Both the position numbers and the translations under genes were made by a program. Below are positions 1-49,077 of a DNA stretch of 49,077 bases, one piece after another (the first letter of the stretch is position 1; each line of letters opens with the position of its first letter). Location: contig JAPLKJ010000270.1 of the NCBI GenBank assembly GCA_026388125.1, positions 1-49,077 of the forward strand. Reading direction: 5' to 3'. This DNA is from Elusimicrobiota bacterium (GTDB taxonomy: Bacteria; Elusimicrobiota; Elusimicrobia; Elusimicrobiales; UBA9959). The notes below the pieces were generated by a model that was given only the letters and a program-made list of their open reading frames with translations, did no database searches and was not told the origin of the DNA.

Positions 1-2
1 CC

Positions 3-209
3 GGGATGAAAACAGGCCCCCCGGCCGACCTTGCCCCGGCCCTCGGCCTGGCCGCGCTGGTAAAGAGCGGCGGCTTCACCGCGGCCGCGCGCAATTCCGC
101 GCTGGAACGGATAAGGGACCTTTTTCCGCTCATGGACGCGCTGCCGGACAGGGACGGCGCGCTGGAACTGAAACATTTCCTGCTGGCGCTCACCGAACGG
201 AAGGCGTAA
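3..209 (+). CDS. 3' end of an unidentified CDS entering from upstream of the window
   Basis: The frame is open from the window edge and has strong G/C third-position bias like neighbouring genes. The 67 aa show no recognisable motif. Confidence 0.35.
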   Translation, partial: GMKTGPPADLAPALGLAALVKSGGFTAAARNSALERIRDLFPLMDALPDRDGALELKHFLLALTERKA

Positions 210-247
210 CGCCCCGGCGTCAGAACCTGCTCCGGCTGGAGCTCCGC

Positions 248-1102
248 ATGCCCATAAAGAACTGGCTGATAGTCTTACGCGCGTACTCCTGGCCCGCCTC
301 GCTGGTGCCGGTCGTGATAGGTTCCGCGGTGGCCGCGCGCAACGGCCGTTTTTCCTGGCTCGACCTGGCGCTCATAATGCCGGCCGCCCTGCTCATCCAT
401 TCCGCGGCGAACCTCGCCAACACGTATTTCGATTTCCGCAACGGGGTGGACAGGCCGGAAACCGCCGATGACAGGGGGCTCGTGGACGACATGATCCCTC
501 CCGCCAGCATGCTCCGGCTGGCGCTGGGCATGCTGGCGGCTGGCGCGGCCGCGGGCCTGCTGCTGGTCGTCAAGAATCACGTTCCCGCCATGCTGTGGCT
601 GGGCGCCGCCGGCCTTGCGCTGGCCTGGTTCTATACCGGCGGCCCGGCGTATAAATACCGGAGGCTCGGGGACGCCGGCATTTTCCTGGCCTTCGGCCCG
701 TGCATCGTTACAGGTACGGCGCTGATACAGACCGGCCGCTTTGTGCCGGAAGCGCTCTGGGCGTCCATTCCGGCAGGCCTCCTGGTAACGGCCATCCTGC
801 ACGCCAACAACATGCGCGACCTGCGTTCCGATTCCGCCGCGAATTTTCTCACGCTGGCTGGGACGCTGGGAACCGGCGGCGCGAAAAAATTCTATTACGC
901 CCTGATCTTCGCCCCCTATCTTTTTACTTTCACCTTCGGCAGCGCCTGGCCGGCGGCGCTGTGCGCGCTGTCAATTCCCCTGGCTGTCAGGCTAGGGCGG
1001 AGGGCCGCCCGAGGCGAATTTTCCCGGCTGGTGCCGGAAACCGCCGGGCTGGTGGCCGCATACGGGCTGCTGCTTTCGGCCGGGCTGCTCGCGGCCCCTT
1101 AG
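248..1102 (+). CDS. menA: UbiA-superfamily prenyltransferase, MenA/UBIAD1-like (1,4-dihydroxy-2-naphthoate prenyltransferase)
   Basis: 284-aa polytopic protein. The first Asp-rich motif, NTYFDFRNGVDRPETADDR, resembles the UBIAD1/MenA signature. The second motif is NNMRDLRSDSAANFLTLAG. Confidence 0.75.
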   Translation: MPIKNWLIVLRAYSWPASLVPVVIGSAVAARNGRFSWLDLALIMPAALLIHSAANLANTYFDFRNGVDRPETADDRGLVDDMIPPASMLRLALGMLAAGAAAGLLLVVKNHVPAMLWLGAAGLALAWFYTGGPAYKYRRLGDAGIFLAFGPCIVTGTALIQTGRFVPEALWASIPAGLLVTAILHANNMRDLRSDSAANFLTLAGTLGTGGAKKFYYALIFAPYLFTFTFGSAWPAALCALSIPLAVRLGRRAARGEFSRLVPETAGLVAAYGLLLSAGLLAAP

Positions 1103-1203
1103 GACCGGCCGCCGGCTTTCCCTTGTAAAACCGCTCGTTTTTTTATAAATTATAGATGGTCTGAACCCGTTTCAGGAAGAGATTCACGGAGGTTTTAGTT
1201 TAA

Positions 1204-1752
1204 ATGAGAAAATATCTTATCCTTCCGGCGCTTACGCTGCCGCTGCTGGCGGCGCTGCTGCTCTCGTCCTGCGCGGGGAAGAACACGAAGAAAGACGGCT
1301 CAGCAACGGACAACATGACCGGCAACACGGCCACCATCCCGGCTCTTGAAGTGCTCGAGAGCAGCGACGCCATGAAGACGGAAGGGGACATCCGGGGCGC
1401 GGAATTCCGCTCCGAGGAAAGTCTGAAGACCGTGACTTTCAATTACGACCGTTACGAGATCTCCGAAGAGAACCGCAAGGTCCTGCAGGCCAACGCCACC
1501 CTGCTGAAAGCGCGCAAGGAATGGACCGTGCTGGTGGAAGGGCATTGCGACGAGCGCGGCACCACGGAATACAACCTGTCCCTGGGCCAGAAACGGGCCA
1601 AGTCCGTGCGGGATTATTACGTGCGCCTGGGCGTACCGGAAAGTTCCCTCGGCACGATCTCCTACGGAGAGGAAATGCCGCTCTGCGTGGAATCCACCGA
1701 CGCCTGCTGGGCGACCAACCGCCGGGCCGAAACCAAGATAAAGGTTCAATAA
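1204..1752 (+). CDS. pal: Peptidoglycan-associated lipoprotein Pal (OmpA-like domain)
   Basis: Lipobox LLLSSC, followed by an OmpA_C-like domain (VEGHCDERGTTEYNLSLGQKRA...NRRAE). Confidence 0.85.
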   Translation: MRKYLILPALTLPLLAALLLSSCAGKNTKKDGSATDNMTGNTATIPALEVLESSDAMKTEGDIRGAEFRSEESLKTVTFNYDRYEISEENRKVLQANATLLKARKEWTVLVEGHCDERGTTEYNLSLGQKRAKSVRDYYVRLGVPESSLGTISYGEEMPLCVESTDACWATNRRAETKIKVQ

Positions 1753-2514
1753 ATGCTCCGAGTAAAACCGTTATTACTACTCCCCGTCTGCCTGCTGGCG
1801 GCCGGCTGCGTGGCGACCCAGCAGGACATGCTGCAGATGCAGAGCCAGATGGACGACCTCAACAACAACCTCTCCAGCATGCAGAAGAACCAGGCCGAGC
1901 TGGCCGTAAAGATGGACGATCTTTCCAAGAACCTCAACATCTCGTCGGAGAACATGAAGGACATCTCCACCCAGATGGGCCGCCTGTCGGCCCGGCTCGA
2001 CGAGCTTGACACCTCCATGAACAAGCGCGTCAACGCCATTGGCCAGACCATCCGCAAGCAGCAGGAGGACGTGGAAACGGCGCTGCTGCCGGCGAAGCTT
2101 TACAACGACGCCTACAACGCCTATCTCAGCAACAACTTCGACGGCGCCGCTGCGGGCTTCAAGACCTACCTGGCGAAATTCGCGTCAGGCGAAATGGCCG
2201 AGAACGCGTACTATTTCCTCGGGGAGTCGCTTTACCTGAAAGAGCGCTGGCAGGACGCCGCGCTGGCGTACGCCAATGTGCTGGAAAAATTTCCCCGGTC
2301 GGGGCGGGTGCCCGCGGCGCGGCTTAAATACGCCTTGTCGCTGCTGAAACTGCCGGAAGACAAGAAAAGCGAAGCCCTGAAATATCTCGAATCCGTCATC
2401 CGGGATTTCCCTAAATCGCAGGAAGCGGAAACGGCCAAAGACAACATCGACAGGCTTTCTCCGCCCAAGCAGGCTCCGCAGCCGGTGAAGAAACACGCCG
2501 TTAAAAAAGGATAA
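1753..2514 (+). CDS. cpoB: Tol-Pal system protein CpoB/YbgF (coiled coil + TPR)
   Basis: Lipobox LLAAGC, an N-terminal Q/N/M-rich coiled coil and C-terminal TPR-like repeats (YNAYLSNNFDGAAAGF..., YYFLGESLY...). It starts immediately after the pal stop. Confidence 0.75.
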   Translation: MLRVKPLLLLPVCLLAAGCVATQQDMLQMQSQMDDLNNNLSSMQKNQAELAVKMDDLSKNLNISSENMKDISTQMGRLSARLDELDTSMNKRVNAIGQTIRKQQEDVETALLPAKLYNDAYNAYLSNNFDGAAAGFKTYLAKFASGEMAENAYYFLGESLYLKERWQDAALAYANVLEKFPRSGRVPAARLKYALSLLKLPEDKKSEALKYLESVIRDFPKSQEAETAKDNIDRLSPPKQAPQPVKKHAVKKG

Positions 2515-2523
2515 ACTCCACGC

Positions 2524-3807
2524 ATGAAAGCGCTCACGGCTCTGCTCCTGTTCGCGGCCGCACAACCGCTTGCGGCCGCCACCAACATTTATATCGGCGT
2601 AGAATCGGCGATAGAACTGAAGAAGGTCCCTGTCGCGCTTTCGCAGTTCCTTCCGCTGCGCGCGGACAAGCCGGCCGACCTTGACCTCGCGGAATCTTTC
2701 CGCGACATCGTCCGCTCCGACCTGCTCTATTCGCGCTACTTCGACATCGAGGAAGACGCGCTTTCCCCGGCCAACCTCGATACCGGGCCGGAAGCCATGA
2801 ACTTCTGGAAAAATCTCGCCGGGCACCTGATCACCGGCAGGGGGCAGGACGCCGGCTCGGTCTGGACCTTCAACGCCCGGCTGCACGACCTGAATTCCGG
2901 CGCCATAGCGATGGAAAAGCACTACCAGGGGGAAAAGCGCGCCATGCGCCGGGCCGCCCACATGTTCTCCGACGACGTGACCCAGCGCCTGACCGGGCGC
3001 AAAGGCATAGCGCATTCCAAGCTCGTCTTCGCCAACAACGCCACGGGGCACAAAGAGATCTACATGGTGGATTACGACGGGGAGAACCTCACCAGGCTTA
3101 CCACCGACAACAGCATAAACCTGCTGCCGCGCTGGTCGGCGGATTCCGAGCGCATCTATTACACGACCTACCGCTGGGGCAACCCGGACATGTTCGAGAT
3201 TGACCTGAGAGCCGGCAAGATACGCCCCTTTACCACCTTTCAGGGCCTCAACATCCCGGGCGGCTTCTCGCCGGACGGCCTGACCATGGTGATGACCCTG
3301 TCCAGGGGCGACGACCCCAGCATCTACGCGCTGGACATCGTCACCAAAAAGCTCAAAGCGCTGATGAAGGGCTTCGGCGTCAGCACCTCCCCCTCCTGGT
3401 CGCCCGACGGGAAGGAAGTGGCTTTCGTCTCCGACCGGGCCGGCAACCCGCAGATCTACGTGCTTAACCTGGCCTCCGGGAAAACCCGCCGGCTGACCAA
3501 GATGAACTGGTGCGACTCCCCCGCGTGGTCTCCCTCCGGGGAATGGCTGATTTTCGCGGGCCGGGAATCCTCCAAGGAAAAGTTCAACATCTACCGCTCC
3601 GACCTCACGGGCAGCCAGATCCGCCGCCTTACCGATAAAGCCGGCGACAACGAGGACCCCTCCTGGTCGCCCGACGGCAGGTTCATAGCCTTTACCTCCA
3701 CCCGGCGCGGGCACAAGGAACTTTTCGTGATGGACGCCGACGGCAGCGCGCCGCACCCGCTGACGGACCTGCCCGGCAGCACCTTCACCCCCAACTGGAG
3801 CCAGTAA
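2524..3807 (+). CDS. tolB: Tol-Pal system beta-propeller protein TolB
   Basis: Signal peptide plus repeated PD40/WD40-like blades (PRWSADSERIYY, FSPDGLTMV, PSWSPDGKEVAF, PAWSPSGEWLIF, PSWSPDGRFIAF). Confidence 0.9.
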   Translation: MKALTALLLFAAAQPLAAATNIYIGVESAIELKKVPVALSQFLPLRADKPADLDLAESFRDIVRSDLLYSRYFDIEEDALSPANLDTGPEAMNFWKNLAGHLITGRGQDAGSVWTFNARLHDLNSGAIAMEKHYQGEKRAMRRAAHMFSDDVTQRLTGRKGIAHSKLVFANNATGHKEIYMVDYDGENLTRLTTDNSINLLPRWSADSERIYYTTYRWGNPDMFEIDLRAGKIRPFTTFQGLNIPGGFSPDGLTMVMTLSRGDDPSIYALDIVTKKLKALMKGFGVSTSPSWSPDGKEVAFVSDRAGNPQIYVLNLASGKTRRLTKMNWCDSPAWSPSGEWLIFAGRESSKEKFNIYRSDLTGSQIRRLTDKAGDNEDPSWSPDGRFIAFTSTRRGHKELFVMDADGSAPHPLTDLPGSTFTPNWSQ

Positions 3808-3837
3808 CCCGGCAAAAGATATCCCGCAAAAAAGAAG

Positions 3838-3877
3838 AACGCAGAGAAGATCTTAGTCTTCTCTGCGTTTCCTTTTT
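3838..3877 (+). terminator. Rho-independent terminator after tolB
   Basis: Perfect 13-bp stem AACGCAGAGAAGA / TCTTCTCTGCGTT with a 6-nt loop, followed by TCCTTTTT. Confidence 0.8.
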
Positions 3878-3908
3878 GCGGCCGCCGCGGCGCTCCTGCA
3901 GTTATTTT

Positions 3909-4409
3909 TTACTTAGGGAAGAAGGAACGGGCCTTTTCCAGCAGGGAGCATAAGAAACAGCCTTCGGGGGCGGCTGCGCGCGAGGGGTGGAATTTCAGGT
4001 CCTTGTCGGCCTTGAGAGCGGCAGCCAGCTTCCCGTCGAGCAGGGCCAGGAATTCGGTGCCCAGGCGCTTGCGGCGCTCGGAAAGCATTCCGGGGTTCAC
4101 CACGTTCTCCAGCGCGAAATACTCCTGGCCGCAGAACGCCTGTATGTACGGGCTTTCCATGAACTCGGCCACGGCGTCCTCGTCGGAAAGGTTCTTAAGC
4201 TGCTTCACCGCCAGCAGGCCGCAGACCAGCCGGGAATCCTTCGCGGGCCGGCCGTAGCCGGCCGAGAAGTACCGGCCGTAGGCCTCGTCCAGCTCGCCCC
4301 AGGGCAGGGCCTCCGCCAGCTTCAGCCAGCGGTTGGCGGGTGCGAGCTTGCCCCCCAGGTGGAACAGTTTCCCGAACAAAGAAGGATTGAATTTTTCAGA
4401 GCGGTACAT
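3909..4409 (-). mobile_element. IS5/IS1182-family transposase remnant (N-terminal InsH/DUF772-like domain only, no DDE domain)
   Basis: The 166-aa ORF has the typical transposase N-terminal pattern (NRWLKLAEALPWGELDEAYGRYFS...GRPAKDSRLVCGLLAVKQLKNLSDEDAVAEFMESPYIQAFCG). No catalytic C-terminal half follows and no inverted repeats were seen. It is wedged between the convergent tolB and tdk. Confidence 0.55.
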
Positions 4410-4438
4410 AAAGTGATGACCGGCGGCCGGTTATTTTC

Positions 4439-5002
4439 CTATTTCTCAGGCTGGAAGCATTTGCGGCAGCGGGCCTCGTACTTATCTCCGGCGCCGACCT
4501 CGATGCGCTTACCGGAGCTGGTCAGGCGCTGGCTGAAATGGGCGGGATTGCCGCAGACCATGCAGATGGCGAGGTTCTTGGTGACGAACTCGGCCACGGC
4601 CATGAGCTTGGCCATGTTGACGAACGGTTCGCCGCGGTAGTCCTGGTCCAGGCCGGCGACGATGACCCTTTTACCGGAATCAGCCAGCTTGCCGCACACT
4701 TCCACCAGCTCTTCGCCGAAGAAGTGAGCCTCGTCTATGCCCACCACCTGCGTGTCGCGCAGCACGTCCTTGAGTATTTCTTTGGCCGTCTTGACCGGGA
4801 TGGCAGACAGCGTCACCTTGTCGTGCGAGACCAGATGGTCCTTGGAATAGCGGATGTCGAGGTGCGAATTGAACACCTGCACCTTCTGCCTGGCGATGTT
4901 GGCCAGCTTCAGGCGCCGTATCAGCTCCTGGGTCTTGCCGGAGAACATGCTGCCGCACACCACCTCGATCCAGCCCGAAGAAGAAGAAACGTTGAATATC
5001 AT
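4439..5002 (-). CDS. tdk: Thymidine kinase
   Basis: P-loop GSMFSGKTQELIRR and a C-terminal Zn ribbon (CMVCG...CRKC). Confidence 0.9.
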   Translation of the reverse strand: MIFNVSSSSGWIEVVCGSMFSGKTQELIRRLKLANIARQKVQVFNSHLDIRYSKDHLVSHDKVTLSAIPVKTAKEILKDVLRDTQVVGIDEAHFFGEELVEVCGKLADSGKRVIVAGLDQDYRGEPFVNMAKLMAVAEFVTKNLAICMVCGNPAHFSQRLTSSGKRIEVGAGDKYEARCRKCFQPEK

Positions 5003-5955
5003 TTCGCCCCCTTATATTTTCCGGAGAAATAGTTCCAGGTAAGCCCGAGCCCTTCAGGGAAACGCACCAGCGGCCTGTAGTTCAGCAGTCTGCGCGCCAG
5101 GGAAATATCGGAATAAGTTTTACGGATGTCCCCTTTGCGCTTCGGCGAGAAGGTCCTGGCTATCTTATGCCCGGTGATTTTTTCGAGCTGGTCCGCAATG
5201 TCCAGCAGCGAGATATTGGTCCCGGTGGCCACATTGATGGTCCGGCCGGAAACGGCGGAGGGAGCCAGCGCGGCGCGGATATTGCCGTCCACCACGTTGC
5301 GCACGAAAGTGAAATCGCGGGACTGCCTGCCGTCCCAGTGGATCTCGAGGGGACGGCCCTGCATCACCAGTTCCATGAACCGGGGGATCACGGCGGAGTA
5401 GACCGACTCGGGGTTCTGCCTGGGCCCGAACACGTTGAAATAGCGCAGCGCCACGGTTTCCAGCCCGTAGGTTTTGGCGTAGACGTGGCAGTAGTGCTCG
5501 CCGGCCAGCTTGCTTACGGCGTAAGGCGAGACCGGCGCGGTGGGCAGGCTCTCTTTCTGCGGGAAGACCCTGCATTCGCCGTAGGCAGAGCTCGTGGCCG
5601 CGTAGACGAACCGCTTCACGCCCGCGGCTTTGGCCGCCATCAGGGCATTGAGCGTCCCCGTGGCGTTGTTGTCGTTGGCGGCGCGCGGGTTGTCCACGGA
5701 TTTGGGCACAGAACGGAACGCCGCCTGGTGCAGCACGTAGGTGACGCCCTTCATGGCCCTGGCCAGGTCTTTAGGCTCGCGCAGGTCGCCTTTCACCAGC
5801 TCGAATCTGCCCTTGAAGGGCTCGAGGTTCTCTTTCTTGCCCGTCGAGAAATTATCGAACACCCGCACGCGGTATTTCCTGCGCAGCAGTTCTTCCACGA
5901 TATTGGAGCCGATGAACCCGGCGCCCCCGGTGACCAGCCAAAGCGGTTTTGTCAT
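4999..5955 (-). CDS. NAD-dependent sugar-nucleotide epimerase/dehydratase (extended SDR)
   Basis: Rossmann motif TGGAGFIGSN and catalytic SPYAVSK (YxxxK). The stop overlaps the tdk start by 4 nt. Substrate is not assignable from sequence. Confidence 0.8.
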   Translation of the reverse strand: MTKPLWLVTGGAGFIGSNIVEELLRRKYRVRVFDNFSTGKKENLEPFKGRFELVKGDLREPKDLARAMKGVTYVLHQAAFRSVPKSVDNPRAANDNNATGTLNALMAAKAAGVKRFVYAATSSAYGECRVFPQKESLPTAPVSPYAVSKLAGEHYCHVYAKTYGLETVALRYFNVFGPRQNPESVYSAVIPRFMELVMQGRPLEIHWDGRQSRDFTFVRNVVDGNIRAALAPSAVSGRTINVATGTNISLLDIADQLEKITGHKIARTFSPKRKGDIRKTYSDISLARRLLNYRPLVRFPEGLGLTWNYFSGKYKGAK

Positions 5956-6038
5956 ATGTTTATTGAGCCTCTCTTAAGAAATACAGTTTAACATTTTGCG
6001 GCCTGCGCAAAAAAGTACCGGCCCCGCGCCCCGGTCCA

Positions 6039-8120
6039 TTAATCCCTTACCTCCCCCGCCTGCCGCCACGGGTGCCAGAACGCGCGTGATTTCTCGTCGA
6101 GGTCGTCCTTACGCTCAGGCTCGTTCATGCGCAGGGTCACATAAAAGAAGAATTCCCGCACCCCGCCGGAACGCTCCTTGAAGTTCCAGCGCGTGCGGAA
6201 GTCGTGGAAATCGCGGTAAAGGGTTATTCCTTTCTCGAACAATTTAATATCGCTGAAATCAAAACCGCCCGCCGAGATCAGCTGGCAGCGCAGCACCGTC
6301 TCGGCCCTCCAGGCCGAACCCCGCCACGGGCGGAAGCCCAGAGTGTTGCTGACCACCCAGGCGTGGGGCGCGCTGCTGTAGTTGGCTATGCCCCCGCCGA
6401 CGTACGTTTCCTTGTCTCCCACGTTGATCTGGGCCACGAAACTGCGCGTCCCGGTGTGCAGACTGTAAGTCTCCGCCGCGTAAAGGTCCATGTTCGGGCG
6501 CGGCGCGTAATACAGCTCGGCGGCCACCGGCGCCAGGCGCCGGGAGAAGGACGCCTCGTAATAATTGCGCAGATCGTAGGCGGTGGACAGCTTATAATAC
6601 GAATTTGACCGCGGCATCACGAACAGCTGGGAGGAAACGGAGTTTATCTCCTGGCCCTTGTCCGCCGAGGCGCGGGCGTCCTGCCATTTATTGTCCCTGA
6701 GCCGCTGCTTGTACGAATACCCGAGGTCCAGAGAGCCCCAGACCCTGTCGTAGCGGAGGTTCGCCATGGCGCCGTAGCGGCCGGTCCAGGTATCCGGCCT
6801 GCCCTGTTCAGTGGAAATGAACACCGACTGGTCGTAGAACACCGACGGGGAAAGCGTCACGCTGCGCGCCAGCGGCACCGACCTGGAGACGGTCCACGCC
6901 CCGTTGCCGCGCCGCTGCGCGCTGGACTGCCCCTCGTCGCGCGCGTTCTCGAAATAGCCGCTGAAAGAATTCAGCACCGGCAGGCGCAGCACCTTGAAAG
7001 GGACCGTGTTAAAATCAAGGCGCGGAATGGAGCTGTTGGCCTTCCGGAACGCGCTAAGGTCGGCCGTGCGGGTCTCGCGCCCCGCAGCGCTTACGCGCGT
7101 GACCGTGGAATTGGTCTTTCTGGTGAAGGCGACGCTGGCCTGTTCGTCCGGGCTGACGGCGAAAGGATTGCTGCGGAAAAAGTCGTTGTTCACCCTCGGG
7201 TCGGAAAGCAGCCTGAAATAGCCCTGGCTGTAATACTGCGAGGGGTCCGACTCGTTGAAGCGGTTGAGCAGGTGCCAGTAGCCGCCGCCGGCGCCCCACC
7301 TGTCCTTGTGCATGCCGTATTCGCGTATCCGGTAGAAGGAAGCGTTAGTGATGTTCTTCTCGGGCCGGCGGAAATCCACTTCCCCGCCCATGCCCACGCC
7401 GCGCTTCCCGAAATAATCCAGGAAAACCTTGGCCCGCGTTTCCGTGTTGACGCGGTAAACGTAGCTGGACTTTATAAAGAAGCCGTTGCGCTGGTCATAC
7501 CCGGGCCGGAAGATGCTCACGAAGGGGGTTCCGCCGCCGAAAGGCTTGTAAAGCACCGGGAAATAGAACACCGGGACCTTCCCGATGAACAGCACCGTGT
7601 TGTAAGCCAGGAAGTAGCGCCCCGGCGCGAGATAGATGCGGGAGGCGCGCAGATCGTAGTGCGGCGGGGCTTCGTCGCAGCTGGTCAGGCTGGCCTTTTT
7701 ATAAGTATAGCTGTCATGGTCGAAATCCACCGACCTGCCGCGGAAGATGAAATTCTTGTAAGCGAAACGGCCGTCGTTGATATGCCCCGTCTCGGCGCCG
7801 TAGTTCATGGCCCCGCTACGGCCGTAGGCTATGCCGGTATCGTCGTCTATCACGAAATCCGCCGGCGAAACCACGGTCCGGCTGTCCATGTTGACCGTGA
7901 GATTTTTGGCGCGGATGAGCTTGACCGTCTTGTCCTGCGCGGACACCTCCTCGAGCTTGACGTCGCCGCTGAGCTCGATCACCCTGGTATATTCGTTGAA
8001 TTTAGCCTCCTGCGCCTCAAAGCGCACGCGGTGCGTTCCGGTGGACGCGGGCAGTTCGTAAGCCGCGGCGGGCAGGGCCGCCGGCATAGATAATAGCACG
8101 CTGCAGATCAGTTTTTTCAT
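6039..8120 (-). CDS. lptD: LPS-assembly outer-membrane protein LptD/OstA-like
   Basis: 693 aa with a signal peptide, an OstA-like N-terminal beta-jellyroll region (IELSGDVKLEE...), then SLTSCDEAPPHYDL...VPVFYFPVLYKPF and a large beta-rich C-terminal domain. Confidence 0.65.
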   Translation of the reverse strand: MKKLICSVLLSMPAALPAAAYELPASTGTHRVRFEAQEAKFNEYTRVIELSGDVKLEEVSAQDKTVKLIRAKNLTVNMDSRTVVSPADFVIDDDTGIAYGRSGAMNYGAETGHINDGRFAYKNFIFRGRSVDFDHDSYTYKKASLTSCDEAPPHYDLRASRIYLAPGRYFLAYNTVLFIGKVPVFYFPVLYKPFGGGTPFVSIFRPGYDQRNGFFIKSSYVYRVNTETRAKVFLDYFGKRGVGMGGEVDFRRPEKNITNASFYRIREYGMHKDRWGAGGGYWHLLNRFNESDPSQYYSQGYFRLLSDPRVNNDFFRSNPFAVSPDEQASVAFTRKTNSTVTRVSAAGRETRTADLSAFRKANSSIPRLDFNTVPFKVLRLPVLNSFSGYFENARDEGQSSAQRRGNGAWTVSRSVPLARSVTLSPSVFYDQSVFISTEQGRPDTWTGRYGAMANLRYDRVWGSLDLGYSYKQRLRDNKWQDARASADKGQEINSVSSQLFVMPRSNSYYKLSTAYDLRNYYEASFSRRLAPVAAELYYAPRPNMDLYAAETYSLHTGTRSFVAQINVGDKETYVGGGIANYSSAPHAWVVSNTLGFRPWRGSAWRAETVLRCQLISAGGFDFSDIKLFEKGITLYRDFHDFRTRWNFKERSGGVREFFFYVTLRMNEPERKDDLDEKSRAFWHPWRQAGEVRD

Positions 8121-8170
8121 CCCTTACCAGTTACGCCTTCGGCGGGATCTCTCCCGGCCCGGCCGCCGCG

Positions 8171-9121
8171 CTACGCCCGCTTGCGCGCCCGCTCCAGCCC
8201 GAACAGGGCCGCCCCGTGAGAACCGAGGTCGGGATCGTCCGACACCTTTATCTTCACCTCGGAGAAAGGGGTCTCGATCTGCTGTTTGCCCAGCACCGCG
8301 TTCATGGCGGGCATGAACCATTTTTTCGCCTTGGAAACGCCGCCGGTCAGGATCACGTAATCCGGGTTGAGCAGCAGGATCATTCCGGCCAGGCCCCTGC
8401 CCAGCGCGTTGCCCATCTCGGCCCATACCTGCCGCGCCTGCTTGTTCCCGGCGGCGGCCGCGTCGGTAAGGCAGATAGTGTTGAACTTCAGATGCCCGGG
8501 CGAGCAGAACTTCCGCATGAATTCCTTCTCGTCGCCGATCAGCTCGCGGGCGCGCGCCATTATCGCATAGCTGCCGCAGTAGGACTCGAGGCAGCCCCGG
8601 CCGCCGCAGTTGCAGGGCCGGCCGTCGCGCTCTATCTTCAGGTGGCCGGCTTCCCCCGCCGACCCCGTGGCCCCGTGGAAAAGTTCGCCGTTAAGAATGA
8701 TGCCGGTGCCTATGCCGGTCCCCAGGGTGAGAGCGATGGCGCTGATCTTTTTCCGCCCCAGTTCCAGTTCGAAAGCGCCCCAGGCCGCCATGTTGGCGTC
8801 GTTCTCCATAACGCAGGGCAGCCCGGTCAGCCGCTCCAGCGGGGCCGTCAGCTTAACGTTGCGCCACGCCAGGTTGGGCGAAAAGCGTATTTTCCCGTTC
8901 TCCGGGTCCACGTCGCCGGCGGCGCCAATGCCTATCGAAACAAGCCGCTTGCCGTATTTGGCCCGGAGGTTGCGCACCACGGCGGACAGCCTGCGCACGA
9001 AGTCGGGCGCGCCTTTTTCAGCCTCCGTGCGGAACCGCTCCTGCGTGACCAGTTTTCCGGCCGCGTCCACAGCCACTATTTTCGTGTTCGTACCGCCGAT
9101 ATCGATGCCGAGTCCTATCAT
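8171..9121 (-). CDS. ROK-family glucokinase
   Basis: GIDIGGTNTK ATP motif and ROK zinc motif CNCGGRGCLE. I prefer the start at MIGLGIDIGG because GGAGG lies about 5 nt upstream. The ORF track begins 7 codons earlier, at 9142. Confidence 0.85.
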   Translation of the reverse strand: MIGLGIDIGGTNTKIVAVDAAGKLVTQERFRTEAEKGAPDFVRRLSAVVRNLRAKYGKRLVSIGIGAAGDVDPENGKIRFSPNLAWRNVKLTAPLERLTGLPCVMENDANMAAWGAFELELGRKKISAIALTLGTGIGTGIILNGELFHGATGSAGEAGHLKIERDGRPCNCGGRGCLESYCGSYAIMARARELIGDEKEFMRKFCSPGHLKFNTICLTDAAAAGNKQARQVWAEMGNALGRGLAGMILLLNPDYVILTGGVSKAKKWFMPAMNAVLGKQQIETPFSEVKIKVSDDPDLGSHGAALFGLERARKRA

Positions 9122-9146
9122 AATGCCTCCAGTAAATATCAAAAAA

Positions 9147-10457
9147 TTATTCTTTGACCCCCGCCGCCGGGCTCGCGGCCCTTTGGCTTTCCTTTAATAT
9201 CTCTATCGCCGCTCCGGCCAGGTAGAATGACCCCAGCACCGCTACCGTCCCGGAGCCGGCGGCGCTGGACAGCGCCGCTCCCACGTCCTGCTGCACTTCC
9301 ACTTCCGCGCCGGGATTTATGGCCGATAGCTCGTCGGCCAGCGCGCACGGGTCGGCGGCCCTGGGAGACTCCGGCCTGGTAAAGACGAACCTGCCGGACA
9401 GCCGGGCCAGCGTTTCAAGTATCGCCCGGCGTTCCTTATCCTGAAGTATGCCGATCACGAAAGCGCAGGGCTTGCCCGCGAAAGGCGACGCCGCCCAGGT
9501 GCGGGCGAACGCGCGCGCGGCCTCCGGGTTATGGGCGCCGTCGACAATGAACAGCGCGCCGCCGAACTCAGGGCCGCCGCGCAGCGCCTGGAACCGCGCC
9601 GGCCAGCGCGCGGCGGCGAAGCCGGCGACCGCGTGGGCGCGCTGTATGGGCCAGCCCATGCCGCGCAGCAGCTCAAGGCCCTCCCACACCAGCGTGGCGT
9701 TGGAAACCTGCGCCTCGCCCATTATGCCGAAAGCCAGCGTTTCCCCGCTCTTTTTGTGGCGCAGCGTCATAAGGCCGTTCTCCCAGTCGCGCGCGGCTAT
9801 CTCGAAAACGGGGGCAAAAAAACGCGCCTGCGCGCCCTTCGCCTGCGCCTCGGCCAGGATGGGCGCCCGGACGGCCTCGGGCAGCAGCGGGGCCAGGCAG
9901 ACCCCGCCTTTTTTAATTATCCCGGCCTTCTGCGCGGCGATCTCGGGCAGGGTCGAGCCCAGATATTTTTCATGGTCGAGGTCCACGGAAGTAATAACGC
10001 TCAGTTCGGGCTTCACCAGCACGTTGGTAGTATCGAAACGCCCGCCTATGCCCACCTCTATCACCGCCAGGTCCGTTCTTTCGCGCTCGAAACACAGGAA
10101 AGCCATGCAGGTGAGCAGTTCGAAAAAGCTCAGGTCGGGGCCGGCCCGGAAAACCTCGCCGAACAGCGCGGCGAACGCGGTTTCTGAAATATCCGCGCCG
10201 TTGAGCCGTATGCGCTCGGTCATCCGCACCAGGTGCGGCGAGGTGAAAAGCCCGGTCTTAAGCCCGGCCGCCAGCGCGGCGGCCTCGAACAGGGCGCAGA
10301 CCGAGCCTTTGCCGTTGGTGCCGGTAACGTGCACCGTCCTGATGCGCTCGTGCGGGCTGCCCAGTTTTTCCAGGCAGGCGTACACGCGGGCCAGCCCGTC
10401 CTTCTTCACGAAGTCCTGGCGGGCCAGCAGCGTTTTTTTTGCTTCTTCGAAGGTCAT
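9147..10457 (-). CDS. folC: Folylpolyglutamate synthase / dihydrofolate synthase
   Basis: Mur-ligase P-loop VTGTNGKGSV and FolC-like domains. The start is set at MTFEEAK (ATG at 10457), because the longer ORF (to 10811) would overlap murA by 330 nt with R/G-rich nonsense. Confidence 0.85.
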   Translation of the reverse strand: MTFEEAKKTLLARQDFVKKDGLARVYACLEKLGSPHERIRTVHVTGTNGKGSVCALFEAAALAAGLKTGLFTSPHLVRMTERIRLNGADISETAFAALFGEVFRAGPDLSFFELLTCMAFLCFERERTDLAVIEVGIGGRFDTTNVLVKPELSVITSVDLDHEKYLGSTLPEIAAQKAGIIKKGGVCLAPLLPEAVRAPILAEAQAKGAQARFFAPVFEIAARDWENGLMTLRHKKSGETLAFGIMGEAQVSNATLVWEGLELLRGMGWPIQRAHAVAGFAAARWPARFQALRGGPEFGGALFIVDGAHNPEAARAFARTWAASPFAGKPCAFVIGILQDKERRAILETLARLSGRFVFTRPESPRAADPCALADELSAINPGAEVEVQQDVGAALSSAAGSGTVAVLGSFYLAGAAIEILKESQRAASPAAGVKE

Positions 10458-10480
10458 TCGTTGCGCGTTCCGTGCCGGAG

Positions 10481-11737
10481 CTAAGCCTTTACCCGGGTGG
10501 CGTCCACGCCCAGGTCCTTCAGTTTGTGCTCCAGCTTCTCGTAGCCGCGGTCTATGTGGTAGATGCGCCGTATCACGGTGCGGCCTCTGGCCGCCGCGGC
10601 CGCCACCACCAGCGCCGCCCCGGCCCTGAGGTCGGAGGCCATCACCGGCGCGCCCAGCAGTTCCGCCACGCCGCGCACCACGGCCTTCTTGTCGGTAACC
10701 GTGATGTCCGCGCCCATGCGGACCAGCTCCGGCGCGTGCATGAAGCGGTTCTCGAAAATATGTTCGTGCACTTCGCTGACGCCGGCCGCGCGGGCCATAA
10801 AAGCCATCCACGGCGCCTGCAGGTCGGTGGGGAAACCGGGATGCGGCTTGGTCGATACGCTTACCGGTTTGGGCCGGCCGCGCACTGCTTCGACTTCGAT
10901 CGAATCTTTATACGCCGTGATCTTTACACCGGCCTTCTTCATGCAGCGTATCAGAGCGTCCAGGTTCCTGGGGGCGGCGTTGAGCAGCTTTATCTTCCCG
11001 CCCGCCGCGGCTGCCAGCAGCATGAAAGTGCCGGTCTCGATGCGGTCGGGCATCACGCTGTACTTCAGTCCTTTAAGCGCGGCCGCCCCGTGTATCTTTA
11101 TCGTCGGGGTGCCGGCGCCTTCCACCGGCGCGCCCATTTTTGTCAGGGCAGCGGCCAGGTCCTCGATCTCGGGCTCCCGGGCGCAGTTCTCCAGCGTGGT
11201 CACGCCTTCGATAAGGGCCGCGCACATCATAAGGTTCTCGGTGGCGCCGACGCTGGGGAACCGGAACTTCACCGTGCCGGGCTTCAGTTTTTTAGCCGTC
11301 AGGATGACGTCGCCTTTTTCATACGAGACCTGCGCGCCCAATTTTTTAAAGCCTTCCAGGTGGATGTCTATCGGGCGCATGCCGATGGAGCAGCCGCCGG
11401 GCAGGGAGAACCGGGCTTTCTTAAAGCGGGCCAGCAGCGGGCCGGACACCAGCATGGAGGCGCGCATCTTGCGCACCAGGTCATAAGGGGCGTGCAGCTT
11501 GAGCGCGCCGTGCTCTTCGGCCACGAAGTTCCCGTAGCCGTAGAAGCAGTTCTTGCCCAGGTAGTTGAGCAGTTCGAAAGTGGACTTTATATCCATCAGC
11601 TCCGGCACGTTCTTTATCTCGCATTTTTCCTTCGTGAGCAGCGTGGCGGCGAGGATGGGCAGCGCCGCGTTCTTCGAGCCGCTGATCATCGTCTGCCCGG
11701 AGAGCGGCCGCCCGCCGCGAATTATAAAATTATCCAT
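10481..11737 (-). CDS. murA: UDP-N-acetylglucosamine 1-carboxyvinyltransferase
   Basis: Full-length MurA pattern (ISGSKNAALPILAA, active-site LPGGCSIGMRPID, DRGYEKLE). Confidence 0.95.
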   Translation of the reverse strand: MDNFIIRGGRPLSGQTMISGSKNAALPILAATLLTKEKCEIKNVPELMDIKSTFELLNYLGKNCFYGYGNFVAEEHGALKLHAPYDLVRKMRASMLVSGPLLARFKKARFSLPGGCSIGMRPIDIHLEGFKKLGAQVSYEKGDVILTAKKLKPGTVKFRFPSVGATENLMMCAALIEGVTTLENCAREPEIEDLAAALTKMGAPVEGAGTPTIKIHGAAALKGLKYSVMPDRIETGTFMLLAAAAGGKIKLLNAAPRNLDALIRCMKKAGVKITAYKDSIEVEAVRGRPKPVSVSTKPHPGFPTDLQAPWMAFMARAAGVSEVHEHIFENRFMHAPELVRMGADITVTDKKAVVRGVAELLGAPVMASDLRAGAALVVAAAAARGRTVIRRIYHIDRGYEKLEHKLKDLGVDATRVKA

Positions 11738-11782
11738 AGGAATTGTTCCCGATCCTCGCTCTTCGATCCTCGATTTTCCGAT

Positions 11783-12658
11783 CTACTTCTTTATCCCGAA
11801 CACGAACCTCTCCACGCCGTTAAGGTCCTTGAAAAGCTTCTTGCCCGTCCAGATCCTGTCAGGCATCAGGGACAGCAGCTTCTTCGCCTGTCCCCCGCCC
11901 ACCTCCAGCAGCATGGCCCCGCCCTTCTTCAGGCGGCCCGGCGCCAGCGCCACCAGCATCCGCGCGATGTCGAGCCCGTCCCCGCCGCCATCCAGGGCCA
12001 TGTGGGGCTCGCTGAGCACCTCCGGCGACAGGCCGCCTATCACCCTGGTGGGGATATACGGCGGATTGGAGACGATCAGGTCGAACCGCCCCGTCATTCC
12101 CTCCAGCGTCTCAGCCCTGACGAAAGTTATCCTGTCCGCCAGCCCCAGCGCGGCGGCGTTCTCCCGGGCGCAGGCGATGGCCCGCGCCGATTTCTCGGCC
12201 GCGGTCACTTCAAGCCCCGGGAATTTATGGGCCAGCCAGAGCCCGATGGCCCCGCTGCCGGCCCCGTAATCCAGCGCGGAGACGGCGCCTTTAAAAGGCT
12301 TCAGGAAATCCGCCGCCAGGCCGGCCAGCTCCTCGGTCTCGGGGCGCGGCACCAGCACCCGGCCGTCAACTTTTATCTTCAGCCCGCGGAAATTCTGCCA
12401 GCCCAGGATGTAGGCCAGCGGCAGGCCGCTCTCTTTAAGCGTCAGGGTCTCGTAGAAACGGCGGCGGGCGGCCGCGGGCACCGGCGCGGAAAGGTCGGCC
12501 AGCAGCGCCATCCGTTCCACGCCCAGCGCGGCGGCCAGCAGCCACTGGGCGTTCAATCCGGGCTCTTCCACGCCGCGCGCGCGCAGGCGCTCCACGGCGT
12601 CAGGCAGCAGCCGCCCGGAGAGCTTCCCGCTTTTCGCGGGCGCGCGTTCAGGTTTCAT
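11783..12658 (-). CDS. prmC: Release-factor glutamine N5-methyltransferase PrmC/HemK
   Basis: SAM motif LDYGAGSGAIG and catalytic NPPY (IVSNPPYIP). It lies directly downstream of prfA with an 11-nt overlap. Confidence 0.9.
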   Translation of the reverse strand: MKPERAPAKSGKLSGRLLPDAVERLRARGVEEPGLNAQWLLAAALGVERMALLADLSAPVPAAARRRFYETLTLKESGLPLAYILGWQNFRGLKIKVDGRVLVPRPETEELAGLAADFLKPFKGAVSALDYGAGSGAIGLWLAHKFPGLEVTAAEKSARAIACARENAAALGLADRITFVRAETLEGMTGRFDLIVSNPPYIPTRVIGGLSPEVLSEPHMALDGGGDGLDIARMLVALAPGRLKKGGAMLLEVGGGQAKKLLSLMPDRIWTGKKLFKDLNGVERFVFGIKK

Positions 12659-13706
12659 CGGCTCCTTTTCTGCCTATCTCGAGCTTCAGCTCCTCGAGCA
12701 GTTCACGGATCCCGCCGTCCATGATCGCCTGCATGTTATGCCAGGAAACCTGGATGCGGTGGTCGGTAACGCGGTTCTGCGGGAAATTGTAGGTCCTTAT
12801 TTTTTCGGAGCGGTCGCCGGTGCCCACCTGGCTCTTGCGCGCTCCGGCGTTGGCCCTGGCCTGCGCCTCCTCGCTGATCTGGGTGAGCTTGGCGGCCAGC
12901 ATCGCCATGGCCTTCATCTTGTTCTGCCCCTGGGAGCGCTCCTCCTGGCATTGCGTTATGATGCCGCTGGGGAGATGCGTTATGCGGATGGCGGTCTCCA
13001 CCTTGTTCACGTTCTGGCCGCCCGCGCCGCCGGAGCGGAAGGTATCCACCTTCAGGTCCTTGGCCTCTATCTTTATCTCTATCTCGTCGACCTCGTGCAT
13101 GATGGCCACGGTGACGGTGGAGGTATGGACGCGCCCGGAGGCCTCGGTCTGGGGAACGCGCTGCACCCGGTGCACGCCCCCCTCGTACTTCATCAGCGAG
13201 AATACGTCCTGCCCGGAGATGTACAGCACGGCGTTCTTTATTCCCCTGGGTCCCGAGGAGGACATGTCGCGCAGTTCCGCCTTCCAGCCCATGTTCTGGG
13301 CGAAGCGCGTGTACATGCGCAGCAGGTCGGCCGCGAACAGGGCGGATTCGTCGCCGCCCACGCCGGCGCGTATTTCCAGGAAGATGTTCTTGGAGTCGGC
13401 GGGGTCGGGCGGGATCAGCAGCAGCCGCAGCTTTTTCTCCAGGGCGGCAACGGCGGCCTCGAGCGCCGGCATTTCCGCGGCGGCCATCCCGGCTATTTCA
13501 CGGTCGGTGCTGGAAAGCATCTGGCGGGTCCCGTCCGCCTCTTTAGCGGCCTTTTCAAGGGCCGCGGCGGTGTCGAGCACCTGCCGGCAGGCGGCGTGCC
13601 GCCTGGAGAATTTCTCTATTTCCGCCGGCTCGAGCCCGCCGCAAGAGAGCCGGGCTTGGGCTTCGGCGAATTCCAGCTTGACGGCTTTGAGTTCTTCTTC
13701 AAGCAT
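12648..13706 (-). CDS. prfA: Peptide chain release factor 1
   Basis: GGQ motif (SGGAGGQNVNKVETA) and RVQRVPQTEASGRVHTS. I prefer the ATG at 13706, because the ORF-track start at 13742 (TTG) lies in the U-tract of the rpmE terminator. Confidence 0.9.
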   Translation of the reverse strand: MLEEELKAVKLEFAEAQARLSCGGLEPAEIEKFSRRHAACRQVLDTAAALEKAAKEADGTRQMLSSTDREIAGMAAAEMPALEAAVAALEKKLRLLLIPPDPADSKNIFLEIRAGVGGDESALFAADLLRMYTRFAQNMGWKAELRDMSSSGPRGIKNAVLYISGQDVFSLMKYEGGVHRVQRVPQTEASGRVHTSTVTVAIMHEVDEIEIKIEAKDLKVDTFRSGGAGGQNVNKVETAIRITHLPSGIITQCQEERSQGQNKMKAMAMLAAKLTQISEEAQARANAGARKSQVGTGDRSEKIRTYNFPQNRVTDHRIQVSWHNMQAIMDGGIRELLEELKLEIGRKGADET

Positions 13707-13740
13707 ATAAAGGCGCCAGAACAGCTTTTCCACCGCGGCC

Positions 13741-13778
13741 AAAAAAAAGCAGGCGTTCCCTCTGCGGGGAACGCCTGC
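13741..13778 (-). terminator. Rho-independent terminator after rpmE
   Basis: 12-bp stem GCAGGCGTTCCC / GGGAACGCCTGC with a 6-nt loop, followed on the minus strand by T8. Confidence 0.8.
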
Positions 13779-13791
13779 CTGTGCCGCCGCG

Positions 13792-14154
13792 CTACTTTAC
13801 TTCGGGCTTGGCTGCGGCCGGTTTCACTACCGGCTTGGCGGCCTTCGCGTCCTTCTTGGCGGGCGCGGAAGAAAGTATTTTCCTCTTGGCCGTGTGGCGC
13901 GGGGTCACCGTTTTAACGGCGGCTTTCTTGGGAGCGCGCTCCAGCGTTTTGCCGCCGGTGGCGGAGAACTTCTTCTGGAATTTCTCGACGCGGCCGGCGG
14001 TGTCGGTGAAGCGCTGCTTGCCGGTATAGAAAGGGTGGCAGGCTGAGCAGATCTCGACTTTGATGACCGGCTTTATGGAGCGGGTCTTGAAAGCGTTGCC
14101 GCAGGCGCAGGTCACTTCGCAAACCTCGTATTTGGGATGGATATCGTTTTTCAT
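13792..14154 (-). CDS. rpmE: 50S ribosomal protein L31 (Zn-binding type) with a ~55-aa Lys/Ala/Pro-rich C-terminal extension
   Basis: MKNDIHPKY...CACG...[13 protein letters not shown] core, then ...[10 protein letters not shown]...[30 protein letters not shown] lies upstream of the ATG. Confidence 0.9.
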
Positions 14155-14231
14155 ATGTTCTTTCCTCTGAAATCAAGCGTGTATCAGCTAAATTATACAA
14201 TAAAAAGAGCCCCGGGTCATTCGCGCAGTTG

Positions 14232-15149
14232 CTACTTCCGCCCTATCTTGGCCATCGGGTTCACGGATTTGCCGGAGGGCGTGAGGATCTCGAAATGCAG
14301 ATGCGGCCCCGTTGACATGCCGGTGGACCCCACCTTGCCCAGCAGCGTCTTCGATTTCTGCACCGTCTCGCCCTCTTTTACTTCCAGCTTGGACAGATGC
14401 CCGTAGCGGCACAGGGAGCCGTCCTTATGGCGCACTTCCACCGTGTTGCCGTAACCGCCTTTCCAGCCCGAGAAGGTGACGGTGCCCGACCTTGACGGGT
14501 AGACCGGGGTGCCCAGCGGCATGGGGATATCGCAGCCGCTGTGAAAGATCCTGCGCTTAAGCACCGGGTGGTACCGCATCCCGAAACTCGAGCTTATCCG
14601 CCCGAAGCTCCGGAGCGGCATCCGGTAAGTGTCCAGGTCCACGTAGACCGCCGGCAGATAGATCCGGTCGCCCTTGCTGAACTTATAGTTTATCAGCAGG
14701 GCCGAAGGCGGCAGTTCGTTGTCCTCGATTATCTCCGCCTTGAAAGCCCGCAGGTCGCGGCCCTTGGCCGCGTAGCGCGCGGCGATCCCGTTGAGGGTCT
14801 CTGCGGCGCCGGTGACCTCGTAAAGCAGGCCGTGGCCGTTATGCACGCGGATATAGCCGCCGCGCGACATAAAAATGAACTCGTTGGAATTGGTGCTCTG
14901 CAGCGAACGCACGTCGGTGCCGAAAGCCGCGGCGATGGAGCGGACGTCGTCGCCCTTGGCGACCTTATACCGCATATGTATAAGCCGCGGTATGGCCTTA
15001 AAAACCCCGGGCAGCGGGGCGGCCGGGCCCGGCGGCGTCAGCACCGAGAACCGGGCGTAATAGGCCGGGGGGATCCCCGGGGTGGAAGCGGACACTAAAG
15101 CCGCCCCCCCCAGGAGCATCCCCGCACCCAGTACGCGCCACGGGATCAT
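14232..15149 (-). CDS. LysM-domain M23-family peptidoglycan metalloendopeptidase
   Basis: LysM (YKVAKGDDVRSIAAAFGTDVRSLQSTN) and the M23 signature (HSGCDI..., GSTGMSTGPHLHFEI). The start overlaps the rho stop (TAATG). Confidence 0.85.
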   Translation of the reverse strand: MIPWRVLGAGMLLGGAALVSASTPGIPPAYYARFSVLTPPGPAAPLPGVFKAIPRLIHMRYKVAKGDDVRSIAAAFGTDVRSLQSTNSNEFIFMSRGGYIRVHNGHGLLYEVTGAAETLNGIAARYAAKGRDLRAFKAEIIEDNELPPSALLINYKFSKGDRIYLPAVYVDLDTYRMPLRSFGRISSSFGMRYHPVLKRRIFHSGCDIPMPLGTPVYPSRSGTVTFSGWKGGYGNTVEVRHKDGSLCRYGHLSKLEVKEGETVQKSKTLLGKVGSTGMSTGPHLHFEILTPSGKSVNPMAKIGRK

Positions 15150-16756
15150 TACCTATCCGACCCCATCTCCATCGAGCGGAGGAAGTCCTTGTTGGACTTG
15201 GTGACGGCCAGCTTGGAAACCAGCAGCTCCAGGGAATCTATGGGGGACAGCGGAGCCAGCACCTTGCGCAGGATCCAGACCTTGTTCAGCTCGTCCTCGC
15301 TCATCAGCAGCTCTTCCTTGCGGGTGGAGGTGCGGTTGATGTCGATGGCCGGGAACATGCGGCGGTCGGACAGCTTGCGGTCCAGGTAAATTTCCGAGTT
15401 GCCGGTGCCTTTGAATTCCTCGAAGATCACGTCGTCCATGCGGCTGCCGGTCTCCACCAGCGCCGTAGCGATGATGGTCAGCGAACCGCCCTCTTCCATG
15501 TTGCGGGCCGCGCCGAAGAAGCGCTTGGGCCGCTGCAGGGAGGTGGATTCGAGACCGCCGGAAAGCACGCGGCCGGAGGACGGCGCCACGGTATTGTAGG
15601 CGCGCGCGAGGCGCGTTATCGAGTCCAGCAGGATAACGACGTCCTTGCCGTGCTCGGTCATGCGCTTGGCTTTTTCGAGTACGATCTCGGACACCTGCAC
15701 GTGGCGGTCGGCCGGCTCGTCGAAGGTGGAGGCTATGACCTCGCCGCGCACCGAGCGCTTCATGTCGGTGACCTCCTCGGGGCGCTCGTCGATGAGCAGC
15801 ACCAGCAGCTCGATCTCGGGGTGGTTGGTGGCCAGCGAATTGGCGATGCGCTGCAATATCATGGTCTTGCCGGTCTTGGGCGCGGCCACGATCAGCTGGC
15901 GCTGGCCCTTGCCGACGGGGACGATGAGGTCGATCACGCGGCCGGTCATCTCGGTCTTGGCGGTCTCCAGCGTGAAGCGCTTGTTGGGGTGCAGCGGGGT
16001 GAGGTTGTCGAACAGCGGCCTGTGGCCGATCTTCTCTATCTCGAAGCCGTTGACCGTCTTCACCTGCAGCAGCGCGAAGAAACGCTCGCCGTCCTTGGGG
16101 GGCCGTATCAGGCCGTTGACGGAATCGCCTTTGCGCAGCCCCAGCTTCTTTATCTGGGAAGGAGAGACGTAAATATCCTCGTGGCTCGAGAGGTAATTGT
16201 ATTCCTGGGAGCGCAGGAAGCCGAAGCCGTCCGGCAGTATTTCCAGCACGCCCACGCCCTGCACGATGCCGTTCTGCTTGGCCTGGGCCTCCATGATCTT
16301 GCCTATCAGCTCCTGCTTGCGCAGGCCCGACACGCCTTCAAGGTTGTACTGCTCCGCTATTTTTACCAGTTCGGCCACGGTCATCTTGGTCATTACCGTG
16401 ATGTCCACTTTGGGAAGGTTCTGGTTATTGGGCTGGGGCTGGCCGCCTGTCTGGCCCTGGCCGCCGTTCTGAGGTCCGTTATTCTGCGCCTGGCCGGGCG
16501 CCCTGTTATTTTCCATTTGTTCGTTTCTCCTTGGGAATTCGTTCTGCGGCAGCGCGGCGCCTTCGTCCGTCACGGGCCCGTTGCCGTTCCCGTTGCCGTT
16601 GCCCGATGCCTGCGCCCGGGAGATCTCGGAGACGTGATCGCGCTGGCCGTCGGGCCGGCCGCCGTAATAGCGCCGCCCGCCGCCGCCCCCTCTTCTGGGG
16701 TGTCCGCCCTGCGCAGGCCTTGAATATCTCTCGTCCCGGTTCTGTGGATCGTTCAT
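15149..16756 (-). CDS. rho: Transcription termination factor Rho with a ~120-aa low-complexity N-terminal extension
   Basis: Canonical Rho: OB/RNA-binding region ([14 protein letters not shown]), Walker A (APPKTGKT-like AAPKTGKT) and the C-terminal ATPase. The start is set at MNDPQ (ATG at 16756, GGAGAA upstream, directly after the coaE stop). The ORF track starts at 16792. Confidence 0.9.
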
Positions 16757-16758
16757 TG

Positions 16759-17418
16759 TTATTTTTCTCCGGCCGCTTTTAAAAAGCGGCATAACTGCCC
16801 TACCCTGGCTTTCAGCTCCCGCGGCGGCCCGCCGTTCTGCAGCGTTATGTCCGCCCGCGAGCGTTTTTCCTCCGCGCTAAGCTGCGCCGCCTGCCTGGCG
16901 GCGTACTGCGCAGGGGTCCAGCCCCTGCGCCGCGCGCGCGCGCGCCGGTCGCGCTCGGGCGCGTCGACGCAGACTGTGAACGTAAAACACTCCGCAAGCC
17001 CGGCTTCAAAAAGCAGGGGCGCTTCCACTACGACGATTTTTTTACGGGATTTCTTTATTAAAGAATTAATTCTCTTCAAGATCTCGGGATGGAGAAGGCT
17101 CTCAAGCCATTTTCGCTTTGCCGGTACGCCAAAAACTTCCGCGGCAAGCCGTTCTTTGTCCAGGAAACCGTTTGTAAGGATTATCTTACTACCGAACCTT
17201 GTTAAGATTCTATTATAACACGCGGGGGATGTCAACACCTGCGCGGCCACGGCGTCGGCCGAAATGCCCAGCGCCCCCCCGTCAACGAAGTATTTCAGCG
17301 CCAGGCTTTTGCCGGAAGCTATGGGCCCCGTAAGCCCCACCACTATCTTCCCGGTGGCCGCCAGGCACGGCCTCCCCGCTGCTCTTTCCGTTCTTTTCAT
17401 CCTCCCCCCCGCGCTCAC
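16759..17418 (-). CDS. coaE: Dephospho-CoA kinase
   Basis: P-loop [11 protein letters not shown] and the CoaE fold pattern. The start is either the GTG at 17418 (GTGA overlap with the rhomboid stop) or the ATG at 17400. Confidence 0.85.
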
Positions 17419-18173
17419 GCGCGCCCGCCTTTTCTCCTGGCATAAACGTCCAGCCGGGCCAGTTCGCCGCGGCTCAGGGCGGACTGCCCGCGGGCCGAGA
17501 CCTTGTCGAGCAGGCGGTCTATCTCCGCCTGTTCCGCCGCCTCGGGGTCAGGCCCGGGCGTGGCGGCCCGCCGCCCGCGCCGCTCCAGGCGGCGCTCGGT
17601 CCACAGCCAGAGCAGGCCGGCCAGCAGCCCGCCGAGGTGGGTGATATTCGAGATCCTGGAGCCCGGCCCCGCCATGGTCATGACAAATTCGGTGGCCCCC
17701 AGCAGCAGCGCCATGGTGCGCGCGCTCATCGGGAAAAGGAAATAAACGTAAACCGTAGTGCCGGGGTACAGGAAAGCGAAAGCTCCCAGCAGGCCGTAGA
17801 CCGCCCCGGAAGCCCCTATGACCGGGCTCAGCGAAGCTGGGGTCCAGGCCGCCGTTACCAGGGCGGCCGCGGCGCCGCAGGCCAGGAAGTAGCCCAGGAA
17901 TTTGCGGGGGCCCATTTCCGGCTCTATCATGCGCCCCAGCATCCACAGCATGAAAGCGTTGAACAGGAAATGCCAGAACCCGGCGTGTATGAAGATGTAG
18001 GTGAACGGCTGCCAGAGCCAGAACTGGTGCGTCACCAGGTACGGCACCAGGCCCAGATAAAAATTAAGCCTGAAGCCGAATGCGAGCTCGGCCAGCCAGC
18101 CGGCGAAGAAAAGAACGGCCAGCGCCCTGGTGACGGGCGGCAGCTCCCGCAGCGGAGCGGGGCTAAATCTCAT
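17415..18173 (-). CDS. Rhomboid-family intramembrane serine protease
   Basis: Multi-TM protein with catalytic GASGAVYGLLGA and a downstream ITHLGG histidine. Confidence 0.85.
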   Translation of the reverse strand: MRFSPAPLRELPPVTRALAVLFFAGWLAELAFGFRLNFYLGLVPYLVTHQFWLWQPFTYIFIHAGFWHFLFNAFMLWMLGRMIEPEMGPRKFLGYFLACGAAAALVTAAWTPASLSPVIGASGAVYGLLGAFAFLYPGTTVYVYFLFPMSARTMALLLGATEFVMTMAGPGSRISNITHLGGLLAGLLWLWTERRLERRGRRAATPGPDPEAAEQAEIDRLLDKVSARGQSALSRGELARLDVYARRKGGRA

Positions 18174-20748
18174 ACTTCTCCAGGTCCCGCCAGTTCAGGC
18201 CCGTCTTCAGGTCGGCCCGCAGCGGCACCGCCAGCTCATAGGCGCCTTCCATCTCTTTCTTGATAAGCCGCGCGGCCTCGCGCAATTTATCCTTGCGCAC
18301 CTCGAAGACCAGTTCGTCGTGCACCTGCAGCAGCAGGAAAATGTCCCTGGAACGTTTAAGTTCGGCGAACAGCCTTACCATGGCTTTTTTTATTATATCG
18401 GCCGAGCCGCCCTGCACGGGGGTATTGACGGCCGCCCGCTCGGCGAAGCTGCGCAGGTGCGGGTTGGAGGCTTTCAGCTCGGGCAGCAGGCGGCGCCGGC
18501 CGGTGAACGTGGTCACAAAGCCGTTCTTCTTAGCCTCCGCAAGGGTATTGTCGCTCCATTCCTTTACTCCGGGGCAGACCTCGAAATAATGTTTTATATA
18601 GTTCGCGGCCTCGCCGCGGCTGATGCCCAGCTCGCGCGACAGGCCCGTGGGCGTCTGCCCGTAGACTATGCCGAAATTTATGGCCTTGGCGGCGCGGCGC
18701 ATCTCGGGCGTGACCAGCTGCGGGGCGCAGTGGAAAACCTCCGAGGCCGTGCGCAGGTGGATGTCCTCCCCGCTCCTGAAAGCCTCCGTCAGGTTGCGGT
18801 CGCCGGAGAGATGGGCCAGCACGCGCAGGTCTATCTGCGAATAGTCCGCGCTGAGCATCACGGAGCCCTCGCGCACGGTGAAGCATTTCCTCACCAGCAG
18901 GCCGGCCTCGGAACGCACCGGGATGTTCTGCAGGTTGGGCTTCGAACTGGAGAAGCGGCCGGTGGCGGTGCCCAGCTGGTCGAAAGTGGTATGCAGCCGC
19001 CCGTCGGGCCCGGCCGCGGCCAGCAGGTTGTCGACGAACGAGGATTTCAGCTTCGAGATCTCGCGGTACTCCAGCAGCAGCGGCACCACGGGGTGCGCGG
19101 CCTTCAGGTACTGCAGGGCTTCCTCGCCGGTGGAGTAGCCGCCTTCCTTGTTCTTGAACTGCTTCTTCTGCGCTTCCTCAAGACCGAGGTTGAGCTTCTC
19201 GTAAAGCAGGAACGCCACCTGTTTGGGGGAATTAAGGTTCACCTGCGCGCCGGTGAGCCGCTCGGACTCGGCCTGCAGTTCGGCCAGCCTGGTCTCGAAA
19301 CGGGAGGACAGCTCGCCCAGCAGCGCGGTGTCGGCGGCGGTGCCGTGCTGTTCCATGGCGTAGACCGCCGGCAGCAGCGGCAGCTCCAGTTCGTCATAGA
19401 CCCCGCGCATGCCGGCGGCCGCAAGGTCACCGGCCAGCAGCGCGCAGAGCGCGGGCAGCGCGGCGCAGGCCTGTGCCCGCTCCCCGTCGGAGCCGGGCAG
19501 CTGCAGGGGCAGGCCCAGCCGCTCGAACGCCAGCTGCGGCAGCTCCGTGCGGCGGAGGCCTGCGGACAGCAGCGCGGCCGCGGCTTCGGCGTCGAAGAAA
19601 TTTTCCGGCTCGAAACCCTCCGGCAGGCCGAGCTGCCTCAGGACGGCCTTCAGGCCGAAAGTGAATTTGCGTATGTTGCGGGCGGCCAGTATGCCCGCGA
19701 AGCTGTCCGCCGCTTCGGGGCTGAAGAAGCCGGGCCGCAGTATGCAGACCCCCTCTTTCGAGCCTATGGCCAGGCCGTCCCCGAAAGCCGCGAAGCAGGC
19801 CTCCGCGGCCAGGCCGGGCAGCAGTTCCTCCGGGGTCCTGAGCGGCGGGACTTCCGCCGCCTTAGGCTCCGCCGGGGCGGAACCGGCCAGCGCCAGCAGG
19901 TCCTTGAACTCCAGGCGGCGGGCCATCTCTTCCAGCGCCGCCCCGCCGGGGGCCGCCGGCCTGAAGAGCTCCAGGCCCTCTTCCACGGGGGCGTCCGCCT
20001 CCAGCGTGACCAGCCTGCGCGAAAGGCGCGCGTTCTCCATGTCCTTGGCCACTTTCGCCAAAGCCTTGTCGGCCGCCGTAAGGGCGGGGTCCATGGCGGC
20101 CGCCAGTATCTTCTCCAGCGCGCCGTAAGTCTGCACCAGCCTGGCCGCGCTCTTCGGGCCCACGCCGGCCACGCCGGGCACGTTATCGGAAGAATCGCCG
20201 GTCAGCGCGAAATAGTCGGGCAGCAGCGCCGGCGGCAGGCCGTACTTGTTCAGCACGGCCTCCGGGCCGGAGAACTCCGGCGCGGAGCCGTCCCACAGCT
20301 TCACTTTTTCCCCCGCCAGCTGCGCGGCATCCTTGTCGCCGGAAACGATAACGGCTTCCAGTCCGGCCTTCTCCGCGCGCCGGGCCAGCGTGGCTATGAG
20401 GTCGTCGGCTTCGAAGCCTTTCAGGTAAACGCCTTTCAGGCCCAGCGCCGCCACCAGGTCGCGGGCCGCTATCAGCTGGCCGACAAGCCCGGGGTCCGTA
20501 GCGGAACGGTTAGCCTTGTATTCGGGATACAGCCCGTCCCTGAAACTGCCGCCTTTGGAATCGAAACAGACCGCCACGTATTCCGGCCTGCGCTCGCGCA
20601 GGATCTTGAGCAGCAGGCGCATGAAACCGTAAAGCGCGCCCACCTCCTCGCCTTTGGACGTAGTGAACTTAGGCAGGGCGTGATAGCTCCTGTGAAGGAA
20701 AGCGTGTGCGTCTATAATAAAAACGCGCTGTGATGACATTTTGTTCAA
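18163..20748 (-). CDS. polA: DNA polymerase I
   Basis: 5'-nuclease domain (FIIDAHAFLHRSYHA, GDSSDNVPGV) and Pol A-family motifs (DYSQIDLRVLAH, RRAAKAINFGIVYG, QVHDELVFE). The middle 3'-5' exo-like region is short and lacks the acidic motifs. Confidence 0.95.
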   Translation of the reverse strand: MNKMSSQRVFIIDAHAFLHRSYHALPKFTTSKGEEVGALYGFMRLLLKILRERRPEYVAVCFDSKGGSFRDGLYPEYKANRSATDPGLVGQLIAARDLVAALGLKGVYLKGFEADDLIATLARRAEKAGLEAVIVSGDKDAAQLAGEKVKLWDGSAPEFSGPEAVLNKYGLPPALLPDYFALTGDSSDNVPGVAGVGPKSAARLVQTYGALEKILAAAMDPALTAADKALAKVAKDMENARLSRRLVTLEADAPVEEGLELFRPAAPGGAALEEMARRLEFKDLLALAGSAPAEPKAAEVPPLRTPEELLPGLAAEACFAAFGDGLAIGSKEGVCILRPGFFSPEAADSFAGILAARNIRKFTFGLKAVLRQLGLPEGFEPENFFDAEAAAALLSAGLRRTELPQLAFERLGLPLQLPGSDGERAQACAALPALCALLAGDLAAAGMRGVYDELELPLLPAVYAMEQHGTAADTALLGELSSRFETRLAELQAESERLTGAQVNLNSPKQVAFLLYEKLNLGLEEAQKKQFKNKEGGYSTGEEALQYLKAAHPVVPLLLEYREISKLKSSFVDNLLAAAGPDGRLHTTFDQLGTATGRFSSSKPNLQNIPVRSEAGLLVRKCFTVREGSVMLSADYSQIDLRVLAHLSGDRNLTEAFRSGEDIHLRTASEVFHCAPQLVTPEMRRAAKAINFGIVYGQTPTGLSRELGISRGEAANYIKHYFEVCPGVKEWSDNTLAEAKKNGFVTTFTGRRRLLPELKASNPHLRSFAERAAVNTPVQGGSADIIKKAMVRLFAELKRSRDIFLLLQVHDELVFEVRKDKLREAARLIKKEMEGAYELAVPLRADLKTGLNWRDLEKYEI

Positions 20749-20854
20749 AGGGGACCGGGAAGGAAGGGAACCTGCGGCTATGCTGGGCTGGACCTGGGAG
20801 CGGGGCGGGAGCTCCGGATGGTCTCTCCGTCCCCGCCCCGGCCCGCGCCCTTTA

Positions 20855-21181
20855 TCAGGCTATTATCGCTTCCAGATGCTTCTTCAGTTCTTCTTTTTTC
20901 TGCAGGCCCACCATTTCCTGTACCACTTTCCCGCCCTTAAAAAGCAGGAGGGTGGGGATGGCGGAGATATTGTATTTGGAGGCGCTGTCCTGGGCCTCGT
21001 CGGTGTTGAGCTTGCACACCTTCACTTTCCCGGCGTATTCAGTGGCCAGTTCCTCGATCAGGGGACCGATCATTTTGCAGGGGCCGCACCAGGGGGCCCA
21101 AAAATCCACCAGCACCGGCAGGGCGCTCTTCAGCACTTCCTGCTCGAAATTGGCATCCGTAAGCTGTATTTCGTTGGACAT
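20855..21181 (-). CDS. trxA: Thioredoxin
   Basis: 108 aa with the WCGPCK active site. Confidence 0.95.
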   Translation of the reverse strand: MSNEIQLTDANFEQEVLKSALPVLVDFWAPWCGPCKMIGPLIEELATEYAGKVKVCKLNTDEAQDSASKYNISAIPTLLLFKGGKVVQEMVGLQKKEELKKHLEAIIA

Positions 21182-21214
21182 AGTTCTCTCCTTGCTACCA
21201 GTAATATATAAGAC

Positions 21215-21598
21215 TTACCTTTTCCTGTCAATAAGATACTTTATCTCTTTCCAAAGCTCGTCTATCTCTATGGGCTTCGAGAAGAAAGCCCCCGCGCCGG
21301 CCAGCATGGCCTCGGAGCGGTCGGCGGGTTCGGTATACTTGGCCGAAATGAACAGCACCGGCACGGTCTTGAGCCGGGCGGATTCGCGGATCACGCGCAG
21401 GAATTCCACCCCGTGCATGTCCGGCAGCTGGATATCCAGTATGATCACGGAGGGCACGCCCTTGGCCAGGATGTCCATGGCCTCGCGCGCCGACTTGGCC
21501 ACGGAGACCTCCGCGTCCACGTTCTTCAGCTTCAGCCCGTCCTCGAGCGTATCTATAAAATTCTCGTCGTCGTCCACGATCAGGATGTTCATCGCCAT
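21215..21598 (-). CDS. Single-domain response regulator (CheY-like receiver)
   Basis: 127 aa with ILIVDDD, a phospho-acceptor context IILDIQLPDMHG and a conserved K (SAKY). Confidence 0.85.
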   Translation of the reverse strand: MAMNILIVDDDENFIDTLEDGLKLKNVDAEVSVAKSAREAMDILAKGVPSVIILDIQLPDMHGVEFLRVIRESARLKTVPVLFISAKYTEPADRSEAMLAGAGAFFSKPIEIDELWKEIKYLIDRKR

Positions 21599-21614
21599 AA
21601 TTTTAAACCTTTGC

Positions 21615-22349
21615 TCAGAACCCGAAGCTCAGCCGCTCCGCCAGCATCGCCGGCAGCTTCGCTTCCCCCATCAGTTTCTGGGTGGCTTCCACGTCGTAAA
21701 AGACCCTGTAGAGCTCGAACACTTTTTTTCCCGGATCGTAGATCCCGCAGGCCGCCCGCGGATCGCCGTCCCGCGGCTGGCCCACCGAGCCGGGGTTGAT
21801 CATGATCCGCCCGGACGCCGCGGAGACCCGGACCATCGGCTTCAGGAAATCGGTCTCGGGCGCGCTCCCTTCCTGCGCCCGGAAGAACATCGGCATGTGG
21901 CTGTGCCCGATAAAACAGGGAGAAACGTTCCAGGCCGCGGAGTTGTCGGCGAACTGGGCTTCGCTGAGGACATATTCGGTAAGCGGCTTGCGCGGGGAAC
22001 CGTGCACCAGGGTGAACTCCCCGGTCTCTATTTTTTCCGGGAGGCTGGCGAGGAAGTTCAGGGCTTTGCCGGTAAGCCTGGAGCGGGAGAACTCTATGGC
22101 CGCGGCCGCGTTGGCGTTGAACCACTTGATGTCCAGGCGGCCGGTCAGCGCGGCGTCGTGGTTGCCCATCACGATCTGCAGCTTCTTAAGCCCGGCCATC
22201 GCCTCCACGCACTCCAGCGGCTGCGGGCCGTAGCCCACCACGTCGCCGCAGCACACGAAATCGGACACCCCGTTCCTTTCATAAAAGTTCAGCACGGCCT
22301 TAAAGGCCTCGTAATTGCCGTGCACGTCGGAGAAAACGCCGTATTTCAC
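21615..22349 (-). CDS. Metallophosphoesterase-family protein
   Basis: Calcineurin-like motifs SDVHGN, GDVVGYG, GNHD and GHSH. Confidence 0.8.
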   Translation of the reverse strand: MKYGVFSDVHGNYEAFKAVLNFYERNGVSDFVCCGDVVGYGPQPLECVEAMAGLKKLQIVMGNHDAALTGRLDIKWFNANAAAAIEFSRSRLTGKALNFLASLPEKIETGEFTLVHGSPRKPLTEYVLSEAQFADNSAAWNVSPCFIGHSHMPMFFRAQEGSAPETDFLKPMVRVSAASGRIMINPGSVGQPRDGDPRAACGIYDPGKKVFELYRVFYDVEATQKLMGEAKLPAMLAERLSFGF

Positions 22350-22355
22350 GTTGTC

Positions 22356-25256
22356 CTAGACCCCCACCGCTTCCTGATGCTGCGTAGCCAGGGAGGCGGC
22401 GCGCTTGAGGTCCACCGAGATAAGCTTGGAAACGCCCAGCTCCTCCATGGTCACGCCGTACAGGACGTCGGCGGCCTCCATGGTGCGCTTGTTGTGCGTT
22501 ATCACTATGAACTGGGTGGTGGAGGAGAATTCGCGGATAAGGCGCACGAACCGCTCCACGTTCGCCTCGTCCAGCGGCGCGTCGGCCTCGTCCATCACGC
22601 AGAACGGGGACGGGTTCACGCGGAAGAAGCTGAACAGCAGCGCCAGCGCCGTAAGCGCCTTTTCTCCGCCGGAAAGCTGGGAGATGCTCACCAGTTTTTT
22701 TCCGGGCGGGTGGGCCAGGATCTCCACGCCGGTCTCCAGCAGGTTGTCCGGCAGCGTCAGGATGAGGTCGGCCTCGCCGCCGTTGAACAGCAGCGAGTAG
22801 ATCTCCTTGAAGTAGACGCGCACCTTGTCGAACGTTATCTTGAAGTTCTCGCGCGTGGTGTCGTTGATCTTGTTGATGGCGCTGCGCAGGTCGGTCTTCG
22901 CCCTGTTGAGGTCCTCCACCTGCGAGTTGATGAAGTTGTAGCGCTGCGTGAGGGCCTCGTACTCCTCGGGCGCGGTCATGTTGACGGGCCCCATGCTCTC
23001 GATGCGCTTGCGCAGGAACTTCACGCGCTCGTGGTCGGTCTCCACGGCGCCGTATTTCTCCGCGGCTTCCTGCGGCTGGACGCTCCACTCGTCGGCCAGG
23101 CGGCGCTCGGTCTCCTCCGCCCTGGCGTTAAGGGTGGCCACTTCGGTCTCTATCTGGTATTTTATCTTCTCGTTCTCGCTGACCAGCGCGCGGCTGTCGC
23201 CCAGGTTCTGCGCCAGGCGCCCGTAGTTGCCGCGCAGCTCGTTGATCTCGTCCTCGAACTGGCGGTCGATGATCTCCTTCTCGGCCAGGTCGTGCATCAG
23301 CTCGGCCAGGCGGGCCCGCGCGCCCTCTATTTCGCCGTTAAGGCGGGTTTCGCGCGCGGCCAGCTCGTCGCGGCGGCCGGCGAAGTGGGATTTCTCCTCG
23401 TGGATGGCGGCCAGGTCGCCCTCGGTGCGGGCGAGCTCCCCGCGCAGGGCCTCGATGTTGCGGCGGTAATTCTCCAGGTTGGCCTTGCGCGACCCCAGGT
23501 CTTCCTTGAGGCGGGCGTGGTCCTGGTGCAGCGCGTTCTTGCGCTCCTCGAGCACGGCCTGCTCGGCCTTCTTGGCCTCGGAGACGGCGTGCGCGGCGCT
23601 GATCTTTTCGTTAAGGACGGCCAGCGCGGCTTCGGCGTCCTTCACGGAGGTCTCGGCCTTGCCTTTTTCGGCCTGCGCGAAGGCCAGCCTGTCGCGCTTC
23701 ACCTGCAGGTCCCCGGCGGTGCCGGCGATCTCGGTCTCGTTCTTATGGAAATCCACGTTCAGGGCGGCGGCGGCGGTACCGGCAACGGCCGCCGCGGCCC
23801 GGGCCTGCTCCAGCACGGGCAGCAGGGCGGCTTTCTCGGTCTCGAGGGCGGCGTTCTCAGCGTCCAGCCTGCCCAGGCCGGTCTTAAGTTCCCCTTCCTC
23901 TTCCCAGTACGGCTCGTTGGAGGCCACCTGTTCCACCCCGCCGGTGATCCAGAAGGCCCCGCGCACCGCGCCGCCGGAGCAGTACACCCCGGCCAGCAGG
24001 CCGGCCAGCAGCGGCTGGTACTGCGCGTCGCAGGAAATTTTGTCTATCACGCGGGCGGCGTTGGGAGCGTTCCAGGCGCTCTGCTCGGGCACCTGCGGCG
24101 CGCGGTCGAGGATCAGGAACCGGCAGCGGCCTTTGCCGATATGCTTAAGATAAACTATGGCTTCCTCGGCGGCCGCGGAATTCTCGCAGACCACGGAGTC
24201 GAGGAAGCGGCCCAGCGCGTCCTCCACGGACAGCAGGTCCTCTTTTTTCACCGCAATAAGATGCCGCAGCGTGCCGCGCACGCCCGCTATGCCGGCGTTA
24301 AGCACGCCGTTGATGCCCACCCAGTAAGTGTCGCGCTCACCCTGCGCCAGTATGGCCTCCAGGCGGGATTCGTCCCAGGCTTTTTCTTCGCGTATGGCGG
24401 CCTGGCGCGCGTCTATCTCCGAAAGCCTGCCTGAAAGGGAGCTTACCTGCGCTTCGGCGGCGGCGGCCTTCCCGTTCTCGGCGGCCAGGGCGGCGGACAG
24501 CGCCGCGGAGCGGGCCTTAAGCTCCTCTACGCGGGCCCCGATGGCCGCGCCGGCGGCGGTGAGTTCCTCTATATCCAGCTCAAGGCCGGCCTGGGTATCC
24601 CGGTAATGGCCGATATCGGACCCGGTGCGGGCGATGGCGTTGGAGATCTCAACTTCCTGCGTGTAGGCCTCGTTCATCTGGGAGGCCAGCCCCTCGGCGG
24701 CGGAGTCGGCCGCGCGCATCTCCTCTTCAACGCCGGCCAGCGCGGAGGCGGCCGCGTCGCAGTCGGCCTGCAGCGCGGGGATCCCGCCCTCTTCGCCGCC
24801 CAGCCTGGCGTTCAGTTCGGCCAGGCGCGGCTCGGCGCGGGACAGCTTCTCCGCGTTAAGGCGTTCCGAGGTTTCCAGGGAAGCGCGGGACGAGGCTATT
24901 TCGGAGAGCATTTCCTGGTTGGAGATTATGCGCCCTTCGGAATTGTTCTTTTCGAATTTTACGGCCGTGGCCGCCTCGCGCAGCAGGCGGTAGTCCTCGT
25001 TCTTCTGGGTAAGGGTAAGGCTCATGGCCGCGGCCTCGGCCTCCAGGCTGGTTATGGCCACCGTGGTCTCTTCCAGGTCCTTCAGTACCGGCGCCAGGCG
25101 CGCGGCGGCCTCGGCGCCCTTGCTCCGGAAAGCTTCGCGCTCGCGCAGCAGCAGGGAGATCTCGGCGCCGGTCAGCTCCTCGCGGTATTTCTTCTGCAGG
25201 CGGGCCTTCTTGGCCTCGTTGTCCAGTTTGGTGATCTGCTCGTTCAAAAGCACCAT
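22356..25256 (-). CDS. smc: Chromosome segregation protein SMC, C-terminal ~83% (coiled coils, hinge, signature and Walker B), separated from its N-terminal head by a frameshift
   Basis: Long coiled coils, a hinge region (GINGVLNAGIAGVRGTL...), the ABC signature LSGGEKALTALALLF and Walker B FCVMDEADAPLD. Confidence 0.9.
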   Translation of the reverse strand: MVLLNEQITKLDNEAKKARLQKKYREELTGAEISLLLREREAFRSKGAEAAARLAPVLKDLEETTVAITSLEAEAAAMSLTLTQKNEDYRLLREAATAVKFEKNNSEGRIISNQEMLSEIASSRASLETSERLNAEKLSRAEPRLAELNARLGGEEGGIPALQADCDAAASALAGVEEEMRAADSAAEGLASQMNEAYTQEVEISNAIARTGSDIGHYRDTQAGLELDIEELTAAGAAIGARVEELKARSAALSAALAAENGKAAAAEAQVSSLSGRLSEIDARQAAIREEKAWDESRLEAILAQGERDTYWVGINGVLNAGIAGVRGTLRHLIAVKKEDLLSVEDALGRFLDSVVCENSAAAEEAIVYLKHIGKGRCRFLILDRAPQVPEQSAWNAPNAARVIDKISCDAQYQPLLAGLLAGVYCSGGAVRGAFWITGGVEQVASNEPYWEEEGELKTGLGRLDAENAALETEKAALLPVLEQARAAAAVAGTAAAALNVDFHKNETEIAGTAGDLQVKRDRLAFAQAEKGKAETSVKDAEAALAVLNEKISAAHAVSEAKKAEQAVLEERKNALHQDHARLKEDLGSRKANLENYRRNIEALRGELARTEGDLAAIHEEKSHFAGRRDELAARETRLNGEIEGARARLAELMHDLAEKEIIDRQFEDEINELRGNYGRLAQNLGDSRALVSENEKIKYQIETEVATLNARAEETERRLADEWSVQPQEAAEKYGAVETDHERVKFLRKRIESMGPVNMTAPEEYEALTQRYNFINSQVEDLNRAKTDLRSAINKINDTTRENFKITFDKVRVYFKEIYSLLFNGGEADLILTLPDNLLETGVEILAHPPGKKLVSISQLSGGEKALTALALLFSFFRVNPSPFCVMDEADAPLDEANVERFVRLIREFSSTTQFIVITHNKRTMEAADVLYGVTMEELGVSKLISVDLKRAASLATQHQEAVGV

Positions 25257-25257
25257 G

Positions 25258-25836
25258 GAGGGCCAGGCGGGTCAGGTCGGCCTCCACTTTTTCCAGCTTG
25301 CGGGCGGCTTCGTCGCGCTTGGCCTTGTATTTGGAAACGCCTGCGGCTTCCTCGAAAAGCTCGCGGCGCTGTTCGGCGGTGGCGCTGAGCACGGTCTCCA
25401 CCTCGCCCTGGTCGATAATGGCGTAGCCGTCGGTGCCTATGCCGGTGTCCAGGAACATCTCGCGGATATCCCGCAGGCGGCACTGCACTTTGTTGATAAA
25501 ATACTCGGACTCTTCCGAGCGGTAGATCTTGCGGGTGACGGTGACTTCGCTGAAGTCCAGCGGCAGCTTGCGTGACTCGTTATCGAAGGTCATGGCAACT
25601 TCGCCCATGTTCAGGCTCTGGCGCTTGGTGGTGCCGGCGAAGATCACGTCCATCATGGACGGCATGCGCAGCGATTTCCAGGACATTTCGCCTATGCACC
25701 ACTTGATGGAATCCACCACGTTGGACTTGCCGCAGCCGTTGGGGCCTACTATACAGGTGATGCCTGGTTTGAGCGGGAGCTTAACCTTGTTGGCGAAAGA
25801 TTTAAAACCGTAAATTTCAAGCGCTTTAAGATACAT
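25258..25836 (-). CDS. smc: SMC N-terminal head fragment (Walker A). The frame stays open to 24856, but homology ends near 25260.
   Basis: MYLKALEIYGFKSF...GPNGCGKSNVVDSIKW...LFEEAAGVSKYK...KLEKVEADLTRL. ATG at 25836 with AAGGGG upstream. Confidence 0.85.
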
Positions 25837-25930
25837 GCTGGTCCCCTTCTTTTTGGGTATACGAAAACTGGAGCCGCCGGTGGCGCGCGGCGCCGCGGTC
25901 GGGTTAAGGTTATCTGACAATTATATAAAT

Positions 25931-25963
25931 AAAAAGGCCCGGGTGTCTTTCCCGGGCCTTTTT
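25931..25963 (-). terminator. Rho-independent (bidirectional-looking) terminator after the envelope operon, upstream of smc
   Basis: 13-bp stem AAAAAGGCCCGGG / CCCGGGCCTTTTT with a 7-nt loop. Confidence 0.75.
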
Positions 25964-25979
25964 AACCGCGATCCGCTGT

Positions 25980-27215
25980 CTAGTAGGACAACTGGTACGA
26001 CAGGCCTAAAGTATTGCCGGTATAGTTGTTGGGCATATACTGCTCGAACTTATTGTTCGAGCTGGCCACCGTCAGCGCGTAATACAGCCGCCACATGGCG
26101 GTATCGTTTATGCGCTTGCGGATGCTGCCGGTCAGGGTGGACATCAGGTTCTTCTGCTTCTCCCCGGCCACGTAGTTGTTGTCCGAGTCGCGGCGCAGGC
26201 GGTCGGTATAGGCGCGGCTGGTCATGTTGAACGCCCCGCCGATGGCCCACTTGCCGGTGATGTTAAGGTCAAGCGGCACGCTGAGGGTCATTTCATTATA
26301 GTCGTAGTTCTTGGCCACGAAGGTCACGGGGGCGGAGCCGTCCAGCAGGTTGCTCGTCGGGGTGGCGCCCAGCGACTTATAGCGCATGAAGTTCTGGTTG
26401 GAGCTGTGCATCGAGTACGACACCATCGGGTACAGTTCGAAGATCCACAGCGTATGATGGAAGCCGAAATCCACCATGGTGGTCTTATCCTGCTGCTTGG
26501 TGTCGCCGTACGCGCCGGTGTTCGCCACCACTTTCTGGTTATCGTAGTCCTGCTGCGTATAAGTCAACCCGCCGAACCACTTGCCCCAGGCGGGGCGCAG
26601 GGTAACCTGCTTTATTCCCTGGTCCTGCAGGCCGCCGTTGACGTTGGCCGTATTGGACGGGTTCTGGAACTCGCGCAGCAGGTCGGTGTAGTTCGGGAAC
26701 TTGACCGACTTGGCCAGGTAGGTCAGCGACACCACGCCGTTCTTCTCGAAGTCGAAGGTATAGTCGCCGGCCAGCTGCAGCCCTGAAGTGTTCATGTTGT
26801 ACAGGCCGTTCTTCCAGGCTTCGTTGGCGCCGGTGCGGGAATAGTCGTGCGTGAAAGCCACGCCCGGCCGGATGCGGAACTTCTCGCCAAGGTTGCGGCG
26901 GTATTCGAACGTGAAGGAATGCGTCAGGCTCCGGTCCGTGAACTGCTTGGAGTCCTGCGGCGTGAAGCCCTGCCCGGAGTAATTGAAGTTATACAGGCCG
27001 AACAGCTGGTCCTTCGGCGTTATCTTCGACAGCAGGCCCACCTGCGTGTTGACGTTGCCGCCGCTGAAGATGTTGCCCACGCTGGGCATATAGGCGGCCT
27101 CGTTCATAGTCATGTCGAAGTAGGGCGTGAAGATCTTCGAATCCTCCGCCACCGCGGCGCACAGGCGCCCGGCCAAGACCGCAGTTATTACCGCGCTTAA
27201 AAATATTTTTTTCAT
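25980..27215 (-). CDS. Putative outer-membrane beta-barrel protein (unknown family)
   Basis: Signal peptide (MKKIFLSAVITAVLAGRLCAAVA), alternating beta-strand-like composition rich in Y/G/N/T, and a C-terminal LGLSYQLSY with a terminal aromatic residue. Confidence 0.55.
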   Translation of the reverse strand: MKKIFLSAVITAVLAGRLCAAVAEDSKIFTPYFDMTMNEAAYMPSVGNIFSGGNVNTQVGLLSKITPKDQLFGLYNFNYSGQGFTPQDSKQFTDRSLTHSFTFEYRRNLGEKFRIRPGVAFTHDYSRTGANEAWKNGLYNMNTSGLQLAGDYTFDFEKNGVVSLTYLAKSVKFPNYTDLLREFQNPSNTANVNGGLQDQGIKQVTLRPAWGKWFGGLTYTQQDYDNQKVVANTGAYGDTKQQDKTTMVDFGFHHTLWIFELYPMVSYSMHSSNQNFMRYKSLGATPTSNLLDGSAPVTFVAKNYDYNEMTLSVPLDLNITGKWAIGGAFNMTSRAYTDRLRRDSDNNYVAGEKQKNLMSTLTGSIRKRINDTAMWRLYYALTVASSNNKFEQYMPNNYTGNTLGLSYQLSY

Positions 27216-27227
27216 CTTTGGTCTTCC

Positions 27228-27971
27228 TTAAAAGTTAAGGTGGAAATTCCACACCGGGTGTATCACCAGCACGCCCTCGGGGAAGATATTGAAGCCCAGT
27301 TCGAAATATTTCCCGTACCAGCTCACTTTGCTGGAGAACGTCTGCGTTTTCAGGCCGTAGTTAAGCTGCATGCTCCACAGCTTGCTGATGCCCTTGGGCG
27401 TCTCGATGCCGGCTATCACGAAGTCGTCCTTGAAGCCGGTGTCGAAGCTGCCCACCTTGGTGCCCATGAAGTCCACTTCCTGCCCGGGCTTGAAGTCCAG
27501 CTTGGCCGCCATCACTGAATGCTTATAGCCCCAGAAAGTGCGCACGCGCGGGCTTACGGAGGCGCTCACTATGGCGCCCATGTAATAGCCGCCGAATTTG
27601 GCGCTGTCTATGGTTTCCGAGTCCTTGGTGGCCATTTTGGCCGCCAGCATATCCCAGTAGCCGCCTATCAGGTCCACCTGCGGCACGCCCGGGGCTATGC
27701 GGCCCTCGGCGTGCAGGCGCAGCTTGCCGGACACGTTGGTATAGGTAAGCGGGATGGTAGTAGGGAACAGACCCGTCTGTATGCCGAACGTTTTGCCCGG
27801 GGGCAGCGGGGTGGTGGTTTCCAGGTCCTGCTGGAAGTCATAAAAGAAACCGGCGGGGTTGGCTATGATCTCGCCGGCTATCTGCATCCCTTTGGATTCC
27901 CAGTCAATTGCTGCGAAGGCGGCGCCGTTAAAGCACAGCAGCGCCGTCATCAGAAGTATTGTCCTTTTCAT
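27228..27971 (-). CDS. Putative small outer-membrane / secreted beta-rich protein (unknown family)
   Basis: Signal peptide MKRTILLMTALLCFNGAAFA and a C-terminal ...VWNFHLNF (terminal Phe). The start is set at MKRTILL because AAGAGGA lies upstream. The ORF track starts at 28007. Confidence 0.5.
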   Translation of the reverse strand: MKRTILLMTALLCFNGAAFAAIDWESKGMQIAGEIIANPAGFFYDFQQDLETTTPLPPGKTFGIQTGLFPTTIPLTYTNVSGKLRLHAEGRIAPGVPQVDLIGGYWDMLAAKMATKDSETIDSAKFGGYYMGAIVSASVSPRVRTFWGYKHSVMAAKLDFKPGQEVDFMGTKVGSFDTGFKDDFVIAGIETPKGISKLWSMQLNYGLKTQTFSSKVSWYGKYFELGFNIFPEGVLVIHPVWNFHLNF

Positions 27972-28011
27972 CAGGTTAAATCCTCTTTTTATTGAATTGT
28001 TCGGCATGGCG

Positions 28012-29829
28012 CTAGTTGTTCTTATTGGTGTCGTTCATTTTGGTTATGGCGGGCAGCATGCGCTGCACAGCGGCCACCATCAGGTCGGGGATGAACACTA
28101 TATCGATGTTCTTGTTGGAGATGGCGGTGAAGTAGTCGGCCGTATCGATCATCGAGTACGGGTTGCCCGTGGTTCCGGTCTTGTACTTCTTTAAGGCCAT
28201 GATCACTTCCCCGGCGTTATCCTTGAGCAGGGTGAAGGGGTCCGAGGTGGAGTTGGTGAAGTCGGTGGTGGCCCTGATATTTCCGCCGTTGCCTATCACA
28301 TAACTCTCCATGGCATACCAAAGGTCGAGGGTGCCGGCGCCTATAGCCTGGTTGCTGCCGCCGATGCGGTACCTGTCGGCATTGTAATTCCAGAGCTGGC
28401 TGCTGTTCGCGTCATCGGAACTGTAGCTGTAGGAAGTGTCGGCTCCGGAAACCCGCTGCGCCCAGACCACGGCGCCGGCAGCGGCGCCAACGCCGTCGAG
28501 TGTGGGGATAAAGTTTTCATCCGTGTATACCAGCCCGCCGAGGGTGCCAGTATTGGCTACTTCCAGTTTTGAGATCTTATCAAGTCCCTGCGCGGCCGTA
28601 ATACCCGAGGCGTTCTTAAGAACGCCGGTTATTATTATGCCGTCGTCAGTGGTAGCGTTGCCGCCGCTGTAGCCGAGCAGCTTCAGCGGATTGTTCTCCA
28701 TATTGTCGGTAGCCGCGTCATACTTGGCCCCGGTGGCGATAAAGAAGATATCGGGCAAGCCGGCCACTTCCGTCTTATTGGCCATTATCGTCGACATATA
28801 GGTGGGCTTCACTTCGTTGCCGTTGAAGAAACCGGGCCATTCCTCTATGCGCTGCGGCAGGTCCTTATTGAAGCCGACATTCAGCTGCATCAGGTCCAGC
28901 CGGTCGGTGACATGGCCGCCGTTATAGGCGAAGCCGTGCGCCGCCGCCACCGCGTTGGTGTAGGTATAATTGGCGTAGTCCGGGCGCTTCACGATGTTGA
29001 AGAACTGGATGGTGCTGGCATCCGGGCGCAGCATGCGCTGGTCCACGCGCACCAGGTTGCCGTGCACGTCGTTGAGCGTGCGGCCGGCTTCCAGGTCGGA
29101 TTCCTTCACCACGTTCAGGAAGCTTTTCACCGTATCTTCGGCGCCGTTGGTCACCTTGGCGAATTCCTTTATCTCCGACCTGTCGGCCTCTTTCTGCTGC
29201 AGGCCCTTCTCGCTTTCTTCCTTCGTTATGCCGGGGTTCCAGTTAGAAAGAGCGGCCCATTCGGTCATTTTGGTGGACAGGGCCTGTACGGCCTTTTTGC
29301 CGTCAGAGGTCAGGGTCTGGCCCTGGAGGATGTTCATTGCCTCCTTGCCCTGCTCCAGCGGAACGGTAAATTTAAGTTTCACTTCGCCGAAGAGCACCTG
29401 TATGTTCATCTTGCCGTCTTCGGTGGCGTCCATGGTGAATTCGGTGCCGCGCACGGCGCAGACCGCGGCCGGGGTGCGCACTTCGAATTTTTCCTTGCGC
29501 ATAAGGTGCGGCACGCGTATCTTTACCTTGCCGAACACCAGCGCCAGGCGCGAGACCAGCGTCTGGCGCTGCTCCACCTCTATACTGGAATTTTCTTTAA
29601 GCCAGACCTTGGTCTTATTGGGCATCAGCAGCACTACCGTGCCGCCGGCGCCGGTGCGCAGGGCGCCGCCTTCTGGGATCTGCACGTTTTCCGAAGCGGA
29701 AGTCCACTGGCCGTCGCGGCCCTGGCGCACTTCCACGTTCCCGCTGAGGGAAAGTATCTTGGCCTCTTCGGCCCCCGCCGCGAGCGGCAGCAGCACAAAA
29801 AGGAATAAAGAGATGATTTGTTTTCTCAT
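28012..29829 (-). CDS. Secreted FecR-domain protein with a large uncharacterised C-terminal region
   Basis: Signal peptide, then a FecR-like N-terminal domain (LSGNVEVRQGRDGQWTSASENVQIPEGGALRTGAGGTVVLLMPNKTKVWLKENSSIEVE). The remaining ~430 aa are unassigned. Confidence 0.6.
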   Translation of the reverse strand: MRKQIISLFLFVLLPLAAGAEEAKILSLSGNVEVRQGRDGQWTSASENVQIPEGGALRTGAGGTVVLLMPNKTKVWLKENSSIEVEQRQTLVSRLALVFGKVKIRVPHLMRKEKFEVRTPAAVCAVRGTEFTMDATEDGKMNIQVLFGEVKLKFTVPLEQGKEAMNILQGQTLTSDGKKAVQALSTKMTEWAALSNWNPGITKEESEKGLQQKEADRSEIKEFAKVTNGAEDTVKSFLNVVKESDLEAGRTLNDVHGNLVRVDQRMLRPDASTIQFFNIVKRPDYANYTYTNAVAAAHGFAYNGGHVTDRLDLMQLNVGFNKDLPQRIEEWPGFFNGNEVKPTYMSTIMANKTEVAGLPDIFFIATGAKYDAATDNMENNPLKLLGYSGGNATTDDGIIITGVLKNASGITAAQGLDKISKLEVANTGTLGGLVYTDENFIPTLDGVGAAAGAVVWAQRVSGADTSYSYSSDDANSSQLWNYNADRYRIGGSNQAIGAGTLDLWYAMESYVIGNGGNIRATTDFTNSTSDPFTLLKDNAGEVIMALKKYKTGTTGNPYSMIDTADYFTAISNKNIDIVFIPDLMVAAVQRMLPAITKMNDTNKNN

Positions 29830-30034
29830 ACCGCAAGTTTAATAGAAAATCAGCCTTGTGTCAACATCATTTTTTTGGGATAATGAAAAGCGCGGCCGCG
29901 TGTTTTTCCCTATGAAAAACGCCGTAGAGTAACTGCGGGCAAGTGTGATTTTGGTCACTTCAGCCCCCGCAGGGCAGCAGTGTCCGCCCCGGGGCCGTTG
30001 GGCGGCTGGGGAATAGCAGGCAGGGAGATAAAAA

Positions 30035-31381
30035 ATGAAACAGGTAACTTTAGTCATACTGGCGGCGATACTGGCCGGCTGCGCCACCGGGATAAAAAGG
30101 CCCGCGGCGCCCGCCATTACAGTTCCGGCTCCCGCGGCCATGTGCCCCACCGCCACTGTCTGCCCCCCCGCGGCCTTCTGTCCCCCCTGCCCCGCGGTAG
30201 CCGTAGCCACCGCGGCCCCCGCGGTAGCCATTTCCTCCAAGGCCCCCGAAGCCGCGCCCATGGCGCTGGCCGCCGCGGGGCTGCCCATGTTCATAGACGG
30301 CGACGACCGCAAAACCCTGCTGAAAGCGGCCGAGCTCAACCGCCGGTACTTCCAGGGCCTGAAAACCGGAACGCCGGATTATACCTTCGGCTCGCGCAGA
30401 ATAACCGCCGCCGACCTGGCCGCCGCCAATGAAGAATTCACCAAACTGCTGGAGTCTTCCGCCGAACCGCTGGAACTCGACCGCCTTATTAAGGAAAGGT
30501 TCGATATCTACCAGATGTCCGGCCGCGATTCTACCGGCACCGTGATCTTCAGCTCCTATTACGAACCCACGCTGGAGGCCAGCCTTAAATACACGGACGA
30601 GTACAAATACCCCATTTACGCCAGGCCGGACGACCTGATCTCGGTGAACCTTGAGGATTTTAACGAGAAGTTCAGGGGCGAGAAGCTGACCGGCCGCATA
30701 AAGAACGGGCAGCTGGTGCCTTATATGACGCGCGAGGAAATTGATTTCGACGGGGCGCTGGAAGGCAAGGGCCTGGAGCTGGCCTGGTTCAGGAACCGCG
30801 CCGACATACTGGACCTGCATACCGAGGGCTCGGGCCGCCTGGCCCTGCCCGACGGCCGGGTGATAAAGGCGAATTTCGCCTCCACCAACAGCCATAAGTT
30901 CAAAGGCTGGCTGACGGCCATGATAGAGGTGGGCGCGCTGCCGCGGGAAGGCATAAGCCATGAAAAGGGCCTGGAATACCTGAACAAACATCCCGACAAG
31001 GCCAGGTCCATACTGAGCATGAACAAGCGCTACGTGTTCTTCAAGCTGGACGAGCCGGCCGACCCCGAAGAGGGGCCTACCGGCACCTACGGCCTGCCGC
31101 TCACCGGCTGGCGCTCCATAGCCATGGACAATTCGCTGGTGCCGATGGGCGCTATAGCCTATATGCATACCACCATGCCCGACGTGGACGCCGAGGGCAA
31201 CCTGCTGGGCAGGAAGGAAGACGGCCGCTTCGTGTTCTGCCAGGACACCGGCGGCGCCATAAAAGGCCCGGGCCGGGTGGACTTCTTCGCCGGCAACGGC
31301 AAAAAGTCGCGCACCTTCGCTTTCAAGCTCTGGGACCCCGGCCAGCTGTACCTGCTGGTACTTAAAGAGAAAAAGTCCTGA
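30035..31381 (+). CDS. mltA: Membrane-bound lytic murein transglycosylase A (MltA) lipoprotein
   Basis: Lipobox LAGC, a Pro/Ala-rich linker, the MltA domain and a 3D domain (FCQDTGGAIKGPGRVDFFAG). Confidence 0.8.
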   Translation: MKQVTLVILAAILAGCATGIKRPAAPAITVPAPAAMCPTATVCPPAAFCPPCPAVAVATAAPAVAISSKAPEAAPMALAAAGLPMFIDGDDRKTLLKAAELNRRYFQGLKTGTPDYTFGSRRITAADLAAANEEFTKLLESSAEPLELDRLIKERFDIYQMSGRDSTGTVIFSSYYEPTLEASLKYTDEYKYPIYARPDDLISVNLEDFNEKFRGEKLTGRIKNGQLVPYMTREEIDFDGALEGKGLELAWFRNRADILDLHTEGSGRLALPDGRVIKANFASTNSHKFKGWLTAMIEVGALPREGISHEKGLEYLNKHPDKARSILSMNKRYVFFKLDEPADPEEGPTGTYGLPLTGWRSIAMDNSLVPMGAIAYMHTTMPDVDAEGNLLGRKEDGRFVFCQDTGGAIKGPGRVDFFAGNGKKSRTFAFKLWDPGQLYLLVLKEKKS

Positions 31382-32580
31382 TGAAAAAAACTTTCTTTAT
31401 TTCCATGGCCCTTTTCCCGCTCTTTACCACGGCACATGCCGCCGGGCTGACGCTGACGGGGCTGGACGTGCTGGAACGGGACGGGTTCAAACAGCTCGCC
31501 GGCCGGCGCGTGGGCCTGATAACCAACCATACCTCCGTGGACCTCAACGGCGTGAACGCCGTTGACGCTTTTTACAAGGCCGGGCTGCTGGCCGCCATCT
31601 TCAGCCCGGAACACGGGTTCCGGGGCACCGAGGAAGGCGGCGCATACATAGAAAGTTCCACCGATCCCGTTACCGGCGCGCCGGTATACAGCCTTTACGG
31701 CAGGAACAAGCAGCGGCCCACGCCCGAAATGCTGGCCGGCCTGGACATACTGGTTTTCGACATACAGGACATAGGCGCGCGCTTCTACACCTACCTTACC
31801 ACCATGGGCTACGCCATGGAGGAAGCGGCCAAAGCCGGGCTGCCGTTCATGGTGCTGGACCGCCCCAACCCCATAGGCGGTACGGTGGAGGGCCCGGTGC
31901 TGGAGCCCGGCATCAGCGCTTTCACGGCCTACTTCCCGGTACCCACGCGCCACGGCTTCACCCCCGGCGAAATGGCGCTGTTCCATAAGGCCCGGCTGGG
32001 GCTGAAACTGGACCTGACCGTAGTGAAGCTGGAGAACTGGTCGCGGGACCAGTTCTTCGACCAGACCGGCATAGTCTGGACCAACCCCTCGCCTAATATA
32101 AGGAATGTGGACGCGGAAGTACTGTACCCCGGCCTCGGCTGCTTCGAAGCCTCCAACGTTTCGGTGGGCCGCGGCACCGGCATCCCGTTCCTCTGGTTCG
32201 GCGCGCCCTGGCTGAAGGCCGGGAAAATAGCCAAAGGGCTTTCCAGGGCCGGCCTGAAAGGCGTTAAATTCTCCCCCCTGCGGCTCACCCCGGACAAAGA
32301 CATCTACGAAGGCAAGCCCTGCGAGGGCGTGCGCATAGAAGTTACCGACCGCTCAGCCGTGCGCGCGCTGGATATTTTCATCCAGGCCGCGTACCTGCTG
32401 AAAAAATACAACGGTTCCGACTTCACCCTTAAGCCGGAAGAGATACGGAAAATGACCGGCTCCGGCGCCTTCTACCGCCTGCTGGAAGCCGGCGCCGGGC
32501 CGGCCGCGATCAGCGCGGAATTAGAAAAGAACAACGCCGCTTTCCGCGCGGAAGCCGCCAACTTCCTGCTTTACAAGTAA
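31381..32580 (+). CDS. DUF1343-family protein (NamZ-like exo-beta-N-acetylmuramidase), exported
   Basis: Signal peptide, then GRRVGLITNHTSVD...AIFSPEHGFRG...VFDIQDIGARFYTY...VLDRPNP, typical of DUF1343/YzbB. The start overlaps the mltA stop (TGATG). Confidence 0.75.
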   Translation: MKKTFFISMALFPLFTTAHAAGLTLTGLDVLERDGFKQLAGRRVGLITNHTSVDLNGVNAVDAFYKAGLLAAIFSPEHGFRGTEEGGAYIESSTDPVTGAPVYSLYGRNKQRPTPEMLAGLDILVFDIQDIGARFYTYLTTMGYAMEEAAKAGLPFMVLDRPNPIGGTVEGPVLEPGISAFTAYFPVPTRHGFTPGEMALFHKARLGLKLDLTVVKLENWSRDQFFDQTGIVWTNPSPNIRNVDAEVLYPGLGCFEASNVSVGRGTGIPFLWFGAPWLKAGKIAKGLSRAGLKGVKFSPLRLTPDKDIYEGKPCEGVRIEVTDRSAVRALDIFIQAAYLLKKYNGSDFTLKPEEIRKMTGSGAFYRLLEAGAGPAAISAELEKNNAAFRAEAANFLLYK

Positions 32581-32607
32581 TCACGAATGTGTTAAATTTA
32601 TTTAGCC

Positions 32608-32976
32608 ATGGGCAACAAAATACTGATCGTAGATGACGACCCCGAGATCTCGAGCCTGCTGCAATACTCGCTTGAAGGCCAGGGCCATACCATAAAGATC
32701 TGCGACAACGGCCGCGAAGTCATAGATGTGCTGCGCGCCTACAAGCCGGAGCTGCTTATCCTGGACGTGATGCTGCCCGGCATAGACGGCTACTCGCTGG
32801 CCTCGCAGATCTCGGACGACGGGGACCTGAAGGAGATGCCGATCATCGTGCTGTCGGCCCTCGAGCCCTCCCGGACCATGTTCCAGCGCTTTTCGCAGGT
32901 TTCGGCCTTCCTTACCAAGCCGTTCAATGCGGACGACCTCAGCGAAGCCATAAAGAACGCGCTGGCGAAAAAATAA
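32608..32976 (+). CDS. Single-domain response regulator (receiver)
   Basis: ILIVDDD, LILDVMLPGIDG and LTKPF. Confidence 0.85.
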   Translation: MGNKILIVDDDPEISSLLQYSLEGQGHTIKICDNGREVIDVLRAYKPELLILDVMLPGIDGYSLASQISDDGDLKEMPIIVLSALEPSRTMFQRFSQVSAFLTKPFNADDLSEAIKNALAKK

Positions 32977-32995
32977 ACCCGGTTTTTTGTGATGG

Positions 32996-33020
32996 AAAAC
33001 CCGCTGTCAGCGGGTTTTTT
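32996..33020. terminator. Bidirectional hairpin terminator between convergent genes
   Basis: AAAACCCGC-TGTCA-GCGGGTTTT flanked by A/T runs. It overlaps the stop codon of the minus-strand gene. Confidence 0.7.
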
Positions 33021-34269
33021 CATTTAACGGACAGGCTTCCTGGCAAAGGTCGCAGCCGTAGGCGAACCCGCCGGTCTTAGCGGCCAGGGCGGCCGGCAGC
33101 TTTTCTTTAGCCTGGGTGGTCCAGTAGGAGATGCACAGCCCGGCGTCCAGCGCCCCGCCTTTTAAAGCGCCCGTGGGGCAGGCTTTAACGCAGCGTTCGC
33201 AGCCGGCGCAGCTGTCCGCGGCCGGCGCGTCGGCCGGCAGTTCAAGGTCCAGGGCGATGCCGCCCAAGAAGAACCAGCTGCCCAGTTCCCCGGAAACAAG
33301 CAGCGTGTGCCTGCCCCTGGCCCCGAGCCCGGCCAGGCGCCCCAGTTCCTTTTCCAGCACCGGGGAAGTGTCGCAGAACATCTTCCCCTCCGCGCCGGGG
33401 AATTCTTTTTTTATCCCGGCCAGTGCGGCCGCGAGTTTTTCTTTTACCGTAAGGTGGTAATCCCGGGCCAGCGCGTAACGCGAGAGCTTAGCTCCGGGCG
33501 CGGCCAACAGGTCCGGCTGGTACGCCTTCCTGCCGGTATTTTTCAGATAAACCGCAGGGTCGCCGGCAGCAGCCAGCTCGGCCGCATAGTCCCGGCCCGG
33601 GCCCCAGTAGCTGAAAGCGCAGACCAGCACGGAGCGCGCCGGGGCGAACCAGTTCTTTATGTTCTTTCTTTTGAGGGGTTCCCGGCCCAGATAAGCCAGG
33701 CCGGAGGGAACGGCGCGGAAGAATTCTTTAAGGAACGCTTCGCGGTCCACCGTTCTGCCGGCTATGGACTGCACGCTTACGGCGGTGTCCAGCTTGACAT
33801 CGTTGTTCAGGTTCACGCCCACGCCCAGCAGCAGCCAGCTGGGCGCGCTGTTAACGGAGGCCGATTCGGTTATTACGCCCGAGATCTTAAGCCATTTTTT
33901 ACGGCGCGGGTGGAAAGCGTAAACGTCGTTGGGCTTCTTTATCCGGGTTTTTATGCCGTAAAGGGAAGTTACGGCCTCGGCCACCGCCTCGCCGCTGAGC
34001 ACGCTGAGGTCGGGCAGGAACCTTACGCCGGATTCGGGCCGGAGCAGCAGCGTCATGTACAGCCCGCCGCGGGCGGATTCCCATTCCCGGCCCATGCGGC
34101 CGCGCCCGGCGGTCTGGGTTTCGGCCAGCACCAAAGTTTTTTCGGCGCTGCCCTCCAGGGCCAGCTCCCGGCCCACCGCCTGGGTGGACTCCACCCCGTC
34201 AAGGCAGACTATCTGGCTGATGCCGGGCAGGGATTCGAGCGAAAGATCGGCGCAGGTTGTTTTTTTCAT
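33007..34269 (-). CDS. Chimeric ORF: biotin--protein ligase catalytic domain (BirA-like, aa 1-~190) fused to the epoxyqueuosine reductase QueG core (aa ~200-420)
   Basis: N-terminal half: QTAGRGRMGREW and KKPNDV. C-terminal half: SRYALARDYH, DTSPVLEKELGRLAGLG, GSWFFLG, CAGCERCVKACPTGA, CISYWT and GCDLCQEACP (two 4Fe-4S motifs). Confidence 0.7.
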   Translation of the reverse strand: MKKTTCADLSLESLPGISQIVCLDGVESTQAVGRELALEGSAEKTLVLAETQTAGRGRMGREWESARGGLYMTLLLRPESGVRFLPDLSVLSGEAVAEAVTSLYGIKTRIKKPNDVYAFHPRRKKWLKISGVITESASVNSAPSWLLLGVGVNLNNDVKLDTAVSVQSIAGRTVDREAFLKEFFRAVPSGLAYLGREPLKRKNIKNWFAPARSVLVCAFSYWGPGRDYAAELAAAGDPAVYLKNTGRKAYQPDLLAAPGAKLSRYALARDYHLTVKEKLAAALAGIKKEFPGAEGKMFCDTSPVLEKELGRLAGLGARGRHTLLVSGELGSWFFLGGIALDLELPADAPAADSCAGCERCVKACPTGALKGGALDAGLCISYWTTQAKEKLPAALAAKTGGFAYGCDLCQEACPLNEKTR

Positions 34270-35114
34270 TGTGTTTTTACCTCAAAGGAAATGTCCAGCG
34301 GCCTGGCGCCGCTGGTTATGGAACCCACAGAAATGCGGTCGGGCCCCAGCCGGGAATAGCGCGCGGCCTTCGCCAGGTCCACGCCGCCCGAGATCTCTAT
34401 CTCGGGCTTTTTGCCCTTATAAGCCCTTATCAGGGCGATGGCCGTTTTCATGGCGGCAAAATTCATATTATCCAGCATTATCACATCGGCGCCCAGGGGC
34501 AGGAAAGCCCGCAGCTGCGCGAGGTTCTGCACTTCCAGCTCTATTTTCAGCCCGGGTTTGGCCCGGCGCATGGCGGCAATGCTGGCGGCCAGCTTTACGG
34601 GGCTGCCGCCGGCCAGCGCCACGTGGTTATCCTTTATCATGGCCATATCGTGCAGGCCCAGGCGGTGGTTGCAGGCCCCGCCGCAGGCAGCGGCGTATTT
34701 TTCTATGGCGCGCAGGCCCGGCAGGGTTTTGCGGGTATCGTAAATTTTAGTGCGGGGATGCCGTATAACGGAAGAAAACAGCGCGGCCCGGGTGGCCACG
34801 CCGCTCATATGCTGCAGGAAATTCAAAGCCGTGCGCTCGGCCGTAAGGATGGAGGCCGGGCCCGCTATCTGCATCAGCACGGCGCCTTTCTTAATGCGCG
34901 CGCCGTCATTTACCAGGGTTTTAACCCTGGAACCGGGCGCCGCCAGGTCGAATACCCGCCTGGCCACGGCCAGCCCGCAGACCACGCCGCTGTCCTTGGC
35001 CCGCATTTCCCCGTAGAACCGGGTCCCCAACGGCACGAAGAACCGGGTAGTAACGTCCCCGGGCCCGATATCTTCCCTCAGCGCCGCCTTAATGACAGTG
35101 TCAAATTCGTGCAC
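34266..35114 (-). CDS. nadC: Nicotinate-nucleotide diphosphorylase (carboxylating), quinolinate phosphoribosyltransferase
   Basis: Full-length NadC pattern (ALREDIGPGDVTT, LTAERTALNFLQHMSGVAT, DTRKTLPGLR, MIKDNH, LDNM). GTG start. Confidence 0.9.
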   Translation of the reverse strand: MHEFDTVIKAALREDIGPGDVTTRFFVPLGTRFYGEMRAKDSGVVCGLAVARRVFDLAAPGSRVKTLVNDGARIKKGAVLMQIAGPASILTAERTALNFLQHMSGVATRAALFSSVIRHPRTKIYDTRKTLPGLRAIEKYAAACGGACNHRLGLHDMAMIKDNHVALAGGSPVKLAASIAAMRRAKPGLKIELEVQNLAQLRAFLPLGADVIMLDNMNFAAMKTAIALIRAYKGKKPEIEISGGVDLAKAARYSRLGPDRISVGSITSGARPLDISFEVKTQ

Positions 35115-35175
35115 ATTAGAATTTTACCATTTTCATCCAAGGATTCTTCTATTACTCCAGTTTAAAACGGCAATG

Positions 35176-35478
35176 CTATCTATAGGTTTTTTCGGAACGG
35201 CGGCGGATGGCGAGCAGAATGACACGGCAGGCAGAGTCGTCAATATCGTAAAGGATACGATAATCGCCAACGCGTATCCGGTACTGGGCTACAAAAAACG
35301 AAATATGCACCGGCGGCCGAAGGGCTTTTATCTTTTTTCCCTGCGGGCGCGGGTTATCGGCCAGGGAATCAATAGCTTCTTTTATCCTCAGCTGCGCGGG
35401 CCGTTCCAACCGGGAAAGCTCCTTTTTAAAGCTTTTTTCCACGGCAGCGCTAGGAAAACCGACCTCATAGCCGGGCAT
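35176..35478 (-). CDS. Type II toxin, RelE/ParE superfamily
   Basis: 100 aa: ...IKEAIDSLADNPRPQGKKIKAL...YRIRVGDYRILYDIDD...VILLAIRRRSEKTY. The ATG lies 1 nt after the antitoxin stop. Confidence 0.8.
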   Translation of the reverse strand: MPGYEVGFPSAAVEKSFKKELSRLERPAQLRIKEAIDSLADNPRPQGKKIKALRPPVHISFFVAQYRIRVGDYRILYDIDDSACRVILLAIRRRSEKTYR

Positions 35479-35479
35479 A

Positions 35480-35758
35480 TCACAGGTCCAGTTTCTTCCA
35501 GAGCTTGGAGGCCGGGCGCCAGCCGCCTTTCCCATACGCTTTGCGGCCCTCGGCCACCATGGAGACCAGCTGGGAATCGCGGGCCTCCTCCAGTATTTCA
35601 ACTATCTCCACCATATCTTCGTAAGGCAGCAGGAAGTAGGTGGGCTTGCCGTGTTCGGTGGCTACTACCGGCTTATGGGCCCGCAGCACGCCCGTAAGAT
35701 TGTTCTTAAGCTCCCGCACCCCCATGTGCGTAGCCCGCATCATCTGTGAAATGGTCAT
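35480..35758 (-). CDS. Type II antitoxin, Phd/YefM-like
   Basis: 92 aa: [58 protein letters not shown]... GGAGGA lies 5 nt upstream of the ATG. It sits in the same frame as, and without a stop from, the uvrB ORF. Confidence 0.7.
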   Translation of the reverse strand: MTISQMMRATHMGVRELKNNLTGVLRAHKPVVATEHGKPTYFLLPYEDMVEIVEILEEARDSQLVSMVAEGRKAYGKGGWRPASKLWKKLDL

Positions 35759-37714
35759 ATTTCCTCCGTATTGTAGCCACACTTGCAGCCACTTATAGTA
35801 TACCAGATGCCGCGCCACAGTCAAGTCATGCAAATAGCATAGCAGACGAACCCGGCAAAGGCGTGTCGGCCTGGCTGTGTATATATCCGGAACTATTTCT
35901 TCCTGGACCGGACGGCTTTTCCTTTTAGGCCGGCCATTTCGCGGATTGATGATGCTGCGCGGCTCGATGTTGTTTTTCTTATTATAGGCCAGCTGTTTGG
36001 TGCGGCGGCGGGTCATTTCGGACATAGCCCGCTCCATGCTGCCGGTAATGCGGTCGGCGAAAAGGATAACTTCGCCGCAAAGATTGCGCGCCGCCCGGCC
36101 CGAGATCTGTATCAGCGTGGTCTCGCTCCGCAGGAACCCTTCGTTGTCGGCGTTAAGGATGGCCACCAGCGTAACCTCGGGGATATCCAGCCCTTCCCGC
36201 AGCAGGTTAATGCCCACCAGCGCGTCGAACTCCCCTTTGCGGAAAGCCGAAAGAATATCCAGCCGCTGCAGCGTGTCCATGTCGGAATGCATGTACTGCG
36301 CCTTCAGCCCTTTCTCCGTCAGGTAGGCGCTCAGGTCCTCGGCCGTTTTTTTGGTGAGCGTCAGCACCAGCGTGCGCTCTTTTTTAGCCGCGCGCTTCAG
36401 GATCTCCGCCGTCAGCGCCTTTATCTGGCCGGTCACCGGCAGTATCTTCACTTCGGGGTCCACCAGGCCGGTGGGGCGGATTATCTGCTCCACAATATCC
36501 GTTCTGGGGCAGGTGGCCAGCTCGTAAGGCCCGGGCGTGGCCGATACGAAAACGGTGGCAGGCCGCAGCGCCTCGAACTCGTCGAACTTCAGCGGCCGGT
36601 TGTCCAGCGCCGAAGGCAGCCGGAAGCCGAAATCCACCAGCGTCTGCTTGCGCGAACGGTCCCCGGCGTACATGCCGCGGATCTGCGGCACCGTAACGTG
36701 GGACTCGTCCACGAACAGCAGGAAATTCTTTTTGAAATAATCGAACAGGCAGTCGGGGCGAGTGCCCGGGGCGCGGCCGGCCAGGTGGCGCGAATAGTTC
36801 TCCACCCCGTTGCAGTAGCCGGTCTGGCGTATCATCTCCAGATCGTAGCGCACCCGAGAGCCCAGCCGCTCGGCCTCCAGCGGCTTGTCCTGCCCTTTCA
36901 ACTCGGCCAGCCGCCCGGCCAGCTCTTCCTCGATGGCCTTGGCGGCGGTCTCCACCTCGCCGGCGGCGGCCACGAAATGCGTGGCCGGGAACACCCAGAT
37001 CTCGGGCAGGTCCTTTATAACGTCGCCGGTGAGCGGGTTAACTTCTTTTATCGCCTCCACCACGTCGCCCAGCTGCACCCGCCAGGCCGTTTCGGCGTCG
37101 GCCGGGAAAATATCCAGGTTCGCGCCGCGCACCCGGAAAGTGCCGCGCCCGAATTCCATTTCGTTGCGCTCGTAGTTGATATGCACCAGCGCGCGCGTAA
37201 GCTCTTTCCGGTCGGCCTTCTGCCCCCGCTTTATGTTCAGGGACATGTTCAGGAAATTATCCGGCGAGCCGATATTGTAAATGCAGGAAACGGAGGCCAC
37301 CACGATGGTATCCGGCCGGCTCAGTATGGAAGTAGTAGCTTTCAGCCGCAGTTTGTCGATGTGGTCGTTTATCGAAGCGTCTTTTTCGATGTAAGTGTCG
37401 CTGGCCGGAATATAGGCCTCGGGCTGGTAATAGTCGTAGTAGGAAACGAAATACTCCACCGCGTTGTCGGGGAAGAAGGTTTTGAATTCGGAATACAGCT
37501 GGGCGGCCAGCACTTTATTGGGCGAGATTATCAGCGCGGGCCGCTGCAGCCGCTCTATCATGGCCGCCACCGTGAAGGTCTTGCCCGAGCCGGTCACGCC
37601 CAGCAGGGTCTGGTTGGCCTTGCCGGCCAGCACGCCGGCGCACAACGCGTCCAGCGCTCCGGGCTGGTCACCGGAGGGCTTGAAAGGCGCTACCAGCTTG
37701 AATTTATCGGCCAT
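35480..37714 (-). CDS. uvrB: Excinuclease ABC subunit B (UvrB). The UvrB-homologous part ends near 35875, and the ORF then reads through the inserted TA cassette to the antitoxin stop.
   Basis: GVTGSGKT, the beta-hairpin region [16 protein letters not shown] and the helicase C motifs match through ...[13 protein letters not shown]...[14 protein letters not shown]. No UVR (UvrC-binding) coiled-coil motif follows. Confidence 0.85.
35797..35824 (-). promoter_or_regulatory. Sigma-70-type promoter of the toxin-antitoxin cassette
   Basis: On the minus strand, TTGACT-16 nt-TATACT. Between the -10 and the SD lie direct repeats GTGGCTGC-AAGT-GTGGCTAC (about 35773-35792), a plausible antitoxin operator. 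Confidence 0.55.
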
Positions 37715-37761
37715 CAGTAAATTTTAGCAATATTTAACCGTTCCACAGGGAGCGGTATATT

Positions 37762-37789
37762 TGTAATACTTTAACAGGCCGTGCGTATT
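37762..37789 (+). promoter_or_regulatory. ECF-type promoter (copy A) upstream of the ECF sigma gene
   Basis: TGTAAT-16 nt-CGTATT. The 32-nt box TTGTAATACTTTAA-N4-CCGTGCGTATTAAC recurs exactly 1700 nt downstream. Confidence 0.6.
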
Positions 37790-37806
37790 AACAGTTGAGA
37801 GAATTA

Positions 37807-38304
37807 ATGAGCTTCGAAGAACTTTACGACAAATATTTCAGCCGGGTCTACAATTATATCCGCTACCGCGTGATAGCCCCGGACATGGCGGACGATATCG
37901 TTTCACTGGTCTTTGAAAAAGTGCTGGATAAATACGCGGCCTTCGACCCCGCCAAGGCCAATATCGAGGTATGGCTGTTCACCATAGCCCGCAACACGCT
38001 GATGGACCATTACCGGCGGGCTAAGATACGGGGCTGCCTGTCCATCTCGGACATGGAAGAGCTCATACAGTCGCCGGAGTCGGTGGAAAAAGCGGTGGAG
38101 ACCAAGGACCTGGGCGAAAGGGTATTGAAAGCGGTGGCGCGGCTGTCGGACAAAGAGCGCGAAATAATAGCTTTGAAGTTCACCATGGACATGACCAACC
38201 GCGACATAGCCGAGACCATGGGGCTGAGCGAAAGCAATATCGGGGTTATCCTGTTCAGGGCGATGAAGCAGCTTAAAGAACTGATGCGAACGGAAGCTTT
38301 ATGA
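37807..38304 (+). CDS. ECF (group IV) sigma-70 family RNA polymerase sigma factor
   Basis: Region 2 (YDKYFSRVYNYIRYRV...DIVSLVFEKV...WLFTIARNTLMDHYRR) and region 4 HTH (LSDKEREIIALKF...TNRDIAETMGLSESNIGVILFRAMKQLK). The ORF track starts at the TTG at 37795; I prefer the ATG at 37807. Confidence 0.85.
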   Translation: MSFEELYDKYFSRVYNYIRYRVIAPDMADDIVSLVFEKVLDKYAAFDPAKANIEVWLFTIARNTLMDHYRRAKIRGCLSISDMEELIQSPESVEKAVETKDLGERVLKAVARLSDKEREIIALKFTMDMTNRDIAETMGLSESNIGVILFRAMKQLKELMRTEAL

Positions 38305-38636
38305 CAGAAGATAAGACGAAAGAAGACTTCGGCGAATACAGCCAGTTGGCTGAAACGCTGCGCGGCCTGGATTTCAGCGTGGAAAGCGGCATACGCAACC
38401 CGCTGAAGAACAGGCTGCTGGGCAAGACCGCGCCTGAAACCAGGAAGTTCGTTCTGCCCCGCTGGCTGCTGCCGGCCGCCTCGGCCGCGCTGGCCGCCGC
38501 CGCCCTTACCGTAGTGGTGCTGCACAGACGGCCGGAAGCCCCGGGCGCTTACCTGTCATACAACCCGCCTTTCGACGCCTACAGCGACTGCGGCAGGCAG
38601 GGTCTGACGGATTACCAGTCCGTGCCGAGATTTTGA
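38301..38636 (+). CDS. Putative minimal single-pass anti-sigma factor
   Basis: ATGA overlap with the sigma gene. 111 aa with one TM helix (WLLPAASAALAAAALTVVVL) and no zinc-binding HxxxCxxC motif. Confidence 0.5.
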   Translation: MTEDKTKEDFGEYSQLAETLRGLDFSVESGIRNPLKNRLLGKTAPETRKFVLPRWLLPAASAALAAAALTVVVLHRRPEAPGAYLSYNPPFDAYSDCGRQGLTDYQSVPRF

Positions 38637-38646
38637 GGAGCCAGAT

Positions 38647-39408
38647 ATGAGAAAAAAAATAGCGCTGATAGCGGTACTTCTGTTCGCGGCCGGCGCGGCT
38701 TACGCCGCCGACGCCCGCACAGTGGACGACATAAACCTGCCGTTCACGGACGATAAGGACGCGCAGGGTTCCTGGCAGGCCGTGGATTTCGTGGCGAAGC
38801 CCGAGGCTTTCGACCCCAAAAAACGCGCCTTTACCGACGAGCTGTATTTAAAAGAGCTGGTCCTCCTGCCCGACGGCAAGACCGTCAACGGCTGGCTCAC
38901 CTGGACAAAAGGCGTGGTGATGCACCACGGCGATAAGACCGCCAGCAAATATCTTATCAAGGACCTCTCCGGCGCGAAATATATGTTCTTCGAATGGAAG
39001 AGCGGCGATTACACCATCCGCCACCAGGCGCCGAAATATTACGTGCTAAAAAAGACCGCCGGCATCCGGCGCGACAACATCAACCTGCCTTTCAAGGACG
39101 ACCCGCAGGTGGTGGGCACCTGGGAAAGCGTGGATTTCGTGCAAAACCCGGGGAAATTCACCCCCGGCGAAAAAGCCTGGAACGGCGACCTTTACCTGAA
39201 GGAATTGTCCTTCCTGGCCGGCGGCAAAGGCGGCAAACCCTGGTGGAGCTGGACCAGGGGCGTGGTGATGCACAGCGGTGACAAAACCGCCAGTGCCTAC
39301 ACCATAAAGAATATCGGCGGGGCCGACTATATGTTCTTTGAATGGAAAAGCGGCGACTACGTATTCCGCGGCGCCAAGCCGTATTATTACGTGCTTAAAA
39401 AGAAATAA
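38647..39408 (+). CDS. Secreted protein with two tandem copies of an unassigned ~110-aa domain (paralogue 1)
   Basis: Signal peptide MRKKIALIAVLLFAAGAAYA. The repeats begin DDINLPFTDD... and RDNINLPFKDD..., and each ends ...YMFFEWKSGDY..R...P.YYVLKK. GAGGAG SD. Confidence 0.8.
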   Translation: MRKKIALIAVLLFAAGAAYAADARTVDDINLPFTDDKDAQGSWQAVDFVAKPEAFDPKKRAFTDELYLKELVLLPDGKTVNGWLTWTKGVVMHHGDKTASKYLIKDLSGAKYMFFEWKSGDYTIRHQAPKYYVLKKTAGIRRDNINLPFKDDPQVVGTWESVDFVQNPGKFTPGEKAWNGDLYLKELSFLAGGKGGKPWWSWTRGVVMHSGDKTASAYTIKNIGGADYMFFEWKSGDYVFRGAKPYYYVLKKK

Positions 39409-39432
39409 CATCCTTATAACCGCAGTTTCAGG

Positions 39433-39460
39433 AAAAGCCCCCGGCCCCGGGGGCTTTTTC
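39433..39460 (+). terminator. Rho-independent terminator after paralogue 1
   Basis: AAAAGCCCCCGG-CC-CCGGGGGCTTTT followed by TC. Confidence 0.8.
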
Positions 39461-39461
39461 T

Positions 39462-39489
39462 TGTAATACTTTAAGCCCCCGTGCGTATT
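39462..39489 (+). promoter_or_regulatory. ECF-type promoter (copy B) upstream of paralogue 2
   Basis: Same box as 37762-37789, with 28 of 32 nt identical (only the 4-nt spacer core differs). Confidence 0.6.
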
Positions 39490-39528
39490 AACCTGTGGAA
39501 AGCAAACGCGGGCATAGGAGGCGGTATT

Positions 39529-40338
39529 ATGAAAAAAAGCTTAACTGCACTGTTCCTGGCGCTGATGACCGTGGCTTCGTACGGGTACGCGCTGGAAAGG
39601 ATTGTGGACAACATAGACCTGCCGTTCGTAAGCGATCCGGCGGTGCTGGGCGAGTGGGTAAGCGTGGACTTCGTCAAGGAGCCTTCGGATTTCACGCCCG
39701 GGGCGAAGCGGTTCCAGGGAAAGCTTTACCTGGAAGGCCTTAACTTCCTGCCCGGCGGAAAAACGGCGGCGCCCTGGTGGACCTGGACCAAAGGCGTGGT
39801 GATGCACAGCGGCGATAAGACAGCCGCCGCCTACACCATCAAAGAACTGAACGGGAAGGAATACATGTTCTTTGAATGGAAGAGCGGCGATTACACCATC
39901 CGCCACCAGAAGCCGGAATACTACGTGCTGAAGCGGGCCGCGCAGAAACAGGCAGGGAACGGCTCCCCCGCCGGGCTTACGCGGGCGCAGGGCAGGCTAG
40001 TAGATAACATAGACCTGCCGTTCGTCGGCGATCCCGCGGTGCTGGGCGAGTGGGTGAGCGTGGACTTCGTCAGGGAGCCCGCCGGCTTCACACCCGGCAA
40101 AAAAAGCTTCGGCGGAGAGCTCTACCTTGAAGGCCTCACCTTCCTGCCCGGCGGCAAAACGGCGAAACCTTGGTGGACCTATACCAAAGGCGTGGTGATG
40201 CACAGCGGGGACCATACCGCCAGCGCCTATACTATAAAGGAGCTGGACGGGCACACGTACATGTTCTTTGAATGGAAAAGCGGCGATTACACCATCCGCC
40301 GCCAGAAGCCGCAATACTACGTGCTGGAAAAGAAATAA
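39529..40338 (+). CDS. Secreted protein with two tandem copies of the same unassigned ~110-aa domain (paralogue 2)
   Basis: AGGAGG SD and the ATG at 39529, with signal peptide MKKSLTALFLALMTVASYGYA. The repeats begin VDNIDLPFVSDPAVLGEWVSVDFV... and VDNIDLPFVGDPAVLGEWVSVDFV... Confidence 0.8.
   Translation: MKKSLTALFLALMTVASYGYALERIVDNIDLPFVSDPAVLGEWVSVDFVKEPSDFTPGAKRFQGKLYLEGLNFLPGGKTAAPWWTWTKGVVMHSGDKTAAAYTIKELNGKEYMFFEWKSGDYTIRHQKPEYYVLKRAAQKQAGNGSPAGLTRAQGRLVDNIDLPFVGDPAVLGEWVSVDFVREPAGFTPGKKSFGGELYLEGLTFLPGGKTAKPWWTYTKGVVMHSGDHTASAYTIKELDGHTYMFFEWKSGDYTIRRQKPQYYVLEKK
39604..40329 (+). repeat. Intragenic tandem duplication, period 396 nt, about 85-90% nt identity by eye
   Basis: GTGGACAACATAGACCTGCCGTTCGTAAGCGATCCGGCGGTGCTGGGCGAGTGGGTAAGCGTGGACTTCGTCAAGGAGCC aligns with GTAGATAACATAGACCTGCCGTTCGTCGGCGATCCCGCGGTGCTGGGCGAGTGGGTGAGCGTGGACTTCGTCAGGGAGCC. 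Confidence 0.85.
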
Positions 40339-40354
40339 ATGTTAGAATTTCTTC

Positions 40355-42070
40355 ATGCCGGAGCGCGTACAAATAACTGTAGCTGAAAGCGCGGGGTTCT
40401 GCCCCGGCGTGAAGAACGCAATAGACAAGGTGCTGGAGCTGGCCAAGCAGCGCAAAAGGACCATCTACACCCTCGGCCCGCTGATACACAACAAGCAGGT
40501 GATAGAGACGCTCAAAGAGCAGAATGTACACGCGGTGAGTTCGGCGGCCGAAATAAAAGAGCGCGGGGCCATACTGGTGATACGCGCGCACGGCATACCG
40601 CCGGAGGAAGAGGCGGCGCTGCGCGCGCTGGACCTGGAAGTGGTGGACGCCACCTGCCCGCTGGTGAAGCACGTGCAGGAGAACATACGCGTGCACGCCC
40701 GCAAAGGGTACGCCACAATTATAGTGGGCGACCGCGACCACGCCGAGGTGCTGGGACTGATGGGCTATACCGAAGGCCGCGGCTACGTGGTGGACGGGCC
40801 CGCCCAGGCCAGGGACCTGCCCCGCCTGGAGAAAGCCAACATTGTGGCCCAGACCACGCAGGAACACGCCGTTTTCCTGGCCGCCGCCGAAGAGGCCCGC
40901 CAACACTGCGGCGAACTGATAGTTTCCAACACCATCTGCAACCCCACCCGCCAGCGCCAGGAAGAGACAGTACAATTCGCGGAGAAGTCCGACCTGGTGA
41001 TAGTGGTGGGCGGCAAGAACTCGGCCAACACCGCGCGCCTGTTCCAGATCTGCGAACGGCTGGCGAAAAAAGCCGTGCACATTGAGAAGGAAGACGAGCT
41101 GAGAAAAAGTTTTTTCCACGGCGCCTCCGCTATCTTCATAACGGCCGGCGCCTCCACTCCCACGTGGATGATAGAGAAAGTGCTGGAGAAAGCCCGCCGC
41201 CTGGCAGGCGGGCGGGAAAGCCGCCTGCTGGAGCAGCTGGCCTTCGCCTGGAAGCTGGCGATAACCGGCTCGCTGTACACGGCGCTGGCGGCCGCCGCGC
41301 TCACCTACGTCTGCCTGAAGCTGGAGGGCGCGCCCGTTTTGGGCATGCCGCTGAGCATGGCGGGGCTTTTCGCCCTCAGCCTGCACATGGCCAACCGCGC
41401 CGCCGAGAAAGGCGCCGCGGCCCCGGACAAGGCCGGCAGGCTGCTGTTCGTAAAACACCGCTCCGCGGCGCGCGTTACGGCGCTGCTCTGCGGAGCGCTG
41501 GCCATTCTGTTGTCCGCGGCGCTGGGCTGGAAAGTTTTCCTTACCGCGGCCTTCTTCTGGTCCCTGGGCATGCTTTACCCGCATAAGCTGCCGCCGGGCC
41601 TGGAGAAGTTCGGCAATTTCCCCGCCTCGAAGGACATTCTTACGGCGCTGGGCTGGGCCTTCATGTGCGCGTACGCCCCGGGGCTGTGGAACGGCGGGGC
41701 GCTGGCCGATTCCACGCAGCTGGCGGTGTTCTTCGCTTTCCTGCTGGTGTTCACGCGCTCGGTAATGTTCGGCATCTGCCACGCGCACAGCGACCTCATA
41801 GTGGGCAGGGAGAATTTCTACAAGGCCGCCGGCTCCGGCTTCACTTACTTCACGCTGCTCGTGATCCTGCTGCTGCTGGCGTTCATCCTGCTCACGCTGG
41901 AAAGCATGAACTGGAAGCCCGGCCTTACCGCCGCGCTGCTTACGGGGCTGCTGTATTATATGGGCCTTATGCTTTTTTTCTTCTTCAGCAGGATACCGGA
42001 ACGGATCACGGCCGAGACGCTGATAGACACGCAGTTCCTGGTGCTGGCCCTGCTGGCCCGTTTCGCGTAA
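40355..42070 (+). CDS. ispH: 4-hydroxy-3-methylbut-2-enyl diphosphate reductase (IspH/LytB, aa 1-~283) fused to a ~285-aa polytopic membrane domain
   Basis: IspH has three cluster cysteines in the usual contexts (GFCPGV, DATCPLV, NTICNPT) plus GGKNSANT and AGASTP. The C-terminal half has about 8 hydrophobic helices. Confidence 0.85.
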   Translation: MPERVQITVAESAGFCPGVKNAIDKVLELAKQRKRTIYTLGPLIHNKQVIETLKEQNVHAVSSAAEIKERGAILVIRAHGIPPEEEAALRALDLEVVDATCPLVKHVQENIRVHARKGYATIIVGDRDHAEVLGLMGYTEGRGYVVDGPAQARDLPRLEKANIVAQTTQEHAVFLAAAEEARQHCGELIVSNTICNPTRQRQEETVQFAEKSDLVIVVGGKNSANTARLFQICERLAKKAVHIEKEDELRKSFFHGASAIFITAGASTPTWMIEKVLEKARRLAGGRESRLLEQLAFAWKLAITGSLYTALAAAALTYVCLKLEGAPVLGMPLSMAGLFALSLHMANRAAEKGAAAPDKAGRLLFVKHRSAARVTALLCGALAILLSAALGWKVFLTAAFFWSLGMLYPHKLPPGLEKFGNFPASKDILTALGWAFMCAYAPGLWNGGALADSTQLAVFFAFLLVFTRSVMFGICHAHSDLIVGRENFYKAAGSGFTYFTLLVILLLLAFILLTLESMNWKPGLTAALLTGLLYYMGLMLFFFFSRIPERITAETLIDTQFLVLALLARFA

Positions 42071-42104
42071 GCCGCGGCCTTTTCTTTTTTGTAATATACA
42101 CGGT

Positions 42105-43262
42105 ATGGGGAAATTACTTTTATCAATATTGCTGCTAACAACGCCGGCCGCGGCGCAAACGCGCCTGAACGTGCTGGAAACTATTTCCGCGGCGCTGGCC
42201 GCCGACAAAGGCTACGACGACGCCGGGCGCGCGAAGCTGCTCACGGCCGTTAAAACCCGCTTCGCCGATTACGGCTTCCAGGTAGTGAACGCCCAGCGCA
42301 AGGCCGCCATCCCGGTGGTGCTGCACGTGATCACCGAAGGGTCCTTCGACGAGGCGCCGGCCGACCGCGTGGCCGAGGTGGCTTTCGCCGCCTACCAGGC
42401 GGTGGCCCGGGGCGCAGCCCCCGAAGTGGTGGAAGGGATAGCGCTTTACGGCTACCGGAAAAAGCTGCCGGGCGACCGCCTGGCCTTATGGGCCAACGGC
42501 TTCAGGAACCTTACCGAGAATAAAGTGCCCAAGGAAGTGGCCGCCGACCTGGTGCGCGTGGCCATGGAGAAGGATATCCCCGACGCGGGGTTCAACATCT
42601 TGAAATGGGCGCTGGTGGACGGCGTTAAGAAAGGCTACGACCCCAAAGCCTACGCCACTTATCTTTTCGGGAACGTCTTCGAAGGGAAAGCCCCGGGCCG
42701 CGTTTCCGGCGACGCTGCAATAGCTTTTGCCAGGGCGAAAAAGGAGCACCGCCAGGTGCCCCTGCCGCCGTACAAGGGCGTGTTCCCCCCGCCGGTAGCG
42801 GAAGCTCCCGCCGTCCCGGCGCAGCAGCCTGCAGTAAAACAACCCGCCGCGGCGCCCCATACCGAACAGCCCGCCACCCGCTTCGGCGAACTATGGCCGA
42901 ACATCAACAACAGCGCCAGGTCCTATTTAGGCACGCCTTATGTCTGGGGCGGCACCACGCACAGCGGCATTGACTGCTCAGGATTCACGCAGAACACCTA
43001 CGCCGAGAACACTATCAATATCCCCCGCGTCAGCCGCGACCAATGGCGGGCCGGCAGCCGGGCGGACCTGCCCGCGCTGCGCAACGGCGACCTGATATTT
43101 TTTAATACGATGGGGACCGGCGTTTCACACGTGGGGCTGGTAACAGACGCGGAAAAAGGCGTTTTTATGCACGCCTCGTCCTCTAAAGGCGTGTCGTACG
43201 CGGACCTGAACATGAACTATTTCCGCCAGCGCTACCTGGGCGCGCGCCGCGTGGCCCCCTAA
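42105..43262 (+). CDS. Secreted NlpC/P60-family peptidoglycan hydrolase with an unassigned N-terminal domain and a Pro/Ala linker
   Basis: Signal peptide and a C-terminal YLGTPYVWGGTTHSGIDCSGFTQ...SHVGLV...MHAS (Cys-His catalytic pattern). Confidence 0.8.
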   Translation: MGKLLLSILLLTTPAAAQTRLNVLETISAALAADKGYDDAGRAKLLTAVKTRFADYGFQVVNAQRKAAIPVVLHVITEGSFDEAPADRVAEVAFAAYQAVARGAAPEVVEGIALYGYRKKLPGDRLALWANGFRNLTENKVPKEVAADLVRVAMEKDIPDAGFNILKWALVDGVKKGYDPKAYATYLFGNVFEGKAPGRVSGDAAIAFARAKKEHRQVPLPPYKGVFPPPVAEAPAVPAQQPAVKQPAAAPHTEQPATRFGELWPNINNSARSYLGTPYVWGGTTHSGIDCSGFTQNTYAENTINIPRVSRDQWRAGSRADLPALRNGDLIFFNTMGTGVSHVGLVTDAEKGVFMHASSSKGVSYADLNMNYFRQRYLGARRVAP

Positions 43263-43399
43263 CTAAGCATTTACCGGCAGCGGTCCCAAAGCCCGCTGGC
43301 CGCCCGTCCGGCCCAGGGCCATGGCGTCAGTGCCGGAAACTTTCTCGTCCCCGTAGTTCAGGAGCTCCAGCAGCAGCGTGACCGCTCTCACATTGGGCC

Positions 43400-43428
43400 T
43401 TGACATACTTACATATTGTAAGTATACT
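43400..43428 (+). promoter_or_regulatory. Consensus sigma-70 promoter with an embedded palindromic operator
   Basis: TTGACA-17 nt-TATACT. The spacer contains the perfect inverted repeat ACTTACA-TAT-TGTAAGT. In-frame ATGs lie 1 and 7 nt after the -10. Confidence 0.65.
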
Positions 43429-44010
43429 ATGAAGATGATCATTGGGCTATTAAACCGCAGAGACCCGCTGCAGATCCTGCTGGCCTTATACCAGCGCGGA
43501 GGGCTTCGCTTTGGCCAGATCCAGAACTTACTGGACCTGAACCCGACCCAGGTGGACAGAGCGCTGAAATTCCTGACCGGCAACCGCTGGATCAAAACAC
43601 ACCCTAAGCCCGGCAGTAAAAGCCGCGGGCAGGCGGAGTACCGCCTTGAGAAACGCGGCGAGGCGCTGGCTGAAGCCTTCACCTCTTTCACTGCGGCGAT
43701 CCAGCAAAAGAAGGAAGAGCTCGGCGCCGCGGAACTTGCTGAATTCCAGGAATTCTGGCTGCCCACATTAGCTGCCGGAAAGAAAGTCATACACGGCAGA
43801 TCAGGCAGCAGCGTAACTATCCGGCAGTTTCCCCGGGATGAAAAAGAAGAACTTGCGGAATACCGCGCCGGCTGCCTGATGCTGCCGCCCAAGAAAAGGG
43901 TCAGCAGGGTAATGGAACTTTCCCGCAGGGTGGGTTTATTGAACCACGCCGGTCCACGGGTACCGCATATCGCCCCGCAGGTAAGGATAATCCATGACGC
44001 CTTTAAATAA
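43429..44010 (+). CDS. Winged-helix DNA-binding protein with an unassigned ~110-aa C-terminal domain
   Basis: HxlR/PadR/ArsR-like wHTH (LQILLALYQRGGLRFGQIQNLLDLNPTQVDRALKFLTGNRWIK...AEYRLEKRGEAL). The start is at 43429 or 43435, because the ORF-track start at 43378 lies upstream of the promoter. Confidence 0.6.
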   Translation: MKMIIGLLNRRDPLQILLALYQRGGLRFGQIQNLLDLNPTQVDRALKFLTGNRWIKTHPKPGSKSRGQAEYRLEKRGEALAEAFTSFTAAIQQKKEELGAAELAEFQEFWLPTLAAGKKVIHGRSGSSVTIRQFPRDEKEELAEYRAGCLMLPPKKRVSRVMELSRRVGLLNHAGPRVPHIAPQVRIIHDAFK

Positions 44011-44482
44011 CAGCCCCATCGATGATTACGCGGCCCTTATCGCCGCCCTGAACGCACACCGCGTCGAATTCATGATCGTCGGCGCGTACGCGGTGGGGCT
44101 TCACGGGTATATCCGGGCCACCATGGATATAGATATTTTTGTAAACCCCGAACAAAGAAATGCCTCCCGGGTTTCAGCAGCGCTGAAGGACTTCAACGGG
44201 GTGAAGGTCAACCCGAAAGAGATCAAAAAGAACACCATGATCGAGCTAGGGAAAGAACCGAACAGCCTGCATATTATCACGAACATAACCGGTGTGGAAT
44301 GGAAAAAAGCCTGGAAGAGCCGGGTACAGAGCGAACTTGGGGATCAACCCGCGGCCTTTATCTCCAGAGAGTGCTTGATCGAGAATAAACGCGCGTGCGG
44401 GCGGGACAAGGACAAACTGGACCTGATCGGGCTTGGCGCGGAACCGGCACAACAAAAAACGAAAAGGAAGAACCGCCGTTAA
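43994..44482 (+). CDS. Minimal nucleotidyltransferase-fold protein (AbiEii/MNT/DUF2204-like)
   Basis: 162 aa. VEFMIVGAYAVGLHGYIRATMDIDIFV matches the G-x(n)-D-x-D pol-beta-type NTase pattern. It has a basic C-terminal tail and a 17-nt overlap with the upstream wHTH gene. Confidence 0.5.
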   Translation: MTPLNNSPIDDYAALIAALNAHRVEFMIVGAYAVGLHGYIRATMDIDIFVNPEQRNASRVSAALKDFNGVKVNPKEIKKNTMIELGKEPNSLHIITNITGVEWKKAWKSRVQSELGDQPAAFISRECLIENKRACGRDKDKLDLIGLGAEPAQQKTKRKNRR

Positions 44483-44597
44483 GACCTTGAAATATATGGG
44501 CGCAGTGGACACCCAGGTGGACACCAGGCTATTTCCACCGCCATAATTCAATAATATTTGGAGTAAGCCTCTTTCTATTTGTAGAATATGAATTACC

Positions 44598-44672
44598 GCG
44601 CGGTTAGCTCAGCGGTAGAGCGCCTCTCTTACACAGAGGATGCCACAGGTTCAAATCCTGTACCGCGCACCA
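44598..44672 (+). tRNA. tRNA-Val (anticodon TAC), CCA encoded
   Basis: Cloverleaf folded by hand: acceptor GCGCGGT/ACCGCGC, D arm GCTC/GAGC, anticodon stem CCTCT/AGAGG with loop CTTACAC, T arm ACAGG-TTCAAAT-CCTGT, discriminator A, CCA. Confidence 0.9.
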
Positions 44673-44711
44673 GTTTTTTCGATACTGATTCCAACCCGGG
44701 GGAACCTCAAA

Positions 44712-46712
44712 ATGTCCAACGACGAAAAACGCGACGATCTGCCGCTCGAAGAAATGCGCTCCGAAGAGGGCGTGGAGCTTATAGACGAGCCGAAAGAATC
44801 CCCCCACGTAGCCGGCCTCTCCCCCGAAGAAATAGAACTCAAGTGGTACCGGGAAGTATACCAGGGCGACACCATGCAGCAGCTCACGGTGCGCTCGGTC
44901 ATCATGGGCTCCTTCCTTGGCGGGTTCATGTCGCTGTCCAACCTTTACATCGGCCTTAAGACCGGCTGGGGCCTGGGCGTGGCCATCACCGCCTGCGTGC
45001 TCTCCTACAGCATCTGGAAAACGCTGCGCACGCTGCTGCCGTTCCTGTTCAAGTCCGACATGACCATCCTGGAGAACAACTGCATGCAGTCCTCGGCCTC
45101 CTCGGCGGGCTATTCCACCGGCGGCACCATGGTCTCCGCCATCTCCGCTTACCTGATAATAACCGGCCACCACATGAGCTGGCAGGTGCTGTCGCTGTGG
45201 ACCTTCTTCCTGGCCTCCCTCGGCGTGTTCATAGCCATCCCCATGAAGCGCCAGATGATAAACATAGAGCAGCTTAAATTCCCCAGCGGCATAGCCGCGG
45301 CGGAAACACTCAGAAGCCTGCACGCCAAGGGCAACGAAGCCTCGGATAAAGCCCGGGCCATGGGCATAGCGGGCCTGTTCGGCGCGGCCATCTCCTACCT
45401 GCGCGATAAAGGCCTGTTCGGCTTCCAACTGCCGGGCATGATCCCTTTCAAAGGCTATATCAAGGGCCAGCCGCTGGAAAAATGGACCTTCTCCTTCGAG
45501 GTGAGCGCGCTGATGATAGCGGCCGGCGCCATCATAGGCTGGAAAATGGCCTGGTCCCTGCTGCTGGGCTCGGTTATTAATTACGGCGTACTCGCGCCTT
45601 ACGTTTCCGGCCTGCCCGCCGACGCCGCCGGGAAATTCGCCATAGACACCACCAAGCTCGGCTACCGCGCCATAGTGCAGTGGAGCACCTGGGGCGGCGC
45701 GTCCATCATGGTAACCTCGGGCCTGTTCATGTTCGCGCTGCAGTGGAAGACCGTGCTGCGCGCCTTCGGCGGCCTTACGAATATTTTCCACAAACGCCCG
45801 GACACGGCGGCCGATCCTCTGGCGCATATCGAAGTACCGGGCACCTGGTTCGTCACCGGCACGGCCATCTCCGGCTTCGGCTGCATCATGGTGCTGCACT
45901 ACGCCTTCCAGACCAGCTGGTGGATGGGCCTGGTGGCCGTAATAATGACCTTCTTCCTGGCCATAGTGGCGGCCCGCGCCACCGGCGAATCCGACATCAC
46001 CCCGATAGGCGCCATGGGCAAGATAACGCAGCTTACCTTCGGCATGCTGGCTCCGTCCAACATGACCACCAACCTGATGACCGCCTCCGTAACGGCGGGC
46101 GCGGCCGGCGCCACCGCCGACCTGCTCACCGACCTTAAGAGCGGCTACCTGCTGGGCGCCAACCCGCGCAAGCAGTTCCTGGCCCAGTTCCTCGGCATCT
46201 TCGCCGGCACGCTGGTAGTAGTGCCCGCCTTCTACATACTGGTGCCCGACGCTTCCGCGCTGGGTTCCGAGCAGTGGCCGGCCCCGTCGGCGCAGGTTTG
46301 GGCCGCGGTGGCCCGGCTCCTGTCCAACGGCGTGCACTCCCTGCACCCCGCCGCGCGCATGGCCATGCTCATCGGCGGCCTGGTAGGCATCATCATCCCG
46401 CTGCTGGAGCTGGCGTTCCCGAAGCACCGCAAATATATCCCCTCCGCCATGGGCCTGGGCCTTTCTATGGTGATCGGGTTCTACAACTCCTTCTCCATGT
46501 TCCTGGGCGGCCTGATAGCGCTGATCTTCGAGAAAAAGAACCGCGCCGCGGCCGAGAAGTACATAATCCCGGTCAGCTCGGGCATCATAGCCGGCGAATC
46601 GCTGATGGGCGTGGGCATAGCGCTGTACGATGCCAGGGCCATGTTCTCGGCCTTCCTGGCCCCGATAAGGCCGTTCCTGCACTCTGTCAAGGTATTTCTG
46701 CATCTGGCCTGA
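44712..46712 (+). CDS. OPT-family oligopeptide transporter
   Basis: About 16 TM segments with OPT-type motifs (REVYQGD..QLT, GLKTGWG, QLKFPSGIAAAETLRSLH, TDLKSGYLLGANPRKQF). The start is set at the ATG at 44712, because the ORF-track start at 44640 lies inside tRNA-Val. Confidence 0.85.
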   Translation: MSNDEKRDDLPLEEMRSEEGVELIDEPKESPHVAGLSPEEIELKWYREVYQGDTMQQLTVRSVIMGSFLGGFMSLSNLYIGLKTGWGLGVAITACVLSYSIWKTLRTLLPFLFKSDMTILENNCMQSSASSAGYSTGGTMVSAISAYLIITGHHMSWQVLSLWTFFLASLGVFIAIPMKRQMINIEQLKFPSGIAAAETLRSLHAKGNEASDKARAMGIAGLFGAAISYLRDKGLFGFQLPGMIPFKGYIKGQPLEKWTFSFEVSALMIAAGAIIGWKMAWSLLLGSVINYGVLAPYVSGLPADAAGKFAIDTTKLGYRAIVQWSTWGGASIMVTSGLFMFALQWKTVLRAFGGLTNIFHKRPDTAADPLAHIEVPGTWFVTGTAISGFGCIMVLHYAFQTSWWMGLVAVIMTFFLAIVAARATGESDITPIGAMGKITQLTFGMLAPSNMTTNLMTASVTAGAAGATADLLTDLKSGYLLGANPRKQFLAQFLGIFAGTLVVVPAFYILVPDASALGSEQWPAPSAQVWAAVARLLSNGVHSLHPAARMAMLIGGLVGIIIPLLELAFPKHRKYIPSAMGLGLSMVIGFYNSFSMFLGGLIALIFEKKNRAAAEKYIIPVSSGIIAGESLMGVGIALYDARAMFSAFLAPIRPFLHSVKVFLHLA

Positions 46713-46730
46713 GGTACCCGCACAACGGTA

Positions 46731-46760
46731 AAAAAGCCCGGCTCCGGCCGGGTTTTTTTA
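46731..46760 (+). terminator. Rho-independent terminator after the OPT transporter
   Basis: AAAAAGCCCGGC-TCCG-GCCGGGTTTTTTT. Confidence 0.8.
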
Positions 46761-46833
46761 CGCCAGGCGGCGAGGCGGCCACATTCTTATGGAAATATAT
46801 TTCTAATTTTGATATCCTATACAAATCAGTTGC

Positions 46834-46912
46834 GGGGTCGTGGTGTAGCCTGGTTTAACACGTCGCCCTGTCAAGGCGAAGACCGCGGGTTCGAATCCCG
46901 TCGACCCCGCCA
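46834..46912 (+). tRNA. tRNA-Asp (anticodon GTC), CCA encoded
   Basis: Acceptor GGGGTCG/CGACCCC, D arm GTGT/ACAC, anticodon stem TCGCC/GGCGA with loop CTGTCAA, T arm GCGGG-TTCGAAT-CCCGT, discriminator G, CCA. Confidence 0.9.
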
Positions 46913-46931
46913 GATTTTCAGTCTGGCAAAT

Positions 46932-46961
46932 AAAAAAGCTCCCCGAAAGAGGAGCTTTTTT
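46932..46961 (+). terminator. Rho-independent terminator after tRNA-Asp
   Basis: AAAAAGCTCC-CCGAAAGA-GGAGCTTTTTT. Confidence 0.8.
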
Positions 46962-47142
46962 ACTTTATACGGCCGGCGGGTCAGCCCAGCGGCCGCATCC
47001 ACAGAAAAATAAGGACGAAGATAGCCGCGCCTACTAGCACGACGACCAGCTTTGTCAGGGGCAGGCTCACTTTAACCGCTACATACTTATTCGGCTGTCC
47101 CGCGCTCTCCTTCCGCAACCGGGCGGCCGCAGGCGGGGCAGT

Positions 47143-47520
47143 TCACGCGGGCCTCCGCGCCGGCACTATCTCCAGCCAGTAGCCGTCGGGGTCTTCGATG
47201 AAATACAGCCCCATGGCCTCGTTCTCGTAGCAGATGCAGCCCATTTTTTTATGCAGCTCATGGGCGGCGCTGTAATCCTCCACGGTAAACCCCAGGTGCG
47301 TTTCGTTGTCGCCCAGGTTATATTTCTCTTTCCTGTCGCGCAGCCAGGTCAGTTCCAGCTTATGCGGCGTGGCGCCGTCGCCCAGGAAGACCAGCGTGAA
47401 GCTGCCGTCCGCCGCTTCTTTGCGGCGGGTCTCCGCAAGGCCCAGCGCCTCCTTGTAGAACTTCAGGCTTTTATCCAGGTCGATCACGTTGAAGCTGTTA
47501 TGCGAAAAAATAAATTTCAT
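47143..47520 (-). CDS. VOC-family protein, glyoxalase I-like (lactoylglutathione lyase)
   Basis: 125 aa. HNSFNVIDLDKSLKFYKEALGL...LELTW...HLGFTVED...FIEDPDGYWLEIV is the typical paired beta-alpha-beta-beta-beta glyoxalase pattern. Confidence 0.75.
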   Translation of the reverse strand: MKFIFSHNSFNVIDLDKSLKFYKEALGLAETRRKEAADGSFTLVFLGDGATPHKLELTWLRDRKEKYNLGDNETHLGFTVEDYSAAHELHKKMGCICYENEAMGLYFIEDPDGYWLEIVPARRPA

Positions 47521-47599
47521 GTTTCCCTCCGCGCCGGGTTTACAGGTTTATCTTACAATATCTTGCGCAGCAGGCGGCTCTAACAGTTATAATAAAGGC

Positions 47600-48211
47600 A
47601 TGACAGAGCTTATAGGCTACGCCGCGTCGGCGCTGGTGGCGGTTTCGCTGCTTACCAGCAACGTGCTGCGCCTGCGGGTGCTGAACCTGGCCGGGGCCGT
47701 GGTTTTCGTGCTGTACGCCGCCCTTACCCGCGCCTGGCCGGTGCTGGCGGTGAACCTGTTCGTGGCCGCCATAGATCTGTGGCATATCGTCAGCCTGAAA
47801 TCTAAAAAAGATATTTTCAAGCTGATGCGGGTGAACACGGACAACCCGCTGCTGGCCAATTTCCTGGCCTATCACGCGCGCGGCATCTGGCAGTTCTTCC
47901 CCGATTTCGACATTTCCAAATTAAGCGACCCGCGCTGTATTTTCATACTGCGCAATCTGCTGCCCGTCGGGCTTTTCATCTATACCGAAGAGCGCCCGGA
48001 CATCCGCGTGCACCTGGATTACGTGGCCGAGGACTACCGCGACCTTAAAAGCGCGCGCTACCTGTTCAACAGGCCGCAGAACACCGAAACTTTCGAGGGC
48101 TTTACCGGCTTCACTGCCGTCAGCGGCTCGCTGAAACACGCCGGCTACCTGCGCCGGGTGGGTTTCGAAGAGGACGCCGGCCGCAAAGGCCTTTTCAGGA
48201 AAAAGATATAA
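47600..48211 (+). CDS. Hypothetical membrane protein (YgjV-like N-terminal TM region + unassigned soluble C-terminal domain)
   Basis: ATG at 47600 with AAAGG upstream. Three predicted TM helices precede a ~130-aa soluble part. The ORF-track start at 47489 overlaps the divergent VOC gene. Confidence 0.45.
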   Translation: MTELIGYAASALVAVSLLTSNVLRLRVLNLAGAVVFVLYAALTRAWPVLAVNLFVAAIDLWHIVSLKSKKDIFKLMRVNTDNPLLANFLAYHARGIWQFFPDFDISKLSDPRCIFILRNLLPVGLFIYTEERPDIRVHLDYVAEDYRDLKSARYLFNRPQNTETFEGFTGFTAVSGSLKHAGYLRRVGFEEDAGRKGLFRKKI

Positions 48212-48234
48212 ACCCGCAGCAAATAAAAACCCCC

Positions 48235-48264
48235 GGCTTGAACCGGGGGTTTTTATCACTGGCT
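48235..48264. terminator. Bidirectional hairpin terminator between convergent genes
   Basis: AAAAACCCCCGG-CTTGAA-CCGGGGGTTTTT. Confidence 0.8.
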
Positions 48265-48273
48265 TCAAGGGAA

Positions 48274-49077
48274 CTATTCTTTTTCTATGGGGCTGACAAA
48301 GCCGCCGTTCTCCACGTTGTAGCCGAGGTGGAAGAATTCGCGCAATCCGGCCAGATCAGGGTTCGCGGCCTCTACGGCAGCCACCCGCAGCTCCTGGTCG
48401 CGCTCGGAGCGTATCATATCCGCGATGAAGCGCTGCACAGAAGAATCCCCGGCCGCGCCTGACAGGGCTTTAAGCGCGGCCAGCCGCACGGACTTAGCCT
48501 GCTTATCGCTCTCCACGATGTTCTGGAAAAGGTCCTTCACGGTAAAAACACCTATGGCGCCGTACAGGCTTTTTATTGCCTCTATCTTTACGGCTTCGTT
48601 CTCATTGCCGTACTTCAGAATGTCCACCAGCAGCTGCTGCGCGCGGAAGTTGGCCGAAGCGCCGAAAAGCGCCCAGATGGCGGCGCGGCGGGCGGCGGCG
48701 TCCTTCTCGGAATATTTTACGGCATCCAGCAGGAAATCCATGTAGCGGGGGTTGGCGGCCGCCGCGCCCCAGAGCGCTTTATAAGCCATCACGCGAAGCG
48801 CCGCGGGCTCATTGGAGCCGTACTTCAGCAGGTCCACAAGGGCGTCCTGCGTTTTTACATAGCCGGGAGCGTAGGAAAGGGTGCGGGCCGCTTCCACGCG
48901 GATATCAGCGCGTTCGCTCTTATCCTTTAATATCTCCAGCACCCTGTCGGCGGCGTAGCTGTTCTGTATCTGGGTCCGGGCGCTTTTAACCGCCGCTTTG
49001 CGCACTTCGGGGTCGGCGTCCTTAAGCAGGTCCCTGAGCTGGTCGGGGGCCAGGCTTTTTTTGCAGGCGTCGGCAAA
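48274..49077 (-). CDS. HEAT-repeat protein, 5' end beyond the window
   Basis: Repeated ...D.R..A..AL... units (ADIRVEAARTLS, PAALRVMAYKALWG, DAAARRAAIWALFG, NEAVKIEAIKSLYG, KSVRLAALKALSG, DQELRVAAVEA). The frame stays open upstream of the listed start (..LLKDADPEVRKAAVKS..). Confidence 0.7.
   Translation of the reverse strand, partial: FADACKKSLAPDQLRDLLKDADPEVRKAAVKSARTQIQNSYAADRVLEILKDKSERADIRVEAARTLSYAPGYVKTQDALVDLLKYGSNEPAALRVMAYKALWGAAAANPRYMDFLLDAVKYSEKDAAARRAAIWALFGASANFRAQQLLVDILKYGNENEAVKIEAIKSLYGAIGVFTVKDLFQNIVESDKQAKSVRLAALKALSGAAGDSSVQRFIADMIRSERDQELRVAAVEAANPDLAGLREFFHLGYNVENGGFVSPIEKE

Follow-up and report, generated by a model that had tools for sequence, protein, structure and literature searches.

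Four copies of a protein module of about 115 aa, encoded beside an extracytoplasmic function (ECF) sigma gene in a 49,077-nt stretch of Elusimicrobia DNA (the window), appear from the partners of their relatives in other phyla to represent a portable extracytoplasmic sensor domain. An earlier note on this DNA had described the operon layout, the logic of its promoter motifs and an uncatalogued module, all of which stood, but it had also cast the module as the specific effector of the sigma factor. That part was not supported as worded, since elsewhere the module forms the extracytoplasmic part of anti-sigma, BlaR1-type M56 and HAAS transducers and is also found in MerR HTH proteins. More likely, in our view, the window encodes a sensor or co-regulator in detached form, with the sigma factor feeding back on it as well.

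Results

The features of the locus all lie on the forward strand, in the order ECF sigma gene, 111-aa open reading frame, modA, hairpin, second promoter box and modB, and every coordinate in the earlier note was confirmed. The sigma gene (37807..38304) encodes a 165-aa protein that belongs to the ECF (group 4) sigma-70 family and has only regions 2 and 4. The Pfam scan matched Sigma70_r2 (PF04542; E 2.7e-13) and Sigma70_r4_2 (PF08281; E 1.5e-12) and gave no match for region 3, and the protein passed TIGR02937 (107.6 bits; cut-off 42.9). Its best NCBIfam match, TIGR02952 (the BldN-family ECF sigma equivalog), scored 145.1 bits, below the cut-off of 206.45, and membership of that family was rejected. 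Two further hallmarks of ECF sigma genes appear to be present, namely a membrane protein coupled through ATGA in conserved synteny and a putative TGTAAT-N16-CGTA box 5' of the gene. The survey of gene neighbourhoods for which the earlier note had called found this linkage again in 32 Elusimicrobia loci, where sigma orthologues of 35-98% identity lie 5' of module genes, the order sigma gene, small TM protein, module gene is kept, and the sigma gene lies 373-437 nt upstream of the first module.

The 111-aa protein (38301..38636), whose start overlaps the sigma stop by ATGA and which holds the same position across the Elusimicrobia loci, comprises about 54 cytoplasmic residues, one hydrophobic membrane span and a predicted periplasmic stretch of about 36 aa (residues 76-111). 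Its position, translational coupling, topology and conserved synteny point to an anti-sigma factor. This is how the earlier note had read it: a small, co-transcribed, single-pass membrane protein in the anti-sigma position, lacking the zinc-binding motif, a description that our analysis bears out on each count. There is no HxxxCxxC motif in the sequence, no match to zf-HC2, RskA-type or any other Pfam family was found at E<=1, and NCBIfam gave only weak matches (NF038083, 23.9 bits against 100; NF052375, E 0.025); with neither motif nor Pfam domain, a zinc-binding (ZAS) or class I anti-sigma domain was rejected. The most conserved segment is the periplasmic tail (Y-x-x-P-x-D-x-Y-x-x-C-G-R-Q-G-L-x-D-Y...R-F-COOH), where identity is 61% in one clade and 53% in the other; the cytoplasmic part has 46% and 34%, respectively. 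When the alignment of the anti-sigma candidate was compared with that of the module by hhalign (profile-profile), the probability was 0.1, and we therefore rejected the idea that the tail derives from, or mimics, the N-terminal N-I-D-L-P-F arm of the module.

The first module gene, modA (38647..39408), starts 10 nt past the anti-sigma stop with neither promoter nor terminator between them, and is predicted to share a transcription unit with the sigma and anti-sigma genes. Its homologue is the next gene after the anti-sigma gene in 32/32 sigma-linked Elusimicrobia loci. The unit ends at an intrinsic terminator (39430..39461), recovered both as an inverted repeat and in the terminator scan, with a GC-rich 15-bp stem, arms of 15 nt at 93% complementarity and a T run behind; its folding energy of -24.8 kcal/mol (z = -3.8 against shuffles) agrees with the strong hairpin that the earlier note had placed after this gene.

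The products of modA and modB (39529..40338), of 253 and 269 aa, respectively, have signal-peptide-like N-termini and are probably periplasmic. They had been described as two exported paralogues, each an internal duplication, and module alignment indeed places two modules in each gene (38710-39054 and 39058-39405 in modA; 39592-39936 and 39988-40335 in modB). The four modules, of about 115 aa each, are 57-60% identical to the first and share 54 invariant columns; at the DNA level they form a four-copy repeat family of 300 nt with 63-80% identity, the two modules of modB being 80% identical to each other. Module C is closest to the single-module proteins of relatives (up to 76% identity), a single-module gene occupies the modB position in the close relative L083, and the second module gene is of the single-module type in most Elusimicrobia relatives that have one. 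The two-module modB appears to be a recent, lineage-specific internal duplication of this single-module type. Module copy number, 2+2 in the window, is 3+1 or 2+1+1 in other loci.

A 32-nt promoter box is repeated in the locus: P1, TTGTAATACTTTAA-N6-GTGCGTATTAAC (37761..37792), lies 15 nt 5' of the sigma ATG, and P2 (39461..39492) lies 36 nt 5' of the modB ATG, with an AGGAGG ribosome-binding site in between. The two agree at 28/32 bases and are the sole box sites in the window, where 0.16 matches with <=3 mismatches would be expected by chance and 0/100 shuffles reached the observed count, in line with the claim that a second copy of the sigma promoter box stands before modB. The box reads as ECF-type, with a -35 TGTAAT, a spacer of 16 nt and a -10 CGTA, an arrangement that fits known ECF promoter architecture, for example that of Bacillus subtilis sigma-W and sigma-X.

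The same box lies 5' of the sigma gene in 31/32 Elusimicrobia operon loci, the 32nd (L011) being cut off upstream, and sigma orthologues with as little as 35% identity still have it. Related loci have an equivalent second box before the second or third module gene, and orphan module genes 8-10 kb from the operon also have one (L012 and L068). In a motif search of 1.1 Mb, 54/55 matches were on the coding strand directly 5' of a sigma or module gene, and an unbiased metagenome scan returned 34 boxes, 17 before a sigma gene, 16 before a module gene and one at a contig end. The box lies 8 to about 60 nt 5' of the start codon, on the coding strand, and always occurs together with this sigma family. 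That the duplicated box behaves as the sigma factor's own promoter is supported at the level of sequence. Since all 33 resolvable metagenome boxes precede a sigma or module gene, the claim that the module genes are the dedicated output of the sigma factor holds as far as promoter motifs are concerned.

The earlier note could assign the module to no recognised family, and neither could we. Pfam and NCBIfam scans of the four window proteins gave no usable family for it, only spurious short matches to PF07935 and SdrD_B. The former (SSV1_ORF_D-335; 24 bits for modB, cut-off 22) is confined to the EWKSGDYTIR motif and to profile positions 2-20 of 68, and was rejected as a short-motif artefact. Searches of PDB sequences with a single module and with a 94-module profile found nothing significant, the best profile match being a marginal one to beta-lactoglobulin (E 0.16) in which the GxW motif is aligned. 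The structure prediction and Foldseek search recommended in the earlier note yielded AF2 models of modB with pLDDT 89.6 and 95.9, the latter (96 when rounded) a high-confidence model, in which the module is all-beta, with seven strands of at least three residues and one short helix. No Foldseek match at E<=1e-3 was found for the two-domain and single-domain models against the PDB (best E 0.11, TM at most 0.43) or for the single-domain model against BFVD; the best lipocalin match had TM 0.43 and E>1, the lipocalin/calycin fold being an eight-stranded closed beta-barrel. The top match, itself non-significant, was 4lqz (Staphylococcus aureus SAV1798), a DUF4909 (PF16253) protein; we know of no function for DUF4909.

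Likeness to DUF4909 and lipocalin-like beta proteins consists of this top fold match, the GxW alignment and marginal, partial DUF4909 matches of some module homologues (25-27 bits, the cut-off being 25; about positions 25-72 of a 127-position profile, <40% of it), whereas the window modules have no DUF4909 match at E<=1 and the Foldseek values stay at E of at least 0.1 and TM of at most 0.43. With the window proteins unmatched and the homologue matches partial, we rejected DUF4909 as the family of the module. Membership of the RseB/MucB family was rejected as well, the MucB_RseB Pfam match being absent and no RseB occurring among the top 50 Foldseek or PDB sequence matches listed. Literature searches on ECF/Elusimicrobia, on BlaR1/M56/Planctomycetes and on shared sensor domains found nothing on the module domain. 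Between phyla, modules are 45-65% identical and share many invariant polar residues, from which we suspect a specific ligand or partner that is itself conserved.

The module family comprises 1213 protein clusters at 50% clustering and occurs in Elusimicrobia, Planctomycetota, Firmicutes, Acidobacteria and Calditrichota. Nine Firmicutes and Calditrichales loci encode sigma-adjacent proteins in which the module comes directly after the membrane span. Another 13 loci encode BlaI (PF03965) and, downstream of it, a protein whose Peptidase_M56 domain (PF05569) has the module on its C-terminal side. Relatives with BlaI and M56 occur in Clostridium, Planctomycetota and Holophaga, and the cultivable Clostridium muellerianum P21, C. 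thailandense PL3 and Clostridium sp. OS1-26 have such BlaI/BlaR1-module systems. M56 was also detected in L010 and L075, two loci outside the BlaI scan of upstream genes. In four loci, from Planctomycetota relatives, a PadR gene precedes one for a HAAS protein with the module C-terminal to HAAS. Of the 96 cluster representatives, M56 is present in 32 and a MerR HTH in nine. Given that the module follows the membrane spans of transducers, and that it is joined to regulators elsewhere, we read it as a sensor, that is, an input domain. Most of the fused systems (BlaR1, anti-sigma and HAAS) have no free module gene nearby, which argues that the module there is input and not output. Among the neighbours looked at, no conserved output gene recurs downstream of fused systems: L049 (Clostridium) has sbcCD, SUKH and DUF3786 genes as neighbours, and L060 has ABC transporter and Rrf2/prismane genes. 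Many free module proteins are named BlaR1 (K02172) by JGI, a name carried over from the shared ectodomain. We rejected it for the module proteins of the window, since PF05569 matches neither and M56 is found only in fused relatives.

Discussion

Our working model, which in our judgement has as much for it as against it, is an autoregulated unit of sigma and mini anti-sigma factor in which the modules act in trans on the anti-sigma tail in the manner of RseB. The sigma factor would transcribe two units from near-identical promoters, P1 serving the sigma, anti-sigma and modA genes and P2 serving modB, and its regulon, as far as promoter motifs show, would be the sigma unit itself and the module proteins. 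The module would be a compact all-beta ectodomain of about 115 aa, used for sensing in the membrane-tethered transcription switches of many phyla. In Elusimicrobia, this ectodomain would have been detached from the anti-sigma factor, to be exported into the periplasm in soluble form, leaving that factor with just its short, strongly conserved periplasmic tail. We infer that the module proteins, that of modA above all, bind this tail as RseB acts on RseA, and that when bound they may stabilise or shield the anti-sigma factor. A ligand of the module would then alter the interaction with the tail, resulting in regulated proteolysis of the anti-sigma factor and release of the sigma factor. Sigma-dependent resupply of the anti-sigma and module proteins would provide feedback and may also buffer the ligand. 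Gene order, box exclusivity, fusion partners, tail conservation and the coupling of modA are the observations that we cite for a sensor split from its anti-sigma factor. Against such a split, modB and the orphan module genes have sigma-dependent boxes of their own and so look like pure output genes. Direct descent from the fused versions by gene fission is no more than a possibility, as the sigma factors adjoining the Firmicutes fusions share just 25-28% identity with that of the window.

A bolder form of this model, which we put forward tentatively and would sooner bet against, is that the module is a portable sensor of new fold with one conserved ligand or partner, serving at least four classes of switch (anti-sigma, BlaR1/M56, HAAS/PadR and MerR HTH), and that in Elusimicrobia the soluble modules dock on the C-terminal peptide of the anti-sigma factor and control its proteolysis. 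To our knowledge, trans-acting control of an ECF anti-sigma factor has not been described outside RseB.

The closest known parallel is rpoE-rseA-rseB of Escherichia coli, in which an ECF sigma factor, a single-pass anti-sigma factor and a periplasmic protein are encoded in one autoregulated operon. RseB is a soluble periplasmic protein that binds the periplasmic part of RseA and gates RseA proteolysis by ligand. Gene order and autoregulation are alike, as is the trans-acting logic that we propose; however, RseA is twice as large as the anti-sigma candidate of the window, whose periplasmic segment has only about 36 aa, and the window has a second module gene with its own putative sigma promoter. 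In neither sequence nor fold is the module similar to RseB, and the two systems resemble each other only in how the operon is laid out and in the role that we propose. Other anti-sigma factors carry ectodomains that bind ligands, for example, RsiV, which binds lysozyme, and RsgI, with carbohydrate-binding modules. The Firmicutes and Calditrichales relatives resemble these, with the module after the single span of the protein of the sigma-overlapping gene, whereas in the window the ectodomain is separately encoded with its own signal peptide and belongs to a different, uncatalogued domain family. Similarly, relatives that encode BlaI and then M56 follow the BlaI/BlaR1 (MecI/MecR1) plan except that the module stands where the penicillin-binding sensor domain would be, while the window proteins have neither an M56 domain nor a BlaI neighbour. 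Finally, the study of the two-gene PadR-HAAS dyad (PMC11237479) describes HAAS as passing on to PadR the signals of sensor domains fused to it. The Planctomycetota relatives, with PadR and then a HAAS-TM-modules protein, fit that picture; the window differs in regulator class and has no HAAS or PadR gene.

Of the competing explanations, the one that survives best, although we think it somewhat unlikely, is that the module proteins are purely output, effectors that bind or sequester the inducer in the periplasm and so neutralise it without any sensing role. Sensing would then fall to the mini anti-sigma tail or to an unlinked protease, and the sensors elsewhere would share the fold through the same ligand, much as the sensor domain of BlaR1 parallels beta-lactamases and the carbohydrate-binding modules of RsgI parallel cellulosomal enzymes. 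That module genes have boxes as separate units, even when they lie at a distance as orphans, would suit such a role, and the amplified copy number would suit a stoichiometric binder. However, most fused BlaR1, anti-sigma and HAAS systems lack a free module gene nearby, which makes input the primary role there; modA and the anti-sigma gene are closely coupled; and the conserved periplasmic tail needs a partner. It is improbable, in our view, that the module proteins are structural or adhesin-like components of the envelope, and that the fusions elsewhere serve anchoring or scaffolding and not ligand sensing. Large multidomain surface-type proteins do carry the module, together with CARDB, Laminin_G_3, SLBB/HEAT, TPR, LysM or subtilase domains, but in about 80% of the genome loci with enough upstream sequence it is part of a transcription-factor-linked transducer or lies beside an ECF sigma gene, and its identity across phyla and invariant polar residues also speak against a structural role. 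Least credible of all is that a dimeric repressor encoded elsewhere (e.g. BlaI- or PadR-like) uses the box as its operator, the sigma gene being a mere neighbour. The window box does contain an inverted TAATAC/GTATTA pair, and at 3 mismatches the motif was matched on the minus strand too, but the dyad varies between loci, many of which read GTAATA...GTAATA or GTAAGA...GTAATA, and a palindromic operator was rejected on this ground. What stays constant across loci is the -35/-10 spacing and the CGTA element; moreover, the box holds to the coding strand close 5' of a start codon in the company of this sigma family, and its form matches that of ECF promoters such as those of sigma-W and sigma-X.

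Returning to the module as sensor, this work defines a widespread signalling domain that lies outside Pfam and NCBIfam and has no solved structural relative, and its partners supply a functional hypothesis in which one sensor domain would serve four mechanisms of transcription-factor release. Once the ligand of the module is found, orphan systems of the BlaR1-like, anti-sigma and HAAS types would be annotated together, in their hundreds. A propagated mis-annotation, the label BlaR1 on free module proteins, is also corrected. Furthermore, the Elusimicrobia operon offers a minimal set for a heterologous host, consisting of the sigma factor, the 111-aa anti-sigma candidate, one or two soluble proteins and a sharp promoter, and its parts could serve as an orthogonal ECF switch.

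Results

In the 165-aa product of the sigma gene (37807-38304, +), Pfam detects Sigma70_r2 and Sigma70_r4_2 but no region 3. In NCBIfam this protein scores 107.6 bits with the ECF superfamily model TIGR02937, above the cut-off of 42.9, and 145 bits with its best equivalog, TIGR02952, below the cut-off of 206. The sigma stop codon overlaps, as ATGA, the start of the mini anti-sigma candidate (38301-38636, +). This 111-aa ORF has a single hydrophobic span between ~54 residues on the N-terminal side and ~36 on the C-terminal side; it matched no Pfam family, and the HxxxCxxC motif is absent. The ORFs, their overlap and the sigma domains bear out the earlier note's ECF sigma operon with a small protein in the anti-sigma position, and its remark that this candidate lacks the zinc-binding motif also holds.

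The gene modA (38647-39408, +; 253 aa, with a signal-peptide-like start) begins 10 nt past the anti-sigma stop. It is followed by a terminator hairpin (39430-39461; 15-bp GC-rich stem and T run; folding energy -24.8 kcal/mol, z -3.8), by a promoter box, P2, and by modB (39529-40338, +), a 269-aa signal-peptide ORF with an AGGAGG site ahead of it. Each exported protein carries two modules of ~115 aa, four in all, the first sharing 57-60% identity with the other copies and 54 positions being invariant; all elements of the proposed arrangement, two internal duplications with a terminator and a second box between them, were thus located. The pair of two-module paralogues is present in the window but is not the norm among relatives. 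A two-module second gene occurs in the window and in L001, a relative 94% identical to the window, whereas the second module gene, where present in Elusimicrobia relatives, is mostly single-module, and the close relative L083 still has a single-module gene in front of ispH. Given this, and since the modB halves are 80% identical at the DNA level, the pair is a recent local duplication.

Box P1 (37761-37792; TGTAAT-N16-CGTA), upstream of the sigma gene, and P2 (39461-39492), before modB, share 28 of 32 bases and are the sole two sites of the 32-nt box in the 49-kb window. TGTAAT-N16-CGTA is standard ECF promoter architecture, as in the sigma-W and sigma-X promoters of B. subtilis. The comparative sample comprised 78 genome loci encoding module-protein relatives, with promoters surveyed within +/-8 kb flanks. 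In 31 Elusimicrobia loci the orthologous sigma gene is closely preceded by the box, across sigma identities from 98% down to 35%; together with the 28/32 identity, this conservation supports the view that the second box copies the sigma gene's own promoter. A search of 1.1 Mb with the relaxed motif GTAA[TG]A-N14-16-CGTA[ATC]T[AT] gave 55 sites, of which 54 stand on the coding strand immediately 5' of a gene for sigma or for a second or third module protein; these 54 include sites ahead of single-module genes that are 8-10 kb away from the operon (L012, L068). As an unbiased test, metagenomes were scanned with the box alone as query, the sample being contigs that contain the strict box. This gave 34 boxes in 26 contigs: the next gene is sigma in 17 and a module gene in 16 (two of these after manual frame correction), and one box is cut by the contig end, past a signal-peptide start. 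Judged by promoter motifs, the regulon would thus be the sigma operon plus module genes, and at that level the idea of a dedicated output stands, with 54 of 55 sites and 33 of 34 metagenome boxes before sigma or module genes. The box could also be read as a symmetric operator, but the partial dyad TAATAC/GTATTA of the window is not conserved, many loci having GTAATA...GTAATA, which argues for a promoter.

Several orthologous loci (L004, L007, L009, L023, L070) have no more than 5-9 nt between the box and the sigma ATG, for example GCGTAATAACATAAAATG, so the sigma mRNA is probably leaderless there. In the window this gap measures 14 nt, and a clear Shine-Dalgarno sequence is lacking. Just 5' of P1, a GC-rich hairpin trailed by T-rich sequence (37737-37756, +) mirrors the terminator-plus-box at P2, and several orthologous loci are likewise T-rich ahead of the -35; the stretch may be a UP-like element or a duplication remnant.

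Pfam and NCBIfam scans of the module gave artefactual short matches only. The family is large, comprising 865 proteins at E<=1e-3 (90% database), or 1213 clusters at 50% identity. AlphaFold2 predicts two separate all-beta domains for whole modB (pLDDT 89.6) and seven strands plus a short helix for a single module (pLDDT 95.9, pTM 0.88). Foldseek searches of PDB and BFVD found nothing significant (best 4lqz, DUF4909, E 0.11; lipocalin matches with TM at most 0.43), and a 94-module profile against PDB sequences gave only a marginal beta-lactoglobulin match (E 0.16). DUF4909 also gives marginal, partial matches in some homologues and none in the window proteins. The module had been called unrecognised, and these searches agree, assigning it to no known fold; distant calycin or DUF4909 kinship is possible. 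Many free, M56-less module proteins (P0003, P0020, P0025 and others) bear the JGI label 'bla regulator protein BlaR1', a name that was probably transferred from BlaR1-like proteins with the same ectodomain.

The 78 loci show four recurring contexts. In Elusimicrobia (32 loci) an ECF sigma gene is followed by genes for a ~105-aa membrane protein and a secreted two- or three-module protein, a one-module protein following closely in about half. In Firmicutes and Calditrichales (9 loci) the ECF sigma gene overlaps a gene whose product has a short N-terminus, one span and two modules, which makes the module an anti-sigma ectodomain; a Tepidisphaeraceae variant (1 locus) has a TM-anchored version downstream of a gene matching only Sigma70_r2. 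In Clostridium, Planctomycetota and Holophaga (13 loci) BlaI (PF03965) precedes an M56 protease (PF05569) with modules; M56 is also present in L010 and L075, two loci outside the BlaI scan of upstream genes. In Planctomycetota (4 loci) PadR precedes a HAAS-TM-modules protein, HAAS being described in PMC11237479 as relaying signals to PadR from the sensor domains fused to it. Among 96 cluster representatives, M56 occurs in 32, a MerR HTH in 9 and HAAS in at least 2. In ~80% of loci with enough upstream sequence, the domain belongs to a membrane-tethered transcription switch or adjoins one, and in the 78-locus survey most fused systems have no free module gene nearby.

Beside the operon, a uvrB ORF (35480-37714, -; 744 aa) matches UvrB_inter, Helicase_C and UvrB, and not the C-terminal UVR domain (Pfam). 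It runs on in frame for ~150 aa into sequence resembling, by eye, a Phd/YefM-type antitoxin, and a ParE-toxin ORF (35176-35601, -; PF05016) overlaps it; a toxin-antitoxin cassette may have been inserted into, or fused with, the uvrB 3' end. On the other side, an IspH/LytB protein (40355-42070, +; 571 aa) has its LYTB domain at residues 7-279, and the other ~290 aa resemble a membrane domain with several spans and match no Pfam family, an unusual fusion. Two further ORFs, 43263-43892 (-; 209 aa) and 44604-46703 (-; 699 aa), match no Pfam family at E<=1e-3; the latter is putative, as the other strand has an ORF of nearly the same length.

Discussion

The system is best read as an ECF sigma and a candidate anti-sigma whose ectodomain exists as separate proteins, made of an uncatalogued sensor domain that is widely reused. 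Four transducers of different mechanism have the module as their extracytoplasmic part, which marks it as a sensor (input) domain. The proposal that it is the sigma factor's effector is therefore probably wrong or incomplete; the neighbourhood survey found linkage to ECF sigma genes recurring (32 Elusimicrobia and 9 other loci), but also linkage to BlaI/M56 and PadR/HAAS.

In Elusimicrobia the ectodomain is detached from the small membrane protein, which keeps a short predicted periplasmic tail: Y-x-L-P-x-D-G-Y-G-x-C-G-R-Q/R-G-L-x-D-Y...R-F-COOH in clade A and G-E-A/S-G-P-R-G-L-E...Y-V/I-P/H-F-x-COOH in clade B. This tail is the best conserved part of the mini anti-sigma, with within-clade identities of 61% and 53% against 46% and 34% for the cytoplasmic part. 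A conserved extracytoplasmic tail implies a partner, for which the module protein encoded 10 nt downstream on the same mRNA would be the obvious candidate. The gene layout of sigma, mini anti-sigma and modA equals that of rpoE-rseA-rseB in E. coli.

We propose, with belief and doubt about evenly balanced, that the module proteins are trans-acting sensors or co-regulators of the mini anti-sigma, on which they would act in trans, and that sigma would feed back on them by transcribing their genes. Rather improbably, they could instead be pure outputs that bind the inducer, the sensors elsewhere merely sharing their ligand specificity; the dedicated regulon is what such outputs would look like, and the recurrent ectodomain role is what this reading has to put down to shared specificity. 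Both may hold at once, modA having a regulatory role and modB being an amplified output.

A transducer-fused module accompanied by a separate module protein recurs outside Elusimicrobia. A second gene follows PadR-HAAS-module in L029 (3369-4784), L038 (8739-10115) and L042 (7296-8798), encoding an N-terminal extra domain and then two modules, the first from residue 204-264, like P0110 and P0113. PDZ domains bind C-terminal peptides; a Planctomycetota M56-module protein (L024, 6390-9593) ends in a PDZ domain, which P0107 also has, and this may have a bearing on the aromatic C-terminus conserved in the mini anti-sigma of Elusimicrobia. Planctomycetota also encode giant M56 proteins of 1,900-2,600 aa (L075, 993-8843; L010, 4032-9806), in which Poly_export/SLBB, HEAT and CarboxypepD_reg domains accompany one or two modules.
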